64,000 bases of DNA from a virus. Its lineage: Duplodnaviria > Caudoviricetes. Positions 1-64,000 of this stretch are shown piece by piece (positions within the stretch are counted from its first letter, which is position 1; the number at the start of each line of letters is the position of its first letter). The stretch spans positions 5,544-69,543 of IMG/VR virus record IMGVR_UViG_3300025387_000016, one strand, 5' to 3'. The translations under genes were made by a program, and so were the position numbers. Below the pieces are notes generated by a model, which searched no databases, was not told the DNA's origin, and saw only the letters and a program-made list of their open reading frames with translations.

Positions 1-1766
1 GTGATTGCGACACTTCCGGCACTAATAGTTGCTGGGGTATATGACCACGTTGTAGGGGTGGCAAATATGGGCGAGGCATCGCTCGCAAAGTAAATAGGAA
101 CTTGCCCAACGCTATTCACCACTTGACCCGAGGCGGCAGCAATAGTGAGTGTGTTTGCGACACTAAGAGTTGAGCCAGCAGAGACAATAAGGTTTCCGCT
201 AGTTGTGGTTGAGATAGTTGGTGCGTGGGTAAGGCTAGACAACGGGAACGATGCCGAGCCTATCGCAGAAAGAAAATAGAAAGGACCCGTGCCGTTATAG
301 GTAATTGGCGGGTGGGTTGAGTTCGTTCCTAATGAAGCAATATAGAAAACCGAACCAAATCCAAGTGAGTTATTAAACGTTATGGAGCACCCATTTGAGT
401 AGGTAATTGTGTTATTCCCGCTAAGACTCCAAGATGGTGATGTATCCCCCGAAATAATAGGGCCGCTAGTAATAGTTATTGCGGAAGTTCCAAAACTAAG
501 CGTTGAGCCGCTAAAAGAAGCGTTTGGAAGCGAGCAAGCGTAGTTGTTTGTGGTGAACGTTCCATTACAACTCAAAGACCCCGTAAGCGTTCCACCAAGA
601 GATACTCTTCCGCCTGATGAGATAGATAAAGAACCAACACTTACGTTTCCCGATGTAGTGACTTGTGAACCAGAGTGCGAGTCAATAACGACAGAATCAC
701 CAGAAACGGGAAACACATTTGCCACGCCGCCAGAAACGTATGTGTCGGTTGGCGCGACTATAGGGATTACTTGGAACGATGAAGTATCGGCATAGACAAC
801 TTGACTCTGAAGGTTGTAGTCAGACGGGCTAATACTAGATACAAGTGCTGTTTGACCAACGCTAAACGAGTTTGTGGCCGTGTATCCAATTGTTGACGTT
901 ATGGTTGGCGTTCCACCCGACGAGTAGAAGTCAAGAACGCCGCCGTTGTAAGGATTGGAAACCAAAACTGTAAATGATGACGAAGACGCTGCTGTTATGT
1001 ACGCATTACTTACATTGAAGCCACCCGTGTTTAGAGCGCTAAAAACGCCCGTGACGTTTGCCAACTGCCCTACTTGGAAGTTGTTTGGACAGGTATAAGT
1101 CACGGACGGATAGATACTTGCATAACCATCCGTTGCTACAGAAACGGCTGGGGTTGATGTTGTCGCAACAGTAAACGAGTTTGATGTCGTTGATACAACT
1201 GTCCAACTATTGTTAAAGACGTCAGCCGGGGTTGTGTCAAAGCCAGAAGTCTCAACATAATCACCAACAGAAAATACGTTTGGCAACGAGTTCGCCGTAG
1301 TAAACGTAATGTTTAGGCCACTCGCACTCGCTCTACTTAGGCCGCTTGTCTTTGCAAGAAATGCGTATCCACCATAAGCAGTTGAGGGGGTCGCATAAAC
1401 ATTTGAGGACGTAAAACTATTTGAGGTTGTTGAGACAACGACTTGTAATCCGTTATACGAGTTATCAGACATACCCTCAACGAAAATAAATTGCCCCGTG
1501 ACAAATGGGTTGGTTGCCATCTTGTAGGTCGTATTGCCCGAACCATCTGTTGTTGCTGAAGTTATCGCCTGTGACGTAGCGATATAGTTGGATACGGCGT
1601 TGGTGATTGAGCCACCCGTGTTTACCGATGGATTGTTATAGGTTGCGGCGATAATAGTTGCGGTCGGAATTGGCGTTCCATTTGATTGAGTTGCCCAGTT
1701 GTTTTGTGGTGTATTCCAAGACCACGTTTGAGAACCAGAGCCTACGAAGTAGTAACTAGTCGCCAT
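1..1766 (-). CDS. Ser/Thr/Gly-rich virion protein (tail fibre/receptor-binding type), partial, runs off left edge
   Basis: Not in the ORF track because it has no stop in the window. ATG at 1766 overlaps the upstream TAA (TAATG). The frame I read (MATSYYFVGSGSQTWSW...) stays open and has about four repeats of F.VG[QD]...V.G...[YF]N....V...S..SFT, a beta-barrel repeat common in phage tail proteins. Confidence 0.7.
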   Translation of the reverse strand, partial: MATSYYFVGSGSQTWSWNTPQNNWATQSNGTPIPTATIIAATYNNPSVNTGGSITNAVSNYIATSQAITSATTDGSGNTTYKMATNPFVTGQFIFVEGMSDNSYNGLQVVVSTTSNSFTSSNVYATPSTAYGGYAFLAKTSGLSRASASGLNITFTTANSLPNVFSVGDYVETSGFDTTPADVFNNSWTVVSTTSNSFTVATTSTPAVSVATDGYASIYPSVTYTCPNNFQVGQLANVTGVFSALNTGGFNVSNAYITAASSSSFTVLVSNPYNGGVLDFYSSGGTPTITSTIGYTATNSFSVGQTALVSSISPSDYNLQSQVVYADTSSFQVIPIVAPTDTYVSGGVANVFPVSGDSVVIDSHSGSQVTTSGNVSVGSLSISSGGRVSLGGTLTGSLSCNGTFTTNNYACSLPNASFSGSTLSFGTSAITITSGPIISGDTSPSWSLSGNNTITYSNGCSITFNNSLGFGSVFYIASLGTNSTHPPITYNGTGPFYFLSAIGSASFPLSSLTHAPTISTTTSGNLIVSAGSTLSVANTLTIAAASGQVVNSVGQVPIYFASDASPIFATPTTWSYTPATISAGSVAI

Positions 1767-3052
1767 TACACAACACCAATAAGTCGCCAAACACTATCGC
1801 TAGTCCAAGTAAAGGCATAATCGGTTCGACCATTCGCAAACTGAGTTGGAAGCAAGATGCTTGAAGATTGGAATTGGCTACCCCAAGAAATAGTGAGTGG
1901 GATTCCCGAAGTGTTGTAAATAGCGATTCGCGCAATTTTGCCATCGTTTAGCCCGGTGGTGATTCCGGTAGACATTGACGTAATAGCGTTTGTTTGACCT
2001 TTAATCTCAATAAGGTCATAGTTCGCCCACACCATCGTCGTGGGGATTGGTTGGGCGGCGTTGCCCGTAAGGGTATACACCAAAGGAACGTAGGGCGTTG
2101 AGGTAGATGAAGTGTCTGCCCAAAGAACTGTTGTGCTGACTGGGGCGGTTGACTGCTCTACAAATGCCGTGATGTTCTGATAGGTATAGCCGTTCGCACC
2201 AGAGTTCACCACTACGGCTTGCCCAGCACTTCCGTAGTTTGTTAGGCCGCCAAGAGCGAACGTGAGCGTTCCATCTCCGTAAGAAACAGTAAGCGGCCCC
2301 TGACCCACCATTGACGGAATAACCGATACCCAGTTTCCTGCTGAACCCGTGCTTTCTACAAAACCAAGCCAATAGGCGTTAGGTGCAATATAGATTGGCG
2401 TTCCTGCCGTGTATCCGTCAATACTTTGCGACGAGAGGTTTGGATAAACGGTGAGCGAATACGTTGAGTTGTTGTTGCCAATATAGATAAACTGACCATT
2501 AGCAACAATTGGGGGAAGCGTGACGGATTGCCCCGATGCTGATGTGTTGACCTTATTGAACTGCCCCGTGAGTGTTGGGTTTGAGGTTGGGGATACGGCA
2601 TAAAAGTTGTATGCCTGACTCGTCCCGCCATTTGGAAAGAGCGTTGAGATAACTTTTGTGATTGCGGCGAAATCCGTGCCACCAACAAACGGGAAGCAGT
2701 TGAGGTTGCTCGCTGCCCCTACCGAGTGTGCTGAAATCGGCGTTCCATCCCAACCACGACCATTGAGGGTCCCGTCTGTCCAAATCGTGACAACGCCGGT
2801 GCTTGGGTTTACGGCAGAGCAGAGGATATGTTCTTCGGTGGATAATCCAAAGTCCACAACGACATCAAAAACACCACTCGTTCCCAATGGGTTTGTTGTG
2901 ACTTTGCCGTTCGTTCCTACCTCATACCACGTTGAGGCACTCGCAACAATAAAGGTTGTCTCAACGTATGAACTTGAAAGCGTTGTGGTGATATAGGAAG
3001 GACTAGCCGAACCCGGCACAGAACGTTGAGTTGTGACAGAGGGGTAGGCCAT
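1766..3052 (-). CDS. Ser/Thr/Gly/Asn-rich virion structural protein (tail-associated)
   Basis: 428 aa, beta-rich composition, translationally coupled to the downstream fibre-like gene and preceded by a late-type promoter element. Function inferred from composition and context only. Confidence 0.55.
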   Translation of the reverse strand: MAYPSVTTQRSVPGSASPSYITTTLSSSYVETTFIVASASTWYEVGTNGKVTTNPLGTSGVFDVVVDFGLSTEEHILCSAVNPSTGVVTIWTDGTLNGRGWDGTPISAHSVGAASNLNCFPFVGGTDFAAITKVISTLFPNGGTSQAYNFYAVSPTSNPTLTGQFNKVNTSASGQSVTLPPIVANGQFIYIGNNNSTYSLTVYPNLSSQSIDGYTAGTPIYIAPNAYWLGFVESTGSAGNWVSVIPSMVGQGPLTVSYGDGTLTFALGGLTNYGSAGQAVVVNSGANGYTYQNITAFVEQSTAPVSTTVLWADTSSTSTPYVPLVYTLTGNAAQPIPTTMVWANYDLIEIKGQTNAITSMSTGITTGLNDGKIARIAIYNTSGIPLTISWGSQFQSSSILLPTQFANGRTDYAFTWTSDSVWRLIGVV

Positions 3053-3090
3053 AGCGTTATTCTACGCTTAGTTTGGAAATACTTAGGTGG

Positions 3091-3561
3091 CTACCAGCCG
3101 TAGCGCGTTTGCAAACTATCGGGTTTTGGCGCGCGGTCAACAATCAGCAAGCCGTTGAGATGGTCAATCTCGTGTTGGAAGATTCGGGCAATTCCACCAC
3201 TCGCCTCAATCTGTATGTTGTTGCCCTCAAGGTCAAACCCCGAAAGAACACAATCCGTGCTTCGCTCAATATGGCAAATACGATTTGGAACTGACAAGCA
3301 CCCCTCTGGGTGCGACTCTATTTCAGCACCGAGCTCCAAAGTCGGGTTGATAATAACTTCGTAGAAGCCCGACTCATCTGCGTCGTACACAAACACACTC
3401 TTGGTAATGCCGATTTGGTTTGCCGTTATTGCTACCCCGCCGTGCCGATACATAACTTCGGCCATATCTTGAGCGAGTAGAGCAATCTTCCCGTCTATTT
3501 CGGTGACGTTCCTTACCGGCAGGGCAAGAACGGCATCAGGGAATAGTCGTAGGCCGAGCAT
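3091..3561 (-). CDS. def: Peptide deformylase
   Basis: All three PDF motifs are present: GGVAITANQIG, EGCLS and QHEIDHLNG. Confidence 0.93.
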   Translation of the reverse strand: MLGLRLFPDAVLALPVRNVTEIDGKIALLAQDMAEVMYRHGGVAITANQIGITKSVFVYDADESGFYEVIINPTLELGAEIESHPEGCLSVPNRICHIERSTDCVLSGFDLEGNNIQIEASGGIARIFQHEIDHLNGLLIVDRAPKPDSLQTRYGW

Positions 3562-3562
3562 T

Positions 3563-3730
3563 TCAGCATTTACAGTTGCAGTTGCCGCCGCACTTCTTGA
3601 TTCCTAGTGTCTCGCTAGTGTCAAGCGTGGTTTCTATATTGGAAACGTCGCCCGATACGGAAACTAGACGTGGAACTTTCCCAGTAGTACTTGGGTGAAG
3701 TGCGATACTTTCGTTGAGGTTTGGGTCCAT
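3563..3730 (-). CDS. 55-aa protein with Cys-rich C-terminus
   Basis: Read manually: MDPNLNESIALHPS...LGIKKCGGNCNCKC*. It fills the gap between two genes, and its stop is 1 nt before the def start. Confidence 0.5.
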   Translation of the reverse strand: MDPNLNESIALHPSTTGKVPRLVSVSGDVSNIETTLDTSETLGIKKCGGNCNCKC

Positions 3731-3745
3731 ACCGACACATTACCC

Positions 3746-4162
3746 CTATTCGTCGCCCAAGTGCATTACATCGTGCTCGAGAATCTCCAAATCAGTCTCG
3801 ATACGTTCAGCAAGACCAGAGTTTCGCTCGACCATATCCTTTATATCCAAAACAAGATTCTTGAGTTCCTCAAACTGAGCCATCTCCATAGCCAAAATCT
3901 TGCGGATAACTTCAGCATCGGCGGCGGTTTGCTTAAACATAGCGATACCGACTACCGACTCAATAAACAAAGCCATATAGGAAGCCCAAACGTTCCACCA
4001 CGAAAGAATCGTAAAATCGTGAACCCCCCAAATAACGCAAATAACGGTAATCGTTGTGATTCCAATAAGGAAAGACCAACGGCGAATCGCGCGCTGAATA
4101 CCCCAAGAAATCGCTTCGCCAACCGAAATAGGTTCTTTGGTTACGGGGTGGAAGTAAGGCAC
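3746..4162 (-). CDS. Membrane protein with two TM helices plus coiled coil (DUF1003-like)
   Basis: Hydrophobic segments WSFLIGITTITVICVIW and WASYMALFIESVVGIAM followed by a heptad-rich tail. Confidence 0.55.
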   Translation of the reverse strand: MPYFHPVTKEPISVGEAISWGIQRAIRRWSFLIGITTITVICVIWGVHDFTILSWWNVWASYMALFIESVVGIAMFKQTAADAEVIRKILAMEMAQFEELKNLVLDIKDMVERNSGLAERIETDLEILEHDVMHLGDE

Positions 4163-4213
4163 GATAGTAGTCCTTTGGGGGTTGGGTGACTACCAAACTT
4201 TACAATAGGTTCT

Positions 4214-4558
4214 TTATTTCAGCATCTCGGCGCGCGTGATGATGTTGATGCCGATTAGTTCCTCAAGATTCTGTGGGCGATGGCGATAGTAGCCCATAAT
4301 CTTCTTGCCGATAGTGGTGGCAAAGAGAACTTCGGCCTTTGTTCCGTTTGAGCCAGCCCAACCGGGCAAAAGGATTACGCCGTCGCAGTCGAAGAGTTGG
4401 CGATACGCACTTTCGGCGGTTATTTCGTTTCCAGACTCAAGGATTTCAGCAGGGCAGAAGATTTCGTAGGTGCGACGTAGTGTAGAAAGTGCTTCCTCAA
4501 ATGAGGGATAGTTGTTGTGGGGTACGCCCGTTCGTGGTCCAGCGAGATAATACGGCAT
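4214..4558 (-). CDS. DUF4406 / nucleoside 2-deoxyribosyltransferase-like protein
   Basis: YYLAGPRTG...N.P.F...CDGVILLPGW..SNGTKAE signature. Confidence 0.75.
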   Translation of the reverse strand: MPYYLAGPRTGVPHNNYPSFEEALSTLRRTYEIFCPAEILESGNEITAESAYRQLFDCDGVILLPGWAGSNGTKAEVLFATTIGKKIMGYYRHRPQNLEELIGINIITRAEMLK

Positions 4559-5835
4559 TAGATAATCAGCAAGTCTCCCCAGCCACGCTTGCCGTAGGCC
4601 GAGCCAGCACCAAAAGTCAACATACCGGCAGGGGAGCTCTTGCCCGTTTGGTCAACGAACCACTTTGAGCCACCATCTTGAGCGGGGCATTGGAAGCAGG
4701 TGCGACCAGAGCCTTCGGACGCAATGTAGTGGTGAAAGTGACCGCTAACCACAATATCTGCTTCAGAAGCCTTTGTGCGCCCCCTAATCTGCCCCAGAAT
4801 CCACGTTTCTATCTTGGCAATAGTTCCGCCCCCATTACCCTTGCCGAACTGATGTCCGTGCGCCAAGGTGATGATAACGCCACATACGTTTAGGGTCATA
4901 GTGAGGTCTTCCTCAATCAAACCCTCAAACTGCGGGAACGAGACATTTCCAAATCTCGCCGGGTTTGCGGCACAGATTTCAGCAACGCCCTCAAACACGG
5001 ACAAGTCCATATTGTCGGTCCACGTTGTATAGGCCTTGCCGTTGAGTCGGTTTTCGCCGTGATTACCGGGAACGGCCACCACAACGAGTGGGATTTCGGG
5101 GAAGTTTTCTACGCAGAGTTCGACGTAGCGAAAAATAAGGCGACGAGCGACTTTCTGCTGTTCTCGTGAATCCAAATCAACGGAAAACGTCTGCATCGCA
5201 TAGTGATTCGAGCAGTTTTCAACTAAATCGCCCATTCCGCAGCAATAAATGACCGATGGGCCACGACCAATCTTGATGAGTTCCTTGATTCGCTCGATAG
5301 AGGCATCTTGAGAAGCCATAATGCGAGCGATAGTTGCTTCGGTTCCGCCGCCTTCTGATTTGCCTAGTTGCCAATCAGCAAAAAACGCCATAAACGCACG
5401 TTCTTCGATAGAGACTTCTCGCTTGGCTGTCTTTGCGGGCTTCTTCATTATCTCTTTACAGAGAGCCTCGATATCTGCCCTATCGCCCTTTTCGGCGCGT
5501 CGGCGGATTTGCGCTCGGTAGTAGCGCATCTTGGCGATTTCACCACCGCCGATATTGGAGTCCCACGCTCGGATATGGACAGAGCCGTCAATAATTTCGG
5601 TGAGGTTTGGGTCAAGACCCCAATCCTGAATCACCATATCCCAAAGGGCTTGGTCGGGTTCTGCGTCGGTAGCGGGGCTGTCTATGTAGCCCTTTTCGCC
5701 GTCCCAACGAATCTCTCGCTCGTATCCCTTGGCAATAGAATCTCTCCGCACTTGGGCGCGCTTCTCTGCTTCGATTTCAGCACTCTCAAAGGTCATTATA
5801 CGAATCCTTGTATTTGGTTTTCGCAGGGCAACCAC
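4558..5835 (-). CDS. Calcineurin-like metallophosphoesterase (actinophage type)
   Basis: Motifs ADWQLG, GDLVE, GNHGE, HGHQ and GHFHH in the canonical order. Confidence 0.85.
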   Translation of the reverse strand: MVALRKPNTRIRIMTFESAEIEAEKRAQVRRDSIAKGYEREIRWDGEKGYIDSPATDAEPDQALWDMVIQDWGLDPNLTEIIDGSVHIRAWDSNIGGGEIAKMRYYRAQIRRRAEKGDRADIEALCKEIMKKPAKTAKREVSIEERAFMAFFADWQLGKSEGGGTEATIARIMASQDASIERIKELIKIGRGPSVIYCCGMGDLVENCSNHYAMQTFSVDLDSREQQKVARRLIFRYVELCVENFPEIPLVVVAVPGNHGENRLNGKAYTTWTDNMDLSVFEGVAEICAANPARFGNVSFPQFEGLIEEDLTMTLNVCGVIITLAHGHQFGKGNGGGTIAKIETWILGQIRGRTKASEADIVVSGHFHHYIASEGSGRTCFQCPAQDGGSKWFVDQTGKSSPAGMLTFGAGSAYGKRGWGDLLII

Positions 5836-6040
5836 AGCCGTCTTTGAGGTGGCGTGAGAGTGTCTTGTCGTTTAGCCGCTTGCCGTCACTTGAGGCAACA
5901 CGAGCAATCCAGCCAATAGGCTTCTTGTCGTCAAGCCAGCGAGAAAGAGTCGCTTGGTCGTCTTTGTCGAGTAAGTCGAAGAACTCAATAAACCGACAAG
6001 TTCGTTCCGACGCTCGCTTTTCAGCATCCGCTAGTGACAT
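5786..6040 (-). CDS. Small hypothetical protein (possible HTH) preceding the metallophosphoesterase
   Basis: 84 aa with C...LSRH...C.C pattern, in operon position. Confidence 0.5.
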   Translation of the reverse strand: MSLADAEKRASERTCRFIEFFDLLDKDDQATLSRWLDDKKPIGWIARVASSDGKRLNDKTLSRHLKDGCGCPAKTKYKDSYNDL

Positions 6041-6079
6041 AATCCAAACTGTATCATCAGTTTGGAACGAAATCTGTCT

Positions 6080-6460
6080 CTACTTTTGGGGAGACTTTTT
6101 GACTGTCTTTTTGACGGGCTTATTGGCGACTTTTTTGGCGACGGGCTTTGTTGCTTTCTTCGCCGGGGTTGTCTTGCGAACCGCCTTTACTTTCGCAACG
6201 ATTTCAGCATCGGTAGGCGCAATTTTCTCAACGAACGCATCGGCAACCTCGTTCTTCGCATCACGCTCTTCTTGTGCGACCAACTCGGCGTAGTGAGCAA
6301 CCAACTTCGGCTCTAATGGCTCTACCCACCCACGAGCCTCGACGTAAATCTTGCCTTGCCACGTCCAGTCGTCAGATGAAACAAGTTCACCACGTTCGTA
6401 TGTGTTGCCATTTATAGGAAAACCACGAAGAACTCGATGTGTGTATCTCTTAGAAGTCAT
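6080..6460 (-). CDS. Hypothetical protein with Lys/Ala/Pro-rich histone-H1-like tail
   Basis: C-terminus VRKTTPAKKATKPVAKKVANKPVKKTVKKSPQK. Confidence 0.6.
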   Translation of the reverse strand: MTSKRYTHRVLRGFPINGNTYERGELVSSDDWTWQGKIYVEARGWVEPLEPKLVAHYAELVAQEERDAKNEVADAFVEKIAPTDAEIVAKVKAVRKTTPAKKATKPVAKKVANKPVKKTVKKSPQK

Positions 6461-6481
6461 AGGGTCACAATATCACCACAC

Positions 6482-6522
6482 AAAGCAAAAACCCCCCACC
6501 CGTGAGGGCAGGGGGCTTTCGC
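6482..6522 (-). terminator. Intrinsic terminator after the major capsid gene
   Basis: Minus strand reads GCCCCCTGCCC-TCAC-GGGTGGGGGG followed by TTTTT, about 15 nt after the MCP stop. Confidence 0.8.
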
Positions 6523-6537
6523 AGTGAACTACTGGGC

Positions 6538-7539
6538 TTAGATAATCGAAGACCAGAAGTAGCCGAGGTCGGCAGCAACAACCTTGTTGTCGAAGGCGAT
6601 TTCACCCTCAACACGGTCGGCCTTGAGCTCTTCCATACGGAAGCGCGAGACACCGACAGTCGTTCCAAGACCACCCGAAACACCAGTCCACATAAAGGTA
6701 TAGCCAGCCGAGGGGGTCAGCAAACCGGGGTTAGGTGCGGAGTAGCACAGAAGAGCCGAGTTACCAGCAACGAACGCAAAGTTGTCGTTCGTTGGGCTGT
6801 TCGAGCCTTCGTTGGCGTTGTTGACAACGGCCTTGGCGACAAGCACACGGTCCACGCCGAACAGTTGTGCGAGCAACTCTTCAGTTACAATCGCACCGGC
6901 TTGGGTGTACTTGTAGCGGTCAATCAGCAGAGGGTGGTTCTTCAAGGTTTGGAAAACCTTGTAGCCCAAGACGAAAGTGTTGGGCTCGTAACCAGTGTTC
7001 TGCAGAATTGAAGCCTTGGCGATGTCCACCTGTGCGATGGGGTCCGAGGTGTAAGACGTTGGGTTGTTCACATAGTCAGACCAAACCGTACCTGCCTGAG
7101 CAGTGGTGGTCGTACCAATGACGGTCGTTGACCAAACACCTGTGGCGAAGAAGTCGTTAGTCCATTGGACTTCCTTACGGAGAAGCAGACGTTGCGTAAC
7201 GAACTGCGTAGCCTCCATATCGGGGTTCAATGGGTTGTCGGCGTTCGCACGGGTCTGGTCGCCAATGTCCTTGTGGAAGGCGTAAACGTCGGTCGAGTAC
7301 GTTTCGGTCTGCAAGCCGTAGCCTGAACCAGCCGAAGCAGTACCGTCAGCACGACGCTGAGCCTCGTCACGGAACCAGTCTTCCTTGGTGTAGCGGAAGT
7401 AAAGGTCGGACTTCTTGTCCACCGGCACGACAGGGAAAACCCGGTCAGCGATGAAGTTGTTGGTGTTCTGCAAGTAAGCAACCGAGATGTTGGTCAAGAT
7501 TGCGTCAATGTGAACGTTGTTTACGTTGGGCTGTGGCAT
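6538..7539 (-). CDS. Major capsid protein (HK97 fold, phage capsid E-like)
   Basis: 333 aa. HIDAILTNISVAY..N..FIADRVFP.VPV.K pattern, position after scaffold and decoration genes, strongly biased codons, followed by a terminator. No N-terminal delta domain. Confidence 0.88.
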   Translation of the reverse strand: MPQPNVNNVHIDAILTNISVAYLQNTNNFIADRVFPVVPVDKKSDLYFRYTKEDWFRDEAQRRADGTASAGSGYGLQTETYSTDVYAFHKDIGDQTRANADNPLNPDMEATQFVTQRLLLRKEVQWTNDFFATGVWSTTVIGTTTTAQAGTVWSDYVNNPTSYTSDPIAQVDIAKASILQNTGYEPNTFVLGYKVFQTLKNHPLLIDRYKYTQAGAIVTEELLAQLFGVDRVLVAKAVVNNANEGSNSPTNDNFAFVAGNSALLCYSAPNPGLLTPSAGYTFMWTGVSGGLGTTVGVSRFRMEELKADRVEGEIAFDNKVVAADLGYFWSSII

Positions 7540-7559
7540 AGTTCCTCAGTCCTTTCTAA

Positions 7560-8321
7560 CTAAGCCGCACGGCCTGCGTTGTGGCAGGCGATAGCGGCAG
7601 TGATGTAGTCACCAGCGGCGGCGGAGCTCGAAAGAGCAGTACCAACAACGAAGTCGGTGGTGTCCGCAGGTGCGGTGTTCACCGAACCACCAGAGGTGTA
7701 AGTGATGGTGCTAGCAGCAGGGTTAGCAATCGTGAAGGTGTAAGAACCTGACGAACCACCAACGGCGGTAATCAGACCCTCAACGTTCAGCGAGCCGGAA
7801 CCCGAGCCAGCGGCAACAATGCCCGTGACGATGGCAGTCTGACCAACCGTGAAAGCGGTGGTCGAGCTCGTGGTGTAAACCACCTGCGTACCACTAGCAA
7901 CGGCGTTGGTGATGGTTGCGGTCTGGGTGGTTCCACCGATACCGAACTTCACCGAAACGGCCTGACCCGAAGCGTTAACCGTAATGGCATCGCCCACGCT
8001 TACAAGACCACCGGCAATAACCTTGGTGATACCCGAAATCGTGACTTCAGCCTCGTCAACACCCTCAACAACGCCAAGAGCGTTGTAGCGAACCTTAGGC
8101 GCGTTCTGAACAACACCCAGAGGGCGAGTCGAAGCGGCCGAAACGACACCAACGAGAGGTACGTTCTGGTTCGAGCCGGGGTTAGCGGTACCAGTCAGGT
8201 AAACGAACGAGAACTGCGTCATAGGCGCAGAAGAGTTCGTGTTGGTCAACTGACCACCCATCGTCGAAACGTCAGGTGAGCAAGTCAACTTGAGTGAGTA
8301 TGGATTTTGTTCCCAAGCCAT
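7560..8321 (-). CDS. Head decoration/cement protein (DUF2190-like) with inserted beta-domain
   Basis: PLGVVQNAP...AEVTISGITKVIAGGLVSVGDAITVNASGQAV...VVGTALSSSAAAGDYI, interrupted by a roughly 90-aa S/T/G-rich insert. Confidence 0.75.
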   Translation of the reverse strand: MAWEQNPYSLKLTCSPDVSTMGGQLTNTNSSAPMTQFSFVYLTGTANPGSNQNVPLVGVVSAASTRPLGVVQNAPKVRYNALGVVEGVDEAEVTISGITKVIAGGLVSVGDAITVNASGQAVSVKFGIGGTTQTATITNAVASGTQVVYTTSSTTAFTVGQTAIVTGIVAAGSGSGSLNVEGLITAVGGSSGSYTFTIANPAASTITYTSGGSVNTAPADTTDFVVGTALSSSAAAGDYITAAIACHNAGRAA

Positions 8322-9103
8322 TAGCGACCAGCCTTTTCATTGAGGTAAGAGGTGTAGAGGTCAGGGTTCGTCTGAGCAACCGACAACAGCGCGGCCTCGA
8401 ACGATGGGGCAACGCCAGAGGCAACAGCGGCCTTAGCGAGATTTTCCATCTTTGAGTAAGCGTCGTCAGCGGCAGGTGCTTCGCTTGAACCGACTTCCTT
8501 GAAGATTACGTTGGACTCAAGCAGGGCGTTAGCCGAGTCAAGTGCCTTTACGACCTCGTTAGCGAGGGTCGTGTCAGTCTCGGCAAGGCGACGAAGCGCG
8601 GGTCCGAGGATAGTTGGGTCCGAGTTGAGGTGCGACCACTCGGCAGCCTTGATAACCGCAGCCTCATCAGCACGAGCCTCACGCTCGGCAATAAGGGCAC
8701 GCTCACTAGCAGCAGCCTTGTAAAGAGCCTCTTCGGCAGCGGCCTTGCTGTCATCAAGCATCTTCTTGATAACGGCAGGCATAGCCTTGATAATCTCTTC
8801 TTCGCTCGCAACTTCGGGGATAACGACGACTTCAGCCGCCTTGAGTGTTTCACTCATTGTTTCCTCCTGTGGAGTTGTAATTTCAGCAGGGGCGATTGCC
8901 TCTACTGGTACGGCAACCTTGGTGGATTTTTCCACTTCGGCGGTGTGTCCATCGGCAAGAGCCTCCGGGCGCAGTTCGTCAAGAACGGCGGTCACATCGG
9001 ATTGAGAGGCTGATTTCATAACGGCCCAACCATCGTGGAGGTGCGCCGGACGGTCAACGCCCGACGTTTCCTTGATTGAGAGTCGCACTAGTTTGCGAGC
9101 CAC
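8321..9103 (-). CDS. Scaffolding protein
   Basis: N-terminal L..LSIKETSGVDRPAH...MK pattern seen in XkdF-associated scaffolds, Ala/Glu-rich coiled coil, upstream of MCP. Confidence 0.75.
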   Translation of the reverse strand: MARKLVRLSIKETSGVDRPAHLHDGWAVMKSASQSDVTAVLDELRPEALADGHTAEVEKSTKVAVPVEAIAPAEITTPQEETMSETLKAAEVVVIPEVASEEEIIKAMPAVIKKMLDDSKAAAEEALYKAAASERALIAEREARADEAAVIKAAEWSHLNSDPTILGPALRRLAETDTTLANEVVKALDSANALLESNVIFKEVGSSEAPAADDAYSKMENLAKAAVASGVAPSFEAALLSVAQTNPDLYTSYLNEKAGR

Positions 9104-9136
9104 ATTTTCTCCTAAGAACTTTCACTATCGGAATAC

Positions 9137-9184
9137 CAATAGTCTTGACAACTGAAATCATAGAAGCGATTTCCAAACTGTCAA
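9137..9184 (-). promoter_or_regulatory. Promoter for the scaffold-decoration-capsid operon
   Basis: Minus strand TTGACA-gtttggaaatcgcttc(16)-TATGAT at 9157-9184, containing the TTTGGAAA element. Confidence 0.6.
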
Positions 9185-9214
9185 TAGTTGAACTCTTGGA
9201 GTGAGTGATTTCCT

Positions 9215-10030
9215 TTAGAAAGGCGAGTACTCGGGCCGTGCGAATACGGGGCAGATGCTCTTGAACGAACACCATTTGTCACAAAGATTATTTGGAGTGG
9301 GCGGGAAGAAACCAAGTTCATACCACTTCTCAATCTTGCCCCACGCTTCGCGCACTCGCTTTTCTGCGTAGGCAACATCAGCATCGGTAACTTCTATATT
9401 GAGTGTCTTGCCGAACTGAACGTAGAGTAGTCGTATGTTCTTGGGTCGCTCGCCCAATACCTTCTCACAGAGATAGGCGTAAATCTTTGAGGGGAGAACT
9501 GCCGAAGCCTTGTATTTGTCGGTCGGCACTTTCCCGGTTTTGTAGTCAACAATTTCCAAGTTGCCATCAGCATCTCGGTCAAGGCGGTCAAGGATGCCAC
9601 GAAGTAGCCACCCACCCATATCCACTTCCATTTGGATTTCTATGCCCTCGGAGGTGATTTGCGTGGGGTCTTCCATCGTGAAGTAGGTGCGGATGTATTT
9701 GGCAACGTCACGGCCAAAGACTTGTATGCCTTGTTCGTCAATGCCCATTTCTTCGGCATACTCGGCGGTGACTAAACCACGGAACATTTCTCGCATAAGG
9801 GCAAGGGTGTAATCAACTGTCCGTAGTTCGGGCGTTTCAGCAGTTCGATTGAACATCTCTTCCAAGATGGCGTGGAAGACAGTTCCCCGATATGTCTCCA
9901 TTTTCTTGCGTTCGGGCAACTTGTCAATGCTTGATAATTGGTATTGCCGGGGGCAAGACTCAATCTGATTCACTCGGCTTGGTGATACGCCGTAGGGCTT
10001 CGGGCCGAGCGTGACAGGGGTTGAGTTCAT
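9215..10030 (-). CDS. RecB-family PD-(D/E)XK exonuclease (Cas4-like fold)
   Basis: SPSRVNQIESCPRQY; GTVFHAILE; LRGILDRLD..IVDYKTGK; C..C..C C-terminal cluster. Start placed at ATG 10030. Confidence 0.85.
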   Translation of the reverse strand: MNSTPVTLGPKPYGVSPSRVNQIESCPRQYQLSSIDKLPERKKMETYRGTVFHAILEEMFNRTAETPELRTVDYTLALMREMFRGLVTAEYAEEMGIDEQGIQVFGRDVAKYIRTYFTMEDPTQITSEGIEIQMEVDMGGWLLRGILDRLDRDADGNLEIVDYKTGKVPTDKYKASAVLPSKIYAYLCEKVLGERPKNIRLLYVQFGKTLNIEVTDADVAYAEKRVREAWGKIEKWYELGFFPPTPNNLCDKWCSFKSICPVFARPEYSPF

Positions 10031-10094
10031 AGTTTCCACACTAGCAAAGTGGTATGTCACACCCTTGAGTTATCGTATATTTGTCAAGAAATAC

Positions 10095-10123
10095 TTGACA
10101 GGGGTTTAGTTTGGAAATACAAT
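10095..10123 (+). promoter_or_regulatory. Consensus sigma-70/sigma-A promoter, leaderless
   Basis: TTGACA-N17-TACAAT with ATG 6 nt after the -10. The -35 is one arm of the inverted repeat TGTCAAG-N5-CTTGACA (10082-10100). Confidence 0.85.
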
Positions 10124-10129
10124 AGAAGT

Positions 10130-10447
10130 ATGGAAAACAAGGAGAAAGAAATGGATGAGAACCTGAAGTTGGTTCAGCAGTGGCTCAAGGAAGAGTGCAA
10201 GGACAAGACTGTCTTGGCTTGGTATATGGACCACAACGAGTCTTGCCTAATCAGCATCGGCGGTGTGGAAGTCCCAGACTACGCCGAGTGGGGCTATGAG
10301 AGTGGCTATGAAAACTACATCTACTTCATCAACGCAAACGGTGAAGAAGAGTGGGCCGGCGACCTTGACAATGCCTACGAGGATGAGATGTTCCTCAAGA
10401 AGATTGCCGACTTTGACGAGTTCAAGCAGTTCGCAGGAACTCTCTAA
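10130..10447 (+). CDS. Acidic hypothetical protein (isolated plus-strand gene)
   Basis: ATG directly after the promoter; an internal AAGGAG/ATG at 10151 is an alternative start. Confidence 0.7.
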   Translation: MENKEKEMDENLKLVQQWLKEECKDKTVLAWYMDHNESCLISIGGVEVPDYAEWGYESGYENYIYFINANGEEEWAGDLDNAYEDEMFLKKIADFDEFKQFAGTL

Positions 10448-10450
10448 AAG

Positions 10451-10717
10451 TTAGAAGAGTTCCTCAAAGTGGTTATAGTCGGCCACGCTTGCTAAAGCCG
10501 TAGCAATAGTTTCAGCAAGAATGATTGCGTCTTCCTTAGACCCAGCGTAGATAGAGAAATCCTGCATCGGCACAATCATTCCGCCCACGTTATCCTTACG
10601 CACCACTCGCAACTCGCTTGGTGCTTTGGGGTCTTCGGGTGTCCAAATAACGAACTCGTAAGGATTATCCTTAGCGCGAGTTTGGTTGAAATCTAGTTCT
10701 TCCCAAGTAAGGGGCAT
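10451..10717 (-). CDS. Hypothetical protein
   Basis: 88 aa, coupled (TAATG) to the upstream gene. Confidence 0.65.
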   Translation of the reverse strand: MPLTWEELDFNQTRAKDNPYEFVIWTPEDPKAPSELRVVRKDNVGGMIVPMQDFSIYAGSKEDAIILAETIATALASVADYNHFEELF

Positions 10718-10992
10718 TACTGCACAACCTCTTCTGCGAACTGCGTGAGGTGTTCATATTTGTCAAGACGAGCGCGTAGCGATTCGTTTGCCTCGCCAGC
10801 AATCTCAAGGGCGCGAACGAGTCGAGCTCGGTCTTCCTCAAGGGCATCACACTTGACCTGCAGTTCTTCAGCCCTTTCGCTAAGGCTTAGGGTCGCGCTG
10901 ATTAGGTTGCCGATGTCGGTTGCGTCGTAAGCATCTTGCGTTACGCCACGCCACACCTTGTCGGTAAGTTCTTGTACGTTAGTTGAGGTCAT
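10717..10992 (-). CDS. Coiled-coil hypothetical protein
   Basis: AAAGGAG RBS; heptad-rich. Confidence 0.65.
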   Translation of the reverse strand: MTSTNVQELTDKVWRGVTQDAYDATDIGNLISATLSLSERAEELQVKCDALEEDRARLVRALEIAGEANESLRARLDKYEHLTQFAEEVVQ

Positions 10993-11037
10993 AGTGACTC
11001 TCCTTTCGTGACCCCACTATACCATACCTACGTTGCT

Positions 11038-11442
11038 TTACACCCCACCTGTGTATTTGAGCAGGTTTTTTAGTGGAGTTTCGGGGGTCGGGGCATACTC
11101 AACCTCGGTTCTGTGTTCGCAATCAGCACAGACGATTTGGATAAGGCTATTCGCAATAGTGCGAACTCGCCAGTCGTGGAAGCACGTTTCCCTATCGCCG
11201 TTATTTACAACCCTAATTTGGTTGTGAACGGGGTCACGGACGATTCGTTTCTGCCGTTCAAGGCGGCTGATTATGCCGTGAATAGTAGAACTACTACTAA
11301 TCCCTAATGCTTTGGCGATAGAGCGATAGCCCGGTGGGAATCCGTATCGTTCCCAATACCAATTTATGTATTTGAGAACCTTTACGTCGCGCTCTCGTTT
11401 CTCTACGGCGGTGAGATACGGCTTATAGGGGCGATATTCCAT
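11038..11442 (-). CDS. LexA-type winged-HTH DNA-binding protein with C-terminal Zn ribbon (no peptidase domain)
   Basis: VLKYI..Y...YGFPP.YRSIAKALGISSSSTIHGIISRLE...I.RDP matches the LexA DBD; C-terminal CFHDW...CADC. Confidence 0.75.
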   Translation of the reverse strand: MEYRPYKPYLTAVEKRERDVKVLKYINWYWERYGFPPGYRSIAKALGISSSSTIHGIISRLERQKRIVRDPVHNQIRVVNNGDRETCFHDWRVRTIANSLIQIVCADCEHRTEVEYAPTPETPLKNLLKYTGGV

Positions 11443-11460
11443 ACCACCCCATACTACCGA

Positions 11461-11754
11461 CTATGAACGCTCGTTCTCAATTTCAGCAAGGGCTTTGCTT
11501 AGTATCTCTTGGATAAGAACTTGCGTAGAACCCTCTGCTTTGGAGTAGGCCGCAAGTCGCCCGATAGCGATATTAAACGCCATTCGGTAAAGGTCGCGCT
11601 CGCTTTCCATTTCAGCAAACGACTCCACGAGGGCTTGATTCGTGATGCCAGCAGAGTGAAGCGCCTTTGTAATTGTCGCTACGTTATCCACTTCTTTGAC
11701 GAGGGCATCGCTCAAAGATTCAATCATCCGAAGTTTGGATTTCTTGCCTATCAC
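11461..11754 (-). CDS. Hypothetical protein
   Basis: 97 aa, helical, in operon. Confidence 0.6.
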   Translation of the reverse strand: MIGKKSKLRMIESLSDALVKEVDNVATITKALHSAGITNQALVESFAEMESERDLYRMAFNIAIGRLAAYSKAEGSTQVLIQEILSKALAEIENERS

Positions 11755-11915
11755 GTTGTTTTCCGATACTTATCCGGCACGGGGCCGCTATAGGTTGTGC
11801 CGTTGTATTCAGAGGTGAACGGGAATCGTGCGCCACACGGGATACACATTACATACGTCTTTGCCCCGGCGTTCATAAGAATCCACTTATGCTTGTTGTC
11901 TACGCATTTCGCCAT
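11751..11915 (-). CDS. Small Zn-finger-like protein
   Basis: Read manually: MAKCVDNKHKWILM...CIPCGARF...; overlaps both neighbours in coupled fashion. Confidence 0.5.
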   Translation of the reverse strand: MAKCVDNKHKWILMNAGAKTYVMCIPCGARFPFTSEYNGTTYSGPVPDKYRKTT

Positions 11916-12139
11916 TTCGCCCTCTCGCTGATTGTTTTGCGAAAGAACGCTACTGCACTATCGGCTTCCTTGCGAGTGTTGAAGTCTTCGGTCTTGATGA
12001 CGAGGTGATAGGTTCCGTCGCCATCGTGGATAGTCTCAATAAAATATCCGTAGCCGAGCCAAAAGTCTACTTTTTTAGCCACTTCGCCCACCATTTCTTG
12101 TCGGTCTGCTTCTTTGCGTCGTAAACGCTTTCTCGCCAC
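11900..12139 (-). CDS. Hypothetical protein
   Basis: 79 aa, AAGGAG RBS upstream. Confidence 0.6.
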   Translation of the reverse strand: MARKRLRRKEADRQEMVGEVAKKVDFWLGYGYFIETIHDGDGTYHLVIKTEDFNTRKEADSAVAFFRKTISERAKWRNA

Positions 12140-12172
12140 GTTGCGAACTTCTCCTTGGCGGTAATGCTTGCT

Positions 12173-12505
12173 CTAATCTGCTTCATTCGCACTCCTTTGG
12201 TGAACGCCTACGATTCCGGCGATAATCCAAGTGACCACAGGAACGGCAACGGCGTTGCCCATTTGCTTATAGCGATTGGTATCGGAGTTGATGCCCGTCC
12301 ACCCACGAGGAAAGCCCTGTAGAGACTCGCACTCTTCTGGCGTTATTCGGCGCACCCTCGTTTCAGCACTACGGACAGGAACGTTTCCACCGCCCGTTCC
12401 CATAAAAGCAAGGAGAGTCGGGGATACGGCTTCGTGGACTCGCATTTCACCAGTACGGCGATTTGCTTCATAGACCGTGTTGTTATCTAGCGTGGACACT
12501 GACAA
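12173..12505 (-). CDS. C5 DNA methyltransferase C-terminal module 3 (TRD + motifs IX/X)
   Basis: RRITPEECESLQGFPRGWT...YKQMGNAVAVPVV. Confidence 0.8.
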   Translation of the reverse strand: MSVSTLDNNTVYEANRRTGEMRVHEAVSPTLLAFMGTGGGNVPVRSAETRVRRITPEECESLQGFPRGWTGINSDTNRYKQMGNAVAVPVVTWIIAGIVGVHQRSANEAD

Positions 12506-12932
12506 TCCCCTCGATTACCCAATCAACAACTGGAACTGCAACTGCGTTCCCCATTTGCTTATAGCGATAGCGGTCTAGTTGGCCGTTGTCTGTCCATCCA
12601 ATCGGAAACCCTTGTAGTTGTTCGCACTCTTCGGGCATTAGGCGACGGATTTGTGGCTTGGTGGCAAACACTTGGGCGTGGTGACTCTGCACACTCGGTT
12701 GGTGTGCTGAAACCGTGCCAGAAACCTCTATGGGCGTGGCACTAAAGGTATTTGCCTTGGCGTCCTCACGGATTGAGTAGGCGAGTGCCTCTTTTTCGGC
12801 GGCTTGGATAGACATAGAAAGAACTTTCAGTACATAGGCATCTTGCGTTGTTCCCGTTGCCGCGTCCCCCATACCAGCGAGCAAAGTCGGCATAATAGGT
12901 TCTTCGGATAGGGAGAGACTTACTCTAGCCAC
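12483..12932 (-). CDS. C5 DNA methyltransferase C-terminal module 2 (TRD + motifs IX/X)
   Basis: RRLMPEECEQLQGFPIGWT...YKQMGNAVAVPVV. Confidence 0.8.
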   Translation of the reverse strand: MARVSLSLSEEPIMPTLLAGMGDAATGTTQDAYVLKVLSMSIQAAEKEALAYSIREDAKANTFSATPIEVSGTVSAHQPSVQSHHAQVFATKPQIRRLMPEECEQLQGFPIGWTDNGQLDRYRYKQMGNAVAVPVVDWVIEGIVSVHAR

Positions 12933-13743
12933 GATTGTTTATAGACACAATTCCGGCGATTACCCACTCCACGACTGGTATAGCAACGGCGTTGCCCATT
13001 TGCTTATAGCGGTGGACATTGGATTGTTCCTTGCCATCAGCACGAAGAAGTGTGTGGTCGTCTGGGAAGCCTTGAAGCCGCTCGCACTCAGTAGGGGTCA
13101 AACGACGAACGACCGATTCCATCCGAACGGCGGCGTAGCCTTGACCGGGCTTTCCGCCACCACCCGTAAGAGCGTTCGTCACGTCAACCTCTCGGATTTC
13201 GGCGCGCTGATTCTCGACCATCGCTTTTGGGGTGAGGATGTTGTGTCGGTTGTTATCCACAGTTCTTGCCACCGCATCCGTTCGGTACACACGATATGGC
13301 TGTGGCATTTCGGGCCACGGCGTTAGCGAACCCACTTCGGAGTTGTTCTCTATTTCAGCACCAGCGCTTTCTTCTATAAGGATGAGATGGCGATTGTTGT
13401 CAACCGTTCTCGTTGGGGTATCCGTGCGATAGACCATATTTGCTTGACCCATTTCGGACCACGGGGTCAAGTTGCCCATTGGGGTTGCCTCTACATCGTA
13501 AAACGTTGCGAGTTGGTTATCGCCCATATGAGCTCGGATGGTTGGGGCTATTTCAGCAGGGTCGTGACCCTCGATTCGACTCAACGCACCCGGCTCAAAG
13601 ACTTGAGGGTTCTGGGGAACCATAACCGAAGCACCGCCCGTAGCCGTAAGGGTGTACGAGGGGTCGCCCGGATTTCCGATGCCCAAACCGTTCTGCTTCT
13701 GCTCTAGGCCGCGCCCGTCTTGGATTGGAATTGGCTCACTCAT
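12925..13743 (-). CDS. C5 DNA methyltransferase C-terminal module 1 (multiple TRD-like units + motifs IX/X)
   Basis: RRLTPTECERLQGFPDDHT...YKQMGNAVAIPVV. Start at ATG 13743 overlaps the upstream stop (ATGAGTGA). Confidence 0.82.
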   Translation of the reverse strand: MSEPIPIQDGRGLEQKQNGLGIGNPGDPSYTLTATGGASVMVPQNPQVFEPGALSRIEGHDPAEIAPTIRAHMGDNQLATFYDVEATPMGNLTPWSEMGQANMVYRTDTPTRTVDNNRHLILIEESAGAEIENNSEVGSLTPWPEMPQPYRVYRTDAVARTVDNNRHNILTPKAMVENQRAEIREVDVTNALTGGGGKPGQGYAAVRMESVVRRLTPTECERLQGFPDDHTLLRADGKEQSNVHRYKQMGNAVAIPVVEWVIAGIVSINNRG

Positions 13744-14887
13744 CTTCGCCCGTTTCAGCAAAGGTCGTGTGGACAGAAACCATTGGTATTCCAAGGCCGA
13801 TGAAGTCACTCCCACTCGCCGTGACGGTCGGGGCAATACCCTCTCCGTACATTGAGTTGACTCGACGTTCTACGACTACGTGCGCCTCGGCTCGGTTGGA
13901 GTCGGTGGCAGTTAGCGTTGCGAATGGGGGCGAATCAGCATACCCATTGAAGTTCCCACCCGAATAAGCCGATTGCTCGACAACAATAAAGTCCTCTTGG
14001 CTCATAGATGCCCGAAGCGTGTTTAGCCCCTCGGCGTATTGGGCGAAGTCACTCTTAGAAAAAGGGATGGTCGAGTTCTCGTCAGCGACGGCCTCTCCCT
14101 CCTCTAACGGCTCAAACGCATACGGCGTGTTATTGCTACCCGTTGAGGCGAGCAAAGTGGTTGATGTTTCAGCAACTCGCAAGTCGCCGCGCTGGTTCTG
14201 CGTGACTACTGCGGGTCGGGCGTGTAGCCCTCGGCTTGCTTCTCCAAGGCTGTCTGTAGTGCTGTCGGCAAGGTCTTCCCACGCCGCTTCGCTCTCGCCA
14301 GAATCCCCGCACACGCTTTCGCGCTCAAATAATACTTCTGTGGCACTTCGCCAGTCTCCAGCACGTCGGCCAACGATGAAGACGCGCCGCCTGCGCTGGG
14401 GAACTCCGAAGTATTGAGCATCCAACACCCGCCAACTGACGCCGTACCCGAGTTCGACCAACGTGGCGACAACGCTTCCCATATCTGCCCCTCCGTTACT
14501 GGAAAGAAGACCGGGGACGTTTTCGAGGACGAACCACTCTGGCTCGACTTCTTTGATGATGCGCGCAACTTCGTAGAAGAGGCCGCTTCTCTTTCCAGCC
14601 AGCCCAGCACGTCTTCCGGCAACGGAAAGGTCTTGGCAGGGGAATCCTCCGACAAGGATTCCGTTTCGTGGAACAAAGCCTGCTGAAATAAGTTGCTCAC
14701 CTGTTACCTCCGTAACATCGTTGAATAGTTGAGTGTTTGGGAACTGCTTTGCCAAAATCGCTTGCGCGTGTTTGTCAATCTCTACGGCGGCTACGACTTT
14801 CACCCCATTGCGTTCGAGAGCAAGGTCGAAACCCCCCACGCCCGCAAAGAGGGAAACCGCAGTCATCTGTTGGGTTTCATTAGCCAT
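13736..14887 (-). CDS. C5 cytosine DNA methyltransferase catalytic subunit (motifs I-VIII, lacks IX/X)
   Basis: SLFAGVGG (I), EID (II), GGFPCQDLS (IV), ENVPG (VI), QRRRRVFIVG (VIII). Start at ATG 14887. Confidence 0.9.
   Translation of the reverse strand: MANETQQMTAVSLFAGVGGFDLALERNGVKVVAAVEIDKHAQAILAKQFPNTQLFNDVTEVTGEQLISAGFVPRNGILVGGFPCQDLSVAGRRAGLAGKRSGLFYEVARIIKEVEPEWFVLENVPGLLSSNGGADMGSVVATLVELGYGVSWRVLDAQYFGVPQRRRRVFIVGRRAGDWRSATEVLFERESVCGDSGESEAAWEDLADSTTDSLGEASRGLHARPAVVTQNQRGDLRVAETSTTLLASTGSNNTPYAFEPLEEGEAVADENSTIPFSKSDFAQYAEGLNTLRASMSQEDFIVVEQSAYSGGNFNGYADSPPFATLTATDSNRAEAHVVVERRVNSMYGEGIAPTVTASGSDFIGLGIPMVSVHTTFAETGEDE
14206..14700 (-). CDS. Nested alternative-frame ORF resembling the M.EcoHK31I beta polypeptide
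   Basis: Lies wholly inside the MTase gene in another frame; carries SSLADVLETGEVPQKYYLSAKACAGILARAKRRGKTLPTALQTAL, the conserved overlapping-frame motif of EcoHK31I-type MTases. Confidence 0.7.
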   Translation of the reverse strand: MSNLFQQALFHETESLSEDSPAKTFPLPEDVLGWLEREAASSTKLRASSKKSSQSGSSSKTSPVFFPVTEGQIWEALSPRWSNSGTASVGGCWMLNTSEFPSAGGASSSLADVLETGEVPQKYYLSAKACAGILARAKRRGKTLPTALQTALEKQAEGYTPDPQ

Positions 14888-14932
14888 AGTTGAAACTATA
14901 ACTGATTCAGCAACGTTTGTCAGGTCAATCGC

Positions 14933-14968
14933 AAACAAAAAACCCCACCCGGGATTGGGTGGGATTCT
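14933..14968 (-). terminator. Intrinsic terminator downstream of the Rpf-like gene
   Basis: Minus strand ATCCCACCC-AATCCC-GGGTGGGGT followed by TTTTTGTTT. Confidence 0.75.
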
Positions 14969-15032
14969 TGTAGGTCACAAGGAACGAGTAGTGCCTATGA
15001 ACACTATAGTCACGTTTAGCGACCACATCAAG

Positions 15033-15656
15033 TCATACGCACCCGTCGCCGTTCCACGGCGAGAACCCGTCTCGTTTCCAATACCAAATCGCAACGGCAC
15101 TCTGCTGTTCGGGCGTTGCGTAGTTGGCACTAGACACGGGGATACCGAGAGCCTTCGCACCGAACTGCCAGATATAGGGCAAGAACTGATATAGGCCTTC
15201 TGCGCCCGAATACTGATTTGTGTCGTTGGGGTGATTTCGGCTTTCGGCGTATCGGATACAGGCAAACGTCACTTGGTCGGCCATAGGGAGTGACCTAACC
15301 GGGTCGCTTGCCGATGGCTCGTATGCCGTTGGGTCGGTCTGCCACGTCCACCAAAGAGAGTTGCCGATGTCATATGAATCAGCACTAAGGGTGTGGGAGT
15401 GGGCCACAAGATGTGGGGCGATAGGTTGCGGCGCGACAACGTGAGCCGTGACAACGTGGGGCTTTACAACGGCCTTTGGCGCAGGCGTGGGGAACCACGC
15501 CCCCTTGTTGGGGATTAGACCAGTATTGCTTCGATAGGCAATAGTGGTGATATGTGTAGGGGTCGCACTCTTGACGGCGTGAGCGTGTGGGTGGCTTGTT
15601 GCCGTGCTTACGCCTAGAGCGAGAACTAAAGCGACGCCTCTAATAGCGCCTCTCAC
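15033..15656 (-). CDS. Secreted lytic transglycosylase (Rpf/SLT-like lysozyme domain)
   Basis: N-terminal signal peptide; CIRYAES (catalytic Glu), GLYQF..W, ATPEQQ.AVA, GFSPW..C. Confidence 0.8.
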   Translation of the reverse strand: MRGAIRGVALVLALGVSTATSHPHAHAVKSATPTHITTIAYRSNTGLIPNKGAWFPTPAPKAVVKPHVVTAHVVAPQPIAPHLVAHSHTLSADSYDIGNSLWWTWQTDPTAYEPSASDPVRSLPMADQVTFACIRYAESRNHPNDTNQYSGAEGLYQFLPYIWQFGAKALGIPVSSANYATPEQQSAVAIWYWKRDGFSPWNGDGCV

Positions 15657-15756
15657 CGACTTCCGGTGCTAGAGGGATACGGCACACTTCTACTTACGTT
15701 GATGCTGTTCATAACAGACACCTTTCTTGGGTAGCCTCGTCAAACGAGGATATTCA

Positions 15757-15785
15757 AGTTTACCCGAACGTGACACCCTAGGCAA
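15757..15785 (-). promoter_or_regulatory. Promoter for the Rpf-like gene with TGTCAC in the spacer
   Basis: Minus strand TTGCCT-agggtgtcacgttcggg(17)-TAAACT. Confidence 0.65.
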
Positions 15786-15818
15786 GTATCAACCGATATA
15801 GCCTCGTTTATCGGTTTT

Positions 15819-18800
15819 TTATTCCGTGTCTGGGTCGGTGAGCTCCACGCCGGGCATATCAGCATCATCGCCCACGAGCGTCACAGGGCCGTCAAGCGTG
15901 TAGAGGAACTGAACGATACCGACTTCGCCATCTGGCGACCAATAGGTATTACTTCCACGACGAGGTGAGATTGCTTCGGTGTCCATATCTGCCGCCTTGC
16001 TTACGCTTTCCGTTGAGTTGTTCCAACCATAGGCATCAGCAAATGCTTTTTCTGCTGGCGTGTCTCTCAAACCCATTTCCTTTTGAGCATAGGCTTCGGC
16101 GTATGCCTCTTGCATCTTCCAGCACCCATATTGCGTCATACCTAGTTGGCTAAGTGCATCTTTCTCTTTACTTGAAAGTTCTCCGATTCCTGAATCAGTA
16201 TCGGCAAGGAACTTTGGAAGGTCGGCGCGTGAAACGATAAGGTTGCCACCGAAGTCAACTCTTGCGTATTTTGCGTTGGCACGAACGAACTTACCTTGGG
16301 CATCTTTCTGCCCTTTTACCCAATCAACTTTTGGTGATACTTTCAAGAGTTCGTTGAGAACGGGCGTGATTTTTAGGCCGTTCTTAAAGAAATTGCCGTG
16401 ACCGATTTCGTGGATAAGTGTCGCCTCAAGATTTCGTTGAGTGGACATAAACATATCGCCAATGCTGAAAGAGCGACCAATCTTGCCTTGATTTATCTTA
16501 ATGTTGGCATCGTCGGCTTTTTCCAAAGTGCTCTCAATTTTGTTGACCGCATCTCGACCCTCTGGCGTGTCTGACTTACCTTTGATTTGCATTTCAGCAG
16601 TGGCGAGTAGTGCGTTCCAATCCGTTTGGGCCTGTGCGGGGTCGGCCGCACCACGAGTCGGATTGTATTTGGCAATAGATTCCATAAGGTTTCGGCTAAT
16701 GAGACTGTGCTTGCCCATAGCAATAGTATCGGGGTCGCCCATACAAACAGCAGCGAGGGTTCGGGTGCTTAGTTTGCGATTGGTGTCAAAGTCAATCTTC
16801 TTGCCAGTAGACCACTTATCCACGATTGCGAGAACGTTGTTTGTCGCTCGGTCGCCAATCTTCCAACCTCGCGCGGTGTTCCTAAATACGGCAGTGTTTC
16901 CGGCTTTGGAAACATAGACAGTATGGTTATTGCCCTTTTTCAGCATTGACCAACCATCGGGCAATACGCCCTTTCCATACTTCACATCAAGGCGAATACT
17001 TGGAGAGTCTTCTATGGGCGCAGAGTCGTTGGTTTGCTTCGTTCCGCTAGTGCGTGCCTCACTCTGCTCGCCACCCACGCCGTTTTCCCATTGGTTCCCG
17101 TGGAAAACGTGGCCGGGCTTATCCCCTGATTCGCCAGCGACTCCGGTTTTTTTTATTTGTGTATCACCTAACGAGAGTCGTGGGTTGCCGATATGGTCGT
17201 GCCACTCGTTCGCAACGTGGAGCGCGGTCTTGGCATCACACGAGAGTCGTTGGATTGGAAGTTTGTAGTCGGGGTTGGCGGCCTTTATTGCCAATGCTGC
17301 TGACCAATAGTGATGTCCGTCAATGATATAGCCGTCGCTTGACACAAGGGGTGCGCGCTTTTCGGGGATTCCCGTTTCAGCAAACTCCTTAAATACGCCG
17401 CCAGTCTTCCACCCGTCAATCTCGCTCTGTGAGGGCTTGATGGTTCGGGGGTCTACGGCTTCTTGTTTGGCAGTGATTCCATACTTCGCCTCAATATCCT
17501 TTAGGAATTGGGGGCGTTGGCTCGGTAGGATTTGCGGCATATGCTCACGCAGCAAATCAGCATTATTATCAGTCTTAAACGGCTTTTGCCCGTCAACGAC
17601 GAGATTCGTGATGTTGTAGCCCTTGTCTCGCGTCCCTAAGTCGTAGATACCCGTGACGAGTGAGGGCAAATCAGCACTCTTGACTTCGGGGCTCGCACCG
17701 TTGTCGAGTTGTTCGACTACGCCCGATGCGTCATATTGGTTCCCGTGAAATATATGACCGAGAACGTCGCCCTTTAGGACTTCGAGGTGTCGGTTCCACG
17801 CTCGGCGTGAAGTTTGGCCGCCAACTGGCGAGCCAACGTGCGAATCTCGTCCTTGTCCATCTTGTCTATGCCCTTTGGCAACTTGATTACCTGAATCGGG
17901 TTGTGCTTCTCCGACATTTCCTGTGCCTCCTGTGGGTACTTCGTCTTGTGCGGCCACATCCCAAATGGAAATCTGGTCACGGTCTTGGCCGGCCTTGATG
18001 GCCGCTTCCTTATCCTCAATGTTTTCGGATACGTCTAGGTATACTTTACCATCATTTAGCCATAGACCCAAGTAGTTATTCTCTTTGCCGAGCTCGGCTT
18101 GGTGTTTCAGCAGGTAGTCATTGAGGATATCTTCGGTCTTTGCGGGGTCGAAGAAATCCTTTTCGTCAACTACCGCCCCAAACTTCGAGTCGGTGGCAAC
18201 CATAAAGCCCTTGACTGGTTCGCTTCCGTCAATCAACTTGACGCTCAAACCGCCGTTTTCTCGCACCTTTTCAGCAACTTCTTGGGCTACGCCCTCACCA
18301 GTTGTGTATTGGTTGCCGTGAAAATTGTGTCCGGGGAGGTCGCCTTTGTTTACGGGGTCAATGCCACCAGACCACGCACCGTCATCCACCCACGTTCCAT
18401 CGTTCATTTCAGCAGGGCTGTGTTGTTCGCCCATCTGGTCAGTAAACCGGGCTTGCTGGGCTAGTTCCTTTTCGGCCTGTCCACGACCTAGTGCGGCGAG
18501 TGAGTTTCCGTCATCGTCGTTGCCGTAGTGCTTTGAGGCATCAAAGAACGCACGGGCAGCGGCATCGTGCGCTCGTGCTGCTGACTCAAATTGTTCTTTA
18601 CGGCGAAAAGCGTGGGCTTGGTTAGAAAGTTTTTCTGCTTCGGCTACTTTTCCGTGACCTTTGCTTTTATTGTCTTCCTCAAACGACTTGGCTACGGCTT
18701 CACTTGCCTTTTCAGCACGAGCAACCATCTTTTTTGCCCACGCATACCCAGCGTCGCCACCCCACGCATACCACGCCACCTTTCCGGGGCTTGGTTCATT

Positions 18801-19718
18801 CCAATGTGGTGATTGTTTATCAACGCCGTGTCGGTCGAAAAACGCTTTCATACGCTTGAGGGTGTCAAGGGATACAGGGTGGCCATTGGCGAGGTCAGAG
18901 GCGCGTTTACGGCCTACTGACGTGAAGTTGCGACCAGCCTTGCCGTCCGCCATCCACTCAAGGGCTTTCTTGGCCGCTGATTGAACGGCGAGTGGTGGGG
19001 TTTGTGACTCAAAGGCGGCCTTCGCAACGACAACTGCCTCAATCTTTTGGAACGCCGAAATAAGGGCATTGAGGTTCCCCATAAGATTTCCAAACTTGTC
19101 TGCCATACCGAGTGAACCGAATACGCTAGAAAGGGGCATCAACTTTGATTTCAGCACGAGCAGACTTTCGGTAGTCACGCCGCCGTTCCAAAGTTCCGTG
19201 ACCAACTCTGGCTTTGGGAGTCGTGGCCGGAAGTTGCAGAGCGCGTGGTCAATGCCGACAATGCGACCATCTTTAGTCCACATCAAGTTCTTGGGTCGGC
19301 GGTCGGAGTTTGCTGTTAGGTAGTCAAACAAACGAAGGGCGATACCCTGTTCGTTATTGGGGATATCTTCCTTGCCAGCAAGAACGCCGTTGTTTCCCTC
19401 AATAAAAGGCATAATGATACTTTGGGCATCCGAGTTGGTGAAGTAGCAGTCACGGATAGGAGCGTTCATTACTTCGCCCACACGAGCCGCTAGATACTCC
19501 TGTGCGCCGAGCAACTCGCCTCGGTATGTCCTACCACTCTTATTGCCTGTCCAATCCTGTAAACGCTTCTCAACGCCCTTAGAGCCATCAGCAAATGTGA
19601 CGTAGAAGAACCCGTCATTCTGGTTTCCGTGAAAGAGTTTTCCGCCAATAGGTTCTCGGCTAATAATATCCGTGTTCGTAAACGTGACGAAGTTGGGTTG
19701 AAAAACGTTATTGGACAT
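15819..19718 (-). CDS. 1299-aa multidomain tagged head-cargo polyprotein (kinase-like, AWGG domain, ParB-like, zincin)
   Basis: FDYLTANSDRRPKN...IDHA (PI3K/HipA-like); AWYAWGGDAGYAWA; three GHxFHGNQ tags; DGHHYW ParB-like; HEIGH...EAYAEAY zincin. Confidence 0.8.
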   Translation of the reverse strand: MSNNVFQPNFVTFTNTDIISREPIGGKLFHGNQNDGFFYVTFADGSKGVEKRLQDWTGNKSGRTYRGELLGAQEYLAARVGEVMNAPIRDCYFTNSDAQSIIMPFIEGNNGVLAGKEDIPNNEQGIALRLFDYLTANSDRRPKNLMWTKDGRIVGIDHALCNFRPRLPKPELVTELWNGGVTTESLLVLKSKLMPLSSVFGSLGMADKFGNLMGNLNALISAFQKIEAVVVAKAAFESQTPPLAVQSAAKKALEWMADGKAGRNFTSVGRKRASDLANGHPVSLDTLKRMKAFFDRHGVDKQSPHWNEPSPGKVAWYAWGGDAGYAWAKKMVARAEKASEAVAKSFEEDNKSKGHGKVAEAEKLSNQAHAFRRKEQFESAARAHDAAARAFFDASKHYGNDDDGNSLAALGRGQAEKELAQQARFTDQMGEQHSPAEMNDGTWVDDGAWSGGIDPVNKGDLPGHNFHGNQYTTGEGVAQEVAEKVRENGGLSVKLIDGSEPVKGFMVATDSKFGAVVDEKDFFDPAKTEDILNDYLLKHQAELGKENNYLGLWLNDGKVYLDVSENIEDKEAAIKAGQDRDQISIWDVAAQDEVPTGGTGNVGEAQPDSGNQVAKGHRQDGQGRDSHVGSPVGGQTSRRAWNRHLEVLKGDVLGHIFHGNQYDASGVVEQLDNGASPEVKSADLPSLVTGIYDLGTRDKGYNITNLVVDGQKPFKTDNNADLLREHMPQILPSQRPQFLKDIEAKYGITAKQEAVDPRTIKPSQSEIDGWKTGGVFKEFAETGIPEKRAPLVSSDGYIIDGHHYWSAALAIKAANPDYKLPIQRLSCDAKTALHVANEWHDHIGNPRLSLGDTQIKKTGVAGESGDKPGHVFHGNQWENGVGGEQSEARTSGTKQTNDSAPIEDSPSIRLDVKYGKGVLPDGWSMLKKGNNHTVYVSKAGNTAVFRNTARGWKIGDRATNNVLAIVDKWSTGKKIDFDTNRKLSTRTLAAVCMGDPDTIAMGKHSLISRNLMESIAKYNPTRGAADPAQAQTDWNALLATAEMQIKGKSDTPEGRDAVNKIESTLEKADDANIKINQGKIGRSFSIGDMFMSTQRNLEATLIHEIGHGNFFKNGLKITPVLNELLKVSPKVDWVKGQKDAQGKFVRANAKYARVDFGGNLIVSRADLPKFLADTDSGIGELSSKEKDALSQLGMTQYGCWKMQEAYAEAYAQKEMGLRDTPAEKAFADAYGWNNSTESVSKAADMDTEAISPRRGSNTYWSPDGEVGIVQFLYTLDGPVTLVGDDADMPGVELTDPDTE

Positions 19719-20115
19719 AGTTCTTTAGTCCCCCATAGAGCCAAGAGTTCGCCGTACCCTTTGGAGAGCTCGGAGGCTGGATGAAGTTTTGCCCGCTAAC
19801 CAACTTCCAACGATTTGCGAGAGGTTTGGAACAAGTCACACAAGTCCGAGTTTGGTTTCCGGCAGAGAACTGACCAGTTGGCCGCCCTTGATTGTCTCGC
19901 TCAATCCATTGTTCGGGGATAGCGATAGTGTTTTGGTGGCCTGAAGCACAAATAGTCATCAACGTCGCCTTTTGCGGGTCAAAGTGACCTACCCCGCCAA
20001 CGCTGTGCTGATTTCCACGAAAAACGTGACCAGAGAAGTCGCCCTTATAGAACTCTTGATAGACGCCCTCTGGTCCAAGAAGGCTCGCCCTACTAAAGTC
20101 GATTGCTTTCGTCAT
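19708..20115 (-). CDS. Tagged cargo protein with Zn ribbon
   Basis: EFYK-GDFSGHVFRGNQH then CASGH...CVTC. Confidence 0.7.
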   Translation of the reverse strand: MTKAIDFSRASLLGPEGVYQEFYKGDFSGHVFRGNQHSVGGVGHFDPQKATLMTICASGHQNTIAIPEQWIERDNQGRPTGQFSAGNQTRTCVTCSKPLANRWKLVSGQNFIQPPSSPKGTANSWLYGGLKNYVQ

Positions 20116-20127
20116 AATCCTATTATT

Positions 20128-21039
20128 TCACGACTTTTGCGAGTTGGTGTCGGGGGTTGGTGGAGAGGGGGTGTCAAATCCTTGTAGCGATACGTTGTGC
20201 TTCTTATCCCACGCCAAGCCGACATCCATAGCCGTTTTCCAATCGCACGACAATTGATACACCGGCATCGTCGCACTTTTGCCCGCAAACTTCAGCGCAA
20301 CGGCAGCGGCCCAAGTGTGGTGGCCGTCAACAACGTATCCGTCTTTGGAAACGAGGATACGCATACTGTCGGGAATACCATCTGGGTTCTTCCCCATAAT
20401 TCCGCCCGACTTGTCGCCGTTGATTTCCTTTTGGATTGGCTTGAGGGTCGTGGGGTCTACACGCATTGGTTTTACGGTGATTCCGTTTGACTTCTCAATA
20501 TCTTTGAGGAACTGGGGGCGTTCCTTCTCGTCAATTTGTGGCATTTGGCTGCGAGAATAGCCCTTACCATCCAATCCCATAAGGCGAGTTCCGTCAATGC
20601 GAAGATTTGTGATGTCGTTGCCCTTGGTTTTAGTGCGAGCCATTTCAGCAAGAAGGTCGGGCAGGTGCTTGTCCGAGACAACTGGTTGCTCGCCTCGCAT
20701 TAGGGCAAAGTGGATTTCATTCGCCCACGCACGGATTCCCTTTGGCGAGGTATCGGTTGGGTCGCTCTTGATACGAGTGTCGTGGTTTGGAAGAGGCTTC
20801 GGCTCTAACTTATCAGCAACGACAGGCTTGATATCTTGGGTGGTTTGGGGCGAGCCGTATCGGTCGGATGCCACTTGGTTGCGATTCGGGTCGGTTTGAC
20901 GGGCCGGTTGAGCACTAGCCGACGAGTCGGAACCTACCCCTTGTGAGTATTGGTTCCCGTGAAAGGAGTGACCCTCAACATCTCCGACCTTAGCGAGCCT
21001 GACCCACTCAATGATTTGCAAGTCAATTTCAGCAGTCAT
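20128..21039 (-). CDS. Tagged cargo protein with ParB/Srx-like domain
   Basis: IIEWVRLAK-VGDVEGHSFHGNQY; VDPTTLKPIQ...ILVSKDGYVVDGHHTWAA. Start at ATG 21039 (or 21054). Confidence 0.78.
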   Translation of the reverse strand: MTAEIDLQIIEWVRLAKVGDVEGHSFHGNQYSQGVGSDSSASAQPARQTDPNRNQVASDRYGSPQTTQDIKPVVADKLEPKPLPNHDTRIKSDPTDTSPKGIRAWANEIHFALMRGEQPVVSDKHLPDLLAEMARTKTKGNDITNLRIDGTRLMGLDGKGYSRSQMPQIDEKERPQFLKDIEKSNGITVKPMRVDPTTLKPIQKEINGDKSGGIMGKNPDGIPDSMRILVSKDGYVVDGHHTWAAAVALKFAGKSATMPVYQLSCDWKTAMDVGLAWDKKHNVSLQGFDTPSPPTPDTNSQKS

Positions 21040-21077
21040 TGTTGGGCCTTCCAAACTAGGTTCCCAGCAACTTTACC

Positions 21078-21305
21078 CTATCGGATTAGGTTTCCCTGTG
21101 CGTCGTAAGCCCAATCTGGTATTCCGTCTAAGCGGTCTAGGTTCGGCTCGCCTCTAACAATCTTGTCTAGAAGACCGAGACTATCCACCCAACCGTTAGG
21201 GCCGAGAATCTGCGCCTTGTCGCTATCAGCAAAGTCGTAGCGATACCCACCTAGTAGTTGACCATTAGGGGTCCGAACTTCGTAGTAGGTCCAGTTATTT
21301 GCCAT
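21078..21305 (-). CDS. Putative immunity/antitoxin protein for the upstream RelA/SpoT domain
   Basis: 75 aa, no tag, starts 2 nt after the toxin-like gene stop. Function is inferred from position. Confidence 0.5.
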   Translation of the reverse strand: MANNWTYYEVRTPNGQLLGGYRYDFADSDKAQILGPNGWVDSLGLLDKIVRGEPNLDRLDGIPDWAYDAQGNLIR

Positions 21306-21307
21306 AA

Positions 21308-23590
21308 CTATAGTATAGTCTTCTTGACCGAACGGATGCCAACGCCCTCAATGTCCTTGGGAATACGGACTTGTGAGAAACTAGTCATCATTGTTTTCCG
21401 CCCCTCTTCGTATTCAGGGCTACCCTTGCCGGCCTTACGCACGTTGTTGTAAATCTTGTGCATCGCTTCAGCAGTATCCAAACTCTGTTGAGTGTGGAAC
21501 TGAATCTCAACGACCATACCCGTCTTGGGGTCTACGAAGTTTCCGTTGATGCCTCGGTATCCGTTTTCGGGGTCGTTATTAAAGTAGTTCTTTACATACT
21601 CGTTGCCTAAGCGGTCCTTGAGTGGGCTAAATCCTTGCGCACGAAGACTATTCAGCATTTCTAAAGCACCGTTAGTAATTCTCTTTTCCGGCCACGTCAC
21701 GGTGTAGCGAAGCAAGTCGTGGATATGGCTTGCCGTTGCCGTGAGTTGCTCGTGGGTAAGGTCTTTGGTCTTGTTGTAGTCAATAGAGTCTTTGAGAGTC
21801 TTCTCGGTCGCACTCTTGAGTGACTTTATGGCGAAGCGGGCTCGAGTTCGGGTTCCGCCCGATTCCTTTGCTGATTTGGAAATCTCCGCAGACACTCGCT
21901 TGGCCTCCTTGTTGGATGCCACAACGAATGGTCGAGTTGCTTCCATAGCCGCACGAACAAGTGCGGGTGGCAACTTCATTTCGTCGGAGAGTTTGGAAAC
22001 AATCATTTCTGATTCTGCTTGTGAGCCGAAAGGTGGTGTTTCTTCATCCGCACCAGCAGCGGCCTGATACTGATTGCCGTGGAACTCGTGTCCGAGTTTG
22101 TCGCCCTTTTGCACCGTTTCGTCTTCAGGGTTATCGTCGCCGTCTCCGGGAACACGAATGGCTTGGCTTAGGTCAATCGGTACGTTATTCGCAGCGTCAT
22201 CCGCACCCTCTGGGCCGAAGTTAGAGCCGGAGATTTTGGTGGCGTAGTTGTCGGGCATCACCATCGCACCACGGTTGAGAATCATCAAGTAGTTGTGGCT
22301 TTGGTCACGGAGGCCATCGTAACCAGCGAGTGCGGGGGTAAGGCTCTTACAGCCATTGTTCCCCTGAAAACACTCACTACTAATACGGTTCACCTCTTCA
22401 TCGGTGTAACCGGCTTCTTTCATAATCTCACCCATTTTGTAGTCAGGGTGGTCCATAGCATCGTATTTCCTGTGGTCACGAGCATCCGCCGTAATGATGT
22501 CCAACTTCAGCATAGGGCCTTCGCCCTTTGCCTCATAGATATTGGATGGGTCCGTCATCTTCACTCGGAAGATACAGGAGTTTAGGTCCCTAGAGCCACT
22601 TTGGGTCGCATACGTTGATGGCGTTCCCTTATCCGTTGAAGAGTAGAACGCCGCACCAAACATAGGGCCGCCGTAACGTGGGAATCCACCACTAGCGAGC
22701 GTTGCCAACTTCTGCTGAAGTGTCTGTGTCGACCTATATGAGTTGGTAAGACCAGAGTAAGTGACCTTACCCGGCTCAGCACGGAACTCCGCTTCGCTAA
22801 CAAAACGTGGCTTTCCCGTAAAACCGCACATCTTGAGTAGGGCTGCGTTGGCGCGAACATTGCTGTTTACCTTTACGGCATTTGCCTGTGCGAGAGCCTT
22901 GCGGAAATCATCTGGGTTCGTCAAGATGTTGGTGAGGTTTTTTACGAAGAGGGGTTGGCGTTCCTTTGGAACGTAGATTCTTTTGGCAAGTGCGAGGGCA
23001 GATGCCGCAGCCTTTTCTTCGAGCTCGCCCTCGGGCTTCCACTCTTTCGCATCAGCAATACGTTGGGCAAGCGGCTTTTCTCCTTCGGTGGCGTATGTTT
23101 TTTCCGCAACCTCGGTTCGGGGCTCGCTTTCCTTTTCCTCTGCGACAGTTGGCGCTTCTACCTTTGGTTCTTCTTTAGGTGTAGGCGTAGACGTAGGCGT
23201 AGGAGTGGGTGCTGGCGTGGGCGTTTGAGCCGTAGCCGGGGCGGGTGTAGGCGTTGGCACTACTTTTGGCGTTCGTGGCGCGCGAGGGGCTTTAGGGGCC
23301 GCAGGTGCTGATGGCGTAGTCGCTGGCTTGGCCGTAGCGGCACGGGTCTTGCCGGGTTTGGAAACAACCGGAATAGGCGTAGAGGGGCTAGGATATAGTC
23401 GTTTTAGTTCAGCATCTAGAGCAGGACCCTTTAGGGGCTTGTTCGTTGCTGGGTCACGGGGTCGTGGAACAGGAACGCCCCACGGACCCATAACCGTCCA
23501 TTGGTTGCCACGAAACTCGTGACCATCTTTATCACCAGATTGACCAGCAACGCCAACTTTTAGAACTGTAAGGATACTCCGAAAGTCCAC
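21308..23590 (-). CDS. Tagged cargo protein: ART-like domain + C-terminal RelA/SpoT (small alarmone synthetase-like) domain
   Basis: Two tags. Middle: TYSGLT...GAAFYSS...TYA...GYDGL...YLMILN (ART-PolyVal-like). C-terminus: R..IKS..S...K, HDLLRYT, KNYF...YRGIN...EIQFHT. Confidence 0.8.
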   Translation of the reverse strand: MDFRSILTVLKVGVAGQSGDKDGHEFRGNQWTVMGPWGVPVPRPRDPATNKPLKGPALDAELKRLYPSPSTPIPVVSKPGKTRAATAKPATTPSAPAAPKAPRAPRTPKVVPTPTPAPATAQTPTPAPTPTPTSTPTPKEEPKVEAPTVAEEKESEPRTEVAEKTYATEGEKPLAQRIADAKEWKPEGELEEKAAASALALAKRIYVPKERQPLFVKNLTNILTNPDDFRKALAQANAVKVNSNVRANAALLKMCGFTGKPRFVSEAEFRAEPGKVTYSGLTNSYRSTQTLQQKLATLASGGFPRYGGPMFGAAFYSSTDKGTPSTYATQSGSRDLNSCIFRVKMTDPSNIYEAKGEGPMLKLDIITADARDHRKYDAMDHPDYKMGEIMKEAGYTDEEVNRISSECFQGNNGCKSLTPALAGYDGLRDQSHNYLMILNRGAMVMPDNYATKISGSNFGPEGADDAANNVPIDLSQAIRVPGDGDDNPEDETVQKGDKLGHEFHGNQYQAAAGADEETPPFGSQAESEMIVSKLSDEMKLPPALVRAAMEATRPFVVASNKEAKRVSAEISKSAKESGGTRTRARFAIKSLKSATEKTLKDSIDYNKTKDLTHEQLTATASHIHDLLRYTVTWPEKRITNGALEMLNSLRAQGFSPLKDRLGNEYVKNYFNNDPENGYRGINGNFVDPKTGMVVEIQFHTQQSLDTAEAMHKIYNNVRKAGKGSPEYEEGRKTMMTSFSQVRIPKDIEGVGIRSVKKTIL

Positions 23591-23616
23591 GATAGAACCT
23601 TAGAACACTAAGGCTC

Positions 23617-25335
23617 TTATAGACCTACGATTTTGGTAGCGGCATCCTTAGCGGACTCTGACTGCTTGTAGGCAGCAATAATCTTGTTCGCAAAGTCTTC
23701 GGCTAGTGGAATCTTGTTGTCGGCAATATCGCGCGCTTGCTTGCGATATGACATAGCCTCACTATTTTCCGAAGCGTCGGCCTGTGGGAACTTGCCCTCG
23801 AACTTCTGGTGCGTGAAGAAAACACCACGTCCGGCTTGGACCGCGTTGGCGAGTTCGTCAACTGCTTTCTGTGCCTTTTGTGCTGCGGTTTCGAGGTCGC
23901 CCTTAGCAACGGCGGCCTTAGCATCAGCAGTTGCTTTGTCGGAGTTCTTCAAGTGAGCGTCAAACGAAGCCTTGTATTCACGAATAACGTCATTGAAACC
24001 ACGTTGCATACCAACCCTAGGCATATTTATCAGTGGACCACTCGTGCGTGGGTTCCACTTCGGGTCACGAACCTGTGGGACCTGCTTCGGGTCAATTGGA
24101 ATCTTGCGAGCCTCGTTCTGCTCATTCTTCACGCCACCGCCACCAGTACCCGAAGTGTATTGGTTTCCGTGGAACTCGTGGCCATCTACGTCACCCTTAG
24201 CCAAAATGTATTCTTGGTAAGCGACCGACTTCTCAAAGTCACGGGTAAGAAGTGAGTCGGTGCTGAAAGCACTCATAGCAATAGGCATTTGGTCGCCACT
24301 GTCCACAACGTCGCCCAAGTGGTCGCCCAAATCGCTTTGGTTGATTGCACCATTATCACAGCCATCACAGCCACCGCCCATACAGGAAGGACACATAATC
24401 AGCATCACTGCCTTACTTACTTTCCAGTCATCGGGCAGAGTGTCTACGGCATCGAGGTCCTTGGCACGGTCAATAATGTGAGCCTTGGCCGCATCGTAAT
24501 CCTTGGCACGGCCAACCGACTGAACGGCGTTGGAGATGTCACCCTTGGTTTCGATAGGGAAAGAACCATCGGGCAGAGCGTGACCCTTAGCGGCGAGCTC
24601 GTCACGCTTCTCGTCGGAGAAAGCGCGCTTGCCTACGAAATCAGCAGCCGACTTGAACGTTTCCTTGTTGTTGGCGTGGGCACGAGCGATGATGCTCTTC
24701 GCACGGAGGCGACCGGCTTCGGCGGCGTGAGCCGAGTGAGCCGAGATGTCGCCAGCCTGACGAGCCATACCCGAGAGGCGCTCGTGAGTGTCGGCAAGGG
24801 TCGAAAGGGCATCAGCAGCGGCCTTGGGGTCGGTTCCAGCCATAGCGTCGGCTGCGCCCTCTTCGTTAGCGGTGACTGCGTAAATCTTGGGGTTAGTGAC
24901 CATAGCCTTCTCGTATTCGTACTCGTCCTCGGATGAGTCATCGCCCGAGTAGTCATCATCTGATGAATCGTCGTCATTATCCATCTTTGCCTTCTTGCGA
25001 AGACCCGAGAGAACGGATTTAGCCCTAGCGAGCTCCTCGGATGCAACCTGTGAAGCGATTTCAGCATCACGGAACCCGGCGAGAGCGTTGTTGTAGGAAG
25101 CCTTGAGAACGTCGAGGTTCCAAGCCGACTTCTCGATGGCAGCGAAGTAAGCAACCTTTGAGGCTTCTAGGCTTTCGGTAGCCTTGCGAAGAACAAAGTT
25201 GGCGGTGCTAGCAGCCGACATCGCAACGACCTCGGCACTAGCGGCCTTGGCAATCTGCTTGCTAGCAATTTCGGCATCAAAAGCCTTTTGTCCACGGGGA
25301 ACGTAGGTCGGCTTGACGTTTTGGTTTTCAATCAT
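23617..25335 (-). CDS. Tagged cargo protein with DUF6582-like domain and mini Zn finger
   Basis: RDELAAKGHALPDGSFPI...DISNAVQSVGRAK....HII.RA..L....LPDDW; CPSCMGGGCDGC; ILAK-GDVDGHEFHGNQY. Confidence 0.72.
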   Translation of the reverse strand: MIENQNVKPTYVPRGQKAFDAEIASKQIAKAASAEVVAMSAASTANFVLRKATESLEASKVAYFAAIEKSAWNLDVLKASYNNALAGFRDAEIASQVASEELARAKSVLSGLRKKAKMDNDDDSSDDDYSGDDSSEDEYEYEKAMVTNPKIYAVTANEEGAADAMAGTDPKAAADALSTLADTHERLSGMARQAGDISAHSAHAAEAGRLRAKSIIARAHANNKETFKSAADFVGKRAFSDEKRDELAAKGHALPDGSFPIETKGDISNAVQSVGRAKDYDAAKAHIIDRAKDLDAVDTLPDDWKVSKAVMLIMCPSCMGGGCDGCDNGAINQSDLGDHLGDVVDSGDQMPIAMSAFSTDSLLTRDFEKSVAYQEYILAKGDVDGHEFHGNQYTSGTGGGGVKNEQNEARKIPIDPKQVPQVRDPKWNPRTSGPLINMPRVGMQRGFNDVIREYKASFDAHLKNSDKATADAKAAVAKGDLETAAQKAQKAVDELANAVQAGRGVFFTHQKFEGKFPQADASENSEAMSYRKQARDIADNKIPLAEDFANKIIAAYKQSESAKDAATKIVGL

Positions 25336-25404
25336 AGAAAGAAGTTCCTTTCGCTCTGCTGAAAGGCTACACTGCGATTTGGAAAATCCGTTTGCTTACC
25401 CGCA

Positions 25405-25611
25405 CTAGAGGACCTCGGTGTCCATATTCGATGAGTCATCTTCGGGGTAGATGTAGTTATCTGGCACGGCATCATCTAGCCAACCGAAACTCTGACTATT
25501 TTTGCGTTGCTCATCAAGCGTGACGTATTCGGGCTTTTTCAGCACGTTGCCTACTACTTGTTTGTAAAGCCGAGACTTTAGAAGTTCCTCAATCTCAAAC
25601 GGATTACTCAT
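25405..25611 (-). CDS. Small protein coupled to the upstream cargo gene
   Basis: 68 aa starting MSNPFEIEELLK at ATG 25611, overlapping the upstream stop (ATGAGTAA). Confidence 0.55.
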   Translation of the reverse strand: MSNPFEIEELLKSRLYKQVVGNVLKKPEYVTLDEQRKNSQSFGWLDDAVPDNYIYPEDDSSNMDTEVL

Positions 25612-27211
25612 CTTGGTCAGGCGAGTCACGCAAAAGCATATCGGGGTATACACCGTGTTGGCTCTTGCCATCGGTGGGGGTTTCCGCTTCAGCAGCGGCC
25701 GAGGCGGCGGCGGCCTCGGCACTAGCCTTCATCCACGCATCGTGGTCTTTGTCGGCCTTGCCATCGCTAACTCGACCCTCTTGGTTCCCAACATTGGATT
25801 CGATTGCCTTGTTCGCTGCCATCGCCGCAACCTCGTGGGCGTGAGCGGCGGCCTCGTGCAAAGCAGCAGCCTGACGAAAGGCGTAAGCCCTATAGCCATT
25901 TCCGCCAGAACGCTCGTGCTGTGCGGCAACCGCCATAAGTGCGCGCGCAGCGTCGTGGTGGTCATTGGCAAGGTTCGTGTGCTCTACGTCAGGTAGGTAG
26001 TTTCCGTGACCCCCACCACTCTTTGAGTCTTTGTCGAGATTTGCGGCCTTTTCAGCAAGGTTCGCACCCTCAATGTCCTTACTTGCCAACTTTGACGGGT
26101 CAACATTGACACTTCCGGCGTAGTGCCCCTCTCGTGTTGAGTGAGTAAACGCACCATACCGTCCATTGGAACCGGGAACTGTTGACAATTTCATCTGTGG
26201 GGTCGCTTGGGATTCGCTCTGCTCGGTTTGGATACCGGCCTGTCGGTCGGCATTGACCGCTTCTGGCACTACGGAATCCGAGGCATCAGTCGCCGTGCCA
26301 GAGGCTTCCTTGGCACTCTCGATAGCCCCATCTAACTCATCGGGGTCTTGTGATGGGTTGCCGAGCATATCAGCAACCTTGTTCCAAGCCTCTGATGCGT
26401 TGGCGTGTTCGTCACTAGCGTCGGCGTGGAGGATTTCTGCGTTCAGGTGGGTTTCATCATCGTTCTGTATGCGGATTCCCTCGTTGTAGTGCGCTAATGA
26501 CTGCGCCGAGTGTTCGTCGGCAATCTTCTTTGCGGCACTTGCGGGGCTATTGCGGTCGAACTTGTCAATTTGATTACCATCATAGATTTGACGGGCTTTT
26601 TCGGCAAGGTCTTTCGCGCCCTCCGTGGCACTCGAATACTGATTTCCGTGAAACTCGTGACCGGGGACGTCACCCTTGGCAACGCCGAAGTTCCAAACCT
26701 CAACGCCATCTTCTCCGATTTCAGCAACTCCGGCAACTGCCTTATACATATCGGCAAGCCCGGGAACCTGTCCACGGGATACGGGGTTGTTGATTGTCTC
26801 AACGGGGTAAGTGTCGGATTCGGCAACGGTCGTACCCGTAACGCCAGCGTCGGTAACTGATTCAGCAGGGGTTCCATTGAGGGCGTGAACGAGCTCGAAC
26901 GCTTGTTGTGCCTTGGCTTGTTGTTCCTTGGCCGCTTCGAGGTACTCCGTGCGAGCGAGAGTGTTGTATGAGGAGGCGCGAATGAAGTAGTCGCTTGCCT
27001 CAAGGTGTTGTTGGCCGCACGTCATCAACGCATTGGTAGCACCGGGAATATCACCACTCTGCTCGCACGATACGGCAAGGTTATAAAAGTCCTCTGCCTT
27101 GTTCGCACGGTCCATAGCAAACGTGATTGACTCGTTGTAGAGCGCACCGGGCGAGGTCTTCGTGATAGTGGTAATCCACTCGGTGGCGGCGTTGAGGACA
27201 TTGTCGGTCAT
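25604..27211 (-). CDS. Tagged cargo protein, Ala/His-rich helical bundles
   Basis: GVAK-GDVPGHEFHGNQY; repeated H..AA..H..A helices. Confidence 0.75.
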   Translation of the reverse strand: MTDNVLNAATEWITTITKTSPGALYNESITFAMDRANKAEDFYNLAVSCEQSGDIPGATNALMTCGQQHLEASDYFIRASSYNTLARTEYLEAAKEQQAKAQQAFELVHALNGTPAESVTDAGVTGTTVAESDTYPVETINNPVSRGQVPGLADMYKAVAGVAEIGEDGVEVWNFGVAKGDVPGHEFHGNQYSSATEGAKDLAEKARQIYDGNQIDKFDRNSPASAAKKIADEHSAQSLAHYNEGIRIQNDDETHLNAEILHADASDEHANASEAWNKVADMLGNPSQDPDELDGAIESAKEASGTATDASDSVVPEAVNADRQAGIQTEQSESQATPQMKLSTVPGSNGRYGAFTHSTREGHYAGSVNVDPSKLASKDIEGANLAEKAANLDKDSKSGGGHGNYLPDVEHTNLANDHHDAARALMAVAAQHERSGGNGYRAYAFRQAAALHEAAAHAHEVAAMAANKAIESNVGNQEGRVSDGKADKDHDAWMKASAEAAAASAAAEAETPTDGKSQHGVYPDMLLRDSPDQDE

Positions 27212-27257
27212 AGGAACTCCCTTACGTTCAGTCTAAATAATAGACTGCGATATAGAT

Positions 27258-29492
27258 TTACAGGGCATATGACCGTTCGCGCTGATAAGCGTTGTTCTTT
27301 ACTTTTGCTTCGTCCATCTTCGCTTTGACCTCATCTCGCTGACTTGTGAGTTTGGCGACATCCTTGTTTTCCGACATTTCGGAAGGGGGGGTGCTCTGTA
27401 TCTGCTTGTTGATGGCTTCGTAAGCGATTTTGTATTGCTCGAAAGCGTTGTGCCACGCATACATAGGGTTATCGCTATTGGGGTCCTTGGCGCTCGCCAC
27501 TTCAGCATCGCCGTTTTTGAGGGCCGAGGCAAGCACCTTTTCGTCGTGGTTGCTCGTTAGGGCATTGAGTGTTGCCTCCGCTTGACCAGCCGCTTTGTCA
27601 ATCGAGTCGGAGATGCTCTTCTTATCAGCATCAGAGAGGGGAGAGCTCGCTACCGTTCGGCGCGCTCCATCGAAGTAGTATTTTGCGTCGTTTAGGGCAT
27701 CCATAACGTTCTCCGACCGATACATATAACTATTCGGGTCGGTTTTGTTGATGTCCTTAGTGTCCACCTCTGGGAGTGTCTTGGCGTTCTCGATTGCGAC
27801 AAGCGCCTTGTTCTTTCCGGTGATTAGGTCGGAGAAGACGGATGACTCGGTTCCTAGTTTGGAAGCCTCTTTGTACTTGCCCTCAAACCCCGATGTCTGC
27901 TTTCCGTAAACACTAGTGCCGACTCCCGAACACTTGCTGACGAATGAAAGGTAGTCATTAGCCTTTGCGATTTTCTCTGGGTCGTTACTATCTGCGTTCT
28001 CACGGATGTAATCCATCATTTGATGGCCGATTGCTAGGTGGGCATCGGCAATCTTCCTGCCAATCTCCTGTACCTCGGGGGCGTTTGCCTTGTATTCATC
28101 CAACTTCTTTTGGGCGAGGCTCGAATCTTCACCTAATGCGTTCTTCGCCGCTTGCACCTCTTCCCAAGCACTTTTCGCATCGCTTGTTTCACGAACGAGG
28201 TTTTTGTATTCGCCATACGCCTTTGATGCGTTGATGAGGTTTTCGGGTTGTCTTACCGACAAAACCGAATCGGTAACGATTTTGTCTAGGCTTCCCGTGC
28301 CGACCTTTGGCATAAGGGTCTTTAGGCTTTCTTTGGCCTGATTTACTGCGACATCCTCTGATAGAGCCGAGTAGATTTTCAACTCCGCCCTTACCTTTTC
28401 AGCAGTGCTTTGGGCGACACTCCGAGATGGGTTGTCGTATTGGAGGCCGTTTATTAGGGTAGTAATTGCTCTTAGGGAGAGCACGGCTTTTTGCCGTGCG
28501 TCGGTGATTTCCTGCGAGGCTTTTTCGGTCGTTGGGTCAAACGTGGCGGGGTCAACTATTTCTTTCGCTCTATTTAGGTAAACCTCGGAAGCCTTTGATG
28601 CGATACCAAGACCATTGGTTTGGAGGTATTTCTCTGCGGTGGCCGCACCAGCATCGCTCTTTTGGGCATTCTTTTTAGCAGCGAGCTCGTTTGCCGAGTC
28701 GTTTGCCATACGGTAAACCTGCGTGAGAAAGTTGTTGGCTTTCTCGGCATTTTTTGCCATCGCTGACCAAGAAAAAAGTGCCGAATAACGCTCGGTGGGT
28801 TCGGCGTTCTCATCTTGGGCGGTCTTTGCGGCCGTCTTGTAATCGTTGCTAATACGCTCTACGTCTTTGACGACAATTGCGAGTGCCTCTGGTCGGGGCT
28901 GGTTGTTCTTGTCGAACAGGCTCTTAGCCTTTGGTGGGGTAATCATCCCCACAATAAGTTCTTTGTAGCCACGGTTCAGCGCGGTAACGGCATCCTTGCT
29001 AAGAGACTGAATCGTGTGGTCACCACGACTACTCCATCCGGCGCTAATATTTGGGTCCTGAACAATCTCTTCTTCTCTTACCTTGTTGTTGAACTGGAGT
29101 AAGAGGTCTTTTTTAGTGGGGTCATTCTGGTATCCCGGCCAATCACCCGGATGCATACCCGCAGCGATAACCTTTTGCCTTAGGTCCTCGACCTCTGCCT
29201 TTATGTTTGCACCCTTTTTCTGGGAAGCGACCTTGTGGTCAATGGCATCCATCGCTGCCTTGGCTAAATCACCATCGAGTGAGTAACCGTGGCCTCGACT
29301 GCTATTGCGCCTACGCCCCTCTTTCTTTAGTCTAGAAACCCGGTCACCCTCGCTATTTGCCAATTGAGCGTGCTCGCCCGCAGTCGTGGTCGTGTATTGG
29401 TTTCCGTGAAACTCGTGACCAACGTAGTCACCCTTGAGGATGACAAACCGTTCGCTAACTAGGAACTTGCGGAGCTCGTAAATGGAGGGCAT
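27258..29492 (-). CDS. Tagged cargo protein, 744 aa, all-helical, unknown function
   Basis: VILK-GDYVGHEFHGNQY at residue 20. Confidence 0.75.
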   Translation of the reverse strand: MPSIYELRKFLVSERFVILKGDYVGHEFHGNQYTTTTAGEHAQLANSEGDRVSRLKKEGRRRNSSRGHGYSLDGDLAKAAMDAIDHKVASQKKGANIKAEVEDLRQKVIAAGMHPGDWPGYQNDPTKKDLLLQFNNKVREEEIVQDPNISAGWSSRGDHTIQSLSKDAVTALNRGYKELIVGMITPPKAKSLFDKNNQPRPEALAIVVKDVERISNDYKTAAKTAQDENAEPTERYSALFSWSAMAKNAEKANNFLTQVYRMANDSANELAAKKNAQKSDAGAATAEKYLQTNGLGIASKASEVYLNRAKEIVDPATFDPTTEKASQEITDARQKAVLSLRAITTLINGLQYDNPSRSVAQSTAEKVRAELKIYSALSEDVAVNQAKESLKTLMPKVGTGSLDKIVTDSVLSVRQPENLINASKAYGEYKNLVRETSDAKSAWEEVQAAKNALGEDSSLAQKKLDEYKANAPEVQEIGRKIADAHLAIGHQMMDYIRENADSNDPEKIAKANDYLSFVSKCSGVGTSVYGKQTSGFEGKYKEASKLGTESSVFSDLITGKNKALVAIENAKTLPEVDTKDINKTDPNSYMYRSENVMDALNDAKYYFDGARRTVASSPLSDADKKSISDSIDKAAGQAEATLNALTSNHDEKVLASALKNGDAEVASAKDPNSDNPMYAWHNAFEQYKIAYEAINKQIQSTPPSEMSENKDVAKLTSQRDEVKAKMDEAKVKNNAYQRERSYAL

Positions 29493-29498
29493 TAGTGA

Positions 29499-30848
29499 TT
29501 AGTAGTCCTCAAGTGATGGGAAGACGGTTTCATCGGCGGTTGTGTAGGGGGATTTTGGTAAATAGTCAGAACGCATAGAGGTCGTACCTCTATACATAGT
29601 GCCGTAGGAGTCATTTTTGTCAAATCCCACCGTGCGCATTTTGTATTCGGTTCCGGCCTTTGTTGCCTTCGCTTGGTATTCTTTGGCTTTTTCAGCATCG
29701 CCGGCCTTATTCGCCGCCGCCGCAGCAACGGCGTATCCAGCGTAGACTCGACCCAAAGCCTCTAGATAGTTTCTCTGCGCCTCATTTACAGTTCTTGACG
29801 CACTATCAAAGTTGTCATAATCCTCGCCAGTGGCATCGTGGCTAGCGTAGTGAACACCCTCGTCAGACTGAAGACCAATCTTTTCCGCAATATCGTTGTA
29901 TTTGTCCTCTGCGTCTCCCCAAGTCTTTTCTAATGATGGGATTTCTTTTTCAGCACTTTGGGCATCCGTTAGAGCCTTAGCCCCCATTTCTGGCGTCGAA
30001 CTGACTAGACCCTTATCCGATAACGCTGCCTTCAAGATTGTTTGGTGCATCGCAAGGTTCGCACTTACAAGAGCAGACTGTAGTTTCTCAATCTCATTAG
30101 GAATCGGGTTCCCGCCAGTTCGCCCAGCATAGTCATAGTCAATTTGCGAACTAAGCAAATTGCTAGCGTTATATATGTCACCAATTGGCTGTGGGGTTTT
30201 GCCGTAATAGGTTGTTAGCACCGCCCCCTCTAGGGGCTTACTTAGAGCCTTTTCGATTCCCTTTGAGATACTTTGAGCGTGTTCTTGGACATTTTTTAGT
30301 TCATTGTCTACGTTGGCAAAACTAATCGTAGCCGACCGTCTAGGTGCAATACGTCCATTGGTATCACTGTATACAAGTTGTGATAGGCGAATACTCGCAC
30401 GAAGCCCATCGCAACGAGAGTAGATTTCGTCGGCAAGAGCCTTGGCTTTCCCTAACTGCTTTCCCGTGTAGTAAGAAGTAATCTTAGTACCGTTCGGAAG
30501 AGATATTTCCTCGGACCCTAGGGGCGATTTAGGCTTTAGGTTTCCTAGACCCTCTCGCTCAAGTAGCGCAGTTTGCGGATAATCCCAAAGAGAGTTTGGC
30601 TCTATAAGAGCCAAATCTTTTTTCTGCTCAAGTTCACTTTGGGATGAGTCGGGTTGCTGACCATACCCATATCTTCCAATGTCGTAGGTTTTCCCGGCGA
30701 TATTGGATACCAATCGCAACTCGTTGATTTGAGCATCTGCGTTGGTCCATTGGTTGCCATTGAAAGCGTGACCGGGAGTGTCTCCCGAGCCCGGGCCACC
30801 CTTAGCAACCCGAATCCAGTTTTCGATTTCAGCATTTACGTTTGTCAT
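29499..30848 (-). CDS. Tagged cargo protein, 449 aa, unknown function
   Basis: AEIENWIRVAK-GGPGSGDTPGHAFNGNQW. Confidence 0.75.
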   Translation of the reverse strand: MTNVNAEIENWIRVAKGGPGSGDTPGHAFNGNQWTNADAQINELRLVSNIAGKTYDIGRYGYGQQPDSSQSELEQKKDLALIEPNSLWDYPQTALLEREGLGNLKPKSPLGSEEISLPNGTKITSYYTGKQLGKAKALADEIYSRCDGLRASIRLSQLVYSDTNGRIAPRRSATISFANVDNELKNVQEHAQSISKGIEKALSKPLEGAVLTTYYGKTPQPIGDIYNASNLLSSQIDYDYAGRTGGNPIPNEIEKLQSALVSANLAMHQTILKAALSDKGLVSSTPEMGAKALTDAQSAEKEIPSLEKTWGDAEDKYNDIAEKIGLQSDEGVHYASHDATGEDYDNFDSASRTVNEAQRNYLEALGRVYAGYAVAAAAANKAGDAEKAKEYQAKATKAGTEYKMRTVGFDKNDSYGTMYRGTTSMRSDYLPKSPYTTADETVFPSLEDY

Positions 30849-30863
30849 AGTTTCTACTCTGCT

Positions 30864-32483
30864 TTACGCCTGTGACACGGACTTCTTGAACTTGTCGTTG
30901 TCGAAGTAACCCGTTGGATTCCCGTCAGTTCCCTTGTAGAAGTCATCATACGCTTGTAGCGCGGCATCAACCTTTGCTTGCGCCTTGGGCGCATCCTTGG
31001 CGTATTCACCAGATGCCATATAGTGCGTTGAGTTGGCAACGGCGTTGCCGTTGTCATCTCGGGTAGAACCACGAAATCCCGAGCGCAGAGCTCCGACCGC
31101 AGATGAGGCAGACGTTAGTTTGGAAATCAAGTCCTTGTAATCAGCAGCCGAGCGTGTTGGGTTGTTTCCGCCACCCTTAGTGAACTTTGAGCCACCAGCA
31201 AGAGCCTCGTTCTTGAGGTCGGTAATGCGGTCTTGGATTGCCTCACGGATGGAACCAAGTTCACCACGAACGCGCGTGGATGCGAAGCCGTGGTCTGGGT
31301 CGGCAAGTTTCGTCATTGAGGTTGCGGCGAGTCGGAAGTCTTCTAAGCGATTCGAGGTAGTACCCGAGATGATGTTGCGCCCACGGTCGCCGGTCGAAGC
31401 ACTAGCAGGGCTATAGGTACTAGAAGCATCGTTAGCCGTTACTCCATCGGGGCGTTGATTGTTTCCCCTGCGCCAATACGAGTTCCCTTGGAGTTTCTCG
31501 CCCTCATCGGGGTCTTGACGGTTTGAGTTGGTGGGCGGTGCTGATTGACTTGCGGCAACGTTACGGAGATTTGCCGCAATCTTCTCGTGTTCAAGGGCAA
31601 GAGCATTGAGGTCTTGTGGAGTGTTACCGCTACTATCCACTTTGAGGTGATTGTTTACAAGAGTCTGGGCCGCTGCGGTAAGCGAGCTCGGGGTCGAGTA
31701 TTGGACTTGGTAGGGGTGTGAGAACTTATTGGCGTTTGGAGTCGGTGTCGGCTCTGGGTGGCGCATCTCACTTTGTTCGCTCTGAATACCAGTCGGGTTT
31801 GTGCGAACTGTCGCCAACAACCTATCCACCTTGTCAACCGCTTCTCGTGCGGCCTTTTCAGCAGTTAGTGCCGTTGCACTTGAATCTTCTGCCTTTTTGG
31901 TTGAGTCAATCGCCTTGTCTTTGGTGGCGGCCCAAGTGCGAGTGGTGTCTTGGTGGGCAAACATAGCGTTTAGGTGGTCTTTCTTGGCGGTGTTAGCCGC
32001 CTCGACTGCCTTAGCGATAGCGGAACGGGCTTCCGCCTTTAGTTTGTATGTCTTACTACCGGATGAAAAAAACGATTCACCAGAGGTAGGCAAGACCTTT
32101 TGGTTTAGTTCGTCTAACTCTCTTTTTTGCTTGTCGTGAAGATTGGAAATATCCCAGTGTTCACGCGCGGCAACATTGGACCGGAATACTCCAGTTCCTA
32201 CTTTGCCCGAAATTGCTTTTGCTCGGTCTGCCGCTTCAGCACCACTTGAGTATTGATTCCCGTGAAACTCGTGCCCGACAACATCACCCTTAGTGACTTC
32301 AGCCTGAACCTCTGCGTATTTGGCTCGCTTTTGAGCGCAATCTGCCTCTGAGGTGCAAGGTGCGTCGCCGTGCATCTTGTGCCAATTGTCGTGGTCTTGG
32401 TCGTGGCGAATCACGTCAGCAAGGGATTCGTTCATACCCTTTGCTACGGAGAGCCAAATAGCGATTTCCGATTCAATAGACAT
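30864..32483 (-). CDS. Tagged cargo protein, 539 aa, unknown function
   Basis: SEIAIWLSVAK leader, His/Cys mini-domain (HDQDHDNWHKMHGDAPC..C), EVTK-GDVVGHEFHGNQY. Confidence 0.75.
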   Translation of the reverse strand: MSIESEIAIWLSVAKGMNESLADVIRHDQDHDNWHKMHGDAPCTSEADCAQKRAKYAEVQAEVTKGDVVGHEFHGNQYSSGAEAADRAKAISGKVGTGVFRSNVAAREHWDISNLHDKQKRELDELNQKVLPTSGESFFSSGSKTYKLKAEARSAIAKAVEAANTAKKDHLNAMFAHQDTTRTWAATKDKAIDSTKKAEDSSATALTAEKAAREAVDKVDRLLATVRTNPTGIQSEQSEMRHPEPTPTPNANKFSHPYQVQYSTPSSLTAAAQTLVNNHLKVDSSGNTPQDLNALALEHEKIAANLRNVAASQSAPPTNSNRQDPDEGEKLQGNSYWRRGNNQRPDGVTANDASSTYSPASASTGDRGRNIISGTTSNRLEDFRLAATSMTKLADPDHGFASTRVRGELGSIREAIQDRITDLKNEALAGGSKFTKGGGNNPTRSAADYKDLISKLTSASSAVGALRSGFRGSTRDDNGNAVANSTHYMASGEYAKDAPKAQAKVDAALQAYDDFYKGTDGNPTGYFDNDKFKKSVSQA

Positions 32484-32544
32484 AAAACCTCCGCAGTAGT
32501 TCTGCGTAGATACTACATCCTACTTTGGAAATACCCCGTGCTGA

Positions 32545-34446
32545 TTACTGGTTTACTGCTGGGAACGTCTGATAGTTGTCGGGGGCGGGCATATCTACTT
32601 CAATGCCCGCACCAGTGCCACCCATTGAGTAGCCGCCAATTTTTCCTTGCTTTACGAGGTCCCACGCCCACGGCTTCCAAATCACGCCGAGGAATACAGT
32701 TCCGGCGGGGAACTTGACGTTGGAAACAGCACCCGTTCCGGCTTGGACCATTGGCAACGAGGTTTCGTAAGGCCACGTCATAGCCTCTACCCATTCACCA
32801 GCCACGATATCTACGTTGTGTTGGAGTCGAATGTCACGGTCGCCCGAACGAACGTATCCCCAAAGGGCTTGCTGTAACTCGTTGGGGTCAGTCCACTCGC
32901 CGTGTGCGTCTGACGAGTATGGAACGTACCAAGGTCCGAGCGTGTAACGCAGGTCGGCATCCTTGCGAATAGTTCCCGGGATTGAGTCATCTTCGATAAC
33001 TTCACCAAACTCCGTAAGGGGTTCTGGCATCTGGCTTTCGAGAACGGTCATCGTTTCTGGGAGCTCGGGTTCCACCGAACCACCCCATTGAGTTGAGTCA
33101 ACGTGAACCGAGCCTAATGCGGGCTGTGATTTCAGCATTGGGCCACTAGCGAGCGAGTCACGGCTCGGTGCGGAGTTTGGGTCGGTGAGCGGTGCGCCGT
33201 AAGTTCCATCTGCGTTTACTTGCATACCAAATGGGTCAGAGTAATCCGAAGACGAGTCGTCGGTTATTTGGTCGCCGTAAGCGAGGCTCTGAACTTTGGA
33301 AACCTCCGGGTTAGCCATAAATGAGGCCGTTTCAGCAGAAGAGCGAATCAGGACTGGAACAATATTGAACTTGCACCAGCCATCGCTTACGCACGAAACC
33401 GCTACCCAGTCACAACCAGCCTCGCCAGATGCGATGCAGTTACCGCACGTTTGGCCGCTTGAGAGGTACGGGGAGAAGTCGGTGTAGTTGGCATCAGTCG
33501 TGGGGATGCGGCCGATTTCCGAAACGATTTCGTCAAGGTTTTCAGCAAGTTCGATTTGCCACGGGTCAAGACCATCGCGCCAGTTTTCGCCCAAGATTCC
33601 GCTACTGCTACTTCCCGTGCTACTAGATGATTCCGAGCCCTCGTCTACGAGGTTGCTTAGGAATCCCGAACCCGACGAAGAAGAACTTGACGATGAACTA
33701 GAACTTGATGAACTAGAACTTGATGAACTGCTAGATGATGACGAGGAACTACTTGACGAGTCATCGCTCGACGAAGACGAGGAACTACTGCTTGATGAAG
33801 AACTACTGCTTGATGAAGAACTTTCCATACTCATTTCAGCAGAGTGGCTTGACGACGAACTCTCCGACTCTTCGGATGGGGCTACTAGCGTAGGGTTCTG
33901 AACGGCACTAAGGATTGAGGCAACTGTATTTGGGTCAAGTTGTACCTGCACCGCGCCGTCGTTGGGGATATCGGCGGATGGGGCTACGGGGCTTGTGTTG
34001 AACGTAAAGGGGAATCCAACTGCCTTGTCTAGTGGGGCGCACATATCAACTTGGTTGGTTGAGCCGCAAATCAAACAGGCGTGGGAATCACCAAAAGGGT
34101 TGGCACTCTTGACAAATGGGTGCTCAACTGAAGCCAAACCCTTAGCAACGTTGCGAGAAATAAGGCGTTGTTCTGCCCCGGCAGATAGAACTTCGTCGGG
34201 ATTTCCAAATACCTTGTTGGCGAGTCGTTTCCAAATTGGGGAGTTATCCTTGATTTCATCGTTGGGAACCAAGACAACCTCCATTTCACCATCGCCCTTA
34301 GAAACGGCCATAACATCGGCGGTCAAGTAGCCCTCTTTGATAAGGTCTGCGGCACCTTCACGAACACTTACGTTGAGGTTGTGGTTCTTGATAATGTCGC
34401 CCAAAGCAACATCAGCAACGACATCAAAGATGCTTACTTGTGACAT
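32545..34446 (-). CDS. Prohead maturation protease, XkdF family domain at C-terminus, with long N-terminal extension
   Basis: RYTLGPWYVP...DAHGEW....L..A...Y......IRLQH....AGEWVE...P...GTVF.GV.W....W..VK.GKIGGYSMGG; directly follows portal. Confidence 0.82.
   Translation of the reverse strand: MSQVSIFDVVADVALGDIIKNHNLNVSVREGAADLIKEGYLTADVMAVSKGDGEMEVVLVPNDEIKDNSPIWKRLANKVFGNPDEVLSAGAEQRLISRNVAKGLASVEHPFVKSANPFGDSHACLICGSTNQVDMCAPLDKAVGFPFTFNTSPVAPSADIPNDGAVQVQLDPNTVASILSAVQNPTLVAPSEESESSSSSHSAEMSMESSSSSSSSSSSSSSSSSSSDDSSSSSSSSSSSSSSSSSSSSSSSSSSSSSGSGFLSNLVDEGSESSSSTGSSSSGILGENWRDGLDPWQIELAENLDEIVSEIGRIPTTDANYTDFSPYLSSGQTCGNCIASGEAGCDWVAVSCVSDGWCKFNIVPVLIRSSAETASFMANPEVSKVQSLAYGDQITDDSSSDYSDPFGMQVNADGTYGAPLTDPNSAPSRDSLASGPMLKSQPALGSVHVDSTQWGGSVEPELPETMTVLESQMPEPLTEFGEVIEDDSIPGTIRKDADLRYTLGPWYVPYSSDAHGEWTDPNELQQALWGYVRSGDRDIRLQHNVDIVAGEWVEAMTWPYETSLPMVQAGTGAVSNVKFPAGTVFLGVIWKPWAWDLVKQGKIGGYSMGGTGAGIEVDMPAPDNYQTFPAVNQ
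33672..33870 (-). repeat. Poly-serine coding tract (about 60 codons) inside the protease gene
   Basis: Imperfect tandem units such as gatgaactagaactt and gaactactgcttgat encoding SSSS...DD...SSSS. Confidence 0.9.
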
Positions 34447-34608
34447 AGCCGACTCCTTGTGGATTTTCTAGACATTACTTTACCCTACGCTTTCCAAATC
34501 TCTAATTTGAGCGTGGGCGTTTTGCGGCTTTGAGTGGTGATTGTATACGAAGAAGACTATTTGCACTCTTCTTTTTTTGATGGCGCGCGCTTACAAAGAG
34601 GATTCGCT

Positions 34609-36222
34609 TCACGAAGTCGTGCCTTGATTGTTCGTAAGCGGACCGTTTTGCCCGGTCGTGTTCTTTGTGTTGCCCTTTGCCGATGGTGGCACTTGACCTG
34701 TTTCGCCGGGATAGCCGTGACTGCTGATATCCGCTTGTAATCCCGAACCGCCCGATTGGTCGTTGACACCGCCCTGCGGGTTTTGGACTGGACCGGCGGT
34801 GGCATCGCTTCCACCAGATACGGGGCTCTTGACTCCGATAAATGGGTGCTTGCCTTCCATAATCTGCTGTTGGGCAAACTGTCCACCATCGCCATAGCGT
34901 AGGTTCTGTGCCATACCATTTGGCTGTGACATAAAATCAGGCAGACCGGCGAGTTCACGCAGGAAGTCTTCAAGGTTGTTGTCGGGCGTAATCAACTTGT
35001 TTTGGGTAAGCGTTCCCAAGAATCCGCCGAGTTCTTGTAGGTCAACTGCTGTTACCTGACCATATGAAAGGGTCGGGCAACGCTCGGTGTCATAGCCGTT
35101 GAGGTTCATCAAGCGTGGAATAGCGTGGGAGTTGAAGACCTCGGCAATCAGCCGGACCCACGACTCTACGGCGGCCATAAACAACTCGATTTTGGAAGTA
35201 CCAAGCGAAAACGAGCCAACGCTCTCGTGACCCAACATAATAAAGTCGGCCAAGACAGTCATTGAGATTTGCTGGTTGTAGCGAGAGATAATTTGGTCGG
35301 TGTTGAACTGTCGTGCGCCACCGCTATTCAGCAACTTAAAGTCAATAAGTTGCTTGCCATTTTCGTCAAAGAGGGTCGGCAGAATAATGCCTTCGGTTTC
35401 ATTTCGCTTGACATTACGCACGATTGTCTGCATCGCGCCCAACGCCATCTTTTCAGCAGGGGTGGCGGTAGAGCTCAACCACTCGGCAGGAACGTAAGCA
35501 ACGGGAAGACCGGCAAGGTCACGCTCAACGCCCACCGCCTCAAACTCTTCGATACGACGCTTGTAATACCACGACTTAAACGCATTACGGAGAATTGAGC
35601 GACCTTCGGGGTTTCCACGAGCCGCCGTAGTACGAAACAGCAAACCCTTTTCGACGGGGATTACGTTGAGGCGACCAGTCGTGGGGTCACGCTGGATAAA
35701 CGCCTTGATGCCACCCGATTCGTCAAACTGCCACTGCCAAAGTGAGTCTTGGGCGCGCATAACAATCTTGCGCCACCCAATCTTGTTGTCGGAAAACTTG
35801 GAACGCTTCGAGGGGTCTTTCTGGTTTGGACCCTTGCGCTGTTTGTAGACAATCTCAAAGAAAGCAAAGCCGTAGGGGAGGAACGAGAGGATAGCAATCA
35901 TCAACTCGTGCCACGAGTGGCTCATATCGTCCATACACTCCTGAACGAAGTTTGCCGCTTCCCTATCAGCATCGGTAGGCGTAGTGCCTTCTGCGTCATC
36001 GTAGGGGTCTACACGCCAGTCCACTTGGAGAATGATGCGCTCGATAGCGAACAGCATCGCACCGATAACCGGGTCGTTTTCGGACATATCCCGATACGCA
36101 ATAAGGGCTTGTCGGCCTCGTAGTTGCGGGAGGATATCGTCAATGACGAATCCACCCGTGCGCCAAAGACCTGACGCACCGAGTTCAGCAAAGTTATTTA
36201 CCCTATTCTGGTCGTCGGGCAT
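34609..36222 (-). CDS. Portal protein
   Basis: 537 aa; D.VIGAML.AIE..I..V.W.V; NPEGRSILRNAFKSWYYK..IEE.EAVGVERDLAGLPV; heads the head-morphogenesis cluster. Confidence 0.88.
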   Translation of the reverse strand: MPDDQNRVNNFAELGASGLWRTGGFVIDDILPQLRGRQALIAYRDMSENDPVIGAMLFAIERIILQVDWRVDPYDDAEGTTPTDADREAANFVQECMDDMSHSWHELMIAILSFLPYGFAFFEIVYKQRKGPNQKDPSKRSKFSDNKIGWRKIVMRAQDSLWQWQFDESGGIKAFIQRDPTTGRLNVIPVEKGLLFRTTAARGNPEGRSILRNAFKSWYYKRRIEEFEAVGVERDLAGLPVAYVPAEWLSSTATPAEKMALGAMQTIVRNVKRNETEGIILPTLFDENGKQLIDFKLLNSGGARQFNTDQIISRYNQQISMTVLADFIMLGHESVGSFSLGTSKIELFMAAVESWVRLIAEVFNSHAIPRLMNLNGYDTERCPTLSYGQVTAVDLQELGGFLGTLTQNKLITPDNNLEDFLRELAGLPDFMSQPNGMAQNLRYGDGGQFAQQQIMEGKHPFIGVKSPVSGGSDATAGPVQNPQGGVNDQSGGSGLQADISSHGYPGETGQVPPSAKGNTKNTTGQNGPLTNNQGTTS

Positions 36223-36592
36223 CTCTACTCCGTATATCTATGAACTTGCTGGCTTCTATAAGGCTACTACCCTTTTTCATCATTGAACTAATACGCCTAC
36301 GTTGCGATGGTGAGTGGCCACCCCAAACGCCAAATGCTTCGTCAATCCCATAATCTAGGCACTCATATCTCACCGGACACTCAAGACACATCTTTCGTGG
36401 GGCGATAAGGTGATTTCCGCCGTGCGTTCCGGCCTCGGGGTAGAACTTGTCAATATGGCAAGCGTCGCCAGTGCGACAAAGGGCAAACTCTTTCCACGGC
36501 GGCCCAATAAACACCTTGAGCAAGTCTCGCTCTAGGTAGATATAGTCGGGCAGTTCCTCTTTCTTCTCAAAAAACTGGGCGAACTCTTCCAT
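36203..36592 (-). CDS. whiB: WhiB family transcription factor (copy 1)
   Basis: W...ALC...FYP...C..CPVR.ECL.Y.....GVWGG.S..QRR. Confidence 0.9.
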   Translation of the reverse strand: MEEFAQFFEKKEELPDYIYLERDLLKVFIGPPWKEFALCRTGDACHIDKFYPEAGTHGGNHLIAPRKMCLECPVRYECLDYGIDEAFGVWGGHSPSQRRRISSMMKKGSSLIEASKFIDIRSRDARRPE

Positions 36593-36811
36593 CTAGTCGC
36601 CCTCGTAAATTGAGCAGAAAGCCAAGAATCGTATGGCTTGCGACTCACTCCACCCGGCCTGAATCATCGTTTGTAGCGTGTGCCAAAGCCCGTGGAACGT
36701 TTCTACGGCATCAAGTTGCGAGTTTTCCAAATCAGCAAACCCACTTATGGGGTCGGTTGAACCCGTGATGTCTTTGTCGAACTCGTCGTCGTGCTGGTTT
36801 GGAAGGTCCAC
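36593..36811 (-). CDS. Hypothetical protein
   Basis: 72 aa, acidic N-terminus, AGWSESQAI pattern. Confidence 0.55.
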   Translation of the reverse strand: MDLPNQHDDEFDKDITGSTDPISGFADLENSQLDAVETFHGLWHTLQTMIQAGWSESQAIRFLAFCSIYEGD

Positions 36812-36864
36812 GTTTGGAAATGCTACAGCATCTAAAAGCGTGTTTGTGTTCTAATACAGGAAAA

Positions 36865-36919
36865 CCCCTAAGCCGAATCCACTACCTAAGGAGATAGAGA
36901 TATGGATTCGACTTAGGGG
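36865..36919 (-). terminator. Long hairpin (17-bp stem, one mismatch) with T-tract downstream of ssb
   Basis: CCCCTAAGCCGAATCCA-N21-TGGATTCGACTTAGGGG; minus strand is followed by TTTT. Confidence 0.6.
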
Positions 36920-36967
36920 CTGATTTGATTAGCGTTGCCGTGTGGCAATCACTATCAACTCTTTCGC

Positions 36968-37411
36968 CTAGAAGGGTTCTTCGTCAGTAAAAGAACTCTG
37001 AGCAGGTGCTTGGCGCGATGATGCGGGGACAGAACCACCCTCGCTCTTGTTGCCGACAGACTTCGTGACCTGCGCGGTGGCCCAACGCAGGTCGGGTCCA
37101 ATCGCCGTAGCACGGATACTGTAGGCGGTGCGCTTGACACCTTCCTTGTCTTCGTAGGCGCGTGAAGTCTGTGAGCCAGTCACGATAACGCGCTGACCCT
37201 TCACGAGCGAATCGGCAAGGTTTGTGGCGTGTGAGCCGATAACGGTGCAGTCAAAGTATGATGTTTCACCATCAACCCAGTTGCCATCGGCGTCCTTCTT
37301 ACGGCTACCGACTGCGACAGTAATGTTGCAGTAAGCATCTCCGCTATTGAAGAACTTTACTTCGGGGTCGGAGACAAGATTGCCTACGACCGTAATGGTT
37401 GTATCGGACAT
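36968..37411 (-). CDS. ssb: Single-stranded DNA-binding protein
   Basis: ITVVGNL..DPE..F; TSYFDC; LVKGQRVIVTG; IGPDLRWA; acidic tail DEEPF (actinobacterial type). Confidence 0.93.
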   Translation of the reverse strand: MSDTTITVVGNLVSDPEVKFFNSGDAYCNITVAVGSRKKDADGNWVDGETSYFDCTVIGSHATNLADSLVKGQRVIVTGSQTSRAYEDKEGVKRTAYSIRATAIGPDLRWATAQVTKSVGNKSEGGSVPASSRQAPAQSSFTDEEPF

Positions 37412-37456
37412 TGAAAGTCCTCTCTCTCTACTATTTACAGCATTTATGCTCGCAAC

Positions 37457-37693
37457 TCAAATAAGATTGCGAACGGCTCTAATTGTATCAAGTGAACGCT
37501 TTACTTGTCCAGCCCTTTGATAAGAAATCTCTCGGCGGATTTCGGATTTATCCATTCCGGTTATGTCTTCTATCCAATCAACGGCGTCATTCAGCATCGC
37601 TAAACGCATCGTATCAAGGTTGATAGCGGCGCGAAGCCCCTCTTCTAGTGCGATTACTTTTGTCTCTACTTCTGTGATTGGATTTGCTTCCAT
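37457..37693 (-). CDS. Hypothetical protein
   Basis: 78 aa ORF with GAGG RBS. Confidence 0.55.
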   Translation of the reverse strand: MEANPITEVETKVIALEEGLRAAINLDTMRLAMLNDAVDWIEDITGMDKSEIRREISYQRAGQVKRSLDTIRAVRNLI

Positions 37694-37758
37694 AGGGCTA
37701 CCTCTGCCCTACGATAACACGACCTAAAGCAAGAGGTGACTCAACTACAAGTAATCAA

Positions 37759-38109
37759 CTACACGATATTGCGATGTGACGCAGCGAGGGTGCGTAGCCC
37801 GTCCATATTGGTCTTAGCGGCGGCCAAAGCCTCTCGTAGTGTGGAGAGATTGTTTCGAGCGAGCAAGGCCGCACGACGCAAATCAGCAGTGGCTACGACT
37901 GCCGTATCGTCAGTAGCCGGGGCGGTAATCTTCTTGCCCTCTTCGTTGGCGTTGTATCGGGCGAGTAATCGTTGTTGAGCGAACGCCGTTTCGTAGTCGG
38001 CTTCAGCAATCGCAGCGTCGTGACCTGCCGCGCGAATCTCGTCGGTCAACGTTTCAATATGGTCTTCCAACTTCTCGATTCGCTCTTGGATTTCACCTTG
38101 CGATAGCAT
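37759..38109 (-). CDS. Coiled-coil hypothetical protein
   Basis: 116 aa, AAAGGAG RBS. Confidence 0.65.
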   Translation of the reverse strand: MLSQGEIQERIEKLEDHIETLTDEIRAAGHDAAIAEADYETAFAQQRLLARYNANEEGKKITAPATDDTAVVATADLRRAALLARNNLSTLREALAAAKTNMDGLRTLAASHRNIV

Positions 38110-38128
38110 CGCATCTCCTTTGATATGA

Positions 38129-38167
38129 CAGAACTCCTAGAGGACACTCTAGCCTCTAGGAGTTCTG
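38129..38167. repeat. Perfect 15-bp inverted repeat, intergenic
   Basis: CAGAACTCCTAGAGG-acactctag-CCTCTAGGAGTTCTG; no T-tract. Confidence 0.85.
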
Positions 38168-38175
38168 AACACAAG

Positions 38176-38379
38176 TTAGTTTGTGACTATTTGCTCGCCA
38201 CACACGGGGGAGTTACAACGGAGTGGCCGCCCATAGATTGCCTCGTTTGCTTTCAGCAAATCAAGGTCAACGGGTAGGAGCTCGTCTTCGGGCGCACGGT
38301 TGTTCGGGTCGGTCAAACCGAATCGGTCTACACACGCTAGGCAAAGAAGAATCCCATTATTTGTGTATGCGACTGTCAT
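38176..38379 (-). CDS. Small Cys-containing hypothetical protein
   Basis: CLAC ... CNSPVC. Confidence 0.55.
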   Translation of the reverse strand: MTVAYTNNGILLCLACVDRFGLTDPNNRAPEDELLPVDLDLLKANEAIYGRPLRCNSPVCGEQIVTN

Positions 38380-38639
38380 AGTGGCACAACCTTAGCCGTT
38401 GCGAAGCCGTTGGCGTTGATTTCACCAAACGCCCCGTCACGCTTGTAGCCCCAACTGCCGAGTTTGTTATCAACGTTGACGAAGGCATCGTTCCAATCGC
38501 CTGCGGCCACAGTTGACTTCTCCGAAAACGGACCCGAGATGCCACCCTCAACGTCACGGATAAGCAACATCTCATACATCAACTTGAGGCCAACCATCTT
38601 GGGGGTGATAGCAATCTTGTAGGTAGCGTTGGGGGTCAT
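38376..38639 (-). CDS. Hypothetical protein
   Basis: Start MTPNATY at ATG 38639 (TAATG coupling). Confidence 0.55.
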   Translation of the reverse strand: MTPNATYKIAITPKMVGLKLMYEMLLIRDVEGGISGPFSEKSTVAAGDWNDAFVNVDNKLGSWGYKRDGAFGEINANGFATAKVVPL

Positions 38640-39325
38640 TACAGCACCCCCAAACGCTTTGCGCAGATTGGGCCAAGACCCCGACGAACCGACTGTCCGA
38701 CAGTCAAGGTCTTGAGGCAAGCGAGGCAGTTGCCCGAAGCGAAAGCGTGGGCTTCCGAGAGTTCGAGGAACTTCTCACGAGCCGTATCCACGCCACCCGT
38801 CAAGAGGAACTGCAAGGCGGCAATCGTCTTCTCCGAGACACTCACCGTGCTGAACTTCTTTACGCCCTTGTCGGTGAGGCTCCCGAACTTCTTGTAGGAC
38901 AACTCGTTATCGGGACCCACGAGCAAGGCAACGACCAACTGACCCTGACGATACTTGTCGGCGGTGAACTTGAGCGTGGTGTGCTTTCCGTCGCCGTGTT
39001 CCACAGTGTAGATACCGACAGGAATCTGCGTAGTGGGAACGGTGTTGGGAATCAAGTTGCGGTCAACGTAGACGTAGGGCTTCGGGGCAACGGGCGTTGG
39101 AATCGCCGGGGCTGGCTGCTGAATCGCTACGGGGGGAGTGGCTGGGCGACCCGAACCAATCTTCCGTGGCTGCTTGAGCAACGTTCCGATGATTGTGCTT
39201 GCCTCGGCACGAGTGAGCAGGTCAATCGTGAGGTTTCGCAGGTTGGCCGGCGCAACTCGTGAGTTGAGCAGGTCGTTGATGTAGGCAATCTGCTTCTCAG
39301 TTGCCTTCAGCACTTCTGTAGTCAT
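38639..39325 (-). CDS. DUF6011-like Zn-finger protein
   Basis: N-terminal ATEKQIAYI..L; C-terminal CLAC.KTLT...S..RGLGPICA. Confidence 0.7.
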   Translation of the reverse strand: MTTEVLKATEKQIAYINDLLNSRVAPANLRNLTIDLLTRAEASTIIGTLLKQPRKIGSGRPATPPVAIQQPAPAIPTPVAPKPYVYVDRNLIPNTVPTTQIPVGIYTVEHGDGKHTTLKFTADKYRQGQLVVALLVGPDNELSYKKFGSLTDKGVKKFSTVSVSEKTIAALQFLLTGGVDTAREKFLELSEAHAFASGNCLACLKTLTVGQSVRRGLGPICAKRLGVL

Positions 39326-39357
39326 CGTTTCTCCTTTGTTTGATTTCTACATAAATA

Positions 39358-39470
39358 ACTATAGTGGGGTTCTGTGACATAAGCAAGGATAGTTTGGAAA
39401 AACTTTCTAAACCCTTTATTTGTATGGTGATTTACAAATACTTGACAGGGCTATAGTTCCAAACTATATT
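39358..39470. promoter_or_regulatory. Divergent promoter pair
   Basis: Minus: TTGCTT-N17-TATAGT (39358-39386). Plus: TTGACA-N17-TATATT (39442-39470). Confidence 0.75.
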
Positions 39471-39511
39471 TAGTTATGTAAGGAACTACATAACAAACAA
39501 GGAGACAAGAA

Positions 39512-39745
39512 GTGTCGGAGAACAAGGAATACATAAACAAGGAGTTCGGCGGATTGGTCGGTGCGACAATCACCAACGTTCGCCCGCTCACCCCCGCCGA
39601 GTTGGAGATGTATGGCTGGGACGACTCTTACGGAAGCGTTCCGTTCGTAATCTTCCTCGACAACGGCAAGGCACTCGTGCCTAGTTCCGACGAGGAGGGC
39701 AACGACGCAGGGTTTATCTTCGTAGAGGACTTCGCTACGAAGTAG
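39512..39745 (+). CDS. Hypothetical protein
   Basis: 77 aa, AAGGAG RBS; LVPSSDEEGNDAG pattern. Confidence 0.7.
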   Translation: MSENKEYINKEFGGLVGATITNVRPLTPAELEMYGWDDSYGSVPFVIFLDNGKALVPSSDEEGNDAGFIFVEDFATK

Positions 39746-39765
39746 CCAAAGCGAATCACCACTTA

Positions 39766-39800
39766 GCCCACCTGAGAAATCGGGTGGGCTTTGTTATTTT
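39766..39800 (+). terminator. Terminator between convergent genes
   Basis: AGCCCACC-TGAGAAATCG-GGTGGGCT then TTGTTATTTTT. Confidence 0.75.
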
Positions 39801-40207
39801 TAGTGGCGAGTTTCCTCGTCTAGTTCGTGGTGCATCTCAATCTCGTCTTCGAGCTCGTCAAGTGCTCGGTGGGCTAGCGCCAGCGCCGCTTCCGTTTCAG
39901 CAAGGCGTTCTTTCGTGGCAACGTCATCGTGGTCGGTCACAAACTTCTTGCCAATCGTCACGCCTACCCACGCGCCCAAAAAGTTTCCGGCGACGAGGGC
40001 AACCAACTCAACAATAGTGTTCGTTGTGTCGTGTCCATTCAGAGTGTTTACGGAATACTTGGCGGCCACAATCCAAAACAAAGCGTAGAGTGCCTCAAAT
40101 ACGCCACTCATAACAGCACGATTACGGCTCTCGGCCTGAACCATCAACGTCGAGGCGATATTGGAAACGAGGAAGCAAGCCAGCGTGAGAAGTGCGACAA
40201 TAATCAT
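39800..40207 (-). CDS. Three-TM membrane protein (holin candidate)
   Basis: Three hydrophobic segments plus charged C-terminal tail; last gene of the lysis cassette. Confidence 0.55.
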   Translation of the reverse strand: MIIVALLTLACFLVSNIASTLMVQAESRNRAVMSGVFEALYALFWIVAAKYSVNTLNGHDTTNTIVELVALVAGNFLGAWVGVTIGKKFVTDHDDVATKERLAETEAALALAHRALDELEDEIEMHHELDEETRH

Positions 40208-40659
40208 TAGATAATCAAGCCCCGGACATACTTCAACCCCTCAAAGTCACTAGCGGAAGCGACGTGCGCGCCGCCGTGACCTCGATGATGGAACTGACAA
40301 AGGACCATTAGGTTGTCAGCACTCTCCACCCACGCGCCCAACTTGTCTGGGTCGGAGATTCCGGGGTAGTCCTTTTCTAGCCACGCCAACTCAATGCCGT
40401 TCTGTAGCGAGAACTCAACGTGGGCGTGGTGAAGTTCCAACGGATGCACGAGGTCGCACTCCGAGAAATCGCCCCGATGCTTTCCAATAAAGCACTGCCA
40501 CTTGTCTGGGTCTTTTTTCCAAGCGGTGTGAATATGGTTGAAGTCAATATAGTGAGGGTCGTTTTCGCGCGCTGGGTGTTCGGGGAAGCGAACTGTGTAG
40601 TTGTGCGTAACTTTGGAAACGTGGGCCTCTACGGCCTTGTCTTCGTCACTCATCAGCAA
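40207..40659 (-). CDS. HNH-like protein
   Basis: LELHH...NLMVLCQFHH.G..H. Confidence 0.55.
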   Translation of the reverse strand: MLMSDEDKAVEAHVSKVTHNYTVRFPEHPARENDPHYIDFNHIHTAWKKDPDKWQCFIGKHRGDFSECDLVHPLELHHAHVEFSLQNGIELAWLEKDYPGISDPDKLGAWVESADNLMVLCQFHHRGHGGAHVASASDFEGLKYVRGLII

Positions 40660-40957
40660 CCTTCTTACGACGCTTGGGCTTGAGTTGCTCTACTTCGGCA
40701 ACTGAGGTTCGGTCAATGTGTGCTTCTAGGCGTATCGTGGTTTCCTCTACGTCTTGGCGCGTCTGGTGAATCTCTTTCTTGAGTTCACGCAGGTCTTCCT
40801 TTAGTTCGTCTTTCATAGCCAGCGTGGTCGCATCATTCTGCTTCGTTCCACGAGTCGACTTCCAGATATTGAGGGAAGTCGAAACTATTGACAACACAAC
40901 AAGTAGCGCCTGCCAAGTGGCGTATGTGGTTAGTGAGATAGTGACTGAAGCAATCAT
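40646..40957 (-). CDS. Single-TM plus coiled-coil protein (holin-like)
   Basis: N-terminal TM then coiled coil and basic tail; directly after the endolysin. Confidence 0.55.
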   Translation of the reverse strand: MIASVTISLTTYATWQALLVVLSIVSTSLNIWKSTRGTKQNDATTLAMKDELKEDLRELKKEIHQTRQDVEETTIRLEAHIDRTSVAEVEQLKPKRRKKVADE

Positions 40958-42045
40958 TAGAACCCCTTGATATGGAACGAGTGAAGAAGTGTGTAGAGGC
41001 TTTTCATCGCCTTGTATGTGACCAACGTATACCCGTGTGCGATATAGAAGTTACTTGCAGTTTGCGTTTCAGCAGCCCACTCGCCGTCGGCCTTTACGCC
41101 AATAACTGTTTGCCACTTCTCAAGGGCGGTCTTTGTTGCCGACCCGAATACGCCGTTCGCCTCGCTTTTGGCAAGGAGTTTGTGCGCCACGAGAATCTTT
41201 TGGATTGCTACGACTTTCGCACCATACGAGTCGGTCGTGTAAAGCGGAACGGGAACCTTCGTCACTCCCTTTGTGGGCATCACCACTCCCGCACCAGTCC
41301 ACCGAGAAAACCACGATTCAATAGCAACCTCAATATCCGTGTTGTTCTTCGTTCCGGCGGGTTTAGCAACGCTCGTGTATTGCCACAGTGTCCAGCCAGC
41401 ATTATCCCACGAAGCGGGCAACTTTGGAAGAGGCAACGAGCAGACGTTTCTTACTCGTGAGTAGCCATTTGGGTAAGCAGGAAGCCATAGGTTCCAACCG
41501 GCAAACGCCAACGTCGAACTCCACGATTGTTCAGCACCCGTGTAGATGATTGGTGTGCGCCCCGTGAGATGACGAACTTGGTCAAGCCACGCAATCGTCC
41601 ACTTGATTGTCTTTATTGGCGAAGCCCCGGCTACTTCAAGGTCAAGGGCGGGTGGCAACTGACCACTTGCCCCGCCGTGCTTTACAAAGTAATTAGCACT
41701 AACGATTGGGTCGACGTTGAGGGGATTGGCAAAGTAGTAGTAGCCATAAGGCAAGCCAGCACTCGTCGCACCTTTGGCATCAGACTTGGCGTATGGGTTG
41801 ACATACCAGTTGCCCTCGGAGTTCTTGATATAGACCCCGGCGATACCAGCGTTAGAAAGTTGTGTCCAGCCGAGCGGGTGAACGTTGTTTGAGGATACGT
41901 CAATGATTTGGACCCACGGAACGGTGCTGCAAGCCTTGACTTTTCCAAACTTTGTGGTTGTTGCCCCGCAAGCCGAAACTAACGAAACGGTCAGCAGAAT
42001 AGCCGTGAAGATAGAAGCGATTAGGTTCCGGGTGGTGTGCGCCAT
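40957..42045 (-). CDS. Endolysin: GH25 muramidase + peptidoglycan-binding domain, with signal peptide
   Basis: IIDVSS, YIKNSEG, GYYYF, PALDLE, PIIYT, LWQYTS; G..V..IQ..L...G.FG..T..AL..WQ...G..ADG. Confidence 0.88.
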   Translation of the reverse strand: MAHTTRNLIASIFTAILLTVSLVSACGATTTKFGKVKACSTVPWVQIIDVSSNNVHPLGWTQLSNAGIAGVYIKNSEGNWYVNPYAKSDAKGATSAGLPYGYYYFANPLNVDPIVSANYFVKHGGASGQLPPALDLEVAGASPIKTIKWTIAWLDQVRHLTGRTPIIYTGAEQSWSSTLAFAGWNLWLPAYPNGYSRVRNVCSLPLPKLPASWDNAGWTLWQYTSVAKPAGTKNNTDIEVAIESWFSRWTGAGVVMPTKGVTKVPVPLYTTDSYGAKVVAIQKILVAHKLLAKSEANGVFGSATKTALEKWQTVIGVKADGEWAAETQTASNFYIAHGYTLVTYKAMKSLYTLLHSFHIKGF

Positions 42046-42077
42046 ACCTCAAAAATACAATAAGGTTTGGAAAAACT

Positions 42078-42518
42078 CTATCGTTCTTGTTTGTGCCTAA
42101 TTATTGAAACGGCATACTTTCGACGTTGATAGATTCGATACTTAGTTCGGCAACCTACACAGGGTATTTCACCACGGTCAAGATGTGCCACAAATCCTTC
42201 TGCGGACGGACCCTCTCCGAGCTCGCAACTCGGAATCTCTTTTACAAAGTTCGTCGGTTTCTTCCGAAACGCTCTCTTTAGCCCACGAGCAATAATGACG
42301 CGCGCTCGGTCTTGGCGTGATAGCCCGCCCCAATAGCCAAAGATTTCATCATTGTCTATGGCGTATTCAGCACACTTACTTGCGCATACGCACTGGTCGC
42401 ACTTCTCAAGAAGATGTATCGGCGGCGTGATATTTCTTTCAGGGAAAAACTCTTGGGTTGATGCGCCCTTACAGTTGCGTTCTTCTGGCCAAGAAACAAA
42501 CACGATACTTTGCGACAC
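42078..42518 (-). CDS. whiB: WhiB family transcription factor (copy 2) with extra C-terminal Cys/His domain
   Basis: W....C.G.....FFPE...C..C.....C.EYA.....GYWGGLS...R; C-terminal H..RGE.PC..CR. Confidence 0.85.
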   Translation of the reverse strand: MSQSIVFVSWPEERNCKGASTQEFFPERNITPPIHLLEKCDQCVCASKCAEYAIDNDEIFGYWGGLSRQDRARVIIARGLKRAFRKKPTNFVKEIPSCELGEGPSAEGFVAHLDRGEIPCVGCRTKYRIYQRRKYAVSIIRHKQER

Positions 42519-42785
42519 TTATTTCACTCCGTAGTTCCGTCCTAGTAAGCACCTTACTTTATGTAGGCCGGTTCGTTGTGTATCCTGCCAATCACCACTA
42601 GGCGTGATATCTAGTTCGTCAAGGACAGCCTCTAAATCATCTTCTCGTAGAGGTATGTTGCCAAGTGGGGTTATCTTGCCGACAATCTTGCTATTGAAAC
42701 GCTCAACGAGATAGCCGTCGGCAACCCCGGTCTTTAGTGAATCAGCGTGAAGTCGGCGGTATATGTTGCGCCGTATTGGGTTCAT
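42519..42785 (-). CDS. Hypothetical protein
   Basis: 88 aa, TAATG coupling. Confidence 0.55.
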   Translation of the reverse strand: MNPIRRNIYRRLHADSLKTGVADGYLVERFNSKIVGKITPLGNIPLREDDLEAVLDELDITPSGDWQDTQRTGLHKVRCLLGRNYGVK

Positions 42786-43039
42786 TATGCTTTGGCGTAG
42801 TGCGCAACGAGGAACTCGACTTCATCAACCCACGGGGAGATGATGACTATGTTGTGCCTGCTGAAGAGATAATCTTCGACGTTGGAAAAGAACTTTGGTT
42901 CCATAAGACCGCCGTTTGGCGTATTCCACAAGTGATTCATCTGCGAAACGATTTGGTCGCTACGCCCTACATAAAGTTTCCACGGGTCGGGATTGGGCGG
43001 TGTGCTGATAACAACGATATTGTCGTCGGGGTAGTTCAT
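42785..43039 (-). CDS. Hypothetical protein
   Basis: 84 aa, AAAGGAG RBS. Confidence 0.6.
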   Translation of the reverse strand: MNYPDDNIVVISTPPNPDPWKLYVGRSDQIVSQMNHLWNTPNGGLMEPKFFSNVEDYLFSRHNIVIISPWVDEVEFLVAHYAKA

Positions 43040-43205
43040 TGTTCTCCTTTGTTGGCCGAAACCCTAGTTTCTAGTCGCCGTAGTTGTCAAATGAGGCGAG
43101 CCAGCCGAAAAAAGCCGTTAGCGCAATTAGTCCTACGATAATCATTTCTCTCCTTTGGTCATATCAAGGGTATGTTGTCGCTAAACCATAGTCAAGCATC
43201 TATCC

Positions 43206-43234
43206 TTGATTTTTATATCAGCACATACTAAACT
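43206..43234 (+). promoter_or_regulatory. Leaderless promoter for the GGCT gene
   Basis: TTGATT-N17-TAAACT with ATG 6 nt downstream; back-to-back with a leftward TTGACT-N17-TACCCT. Confidence 0.65.
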
Positions 43235-43240
43235 AGGGTT

Positions 43241-43675
43241 ATGACAATAAACAACGAACCTAAAGCCCCGGTGCTTCCCGACACGATTCTTTTCGTGGCA
43301 TACGGAACGCTTCGTAAGGGCGAGGCATTACACAATTGGATTGAGGATTCAATCGTTCAAGACTTGGGCGAGGTGTTTATCAAGGGGGCAAAGTTGTATT
43401 ACCCCGACACACACAAACAATACCCAGTGCTTGTGTGGAGTGGCTCAATCGCAGACAAGGCAGTTGGCGAGTGCTACGAAATCAAGTTGAATGACCAAAC
43501 GATTTCGATGCTTGAAATGGAAATCGGTGCGGGATACACGCTCAACGAAACGAGTGTTGAAACGCCTAACGGCGACTTGCTGCAGGCAACTATCTGTGCG
43601 TGGACGCATCAGCACGGAAGCGAAGTTCCTAACAACGATTGGACCTGTGTAGAAAGAAAGGAGTGGTGGAAGTGA
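43241..43675 (+). CDS. Gamma-glutamylcyclotransferase (AIG2-like) protein
   Basis: LFVAYGTLRKG...YP.L...A.GE.Y...L..LE..Y signature. Confidence 0.85.
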   Translation: MTINNEPKAPVLPDTILFVAYGTLRKGEALHNWIEDSIVQDLGEVFIKGAKLYYPDTHKQYPVLVWSGSIADKAVGECYEIKLNDQTISMLEMEIGAGYTLNETSVETPNGDLLQATICAWTHQHGSEVPNNDWTCVERKEWWK

Positions 43676-44124
43676 GTAAGAAGATTGAGATTTCGTCGTT
43701 TATGGCGGAAGACGATTACAACTATTGCGTGAGGCAGTTCGGGATTACCGAGGACCACGCGCGAGGTATGAGAGACGAAGATTGGATGGCGTTCTTTGAT
43801 TGCACAAAGGCAGACTTGCCTTTTTACCTCTTAGACGAGTGGCGTTGGGAAGAGATGCTTAGCGACCCAGAGTTGGCCGACTTGTTTTCGGAAACGATTG
43901 AGGACCCGTTCGACTCTTACGAAGACGACTTCGCTGACTCGGAAATCTTTGATGAGGTCGTTAGTGATGACGAAGACTTGTGGACTTCTACGTTTTCTAA
44001 GTATTCGCCCGTGACCAAATCACCGTCACAGCCAGCGTGGTTGTCTCCACGTCCTACGGCTACTCGTGCAAACCCCAAGCCGAAGCCCAAAAAGATTCCG
44101 CACTACTTCGTAGTCGTTCGCTAG
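43672..44124 (+). CDS. Acidic hypothetical protein
   Basis: GTG 43672 overlaps the GGCT stop (GTGA). Confidence 0.6.
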   Translation: MSKKIEISSFMAEDDYNYCVRQFGITEDHARGMRDEDWMAFFDCTKADLPFYLLDEWRWEEMLSDPELADLFSETIEDPFDSYEDDFADSEIFDEVVSDDEDLWTSTFSKYSPVTKSPSQPAWLSPRPTATRANPKPKPKKIPHYFVVVR

Positions 44125-44411
44125 AGGTCTAGCGTTCGCTTCGGCGGAACATAGAGTTTGGCAACGTTCGTGGCCGCCTGTGCAGTGGTCACGGCGTTGT
44201 CATATTCCTCGTTAAGCCCTGCTGATAGTTGGGCAACAATCTCTTCGGCAGGCATCTTCGTCAAGCCGTTGATTACTTGGATAGCACGAGTGAGCATCGT
44301 TCGCTCAATCTCGTGAATCTTCATTACTTGCTCTAGGCCGACCTGAATAGCGGTTTCACCAAAGTCAACTTCAATCTTGATTTCTTCTTTTGGCTTGTTG
44401 TCTTCGGTCAC
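44121..44411 (-). CDS. Hypothetical protein
   Basis: 96 aa, in operon. Confidence 0.6.
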   Translation of the reverse strand: MTEDNKPKEEIKIEVDFGETAIQVGLEQVMKIHEIERTMLTRAIQVINGLTKMPAEEIVAQLSAGLNEEYDNAVTTAQAATNVAKLYVPPKRTLDL

Positions 44412-44719
44412 TCTAACTCTTTCTCTAACACTTCGTTGAAGCCTACTATTTCCCCGGCTAGGTCGTAGGAAGCGCGAAGCGAACTTACGAGTCGCTCGAT
44501 TTCAGCATTGAGCTCTTCGTCTACGCCGACTTCAATTCCCATTTCGTCAAGCGATTGGACTAGCCCAGAGAGGACGCCCTGCTGGATAACGCATAGTTGG
44601 ATAGCCGAGTTTAGCGCCTCGTCCTTAGCGATTTCTATCTGTGTCTCTTCGGAGAGGAAATCATCTTCGCTCTCTTTGTGAACAAAAAGCCGAGCAATAA
44701 AGTTCTTCAGCACAATCAT
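44408..44719 (-). CDS. Hypothetical acidic protein
   Basis: Likely start MIVLKNF overlapping the upstream stop; the longer ORF 44408-44875 in the track overlaps a TM gene. Confidence 0.5.
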   Translation of the reverse strand: MIVLKNFIARLFVHKESEDDFLSEETQIEIAKDEALNSAIQLCVIQQGVLSGLVQSLDEMGIEVGVDEELNAEIERLVSSLRASYDLAGEIVGFNEVLEKELE

Positions 44720-44958
44720 TTCGTTTTCCCCAACGCCCATAACGTAATCGCCATACCGACCCATACCAACCAGATTCCCCAAAACACGGAAGTTGCGAGG
44801 ACTGATAGGTAGACCAACATACCAAAGATGGCGAAAAAGATGAGGAATACGGACACAAAAAGCAGGCCGAGCCACGCCTTAGCGATTGCTTCTGATGGGC
44901 TCATTTCACCAAACGTGCTACGAGCCTCTCTAAGCCACTCTTTTGCGAACCTACGCAT
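44716..44958 (-). CDS. Two-TM membrane protein
   Basis: Long hydrophobic stretches. Confidence 0.55.
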   Translation of the reverse strand: MRRFAKEWLREARSTFGEMSPSEAIAKAWLGLLFVSVFLIFFAIFGMLVYLSVLATSVFWGIWLVWVGMAITLWALGKTK

Positions 44959-45169
44959 TACCCCCTGCCTTTCGTTTGTCTAGCAATAGGACAAGATTAG
45001 CCACCTCTTGTGCCTTTTTGTGTAGCAAGTGGACAGGTTCCCCAGCGCGCACCTTGTTGGCGAACTCTTTACCACTCATACCTAGTTTGATTTCGGCGTA
45101 TTGGTTAATACCAAACTCAATCTCTTCGTTGGAGAAGAGGTCTTGGAACTCTTTGTTGGGGTCGGTCAT
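44951..45169 (-). CDS. Hypothetical protein
   Basis: Likely start MTDPNKEF; the upstream extension overlaps another gene. Confidence 0.5.
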   Translation of the reverse strand: MTDPNKEFQDLFSNEEIEFGINQYAEIKLGMSGKEFANKVRAGEPVHLLHKKAQEVANLVLLLDKRKAGGNA

Positions 45170-45170
45170 T

Positions 45171-45386
45171 TCACCACGGGTTAAACGTTCGTCCACGATT
45201 GAGGCCCGTGATGATTCGGTTCGCCGTTTTCTCGGCGTTGTCGAAGTGTTTGCACAGGGCAAAAACGAGCCGCTCTTTGGGCGTGTAAAGGACGACTTCG
45301 TTGAGTTGCCCGGTCGCTTCTTCAATCCGAACTGTGTAGTCGCCTAGTTTCTGCTGAAACAGAACGTATCGCTTTTCGTCGAACAC
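45171..45386 (-). CDS. Hypothetical protein
   Basis: 71 aa. Confidence 0.55.
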   Translation of the reverse strand: MFDEKRYVLFQQKLGDYTVRIEEATGQLNEVVLYTPKERLVFALCKHFDNAEKTANRIITGLNRGRTFNPW

Positions 45387-45444
45387 TAACGATACTTTCG
45401 CCCGGCGAGCAACAACACGAAAAAGACAATAATAAAAACGCCCA

Positions 45445-45843
45445 TTACTTGAACGTTTCCCAACACATCTCTAGGATTTCGTCAATGCTTCCGCCGATAA
45501 GGTTCGTGCTCTCGTCGTCATCAGCAAAAAACGCCTCAAACCAACAATTCATATCAACGTCAACGAGTTGCTTGTCTAGCAACAAAAAGATTTCGTCATC
45601 GGTTTCTACCGAGATATCGGTTGCGTTTCGCCAAATCTCAACGTTCCCCGATTCGGGGTCTTTCACGTTCCAACGCATTTCACCAAGACAATAGATACTA
45701 AGTGTCGTGCCGTTGATTGTGTATTGACCAAGAATCATACTTCCACTTACGTCGCAATACCAAAGGTCGAGCGTTTGGTTGGCTGGGATTGTCACGGCTG
45801 GAACGAACTCGCCATCGACGCTTGATTTGTAGATTTTAGTCAT
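45445..45843 (-). CDS. Hypothetical protein
   Basis: 132 aa, acidic. Confidence 0.6.
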   Translation of the reverse strand: MTKIYKSSVDGEFVPAVTIPANQTLDLWYCDVSGSMILGQYTINGTTLSIYCLGEMRWNVKDPESGNVEIWRNATDISVETDDEIFLLLDKQLVDVDMNCWFEAFFADDDESTNLIGGSIDEILEMCWETFK

Positions 45844-46086
45844 TAGTGCGCGTGTAGGTTGTCAATAACTAAGAGCACGCTGTTCAGCACAAGGATAAGA
45901 AGGACAAAAGGGTGGACCCTCACTAGTTCTTCCCATCTCGGATAGCGGCCACGATACGCAGGGCCTCGGCAAAGCCTTGAGCAAAGCCGTTCTCAAACTC
46001 GGTCTGCTTGGCAAGCGCCAACTTCGTGTGGTGACGAGTTTCGTTTGAGAGTCGGAAATACGCCTCTTCTATTTTCTTACCCATAA

Positions 46087-46689
46087 CTATTCTCCTTTCG
46101 TTGCCGCTAGATACTTCTCGGTTTCGTCGGTAAAGACGAAGTGGCGATACTCTTTTAGCAAGTCAATGGTAGCCCAGATGTCATACCACGCGCGATGAGG
46201 GAACGAATTAGGGTCGCTCGCTATAACGATGTGGTCGTATGCGTTCGGAGTCCAACGCTGAACCAACTTGCCAATCGAGGTGACATCGAGGTTCTGATGC
46301 GTGAATCGCGCCATCAACTTCGGCATACGGGTTTCCAACATACGGCGGTCAAAGTGAACGCTCGCCCCTGCCAAAAGCAAGTTCTTGGTCAAGCCGTTGC
46401 GGTCAAGCACTTCAAGGATTTCTTTTTCAACATCAGCAATCGGCGTTCCCCCGAAATACTTGAGGTCGGCAAGGAGCTCCGAGTCGGTGTGCATACAACG
46501 AACGTAGTCGTTCATACGACGCAACTTACGCTTCGGGGTCTTGACGATATTGCAGTAGGAGTCAATCATCTCAAGGTCGTTGTTTGTAATCACCACGGCG
46601 ATTTCGAGCACCGCTTCTTTCTTGAAGTCAAGCCCGGTTGTCTCAATGTCAATCCATACGATTGTTTCTTTGGGGTCAAGTTTTGTCAT
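46087..46689 (-). CDS. orn: Oligoribonuclease (DEDDh 3'-5' exonuclease)
   Basis: VWIDIETTGLD...LEIA...MHT.S.L...LAGASVHFDRRML...F....DVTSI...HRA..DI. Confidence 0.85.
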   Translation of the reverse strand: MTKLDPKETIVWIDIETTGLDFKKEAVLEIAVVITNNDLEMIDSYCNIVKTPKRKLRRMNDYVRCMHTDSELLADLKYFGGTPIADVEKEILEVLDRNGLTKNLLLAGASVHFDRRMLETRMPKLMARFTHQNLDVTSIGKLVQRWTPNAYDHIVIASDPNSFPHRAWYDIWATIDLLKEYRHFVFTDETEKYLAATKGE

Positions 46690-46866
46690 TGTCTTCCTTT
46701 ATTGTATCAAACTATAGGGTCGCTCATAGGGCGATTAGTTGGCTTAGGAGTTCGGCGTTTGCTTTTTCACCACACGAAACGCAACGCAAGTTATCCCAAT
46801 ACTTCGCGCCACAGTAGCAACGGACTACGCCCTCAAGGTCTGCGTCAATAATGTAGTCGGTTGGCA

Positions 46867-47343
46867 TTAGTTGACTCGCTCGCATCCGTAGAGCGAGTAG
46901 CGAGTAGCGACACCATTCTCATCAACGGCGAGAACCTTGAGTTCGGCATCCCAAGCACCGTCATCCTCAATCTGCCAATCCGAGTAGTTGGTGTAGCCGA
47001 AGTTGTAGACGTGGTAGCCCGTTGCTTCGTACTCCGCACCGTAGTCGGGGTGTTCGTTCATAAACTCAATAACAGAAACCCACTCGTAGTCGTTGTTGAT
47101 TATCGAAAGAGCCAACTTCTCGTTGGGCTTCGCACCCTCGATGTGGTCGAGGACAAACTCTTCGCAAACAAACTTCGGGTCGAACGTTTTGCTATTCGCC
47201 GCTTCTCCGCACTCACGGCAAGAGAAGTATTCCGACTCGACTTCGCTACTCCCGGGGTACGAGGGGAAAGTCCAAAGGTGTTCCGCTTCGGTGCAACCGC
47301 ACTTACACACCTTGATAATCGTCGTGGTGGTCGTTTCCATTAG
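46867..47343 (-). CDS. Cys-rich hypothetical protein
   Basis: CKCGC...H; CREC; start ATG 47343 overlaps the upstream stop. Confidence 0.6.
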   Translation of the reverse strand, partial: LMETTTTTIIKVCKCGCTEAEHLWTFPSYPGSSEVESEYFSCRECGEAANSKTFDPKFVCEEFVLDHIEGAKPNEKLALSIINNDYEWVSVIEFMNEHPDYGAEYEATGYHVYNFGYTNYSDWQIEDDGAWDAELKVLAVDENGVATRYSLYGCERVN

Positions 47344-47582
47344 AGCCATCCAATCGTGCTACGGGGCTGACCGTCGAGAACCTTGTTCGCTTCGGCAACA
47401 ACCTTGAACGTTACGGTCTTGTCAAATGCGAGGCCGACCGTCTTGATGATTTCTGCTACCTCGGCGTTGAGTTTCTCCGCCTTGGCCGAATCACCTGACC
47501 TGTATGCGAGCATCTGCTCGACACGAAGAGCAACTGCCTTTTCGCAGAGCTCGTTTCCCTGTTCTTTTGTTATTTTTTCCAT
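47340..47582 (-). CDS. Hypothetical protein, leaderless
   Basis: ATG 6 nt after TACAGT of the promoter TTGTTT-N17-TACAGT (47589-47617). Confidence 0.65.
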   Translation of the reverse strand: MEKITKEQGNELCEKAVALRVEQMLAYRSGDSAKAEKLNAEVAEIIKTVGLAFDKTVTFKVVAEANKVLDGQPRSTIGWL

Positions 47583-47621
47583 ACCAATACTGTATCAGGG
47601 TATAGTGACACAAACAAGGAT

Positions 47622-48116
47622 TTATTTTGGAATCCACTCAAGTCCGTTTAGAAGTATGGGCTTTACGTTCGGTATCTCGTGGGAGATATCTATGAGTTTT
47701 ACATCGGCCTCTCGGAACATCGTTTCAGCAGCGTCAACTGATGCTTCCCAGTGTTCGGGCGTTTCCAACTTGTAGCGAACAAGTGTCGTAATACCACTTT
47801 GGATAATTGAGCGAGCGCAGTCGGCACACGAGGCCCATATTGCCACCATCGTCAAGCCGTTCGTGCTGATACCCGCATTTGCCGCAGCGTAAATAGCGTT
47901 TCGCTCGGCGTGTTCCGTATAGAAGTATTTGGTTGGTCGCTCTAAACGGTCGGGCGACTTTGGAACGCCGTGGGGGAAGTTATTTGCCGAGATTGTCTGA
48001 TAGATGATTTGCCCGGACTTTGATATCAGCACGGCGGCGTTTTGCGTGGACCGGTCTGGCGACTTCTTGGCGTATGAGAAGCAGACCTTGAAGTGTTCGT
48101 CGTAGGCGTGTGTCAC
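47622..48116 (-). CDS. dCMP deaminase
   Basis: S.D.STQ.AAV; HAERNAI; SCADCARSIIQSGI. Confidence 0.88.
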   Translation of the reverse strand: MTHAYDEHFKVCFSYAKKSPDRSTQNAAVLISKSGQIIYQTISANNFPHGVPKSPDRLERPTKYFYTEHAERNAIYAAANAGISTNGLTMVAIWASCADCARSIIQSGITTLVRYKLETPEHWEASVDAAETMFREADVKLIDISHEIPNVKPILLNGLEWIPK

Positions 48117-48574
48117 TCGATTACAAACGGCTCATCATCGTAGGCGAACGGCTCGTTGGCAGTGAAGTCGTCGTATGTCCAACCGAACGGCTCGTGGAGT
48201 CGAAGCGTGGCAATCACCTTGCCCTCGTCGGCTACGAGTTCTTGGTGGGCTACTCCGGCTACCGAGAACCCCGCCATCTGTGCGTAGGAAGCCGCCGTTT
48301 CTTCCGAGACAATTTCAGAGCAGATGAACGAGACTTTGGTGGGCGTGGGTTCAACATACGCCCACATAACTACACCCGATTCTGATTCTTGCCACTCACT
48401 CGATATTGACCAGCCGAAGCCAGCAGCGATTTCAGCAGAGTTATCCAATACCTGCTTGATGTTTGGGCTCTCAATCGTGGCCACCGGGAGTTGGCTTACG
48501 ATAAACCCATCTTTGTTTTCACGGGCGAATCGAATCTCCCCAGCGCGAAAGTCTGCCTCTAAGAGAAGTTTCAT
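48113..48574 (-). CDS. Hypothetical protein
   Basis: 153 aa, ATGA coupled. Confidence 0.6.
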   Translation of the reverse strand: MKLLLEADFRAGEIRFARENKDGFIVSQLPVATIESPNIKQVLDNSAEIAAGFGWSISSEWQESESGVVMWAYVEPTPTKVSFICSEIVSEETAASYAQMAGFSVAGVAHQELVADEGKVIATLRLHEPFGWTYDDFTANEPFAYDDEPFVIE

Positions 48575-49674
48575 TTGGTCTTCTTTCTTTGGGTACTAAT
48601 GTCCTTGATGAGTTTCTTGTAGTTGTTCTTGATTTCACCAACGGCGTGTTTCTCCGCCTCGCGCAAGTAATACAAGCCTTCTTTTTCGTTTCCCGTGTTG
48701 AGGTAGCAGAAACCAAGTTTGCCTAGTGGGTAGTAGTTGTAGAACGATTCGTTTGTCGGTGCGCCGTCATTGACGATTTTCATACCGAGCGTCGCCTTGT
48801 AGAAAGGAATCGCCTTGAGCCACTGCTCTTGGTCAAAGAAGATATCGCCTAGACCAATAAACGCATCAGGCTTAGTGGGGTCAAAGAACACGGCTTGTTG
48901 TAGCCAATTCACCATTCGCCCCATATCTTTTTTTGCGTAGGCGATTTTCGCTAAGTGAATTAGTGAGAAGTAGCGTTGGTATGTAAAGTCTTTGGTTTCC
49001 AAAAGCGCGATGAAGTCGGCCTCGGCCTCGTCAAACTTTCCGTGTGCCAATTCTTCTTGACCTAGGTAGTAATAGGTTCGTGCTGATACGTCGCCCTTTG
49101 CCTTGAGCCTCTCAAGGATTCGTAGGTTCCTATCGGTTGCCTTTTGGTAGAACGCCAATGGGTCGTTGATGTAAGGCGTGTCAAGGAACGTAAAGAATCG
49201 GTTGTTATCCGTGGCGATGGTTTCGTGGATTGGCTCTACCCAAACTGGATTTGCTGATTTGCGCGCAATTCGGCAGATGTAATACCACTGGAGAACTTCG
49301 CCGTTCGGGTCAATAATTCGGTTGGTGCGAAGCATTATGCCCTCAATATCCGTGTTGGGGTCACTTAGAAAGTTGGCGGTTCGCATCTTCCTAAAGTTTG
49401 GAACGGAATCCGGTGGGATTACATCACCAGAGTCGAGCCACATAATCCAGTCGCCCGTCGTTTTCTCAAAAGAGAAGTTCCGGGCGGCGGCGAAGTCGTC
49501 TATCCACTCAAAGTCATAGACCTTTGCCCCATACGATTCAGCAACGGCCTTTGTGTTGTCCTTAGAGCCTGTGTCAACGATAACGATTTCGTCAACCAAG
49601 CCCTTTACTGACTCAAGGGTTTGCCCCAATACGCTTTCGTTGTCACGGACAATCATCGCCAAAGAGAGTTTCAT
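48571..49674 (-). CDS. Glycosyltransferase family 2 with C-terminal TPR repeats
   Basis: LSLAMIVRD; VDEIVIVDTGSKD; DFAAARN; W..WLDSGD; IHE; DRNLRIL; YYLGQE TPRs. Confidence 0.88.
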   Translation of the reverse strand: MKLSLAMIVRDNESVLGQTLESVKGLVDEIVIVDTGSKDNTKAVAESYGAKVYDFEWIDDFAAARNFSFEKTTGDWIMWLDSGDVIPPDSVPNFRKMRTANFLSDPNTDIEGIMLRTNRIIDPNGEVLQWYYICRIARKSANPVWVEPIHETIATDNNRFFTFLDTPYINDPLAFYQKATDRNLRILERLKAKGDVSARTYYYLGQEELAHGKFDEAEADFIALLETKDFTYQRYFSLIHLAKIAYAKKDMGRMVNWLQQAVFFDPTKPDAFIGLGDIFFDQEQWLKAIPFYKATLGMKIVNDGAPTNESFYNYYPLGKLGFCYLNTGNEKEGLYYLREAEKHAVGEIKNNYKKLIKDISTQRKKTK

Positions 49675-50089
49675 CTATCGCCTTTCCCGTTAGGTAAGAG
49701 TAGCGAAATTGGCGTGAGTCTGCTTGCTGAAACGAAAACTCTGTTTGGGTCTTCGTATTTCTTGCCAACTTCCCACAACGCCCTAGCGTAGCCACCACCG
49801 AGCAAGCGAACACGGGTTTCGGTTCTAACGCCGTTTGCTGGCGCGCACTCGGCGCACTCGCAACCAGCCAGCCGAGTTTCGGCCCACAAGACCAACCGAT
49901 TTCAGCAGCGACGGAGTGAACGTTGGCGAGCTCGTTGTCTGCCATAAGTCTCTCGGCATCGTAGGAGTGACGATTTTTCTTCGTGAGGTTTTGCTCGGCG
50001 CGAGCGATACCAATACGTTGAGCAAGGTCAAACTCCCACGGGTATAAAGTCGCTACCCAACCAGAGGCTTGTAGGTCAACGAGCTCCAC
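49671..50089 (-). pseudogene. Probable frameshifted/deleted gene (N- and C-terminal halves in different frames)
   Basis: Frame A is protein-like up to ...NVHSVAAEIG. Frame B (49671-49895) gives LVLWAET...RALWEVGKKY...LTPISLL and its stop overlaps the GT2 start. Confidence 0.4.
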
Positions 50090-50093
50090 CCGA

Positions 50094-50720
50094 CTATTCC
50101 TCTAGCGTGGCGTTGAACTCCGTCGCAAGGAGTGTCTCGATTTCAGCATTGGTCGGAACGAGTCGTTGGATTTGGCGATAACGAAGTTCGGAACCGAACG
50201 CGCGCTCAACGTCCCTCACTGGAACGAGGTAGCCACGAGTAACGTAAACCGAGCCATTTGGTCGAATCGTGTGTGTCCTAAAACTTACAAAGCGATTGGC
50301 CCGTGACCCCACCTCACGGATAAACCACTCGCGCACCGGGGCAAGCGGGAATATCCAAAGTTCGTTTGTCTCAATAGAGAAGTAGTAGAAGTAGTCGGCC
50401 TTGCTTCGCATAAAGCAACCCTGCGTGAAACCTATTTCGTTGCTGATTGTCTCAAAAGCGAAGTTGCCCGAGTTCTGAATAGTCGTATCGCCCTTGACCT
50501 CAATAGAGATAGTCGTGGTCTTGCCCTTGTGCGCGCGTGTCCAAAAGAGGTCAATATCATCACGGCGTTGCGTTTCAATATCGGCATCTTCTAGGTCCAT
50601 CGTCGCATCAAGCGAGAGGATATATTCCTTGATGATTGGCAACGCCCTCGCTTCAGTTTCCAAGCGTTGCTCAAAGGTCGCTAGACCTCTATCTATTTCT
50701 TTGGCCATAGCCCACGACAC
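50094..50720 (-). CDS. PD-(D/E)XK-like nuclease fold protein
   Basis: DIDL...SIEVKGD...GNFAFE...S.ADYFYY. Confidence 0.6.
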   Translation of the reverse strand: MSWAMAKEIDRGLATFEQRLETEARALPIIKEYILSLDATMDLEDADIETQRRDDIDLFWTRAHKGKTTTISIEVKGDTTIQNSGNFAFETISNEIGFTQGCFMRSKADYFYYFSIETNELWIFPLAPVREWFIREVGSRANRFVSFRTHTIRPNGSVYVTRGYLVPVRDVERAFGSELRYRQIQRLVPTNAEIETLLATEFNATLEE

Positions 50721-50748
50721 TACTACCTAGAGGGCAGTAGTGCGTGGA

Positions 50749-51048
50749 TTACTTGCGAACGTGCTTAAAGATTTCAGCAAGAACTTTCTCATTGTGGCGC
50801 TCAATCCGAGCGATGTATGAGAGGTAGATGCCCGCCATAATGAAAGCGAACACCACAGTCAACGCCCCGGCGATTCCAAACACTCGTGCGAATGATGCGG
50901 CCCAACTAAGCGTCACTACGCCGTGAACGAATCGAGCAAGCATCGCCGCTACAAACACACCCAACATAAATGAGTAGGTCCACACGGCGGGCGTGTATTC
51001 ATTGCCACGAACTTTCTTCTTTGCGTGGCGTGGTTGATACTTCGTCAT
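50749..51048 (-). CDS. Two-TM membrane protein
   Basis: KYQPRHA N-terminus and two TM segments; AAGGAG RBS. Confidence 0.6.
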   Translation of the reverse strand: MTKYQPRHAKKKVRGNEYTPAVWTYSFMLGVFVAAMLARFVHGVVTLSWAASFARVFGIAGALTVVFAFIMAGIYLSYIARIERHNEKVLAEIFKHVRK

Positions 51049-51173
51049 CTCTATCTCCTTAGTTTTGATTTGACTTACATAACATTACTTTAGTAAGGTT
51101 GAGTTTGTCAAAGATTTTTTGTTATCACCTCAAAGCCCTTTATTTACAAGGCGAAATAAATCCAAACAAATAT

Positions 51174-51202
51174 TTGACATTGGTTCCAAACTAAACTAGA
51201 GT
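51174..51202 (+). promoter_or_regulatory. Promoter for the plus-strand amidoligase operon
   Basis: TTGACA-N17-TAGAGT; AAAGGAG RBS at about 51235. Confidence 0.8.
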
Positions 51203-51247
51203 TGAGTATGTAGGCAACGATGACCTACGAAAGCAAAGGAGATTCAG

Positions 51248-52348
51248 ATGCCGGTTGTAAACCGACCTGAGAACTACAACTGGTCCAACGTGGACCGGTC
51301 CCGGGCGGCAACTCGCCGTCGCCAAGACACCGCTTGGAACCTACGCCAGACGGGTATGTCTTACATCAACATCGCAGCCCAGTTAGGCTACGTTGACGCT
51401 AATGGTCGCCCAAAGGCACAGTCGGCGGCAGAGGCCGTTCGTGCTTCGGCTCGTCGTCGCGCAAGTGGTGACGCAGACACGGCTCTCGACATCGTGAGCA
51501 ACACGGCCGAGTTCCCAATGCTTCCGAGCGACCGCACCTTTGGTGTCGAAGCCGAGTTCTTCGGTATCACCCCACAGGCGGCGATTGACGCGCTATATCA
51601 GGTTGGTATTGACTGCCGACACGAGAATCACAATCACGTCACTCGGACGTGGTGGAAGATTGTCTACGACGCTTCCGTAAACTCTCGTGGCACGGGTCAG
51701 GGTCACGGCATTGAGTTGGTTTCACCTATCCTGCGTGGCGAAGAGGGTATGGCTGTGGCCGCCCTCGCCGTAAACACGCTTCAGGGTATCGGTGGCAAGA
51801 CCGACAAGACCTGTGGGCTTCACGTTCACGTTGGTATGGACGGATTGGTTGGTCGTGACGTGGTGAAGATTATGGACCTCTACACGGCGAATCAGGAGAA
51901 CATCAACAAGTTGATTGCTCGTAGCCGTTGGCGCAATATCTATTGCCAGCCCATTGACAACGCAACTCGTAATAGCCGTGTCGTGAACGACTTTGCTAGT
52001 GCGACGACCGCCTTAGAGACGAGTCGGTTTGGTAACGCACTTCAGTATTACGACCGCTACCACGCTGTAAACCTCGCTTCCTACGCCAAGTATGGAACGA
52101 TTGAGTTCCGTCAGCACCAAGGAACGCTCAATGGCGAGAAGTTGACCTCGTGGGTTCGCTTCTTGCTCGCCCTTGTAGAAAAGGGTTCGAGCTCCACGAA
52201 CGCCAATGAGGACTTCGGTTCGCTTGGCGGATTGCTGAACGGCGTTCCACTCCACTCGGAGACTCGCTCGTTCCTCACTCGTCGTGCCGAGCGTCTTGAG
52301 CGTAGCCGTGAAGAGGCCCGACTCCGCGCCACCGGCGCAACGAACTAA
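51248..52348 (+). CDS. Putative amidoligase (COOH-NH2 ligase, Amidoligase_2-like) with N-terminal HTH
   Basis: RTFGVEAEF; WKIVYDASV; IELVSPIL; TCGLHVHVG; RYHAVN; TIEFRQHQGT. Confidence 0.88.
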   Translation: MPVVNRPENYNWSNVDRSRAATRRRQDTAWNLRQTGMSYINIAAQLGYVDANGRPKAQSAAEAVRASARRRASGDADTALDIVSNTAEFPMLPSDRTFGVEAEFFGITPQAAIDALYQVGIDCRHENHNHVTRTWWKIVYDASVNSRGTGQGHGIELVSPILRGEEGMAVAALAVNTLQGIGGKTDKTCGLHVHVGMDGLVGRDVVKIMDLYTANQENINKLIARSRWRNIYCQPIDNATRNSRVVNDFASATTALETSRFGNALQYYDRYHAVNLASYAKYGTIEFRQHQGTLNGEKLTSWVRFLLALVEKGSSSTNANEDFGSLGGLLNGVPLHSETRSFLTRRAERLERSREEARLRATGATN

Positions 52349-52360
52349 GGGGGTATAAGT

Positions 52361-53089
52361 ATGTGTGGAATCGCAGGATTTTGCCTAGCCCCCGGTGAGG
52401 GTCTTGACCCCACTCGCCTCTCGTCGTGTCTCTTGGACCAGATTGTCGAGCGAGGGCAACACGCCACAGGTGCTTCGTGGGTATTCACCGAGAAGAATAA
52501 GAAGGCAGGGATTGCCGTGAGTAAAGCCCCCGTGCCAGCGTGGGCGTTTAAGCCTTATCTTGCCAAGATGCCCAAGACAACGAAGCGAGCAATCCTTCAC
52601 ACTCGTTGGGCTACACAGGGTTCACCACAGGACAACCTCAACAACCACCCGATTGTGTCGGGTCGTATCGTGGGCGTTCACAACGGACACCTAGCAAACG
52701 ATAAGGCTATCTTTGATGCTCTCCAATGCGAGCGTCACGGCGAGGTGGATTCGGAAGCGGCGTTCGCTCTCTTGGCGAACACCACACACAAGCCCGAAGA
52801 CGTGCTCGAGTCTCTCAAGGGTCGGGCGGCGTTGGCGTGGTTTGACGCACGGGACAAGCGTGACCTACACCTTGCCCGTGTGACGGATTCACCTCTCGCT
52901 ATAGGCTCAACGGAAAAGGGGTCGCTTATCTTCGCCTCAACCGTGCCGTTGCTCGCTAAGGCGTGTGACGAGGCGCAGGTGGAGTTGGAGTGGATTGAGA
53001 GCGTCAAGCCCTATACCTATATGCGAGTTCGCAACGGCGTTATCCAAGACATTCAGGCTATTGGGCGAAGCCTCAAGGAGATTGCCTAA
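52361..53089 (+). CDS. Class II glutamine amidotransferase (Ntn fold)
   Basis: MCGIAG; RG.HATG; HTRWATQG; NNHP; HNG; VDSE. Confidence 0.9.
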   Translation: MCGIAGFCLAPGEGLDPTRLSSCLLDQIVERGQHATGASWVFTEKNKKAGIAVSKAPVPAWAFKPYLAKMPKTTKRAILHTRWATQGSPQDNLNNHPIVSGRIVGVHNGHLANDKAIFDALQCERHGEVDSEAAFALLANTTHKPEDVLESLKGRAALAWFDARDKRDLHLARVTDSPLAIGSTEKGSLIFASTVPLLAKACDEAQVELEWIESVKPYTYMRVRNGVIQDIQAIGRSLKEIA

Positions 53090-53409
53090 TGAAATACCCC
53101 ACTAACGCAACGTGGTCGGTTGATTGGAACGGCGAAACTATTTCAGCACCGAGCGCGTTTGACCTACTCGCCACAATCGGGGAGACTTCCTACGTTCCCT
53201 CGGATGCCAAGTATCCGAAGCGTGGGATTTCCTTCCGGGTGTGGACACAGTTCGGGATACTTATTGACCCCGACCTTGCCGATGAGTTGTTCCTTATCGC
53301 TTTGGCCGAGTTCGGTATCCTCACGCTCACTATCAAAGGCGAAGTTCCAAGCGACTTCTTACAGGAAGCCGCCGACTTCTCACAATCATTTCACCACGAG
53401 GGATTCTAA
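53089..53409 (+). CDS. Hypothetical protein
   Basis: TAATG coupled to the GATase. Confidence 0.65.
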   Translation: MKYPTNATWSVDWNGETISAPSAFDLLATIGETSYVPSDAKYPKRGISFRVWTQFGILIDPDLADELFLIALAEFGILTLTIKGEVPSDFLQEAADFSQSFHHEGF

Positions 53410-53417
53410 GGAGAGTT

Positions 53418-54338
53418 ATGAGTCGTATGTCTATTGACCAAAACGCAATTCGTCAGAGCGTTTATGCCTACGCAAACAACCTAGCGGCGCTAGCCGAATC
53501 GTCTAGTGGAAAGTTGCCACCTTTCTTGGTGACTCTTACCGCCTCAACGGGCTACGCCGTTGCCGATGCCCTTGACTACGACACCGAGCAGTCTTGTAGA
53601 AACGGCAGCGTGAAAATTGTTATTAGCGACGTTGAGCAGACCTATGCCGATATTGACGAGGCCAAGCAAACTGCCAACCCTATTTTGAGGCGCGCTCTCA
53701 ATAGTTTCCGCAACTCAATCCGAACTCGTGTCGCCAATCTTGGTGATGAGGTTGCGGAAACATTTGCCGCGCCGTATCTCGCTATCCTTGACGGGTCTGC
53801 GCCGCTACCAGCAAATAGCAATACGGGTTTTGCTCGCCACGACATCACCTCGTTGATTTCGTTCTACAACTCAACGATTCGTTATAAAGAGAATCGTTCA
53901 TCACTTCGATTTGAGTATTGCAACTCTAATCGTGTGGAAGCGAGGGTAGACAACTTCAACTATGTGTTCGCTCGTGTCACACCTCGCTATGAACAGACGG
54001 GTGAAGGAATCGAGTTGCGAAACAACGTTGAGTTCTTCCCCTATAACTCAGGAACGCTCGGCAACGCACACAGTATCTTGCGCTCCAACTCGGATGTATC
54101 ACCACTTGTCTCTATTGACAACGGCACGTTTGGTGGCAACCCTATTCGGAGTATGGACGAGGTGAAGATGTCTATCGTCTCAGTCCTTGACTTGAGTGCG
54201 TCGCTTATCCGTGCGGAAGTTCTTGCGGAACTTGAGCGCCGCTTCGCACTACTAGAGCCCGTATGCGGAACTATCACGGCTTCGTTTGCCGATGGTTCCG
54301 TCAAAGTGTTCAACGCTACCGAGAGTTCGGTGGCGTGA
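53418..54338 (+). CDS. Hypothetical protein
   Basis: 306 aa, AAGGAG RBS. Confidence 0.7.
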   Translation: MSRMSIDQNAIRQSVYAYANNLAALAESSSGKLPPFLVTLTASTGYAVADALDYDTEQSCRNGSVKIVISDVEQTYADIDEAKQTANPILRRALNSFRNSIRTRVANLGDEVAETFAAPYLAILDGSAPLPANSNTGFARHDITSLISFYNSTIRYKENRSSLRFEYCNSNRVEARVDNFNYVFARVTPRYEQTGEGIELRNNVEFFPYNSGTLGNAHSILRSNSDVSPLVSIDNGTFGGNPIRSMDEVKMSIVSVLDLSASLIRAEVLAELERRFALLEPVCGTITASFADGSVKVFNATESSVA

Positions 54339-54352
54339 TGAGGGGAGGTGAA

Positions 54353-54757
54353 ATGAACAAGAACAACCAAGTAATCGCACTTTTGACCGATGCGTTGACC
54401 AACGTTGCCGCCGAACGTAAAGAGGCAGCAATCACGAGCATCGCTTCGGCAATCCGCCTCGTGAACGAGACAACGACTACGGCTATCACCACCCCAGCAG
54501 TGGCAAAGCCTACGTCCGTCGCTCGACGTGGACGCCCGGTGGGGAGTAAGAACGGCAAGAACGCTCGCAAGACGGGTCCAAAGCCGGGTCGAACTCGCTT
54601 CTCGGTGGACAACATCAAGTCCATCAACGAGCGTCTTAGCAACGGAGTGCCTGTCGCGCGTATCGCCAAAGATATGAACGTCAGTTATCAAACGATTTAC
54701 ACCTACGCAAGTCGCTTGAAGAAGACTCCGGCTACGTCAGTCACTACGGCTAACTAA
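54353..54757 (+). CDS. DNA-binding protein with AT-hook-like motif and C-terminal HTH
   Basis: RRGRPVGSKN; RLSNGVPVARIAKDMNVSYQTIY; GGAGG RBS. Confidence 0.7.
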   Translation: MNKNNQVIALLTDALTNVAAERKEAAITSIASAIRLVNETTTTAITTPAVAKPTSVARRGRPVGSKNGKNARKTGPKPGRTRFSVDNIKSINERLSNGVPVARIAKDMNVSYQTIYTYASRLKKTPATSVTTAN

Positions 54758-54766
54758 TCACCACTA

Positions 54767-54819
54767 TTTAGGCGGTTGTGGCGTGGGTTCTTGCCTATGT
54801 CACAGCCGCCTAGTAGTAT
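54767..54819 (+). promoter_or_regulatory. Long hairpin overlapping a TGTCAC-containing promoter
   Basis: TAGGCGGTTGTGGCG...TGTCACAGCCGCCTA (15 pairs with G-T wobbles); TTGCCT-N17-TAGTAT at 54791-54819. Confidence 0.6.
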
Positions 54820-54849
54820 CTAAACGTAGGTTTAGTAAAGGAGATGCCT

Positions 54850-55128
54850 ATGGCAACGAAGAAGTATGTAGTGACCCTAGAGGTTGAGTGCGACCCCGAC
54901 GAAGTTCAGGGCTTGCCACTCAATCACCCGGCTTGTTGGAACTACAACGCCTTGCTTCGCGCTGGCGGATACAACGTATGGGCCGACGCAAAGCAGGTCT
55001 ACGAGGCTTGCTGCGATGGATACATCAACTGGGTATCGACCCCTGAAGACGAGCGTTTTATCAAGAAGTTTGATGCGTTCTTCCACGATGAGGATTGCGT
55101 CAATTTTGTTGACATTGACGAAGAATAG
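54850..55128 (+). CDS. Hypothetical protein
   Basis: AAAGGAG RBS. Confidence 0.65.
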   Translation: MATKKYVVTLEVECDPDEVQGLPLNHPACWNYNALLRAGGYNVWADAKQVYEACCDGYINWVSTPEDERFIKKFDAFFHDEDCVNFVDIDEE

Positions 55129-55191
55129 TTAGGCACAGGTCGCTCGTAGCCCCTACTATGTGTTGAGTTATTTCAGCACGAGAGGAACGCT

Positions 55192-55530
55192 ATGAGCGAT
55201 ACCGCCCCTAATATCCAATACCCAACCGCAGAATCCGCTAAGGCTATGCCCACTAAGGAAGCGGCGGTCGGTGCAGAGTTGATGTTCGTCCACAACGTTA
55301 TCGTTGCGACCGTCAACGAACTTGTGGCGAAACACAACGCATTGGCCGACCCCAACGACCCTACGAAAGTGGAAACACCAGAGGGCAATCAGAACTTTGG
55401 CGCAATCAACGCGCTGGGCTGGGTATTGGCGTTCACGGAAGACCGCATCAAGGTCTATGTAGATGACTTAGAGAAAGTTGTTGGCACGGATGGTGAAGGC
55501 CCTACGGAAGATACCCCCAGTGGCGAGTAG
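55192..55530 (+). CDS. Hypothetical protein
   Basis: 112 aa, GAGG RBS. Confidence 0.6.
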   Translation: MSDTAPNIQYPTAESAKAMPTKEAAVGAELMFVHNVIVATVNELVAKHNALADPNDPTKVETPEGNQNFGAINALGWVLAFTEDRIKVYVDDLEKVVGTDGEGPTEDTPSGE

Positions 55531-55888
55531 CGAACCTTTTGATTCGTCGGTGCTCGGCTCTATCGAGCATCAGGCCGAGAAGTTGGGATACCTCATCGCA
55601 ACGGTGGACAACGCATTTCAGCAGCGAGCGAAAGATGCGAAGCACGTCACGTTGGTAGAACACTCCAAAATTGGAATCGAGATGATGGATGCCTATCTAA
55701 AGGGCGAGCTCACGATTGACCAATATGCCGAGGGTGCGGCCCAACTCTTAGCCGACACGACACGGCGTAATGATGAAACGAACGCCAACCTATCAAACGC
55801 AATCAACCAACTAAACAAAGCAGTTCAGGATTCGGTTGAGCAAGGAAAACTCCGTTTTTTTCTTGAGGGTATTCAAGAAAATCCTTGA
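55520..55888 (+). CDS. Hypothetical coiled-coil protein
   Basis: GTG 55520 overlaps the upstream stop. Confidence 0.55.
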   Translation: MASSEPFDSSVLGSIEHQAEKLGYLIATVDNAFQQRAKDAKHVTLVEHSKIGIEMMDAYLKGELTIDQYAEGAAQLLADTTRRNDETNANLSNAINQLNKAVQDSVEQGKLRFFLEGIQENP

Positions 55889-55913
55889 CTTACTAAACTC
55901 TAGGCACTAAACT
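55885..55913 (+). promoter_or_regulatory. Internal promoter
   Basis: TTGACT-N17-TAAACT; AAAAGGAG RBS follows. Confidence 0.7.
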
Positions 55914-55942
55914 AGAGTAGAGCAGAGAAAAGGAGATTAGTA

Positions 55943-56182
55943 ATGACTACTGTTCAGCAGCCATACGAACCCGTATGGAAGCCCGGTATCAAGTGCCTCA
56001 CGTCAGTCGTGACCCTGAATAATGGTTTCGTCGTAAGTGCGGAGATGTATCTTGAGGGCGAAGGCGTGACGCTAGAAATGTCCTGTGACGGACAAACGAT
56101 GAGTCACTACAATATTGAAAACACAGCAAAGGCTCGTCAAATCTTTGTTGACTTCATCAACGCTAATGGTGGGGGTCAGTAA
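55943..56182 (+). CDS. Hypothetical protein
   Basis: 79 aa. Confidence 0.65.
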   Translation: MTTVQQPYEPVWKPGIKCLTSVVTLNNGFVVSAEMYLEGEGVTLEMSCDGQTMSHYNIENTAKARQIFVDFINANGGGQ

Positions 56183-56577
56183 TGGGTTTGGACCAATACG
56201 CATTTGCCGTGATGCCCAATGAGGACAACACGGATTTCTCATACGCCGTAGAGCCGAGCAAACGGATTGCCCAGTGGCGTAAGAATAGCAACCTACAGGG
56301 TTGGATGGAAGAGTTGTATCACCGCAAGCGTGCCGAGCAGGGCTTAGAGGACATCAGCGAGGATTGGCAGGCGTTCAACTGCCAGCCCCTACGCCTGACG
56401 TTTCAAGACCTCAAAGACTTGCGAGAGGCAGCCACCAACAAGGCTCTGCCTCACACGGAGGGGTTCTTTTTCGGGGCGACCGACGAACACCACTACGAGG
56501 AAATTATGGAGTTTCTTGATGAGGCGGAAACGGCTATGCGTCAAGATATGGAAATCTATTACGACAGTTGGTGGTGA
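56182..56577 (+). CDS. Conserved phage protein (MGLD.Y...WRK...YY.SWW type)
   Basis: Recognisable recurring phage motif; no function known to me. Confidence 0.7.
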   Translation: MGLDQYAFAVMPNEDNTDFSYAVEPSKRIAQWRKNSNLQGWMEELYHRKRAEQGLEDISEDWQAFNCQPLRLTFQDLKDLREAATNKALPHTEGFFFGATDEHHYEEIMEFLDEAETAMRQDMEIYYDSWW

Positions 56578-56579
56578 CT

Positions 56580-56981
56580 ATGAAGAAAGCACTAAAGATT
56601 TCTACGAACAACGTTCGTGAAGTTGTGGAGTTTGACAACTCAACTTCCTACGACACAATTCGCACCGCCGTAGGTGGGTGGATTGAGTGCGTCCGCATCC
56701 CCTCGCTCAACGTTGAGATGTGGGTCAATGAAGAGGGGAAGTTATCCGACGACCCTATTCAGAATCCAACGGGAACGGCTCTGTGGGTTGACAACTATGG
56801 TGAAACTGATGTCATTATTGGCGACATTATCTTCACGAGCGGAACCGACGCAAACGGTCACACGCTTGGATTGAGCGACGAGCAACTCAACTCGCTTCTC
56901 AACTACACGAAGACCGCTTTCGTTGAAAACCTTGAAATCACAGACTTCACAGGTTTCACTATTGCGCCACTAGACGTTTAG
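56580..56981 (+). CDS. DUF3846-like protein
   Basis: AVGGWIECV...MWVNEEGK...NP.GT.L...I.GDIIF. Confidence 0.75.
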   Translation: MKKALKISTNNVREVVEFDNSTSYDTIRTAVGGWIECVRIPSLNVEMWVNEEGKLSDDPIQNPTGTALWVDNYGETDVIIGDIIFTSGTDANGHTLGLSDEQLNSLLNYTKTAFVENLEITDFTGFTIAPLDV

Positions 56982-56983
56982 GG

Positions 56984-57607
56984 CTACATACCTTTCCAAA
57001 CGTTTGCCTGCGGCATATCTATCGGCATCATATCGGGCAGGGCCTTTCGGGGTTTCCTGCCCGATATGTTTAGTTCCGTCAACGCCCATACGAGGGCATC
57101 CATACGGTCGGGTGATTCCCTCTTGCTTTGCCCGGGAACCCACGTTGTCATTTGGTCTTCCAATGCGGCGAACTGCGCAGGGTCGCCTATGTGATGGATG
57201 CGCCCTTGCTCGTACATCGCCACGATAGGTTCAGCACGGGCTTTCTTACCCTCGCCTGCGTTGGGTCGCAAGACGGGGAGTGTCGGGCGAATCGTGCGTA
57301 GCGTCATCTCCAAGAGCTCGTGACCAGCGTTACTTTCTACGACAACGACACCAGCATCCCATTCATCAAACGCCTCTACGACCCGTGTAGCCCATTTCTC
57401 GGGCGTTGCCTTGTTCCCCTTGGGGATTGTGGCATCTTCTAAGACGTAGCCGTGAACGGTGCAGTGGTCGAGCGAGCAAGTTTCGGGTTGGTGTGGCCCT
57501 GATGCGGCCACGATGATTCCCGTTTCGTCTGCGTTTTCACCACTCGTCATCGCCGGGTCAACGCCGACAACGATGCGAATAAAGTCTTCCGCCCTAACCG
57601 TTATCAC
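56984..57607 (-). CDS. terL: Terminase large subunit, nuclease domain (separate ORF)
   Basis: VVGVDPA...DETGIIVA; VVVESNAG; K.ARAEP...YEQG...H; SPDRMDALVWA. Confidence 0.88.
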   Translation of the reverse strand: MITVRAEDFIRIVVGVDPAMTSGENADETGIIVAASGPHQPETCSLDHCTVHGYVLEDATIPKGNKATPEKWATRVVEAFDEWDAGVVVVESNAGHELLEMTLRTIRPTLPVLRPNAGEGKKARAEPIVAMYEQGRIHHIGDPAQFAALEDQMTTWVPGQSKRESPDRMDALVWALTELNISGRKPRKALPDMMPIDMPQANVWKGM

Positions 57608-58551
57608 GCCACCAACTCCCCACGGGTCGAGTCAATAAGTTCCAAACTCCATAGCGCGCCCTCGACGTCAGTGAGAACCAATCCATCGAGCTCCTGTCGC
57701 CCGATTCGAGTTCCGGCATATGCCGACATCACTTGGTCACGGAATGACGGTGCGAGGTTTTTGAGATTGTCATAGGTTGTTCCGTTGGTGATTGTGGTTG
57801 TCTTTCGTTCCATTACTTGACGAACAAGTTTCACGCGCTTCGGCGTAGTAGTCACCAGAGCCTTTGGGTCTTTGCCAAGACGAAGACCGAGCATTAGGTT
57901 GTTCCAACTCGTATCCAAAGTATCGCCCTTTGCCGCATCAGACCAAGCGGCCAACTCGTCGCACCACGCAGCATCGTGCTGTGGACCACGCAACTGACTC
58001 GGGGCGTGAGCAGAGTAGGTGAACGCTTGCGCGCCATTGGGCCACACAAGTCGGCGTTTCGTTGGTTCGTGGCTCGGCTTCTCGTGGGGCGCAGAGCAAT
58101 TCATAATGCCCGAGTCGCCGTAAATCATTACGTCTCGCACGTCGGCTGGGGTTCGCCCTACGAGGGCAATACGCTTGTAGCCCTGATTCCAAACTAAATC
58201 AAGCACCCATTCAGCACCCGCGCGAGTTTTCCCGGTTCCACGGCCGCCACTAAAGAACCAAGTAAGCCACGGGGCTTCGGGGTCGGAGTATGGGGGTCGC
58301 TGTGGGGTTCGAGCGTGTTTACAGAACGGCGTGTGGTTCTCGGAGTCAATCGGGTGGTCGCACCAGTGGAATCCGGCGTGTGGTTCACCATCACACTCTT
58401 TACGAGTGCAGTACCAGCGTCGCTTCGGGGCGTTTTGCTCTACCTCAATCTCTTGCTGTACGGCGAAGAGCTCTTCGGGTGTAAGCGAGTTGAGGACAAT
58501 CTCACGCTGGTCTTTTGGCAACTCCAAGAGTTTTTGGATTGTCGGGTTCAT
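57604..58551 (-). CDS. terL: Terminase large subunit, ATPase domain (separate ORF)
   Basis: Walker A GGRGTGKT; LRGPQHDAAWCDELAAW (Walker B); VTTTPK; QELDG. Confidence 0.9.
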   Translation of the reverse strand: MNPTIQKLLELPKDQREIVLNSLTPEELFAVQQEIEVEQNAPKRRWYCTRKECDGEPHAGFHWCDHPIDSENHTPFCKHARTPQRPPYSDPEAPWLTWFFSGGRGTGKTRAGAEWVLDLVWNQGYKRIALVGRTPADVRDVMIYGDSGIMNCSAPHEKPSHEPTKRRLVWPNGAQAFTYSAHAPSQLRGPQHDAAWCDELAAWSDAAKGDTLDTSWNNLMLGLRLGKDPKALVTTTPKRVKLVRQVMERKTTTITNGTTYDNLKNLAPSFRDQVMSAYAGTRIGRQELDGLVLTDVEGALWSLELIDSTRGELVA

Positions 58552-58554
58552 TTG

Positions 58555-58638
58555 CTACTTCTGACGCAGAAAAGATACGACCAGCATCAGCACAATGCCA
58601 GCCCCAAAGCCCCAAAGATACGAAATGATGTGGTTCAT
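58555..58638 (-). CDS. 27-aa single-TM peptide upstream of terminase
   Basis: MNHIISYLWGFGAGIVLMLVVSFLRQK; start 7 nt after the TAGTAT -10. Confidence 0.45.
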   Translation of the reverse strand: MNHIISYLWGFGAGIVLMLVVSFLRQK

Positions 58639-58678
58639 AAGTGCCATACTACCGCCTAGTTTGGAAAGCGGGGGTTAG

Positions 58679-58909
58679 TTATGGCTTCGAGTAGGTTCCG
58701 CCACGCCGCTTGTATTCCTGAACGACCCAGCCATTTGCGACTGCTGATGGGTAGACATCGAACTTCTTTTGTGCGTCGGCCTTTACTTGGTCGTAAAGTT
58801 TCTGATTGTCTGGCTCACCCTTTCGATTGCCAATTAACTTGGAGTAGTTAGGCTTCTTCTTGGCGAGGCGAATCCAAGATTCGATTTCAGCACGGGTTTC
58901 GTTGTTCAT
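58679..58909 (-). CDS. Small protein with the cargo-type leader plus DUF5872-like domain
   Basis: AEIESWIRLAK leader; P.NQKLY..VK..A.KKF..YPSA.AN.WVVQEYKRRGG.Y. Confidence 0.7.
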   Translation of the reverse strand: MNNETRAEIESWIRLAKKKPNYSKLIGNRKGEPDNQKLYDQVKADAQKKFDVYPSAVANGWVVQEYKRRGGTYSKP

Positions 58910-58931
58910 ACCCGCAATCTTACATAGGGGT

Positions 58932-59228
58932 TTAGAGAATCCCGTTGTTTATTGGCGGGGCGAGCCTAACGGCGCAGAGAGGGCAGAAAACGAACTCGTA
59001 ATCCATTTCATCGGGCGGGCTACTTACGCCGTAATACGAGCCATCTGGGCCTCTATGGGCGCAACCTACGGGTTTATCAGCACGGAGTTCGCTTTCACTC
59101 CACGAGGCATTGGCCGCAACGTAGGTTATGTAGACATCTACCTCTACGGCTTCAATCGTTATCTCGCGCCCAAAGCGAGTAAAGACTTTTTGCCCTTTGT
59201 CAAACTTTGGAATGATTGTCTGGCTCAT
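58932..59228 (-). CDS. Hypothetical protein with Cys/His motif
   Basis: F.KGQKV; GC.H...FCPLC. Confidence 0.55.
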   Translation of the reverse strand: MSQTIIPKFDKGQKVFTRFGREITIEAVEVDVYITYVAANASWSESELRADKPVGCAHRGPDGSYYGVSSPPDEMDYEFVFCPLCAVRLAPPINNGIL

Positions 59229-59407
59229 AGGTCTTCTAGCCACGTTACACGAGTGGTGAATCGCTCGCTACCCCAGTCCAAGTCACGGTCTTTGGAGTAG
59301 AGGCGTTGTAGTGCGCGTTCTTTATCCGAGGCTTCGACGTAATACTTTACGAACGCACCCTCGTTATAACCATCGTGTTCTACGAGCCAACGGGAAAAAC
59401 GAATCAT
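59225..59407 (-). CDS. Hypothetical protein
   Basis: 60 aa, ATGA coupled. Confidence 0.5.
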   Translation of the reverse strand: MIRFSRWLVEHDGYNEGAFVKYYVEASDKERALQRLYSKDRDLDWGSERFTTRVTWLEDL

Positions 59408-59634
59408 TGGAAAATCCTATGCTCATTTCCCTCGGTGTGTGCGTCAATAATGTCGCAGAGTTGTTGGTAGCACTCCCACCAGCCCTCGTCATAGCCCGTG
59501 ACTCGCTCGGTTGGCGGTTCGTCGCTTGACGTGGGCTTGTATTTCAGCAGTCGCTCAGAGATAAGTTCCAAAAGGAGTTCCTCGGAACGGTTCTGTGCCT
59601 TATGGCAGTCGCACGGTGGCTTAGGGCCGCCCAT
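59404..59634 (-). CDS. Hypothetical protein
   Basis: 76 aa; GYDEGW..C pattern. Confidence 0.5.
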   Translation of the reverse strand: MGGPKPPCDCHKAQNRSEELLLELISERLLKYKPTSSDEPPTERVTGYDEGWWECYQQLCDIIDAHTEGNEHRIFQ

Positions 59635-59650
59635 TATTCCACCTTCGTCA

Positions 59651-60811
59651 TCAGAACAACTTTTCTTGTTTCGGTTCCACTTGTTGTTGGTGCGCCCAAG
59701 CCACCCGTGCCTCGATGATGGGCCAGTAGTCCTCGGTCATCTCGCAGCCCACCCAGTCAAAGCCCTCTAGGATACAGGCCACTGCCGTTGAGCCGGAGCC
59801 GAGGAACGGGTCTAGCACGGTTCCGTTCGGGGGGGTGACCAACTTGACCAAGTAGCGCATCAGGGCAAGGGGCTTGACGGTGGGGTGGAAGTTCTGGCGT
59901 AGGGCTTGGCTTCTGTTCCGAGGGTTTGTAGTGCCAGCCCTTTCGTAATCGTCCTCATCTTGGCGACGTTCCGGCAGCCCCTCCAGCCCTGCGTTGCGCT
60001 CGGACTTGCTGGCCTTAGCGCAGTAGAAGAAACGCCCTGCGTCGTTTGGAAACCCTGACAGCACTTCGTCGCTTCCGTCGTGGATGACGTTGGCAGGCCA
60101 GCGACCTTCTCGTTCAGCGCCACCATTATTGTTTGTGCCACCCTCAAATAAGCCGTTAAAGCCCTTACCGTTTGTGGTGACTACGGTTTCAGTCCCCACC
60201 CGTGACCCGTCAATGTTCAGCGCACCCGTTCCCCACTCCAGCACGTTCGAGGCCACTGTGCCGGTCAGGGGCTTGCGAGCGACACATATAGGTTCGTGGG
60301 CTGGCTTTAGGGCTGTTCCCCAGCCTTGCCAGCGTTGGGCTTCGGGAGTGACGGGTGCGGTAATGTTTGCTGTTGCCGAGCCACCCATACTGTCCGAGAA
60401 GCCAACGGGGGAGTTTGCCGCTTCTGACGGGCGTCTAGCAGCGTATCGGTTTTGACCCACCACCTCACGCTCCGCACCGGCAGCCTTGTCTATTGCCTTG
60501 CTCACGTCCAGCGACTTCGGGAAGCCCGAGCCGTAGAGCCACATAATCTGGTCACGGATTTCAAAGCCAGCGTCCTCGATAGCCACGGTCATCCGGTGGT
60601 AGGTGCGAGAGCCGGAGAACGCCAGCAAGTGTCCGCCGGGTTTCAGCACACGGAAGCACTCTTTCCAAACCTTAACGTTGTAGGCGATACCAGAGTTATC
60701 CCACGCTTTGCCCATAAATCCTAATTCGTATGGGGGGTCGGTCACAACTGCGTCAATTGAGTTGTCGGGTAAAGATTTCAGCGTGACGAGACAGTCGCCT
60801 TTGAGTAGCAT
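59651..60811 (-). CDS. N6-adenine/N4-cytosine DNA methyltransferase (beta class)
   Basis: GDC; VVTDPPY; VLKPGGHL; HPTVKP; VLDPFLGSGST. Confidence 0.92.
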   Translation of the reverse strand: MLLKGDCLVTLKSLPDNSIDAVVTDPPYELGFMGKAWDNSGIAYNVKVWKECFRVLKPGGHLLAFSGSRTYHRMTVAIEDAGFEIRDQIMWLYGSGFPKSLDVSKAIDKAAGAEREVVGQNRYAARRPSEAANSPVGFSDSMGGSATANITAPVTPEAQRWQGWGTALKPAHEPICVARKPLTGTVASNVLEWGTGALNIDGSRVGTETVVTTNGKGFNGLFEGGTNNNGGAEREGRWPANVIHDGSDEVLSGFPNDAGRFFYCAKASKSERNAGLEGLPERRQDEDDYERAGTTNPRNRSQALRQNFHPTVKPLALMRYLVKLVTPPNGTVLDPFLGSGSTAVACILEGFDWVGCEMTEDYWPIIEARVAWAHQQQVEPKQEKLF

Positions 60812-60887
60812 TAGTCCCCCTTGCTCCAACGACCAGCGATGTAGCCGAGGTTACCACAGACCAGTGCGATGAGAAAGGTTTTCAACA

Positions 60888-61109
60888 TTACTTACCGCTC
60901 AGTAGTGAGCCAACCAGCAGGCCAGCGGAGAATGCGAAGCAAACTCCAGCGAGGGCGTAGCAAAGTTTGGCGCAGATGCCAGCGTTTGGGCAAGTGACGT
61001 GGTTCTTGCCGTTCGTAAGGCGAGCGTTCAGCGCGGGAAGTGTCCAAGTAAACACGCCATCCTTGGCGAGTTCCCGATTTCCATTGGTGAGCAGATACTT
61101 GACGGTCAT
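60888..61109 (-). pseudogene. Truncated GP88-like gene fused to a hydrophobic tail
   Basis: LLTNGNREL.KDGVFTWTLPA...TCPNAGICAKLCYA is the GP88-family N-terminus, ending after about 50 aa in LAGVCFAFSAGLLVGSLL. Confidence 0.55.
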
Positions 61110-61345
61110 ACGCTAATCACGCTCTCTAGGGCCTCGCACCCGGGCATAAGACGAGACTTGGTTTGCCCATCTTCGTAGTAGTAATCCGTGTGTTGCTTCC
61201 ACTTGTGGTCAATGATTTCGGGCAGGCAGTAAAGGCTACGGCCCGTTGGGCCGCAAATCACGCAGTAGTAGCCGCTCATTTCACCACTAAAGACGTAAAC
61301 ATCTTCCCCGGTTATCCGACTCACAAATCGGGCGCGTTCGGTCAC
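61106..61345 (-). CDS. Small Zn-finger-like protein
   Basis: YYCVICG...H. Confidence 0.55.
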   Translation of the reverse strand: MTERARFVSRITGEDVYVFSGEMSGYYCVICGPTGRSLYCLPEIIDHKWKQHTDYYYEDGQTKSRLMPGCEALESVISV

Positions 61346-61846
61346 GTTATCTACGCTTCTTGATAATCATTAGGTCGCACGAACAGTCAGACTGATTGCA
61401 CTCGCCCAACTTCACCACGCCGTTTGTTTGTGCCGTGTGTAGGTAGCGAGTGTGGCCGCAAACGCACTTTGACGACAATGAGTGTTCAATAATGCCCACA
61501 AGGACTCCTTAGTAAAGCCAACGAGAGAAGAGCGTAATACAAAAGAGAGCGCCAACTAGTGCAATCGGCATCAGCAAGACATAAAAGGCGTCGTTCTTAT
61601 TGCGCCACCTATCCGAGAAAAACCACGACGCAAAGACCCATACAAACAAAGGAATAAGAATCTCAAAAGTTAGTCCCATAGGTTCACCACCACCCACCTT
61701 GTTTGTTGAGCACTTTCCAACAAACGATAGCGAGAGCAACGGCGCACGAGAAGATGCCCGCCACAAAGCCAATCAAAAAGTTAGTCATATATCTCCGTTC
61801 AGGATGTTGATTGCCGATTCTAGATACTCAAAGTCATCAAAGTCAC

Positions 61847-62230
61847 TCATAGTTTCTCTCCGCACTTGGGGCAGTAGGTGAAGAAGGTGCTTGGCTCAAA
61901 GTCTCTTGCTTCGTCTAATTCAACCAAGCGAGCGTCATTCATTCCGTGTCGGTAGCCGACGATGTGATTACATTTTGGCAATTCCGTAATGGTTTCGTGG
62001 TCGCAACACTCGTCGCAGTTCCCACAATTACCACAACGCCCATCACGGCTTGCGAGTTCGTAGGGCTTTCCGCAGGTATCGCATACGCCTAGTTCTTCTG
62101 ATGGGCCGACGTTATCAAAGTCACCATCCCATCCCTTGCCCGAGAGCCACGCAGCGAACGCTACGCCGAGCTCGTCGTCCTTGATTTTGTGCTTCTCTAC
62201 GAAAGCGTCAAAGTCATCAAAACTTCCCAT
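61847..62230 (-). CDS. Cys-rich Zn-finger protein
   Basis: CDTC, CGNCGNCDECC, C.H, CPKCG. Confidence 0.6.
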   Translation of the reverse strand: MGSFDDFDAFVEKHKIKDDELGVAFAAWLSGKGWDGDFDNVGPSEELGVCDTCGKPYELASRDGRCGNCGNCDECCDHETITELPKCNHIVGYRHGMNDARLVELDEARDFEPSTFFTYCPKCGEKL

Positions 62231-62616
62231 TACGCCACTTCTTTCTTTGCTTTACGCTTCTCTTGATTCTTTCGCCAATGGTCACGGCCCGCTTCAGCAC
62301 AGGGGGCGCAGCGACATCTGTGGCGTTGGTAGGCACTAAGAGTTCCGTGTTTGACGTTCCAAAGTTCCCTTACCTCGCCCTTGTTTCCCCTAGCAAAAGC
62401 GGCTCGGCCTCGTTCGCTTAGACCGCCGTATATGCCAACCACTATTTCTTCTGCGATTGCGTAGTCTCGGCACTCGTCAATAACGAGGCAACTCGCACAA
62501 ATCGCAACGGCTCGTTCCATTTGTTCTTTGTAAATCACCCCGCTATCGTCGGGCATAAAGATATTCGTATCTAGACCACGACATTTAGCGAGGTCTTTCC
62601 ATCCTTGAACGTTCAC
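62230..62616 (-). CDS. whiB: WhiB family transcription factor (copy 3) with C-terminal HGT...CRC..C domain
   Basis: WKDLAKCRG....IF.P...A..IC.SC.V..ECRDYA......GIYGGLSER.R. Confidence 0.88.
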   Translation of the reverse strand: MNVQGWKDLAKCRGLDTNIFMPDDSGVIYKEQMERAVAICASCLVIDECRDYAIAEEIVVGIYGGLSERGRAAFARGNKGEVRELWNVKHGTLSAYQRHRCRCAPCAEAGRDHWRKNQEKRKAKKEVA

Positions 62617-62804
62617 GATGCGAGATTATTCTCTCTCGATTCGTTTGTGTCGCTAGTAGACCTCGGCATATTCCGAGTGAGGTAGGCAACCTGCTCGAAG
62701 AGGTCGTCAATCTGACCTTTGAGAACGGCAATTTCAGCGCAGATAGGGCAAGAGCCAATCCACCCGTGCTTGCACTCAACGAAGTTTCGTAGTTCGCCAC
62801 TCAT
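62613..62804 (-). CDS. Small Cys/His plus coiled-coil protein
   Basis: Start MSGELRNFVECKHGWIGSCPIC at ATG 62804. Confidence 0.5.
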   Translation of the reverse strand: MSGELRNFVECKHGWIGSCPICAEIAVLKGQIDDLFEQVAYLTRNMPRSTSDTNESRENNLAS

Positions 62805-62935
62805 TACTTCTTGTTCCTCGCAATTGCGCCACAAATAATGGCTATAGCGAGTATGCCGCCGGCAGTTAGTATTAGCACTTGTTCTCCTTTGACTGTTGGG
62901 CAAACCCTACTATAGGGCCGCCCAGCAGTCAAGGA

Positions 62936-63216
62936 TTACGAGTCAACTAATACGCCACGAATCTTTACGGCAAAGTCGGGGATTGCCCCGTGATTTGTCT
63001 CAATGTCACGATTGACGTGAATCCACTTTTTGACAATAAACGGATGTTGGGAGATGCGTTCTTGACACTTGCGACAGAACACTACTTTGCCCCAAACGTG
63101 AGTGGTGATACCAAGACAGGTTGCGGGTAGTGCGCCGTGTGGCAGAACAGGTGCGACCAACGGCTCGTGCGAGTTTGCTCAATAAGTGGGAACTGCTTAC
63201 ACTTTTGACAATTCAT
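62936..63216 (-). CDS. Two tandem mini Zn-finger ORFs (63082-63216 and 62936-63082)
   Basis: MNCQKCKQ...RWSHL...HYP and (V)FCRKCQE...KWIHV...HGA, joined by a TAGTG overlap. Confidence 0.45.
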
Positions 63217-63483
63217 TTATTTTTCTTTCGGAGTGTATAGGGGTTTAGTGTTTGGGGAAACCCCCGAAGAAAAAAACGGGGGGCTATCTATTATAGCCCA
63301 AATAATCCGATTTCTATCTATGGGGGGAATAACTATTACATTGTGGCTCAACTCTTGTGAGTGTCAAGACCGCTTCGCACAAAGTTCACTTTGCCCTGCG
63401 TGGGGGGGGCCCGGAACGTGGGGGGAAGCCAAAGGCGCGAGCCAAAGAAATTATTTTTTTCAGAGAAGGAACAATACGCCCGT

Positions 63484-63936
63484 CTAGTTAGCGGAGTATG
63501 GCATTAGTTCAGCACGAGATTTTCGTGCCGCTTTGTGTGCCTCTTCTTCGGTGCGAAAGAACCCGATGTGTTTGTTGCCTACTCGTGCGACCCACGGCTT
63601 GTCAAAGAGGTCTTTGCGATACGACACGCCTCGGTGCTCACTATGGAACTTGTTGCCTCGCCCCGGTGTGTTCGGCAGGTTCTGGGCGTTCTCCCTTTTG
63701 GTGAGGACACGGAGATTCTCACGGCGATTGTCTAACCCATCATTGTTGATGTGGCCGACGACCATACCCTTTGGCGAGCCAAGAAGTAGTCGGTGCATAT
63801 GAACGGTGCTATTCCCCATCCTCGCTACGGCGTAGTCGCTGATGCTTCTCTTGGCACGAACTGATATCCAACGATACGGAAGTAGCAACGGCAAGTCCTC
63901 TATGTCTACGAGGACGTATTCGCCACTAGGTTTCAT
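63484..63936 (-). CDS. HNH homing endonuclease with AP2-like domain
   Basis: MHRLLL...VVGHINNDGLDNRRENLR; S.HRGVS...WVAR...IG.F.TEEEA. Confidence 0.85.
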   Translation of the reverse strand: MKPSGEYVLVDIEDLPLLLPYRWISVRAKRSISDYAVARMGNSTVHMHRLLLGSPKGMVVGHINNDGLDNRRENLRVLTKRENAQNLPNTPGRGNKFHSEHRGVSYRKDLFDKPWVARVGNKHIGFFRTEEEAHKAARKSRAELMPYSAN

Positions 63937-64000
63937 TGACGCTCCCTGTCGGGAATACAAAGGGATACTCGCTGTGCCGTCGCCGTTGTCGCACTCTTCA

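Follow-up and report, generated by a model that had tools for sequence, protein, structure and literature searches.

The window, a 64,000-nucleotide stretch from the genome of an uncultured phage (Caudoviricetes), encodes on its minus strand a tagged, two-module protein of 760 aa (21308..23590) that ends in a RelA/SpoT-type alarmone synthetase domain and is followed by an untagged 75-aa partner (21078..21305), a candidate immunity protein or inhibitor. The locus represents a variation, in a MuF-less arrangement, on the Apk2 toxins that are known from phages as MuF fusions. What the sequence analysis shows is the fold, motifs and architecture of the protein, and that the small ORF is linked to the synthetase. 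The explanation we favor, which we judge to be a little better than an even bet, is that the 760-aa protein is tagged head cargo that joins a degenerate ART module to a synthetase, and that the 75-aa partner inhibits it in the producing cell. Both genes were delimited in the initial annotation of the sequence, and both are real ORFs.

A tagged gene block in the head module

The source phage has a genome of about 125 kb; its IMG/VR record spans 69.5 kb and is estimated to be 56% complete, and a relative sits on a 125-kb contig. A DNA search with the locus gave no match among cultured phages, and PADLOC returned nothing for either the 760-aa or the 75-aa protein. Profile matches in the window assign 34609-36222 to Portal_Mu and the last part of 32545-34446 to an XkdF S78_2 protease domain. 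The tagged block to which the 760-aa gene belongs comes after the portal gene and the XkdF-type protease-domain gene and is transcribed in the same direction as the capsid gene.

We define the "tag" as the pattern GHxF[HR]GNQ. The window contains twelve copies, every one of them on the minus strand and within 17.0-32.3 kb; shuffled sequences predict 0.01. The tag-bearing genes are nine in number and consecutive (15.8-32.5 kb), and lie between the portal/protease and the methylase/capsid genes. As the initial annotation described, the 760-aa ORF contains two tags (aa 23-30 and aa 500-507) and the 75-aa ORF none. A second small ORF in the block that lacks the tag (25405-25611) also follows a tagged gene, so the untagged state is not unique to the partner.

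The order of features in the 760-aa protein is tag 1, linker, helical and ART-like domain, tag 2 and synthetase, with each of the two modules preceded by the common GHxF[HR]GNQ[WY] tag. All of these features lie on the minus strand. Tag 1 (aa 19-31, SGDKDGHEFRGNQW, 23498..23536; pattern match at 23501-23524) is of a subtype with GVAGQ before it and MGPWGVPVPRPR after it that is invariant in alignment A1. The low-complexity linker, read from the translation as rich in Pro, Thr and Ala (aa 35-165, 23096..23488), varies in length among homologues or is missing. Tag 2 (aa 493-508, VQKGDKLGHEFHGNQY, 22067..22114; pattern match at 22070-22093) lies between the two folded domains, in a stretch that is modeled with low confidence and is probably flexible: residues flanking the tag have low AF2 pLDDT values, with model residues 321-328 below 50. 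The same architecture is found in full-length homologues, which are 52-92% identical in the part of the synthetase used as query, and in the more distant proteins P0010, P0013 and P0014. The Lys of VQK|GD, the site in tag 2 at which the synthetase was proposed to be released and which we regard as a putative cleavage site, is not universal; the corresponding residues are QS-GD at tag 1 and GS-GS in homologues.

The capsid-targeting sequence of phage T4, which has a head protease, is a short peptide common to IPI-III and Alt, proteins that are otherwise unrelated and are encoded near head genes. The window tag resembles it in all of these respects, but it is a different motif, is much more conserved, and also occurs internally, between domains; its roles in targeting and cleavage are putative.

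Alternatively, the enzyme might act late in the cell and never be packaged, the tag being a shared linker, an oligomerization motif or a protease site unrelated to capsid loading. A literature search found no relevant paper on the motif, and a 25-aa tag peptide used as a tblastn query had no match in cultured phage genomes, although so short a query is uninformative; both results leave some room for this alternative. We nonetheless hold it to be improbable. The confinement of all 12 tags to nine consecutive genes, from portal/protease to methylase/capsid, argues against it, as do two observations from other phages: copies of this tag are interspersed in polyvalent multi-enzyme proteins, and synthetases of this clade follow MuF, a presumed capsid-targeting domain. 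Under the head-cargo explanation that we prefer, the tags would mark the 760-aa protein as cargo and probably also for cutting by the head protease.

The polyvalent proteins of phages and conjugative elements combine several enzymes in one chain; their genes accompany head genes, injection has been predicted for them, and their modules as listed include RelA/SpoT and ART domains (Iyer et al. 2017, PMC5512222). The string "GNQ" was not found in that paper. The window protein differs from polyvalent proteins in having just two modules, with a conserved peptide tag between them and a dedicated small partner gene after them.

The C-terminal alarmone synthetase

The C-terminal domain (aa 520-760, 21311..22033) was identified as a RelA/SpoT-homologue small alarmone synthetase by phmmer, AF2, Foldseek, NCBIfam, phrog_7625 and tblastn. 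The synthetase motifs quoted in the initial annotation are all present in the translation (IKSLKS at aa 588, HDLLRYT at 624, YRGIN at 678 and EIQFHT at 695), as are those quoted from upstream (GAAFYSS at aa 312, GYDGL at 423, YLMILN at 434 and VQKGD at 493). The catalytic residues are D625 (21716-21718) and E695 (21506-21508); further motif residues are K589, K597, R628-Y629-T630, Y678/G680/N682, Q697/H699/T700 and H711/Y714/R718. D625 (Syn2), E695/Q697/H699/T700 (Syn4 ExQxxT), Y678/G680/N682 (GYxxxH/N) and H711/Y714/R718 (HxxYK/R) are invariant in alignments A3 and A5, and the catalytic Asp and Glu do not vary in eight sequences that are 25-37% identical to the window protein, nor do other motif residues. 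In the window lineage Ala (A587) replaces the canonical Arg of the Syn1 RxK motif; R581, R583 and R585 lie just upstream, and R581 and R583 are invariant. Judged by its motifs, the synthetase is apparently catalytically intact.

In a phmmer comparison the synthetase matched SaEAS (8VX3) with E 8.2e-9, placing D625 opposite the site of D121A, a substitution that inactivates SaEAS, and SaEAS was also the best Foldseek match to the AF2 model of the domain (pLDDT 90.1; E 7.9e-10, TM 0.66/0.78), followed by Tas1 (6OX6), RelP and CapRel. Foldseek returned 31 PDB matches at E <= 1e-3, and the matches listed are RSH/SAS enzymes. As the initial annotation anticipated, the C-terminal domain has the genuine fold of small alarmone synthetases, of the Pol-beta-like nucleotidyltransferase type.

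Profile searches place the domain in a divergent effector clade. It matched the C-terminal Rel-like region of XopAD in NCBIfam (E 8.2e-18) and the C-terminus of phrog_7625 (E 3.5e-12), whereas the Pfam model RelA_SpoT (PF04607) scored 19.1 bits (E 0.0017), under its gathering cut-off of 27; this clade is better caught by the first two models than by PF04607. The closest phage relatives, retrieved by tblastn, are Apk2-type MuF fusions from Streptococcus Javan phages, Mannheimia phage 1152AP2 and Aaphi23, an Aggregatibacter phage (28-32% identity, E 5e-9 to 1e-6), and a shared-word search for stand-alone homologues of the domain (132-420 aa) found none. The assignment of the C-terminal 240 aa or so to the RelA/SpoT-type synthetases is thus borne out, and more narrowly to the toxin/effector clade of SaEAS, Tas1, Apk2 and the XopAD C-terminus, with its catalytic motifs intact.

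The closest parallels to the locus are the Apk2 toxins. Apk2 enzymes of Streptococcus pneumoniae and Mannheimia haemolytica prophages make (p)ppApp and are toxic in E. coli (PMC12226406). Apk2 and the window protein both end in a synthetase of the same clade, with common invariant motifs; both genes are in the head module beside the portal gene, and in both cases the next gene, directly downstream, encodes about 70 aa. They differ in that the window gene lacks MuF and instead has two GHxFxGNQ tags and the ART-like domain; no MuF domain (PF04233, Phage_Mu_F) was found in the 760-aa protein or anywhere in the 69.5-kb record. MuF toxins have been described as specific to temperate phages, whereas no integrase was found here in two incomplete records. 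No sign of lysogeny was seen in the phage, within its incomplete record.

SaEAS (8VX3) and Tas1/Apk1 (6OX6), the best matches in both sequence and fold, are only about 20% identical to the window synthetase. They are delivered by a Sec signal peptide or by PAAR and the type VI secretion system, whereas the enzyme described here is presumed to be loaded into the capsid; SaEAS, moreover, lacks an immunity gene, whereas the window synthetase is followed by a candidate partner.

The relationships of the enzyme bear on its likely substrate. CapRel, FaRel2 and PhRel pyrophosphorylate the 3'-CCA end of tRNA, and a similar activity in the window enzyme, in place of one on free nucleotides, would shut off translation. 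CapRel (7ZTB) is among the Foldseek matches to the model (E 4.5e-5), and substrate cannot be read from sequence in this group, as swaps of Syn motifs left the specificity of Apk2 as before (PMC12226406). We give tRNA modification little credence, however, as the closest relatives, SaEAS, Tas1 and Apk2, all act on nucleotides, and the TM scores of CapRel (0.44/0.34) are lower than that of SaEAS (0.78). We infer instead that this module is a RelA/SpoT-type pyrophosphokinase of the clade of SaEAS, Tas1/Apk1, Apk2 and the XopAD C-terminus, which would be loaded into the capsid and reach the next host together with the DNA. Once inside, it would transfer pyrophosphate from ATP to the 3'-OH of ATP or ADP, and possibly of GTP or GDP, producing (p)ppApp and/or (p)ppGpp.

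The ART-like middle domain

The region between the linker and tag 2 was modeled by AF2 with a whole-model pLDDT of 83.5 and a pTM of 0.86 (model m90537aa3e506). It comprises a helical subdomain (aa 166-261, 22808..23095), with helices at model residues 10-90, and an ART-superfamily-like core (aa 262-470, 22181..22807) that was recognized by VIA-align, BFVD matches and conservation, with no Pfam match. The structure search suggested in the initial annotation gave a match list that is almost purely ART superfamily: of the 50 best matches among 48,161 chains searched without bias, nearly all belonged to it, and VIA-align Z scores reached 5.8 (cholix toxin, exotoxin A, IcmQ, ParT, PARPs), with 113-154 residues aligned at an rmsd of 4-5 Å. 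BFVD matches include an ART-PolyVal-like protein (E 3.3e-3), and an ART-PolyVal cluster in the Atlas matched with a score of 0.90. A weak match to a cyanophage A4 pre-ejectosome protein (9K3A_B) was set aside as too poor (Foldseek E 0.029, VIA-align rmsd 7 Å).

The description "ART-PolyVal-like" in the initial annotation, which also pointed to Ser in place of a catalytic His or Arg, is supported for the fold and for this residue (S279), but not for the Pfam family. Even with E values up to 10 allowed, the ART-PolyVal model (PF18760) found nothing in the middle domain; a genuine family member encoded in L004 scored E 3.6e-18, and neither BLASTP nor hhalign detected significant similarity between the two domains. 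In common with ART-PolyVal proteins (PF18760, Tox-ART-HYD2 clade), the window domain has a probable ART-like fold and the motifs GxxFY...(10)...Y and GYDG, and its motifs are conserved in homologues; it differs in failing the family model and in lacking a catalytic Asp or Glu as well as the catalytic His. With equivalence judged from the order of motifs and model strands, not from superposition, Y316 and Y327 form a Y-x10-Y motif that, like R440, is invariant or nearly so, the His/Arg position is occupied by S, T, R or Q among homologues, and no conserved Glu or Asp appears at the beta-5 position (NYLMILNRGAM) in the homologues aligned.

These data bear on whether the locus encodes a double toxin, in which the middle domain would be an active NAD+-using enzyme (an ADP-ribosyltransferase, NADase or similar) with a non-canonical site. 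The probable ART-superfamily fold is compatible with such an enzyme, as is the retention of Y-x10-Y and R440 in homologues down to 23% identity; the matches also include ART-fold enzymes with unusual catalytic residues (RES, MbcT, Tpt1, ParT), and several polyvalent proteins keep the domain as a separate tagged cassette. The variable His/Arg position, the missing beta-5 acidic residue and the failure of the family searches, set against the L004 control, make it quite unlikely in our judgment. Because there is no ART-PolyVal Pfam match, and both the catalytic His and the acidic residue are missing, the middle domain is probably a pseudo-ART; NAD+ transferase activity is doubtful because the catalytic acidic residue is missing too. 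In the favored explanation the first module, consisting of the helical subdomain and the degenerate ART fold, would most likely be a pseudo-enzyme or a nucleotide-binding module.

The 75-aa partner and a possible payload cassette

The 75-aa ORF starts 2 nt past the stop codon of the 760-aa gene (...CTA TAG TT ATG...), as originally noted, with no terminator-like site separating the two genes on the coding strand; the ORF is probably translationally coupled to the gene before it. It was proposed to be an immunity gene, and we found it to be conserved and to accompany the synthetase. Homologues follow the synthetase in four lineages: L002/L003 and L020, where they are the next gene, L005, where one ORF intervenes, and L022. 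The small ORF is present in the window record, G001 and G003, all of which encode the synthetase, and was not found in G002, G004 and G005, which are tagged phage records without it. Only four homologue clusters were found in a collection of 5.8 billion proteins, so the sample of co-occurrences is small and partly confounded by phylogeny. A comparison with L017 gave a dN/dS of about 0.17, calculated from 8 nucleotide differences.

In position and size the ORF resembles iapK (68-72 aa), which follows apk2 in phage records. Its identification as IapK was rejected, as there is no significant similarity to the ORFs in the IapK position of Mannheimia phage 1152AP2 and Streptococcus phage Javan119 (hhalign probability <=2%). 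The same low value was obtained with the small ORF after the MuF-RSH gene in L024. The locus further differs from the Apk2 arrangement, in which iapK and aph1 are downstream immunity genes, in that no Aph1-type HD hydrolase (HD_4) was found in the window record or in G003.

Immunity proteins of polymorphic toxins are as a rule short and variable in sequence, and their genes come directly after those of the toxins (PMC11699363); the co-occurrence, position and size of the 75-aa ORF fit a partner of this type by analogy. A synthetase that is head cargo could also be accompanied by a small protein that is not an inhibitor, for example a folding or packaging chaperone, a prohead adaptor, or simply a syntenic small structural protein. 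The lack of similarity to IapK is in keeping with such a role. The only family lead, weak RHS/YD-repeat-like features (Pfam E 0.051; Atlas score 0.89), points the same way; most of the co-occurrences come from syntenic relatives, and the other untagged small ORF of the block follows a different tagged gene. We consider such a role unlikely. In L022 the small ORF has stayed with the synthetase, after a 293-codon open frame that contains the enzyme, despite a different leader tag and the loss of the ART-like domain; its absence from the three tagged records that lack the synthetase, and the typical features of immunity proteins, argue against this role as well. As a dedicated partner, the 75-aa protein would most likely inhibit the synthetase in the producing cell until packaging, and would itself remain unpackaged.

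If the phage is lytic, the injection of an ATP-draining enzyme into its own host calls for an explanation. We put forward a broader idea tentatively, as a possibility well short of an even chance: that the synthetase and the small ORF are a portable payload-immunity cassette that has been plugged into at least three capsid-addressing devices, that the tags are general, readable addresses for injected effectors, and that in a possibly lytic lineage the cassette serves for takeover of, or counter-defense against, the phage's own host, and not as a lysogen-encoded competition toxin. The candidate devices are the GHxFxGNQ tag (window, L002, L005, L020), an EER[DA]xxGRW-type tag (L022, L023) and MuF (L024 and the Mannheimia and Streptococcus phages).

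Phage-borne toxic alarmone synthetases have so far been known as MuF fusions of temperate phages, as in Apk2. In the locus described here an enzyme of the same clade follows a short peptide tag that recurs, shares its polypeptide with a degenerate ART-fold module and is accompanied by a member of a new family of small proteins. If the tag is a capsid-loading address, injected effectors would be recognizable from sequence alone in uncultured phages, and the small ORF would add a new family of inhibitors for (p)ppApp/(p)ppGpp synthetases.

Tagged gene block and the two-module gene

The window lies in an IMG/VR virus record of 69.5 kb with a completeness estimate of 56%, and a relative was found on a 125-kb metagenome contig. 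In minus-strand gene order, a Mu-type portal (34609-36222, minus strand) comes first, followed by a 633-aa protein that ends in an XkdF-type S78_2 protease domain (32545-34446, minus). Nine consecutive tagged genes then run from 32483 down to 15819 on the same strand. The peptide GHxF[HR]GNQ[WY] occurs in them 12 times, where shuffles predicted 0.01, and the tag is usually preceded by K-GD-x-x. Beyond the block, further down on the minus strand, are genes for cytosine methylases, for a PD-(D/E)XK nuclease and for the major capsid protein. No MuF domain was found anywhere in the 69.5-kb record, and a search for integrases in two incomplete records found none.

As the initial annotation placed it, the feature coincides exactly with two ORFs of this block, a tagged gene of 760 aa (21308-23590, minus) and an untagged small ORF of 75 aa (21078-21305, minus), and every motif quoted there is found in its place. 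The small ORF does start 2 nt past the synthetase stop (...CTA TAG TT ATG...), and there is no terminator-like site on the same strand between the two. From its N-terminus, the 760-aa protein has a first tag at aa 19-31, then a linker rich in Pro and Thr (aa 35-165), the middle domain (aa 166-492), a second tag (aa 493-508) and finally the C-terminal domain (aa 520-760). This layout is shared by four full-length homologue clusters, 52-92% identical in the synthetase region, and by three more distant proteins, P0010, P0013 and P0014, with middle domains 39-50% identical.

Two tagged neighbours (20128-21054 and 15819-19718, both minus) have in common a ParB-like domain with a DGYxxDGHHxWxAA motif (phrog_2859, E 1e-43 and 1e-73). 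The second of these, a 1299-aa protein, also has a HEIGH zincin-type motif and a PI3/4-kinase/HipA-like N-terminus, the latter a sub-threshold Pfam match. Another untagged small ORF (25405-25611, minus; 68 aa, beginning MSNPFEIEELLKS) overlaps the stop of a tagged 535-aa gene by 8 nt and is conserved in the related locus L002; it may be the partner of the 535-aa cargo protein.

Synthetase and ART-like domains

The C-terminal domain is a synthetase of the RelA/SpoT type, as first proposed. Its score against Pfam RelA_SpoT (19.1 bits) is under the threshold of 27, but all other lines of evidence agree. The exported alarmone synthetase SaEAS (PDB 8VX3) was matched by phmmer (E 8.2e-9), and the AF2 model of the domain is confident (pLDDT 90.1), with 8VX3 ranked first by Foldseek (E 7.9e-10, TM 0.66/0.78), followed by Tas1 (6OX6), RelP, CapRel and Rel enzymes. 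The domain also matched the NCBIfam model for the Rel-like C-terminus of XopAD/skwp effectors (E 8.2e-18) and PHROG 7625 ('head morphogenesis'; E 3.5e-12), the latter through its C-terminal part only. Among cultured phages, tblastn found 28-32% identity to the C-termini of MuF-fused proteins from Streptococcus Javan phages, Mannheimia phage vB_MhS_1152AP2 and Aaphi23.

In an alignment of eight synthetases, with members 25-37% identical to that of the window, the invariant residues are K589, K597, D625, R628-Y629-T630, Y678, G680, N682, E695, Q697, H699, T700, H711, Y714 and R718. In the inactive crystal construct of SaEAS (D121A), the substituted Ala aligns opposite D625. Ala587 replaces the Arg of the usual RxK motif in the window's lineage; upstream of it R581 and R583 are invariant and R585 is also present. 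The product of the enzyme cannot be read from the sequence. The MuF-fused Apk2 of S. pneumoniae and M. haemolytica prophages makes (p)ppApp from ATP and is toxic in E. coli; (p)ppApp is its only product, and motif swaps leave this unchanged (PMC12226406).

The middle domain had been described as ART-PolyVal-like. It matches no Pfam family even at E 10, in a scan that detected the true ART-PolyVal domain of a related locus, L004, at E 3.6e-18 as a positive control, and BLASTP and hhalign found no significant similarity between these two domains. When 1.84 billion representatives were scanned in full with HMMER, 14 proteins came up at E <= 0.001, the window's own included. P0010, P0013 and P0014 form one group with the tag-domain-tag-synthetase order; in P0012 the domain is joined to a different C-terminal piece; and in P0011, P0015, P0018, P0021 and P0022 (859 to 2588 aa) it is one tagged cassette among many. 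A further protein, P0017 (1598 aa), has 13 stretches that match the query, best at the GYDGL...NRGAM segment, with no tags and no Pfam match.

Modelled by AF2 with the HMMER-hit alignment (pLDDT 83.5, pTM 0.86), the middle domain begins with a helical subdomain and continues as an alpha/beta core. Foldseek found no PDB match under E 0.001. VIA-align was run twice, once on the list from Foldseek and once, independently of it, on 48,161 representative chains, and in the structure comparison that the initial annotation had called for, the ART superfamily fills nearly the whole list of the best 50 in both runs. Those listed include cholix toxin, exotoxin A, diphtheria toxin, IcmQ, ParT, MbcT, RES, Tpt1, PARPs, pseudo-PARPs and Rhs ART toxins, with Z at most 5.8 over 113-154 aligned residues. 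ART-PolyVal-like phage proteins in BFVD (E 3.3e-3) and an ART-PolyVal cluster in the Atlas feature search (score 0.90) also matched. We accept the predicted fold as ART-like because the match lists are homogeneous, not because of any single score. S279 occupies the His/Arg position (S, T, R or Q among homologues), and no acidic residue is conserved in the beta-5 segment NYLMILNRGAM; the Y-x10-Y motif (Y316, Y327) is retained and R440 is invariant. Given this poor catalytic picture, the earlier description is right in outline as to fold, lacks the Pfam ART-PolyVal match, and applies more likely to a pseudo-ART or nucleotide-binding module than to a transferase.

The small ORF and the tags

The small ORF, a genuine and conserved gene, has four homologue clusters and a dN/dS of ~0.17 against its closest relative, a figure with only 8 nucleotide differences behind it. 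A six-member profile, searched across all loci fetched, placed homologues immediately behind the synthetase gene in L002/L003 and L020 (synthetase 47% identical), with one ORF in between in L005 (synthetase 35-38% identical), and immediately behind the 293-codon open frame that contains the synthetase in L022. The intervening ORF of L005 (6876-7154) encodes 92 aa and resembles a segment that P0012 has fused behind its ART-like domain. In L022 the leader tag differs (...EERASNGRW...) and the synthetase gene is without an ART-like domain; since the linkage persists there, the small ORF accompanies the synthetase rather than either the tag or the middle domain. Among six tag-bearing records, a small sample partly confounded by phylogeny, synthetase and small ORF are both present in three (the window's, G001 and G003) and both absent from three (G002, G004 and G005). 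At L023-L025, synthetase loci that are more distant, no homologue was detectable. The sole possible lead to a family is a weak resemblance to RHS/YD repeats (GYRYD and AYDAQGNLI; Pfam E 0.051, Atlas 0.89).

Context suggests that the 760-aa protein would be packaged and cleaved: tags are confined to the block that comes after the genes for portal and protease, the same tag is interspersed through multi-enzyme proteins of other phages, and tag 2 lies in a low-confidence stretch of the model between two folded domains. The cut proposed initially, between VQK and GD, is less strongly indicated than packaging and cleavage in general, because the Lys before the tag is not universal (QS-GD at tag 1, GS-GS in P0012-P0014). 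The conserved core, at least 8 residues, exceeds the length that a protease site requires, and the tag may therefore also, or instead, be a docking peptide.

A tag subtype, GVAGxSGDKxGHxFRGNQW, occurs with the P/T-rich linker at 23405-23536 (minus) and is without the Lys that precedes other tags; the third tag of the 1299-aa gene (near 17091-17114) shares its tag part. It is followed by xxMGPxGVPV[PR]RP[RK] in the 760-aa gene, in P0010 and at the third tag of a 1415-aa polyvalent protein (L002:12923-17170). The latter protein has an extra tag-flanked cassette, R-S-E ADP-ribosyltransferase-like (ADPrib_exo_Tox, E 9e-5), that is missing from L003:11835-15311 (1158 aa) and from the window's 1299-aa protein, which suggests gain or loss of cassettes between tags. 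Several genes of other phages carry a different cargo tag, [DE]EER[DA]xxGRW[TA][ST]GG (L022:1-3351; L023:1506-4055, at aa 609; L004:6789-12247). It directly precedes the synthetase domain in L022 and L023, and L004 has both this tag and GHxFxGNQ.

Relation to Apk2

By analogy, the window locus would work most like Apk2, with which it shares an effector-clade alarmone synthetase in the head module and a small downstream partner. It is not a member of that system, since MuF, Aph1 and any homologue of IapK are all missing. Mannheimia and Streptococcus phage records have apk2, then a 68-72-aa ORF, then a hydrolase-sized gene, annotated in Javan119 as a (p)ppGpp pyrophosphohydrolase. The 68-72-aa ORF matches the window's small ORF in size and position; hhalign found no similarity between them. 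No HD_4 hydrolase is present in the window's record or in G003. By eye, the product of the next gene of L005 (7432-8874), after its synthetase locus, resembles a canonical MuF-type minor head protein, and the window's record is without one.

The general theme is known, since RelA/SpoT and ART modules in phage polyvalent proteins have been described (Iyer et al. 2017, PMC5512222). What is new at the window locus is the addressing device, the fusion of the synthetase to a degenerate module of ART-like fold, the partner family of the small ORF, and the apparent ability of the synthetase-plus-partner cassette to move from one addressing system to another.
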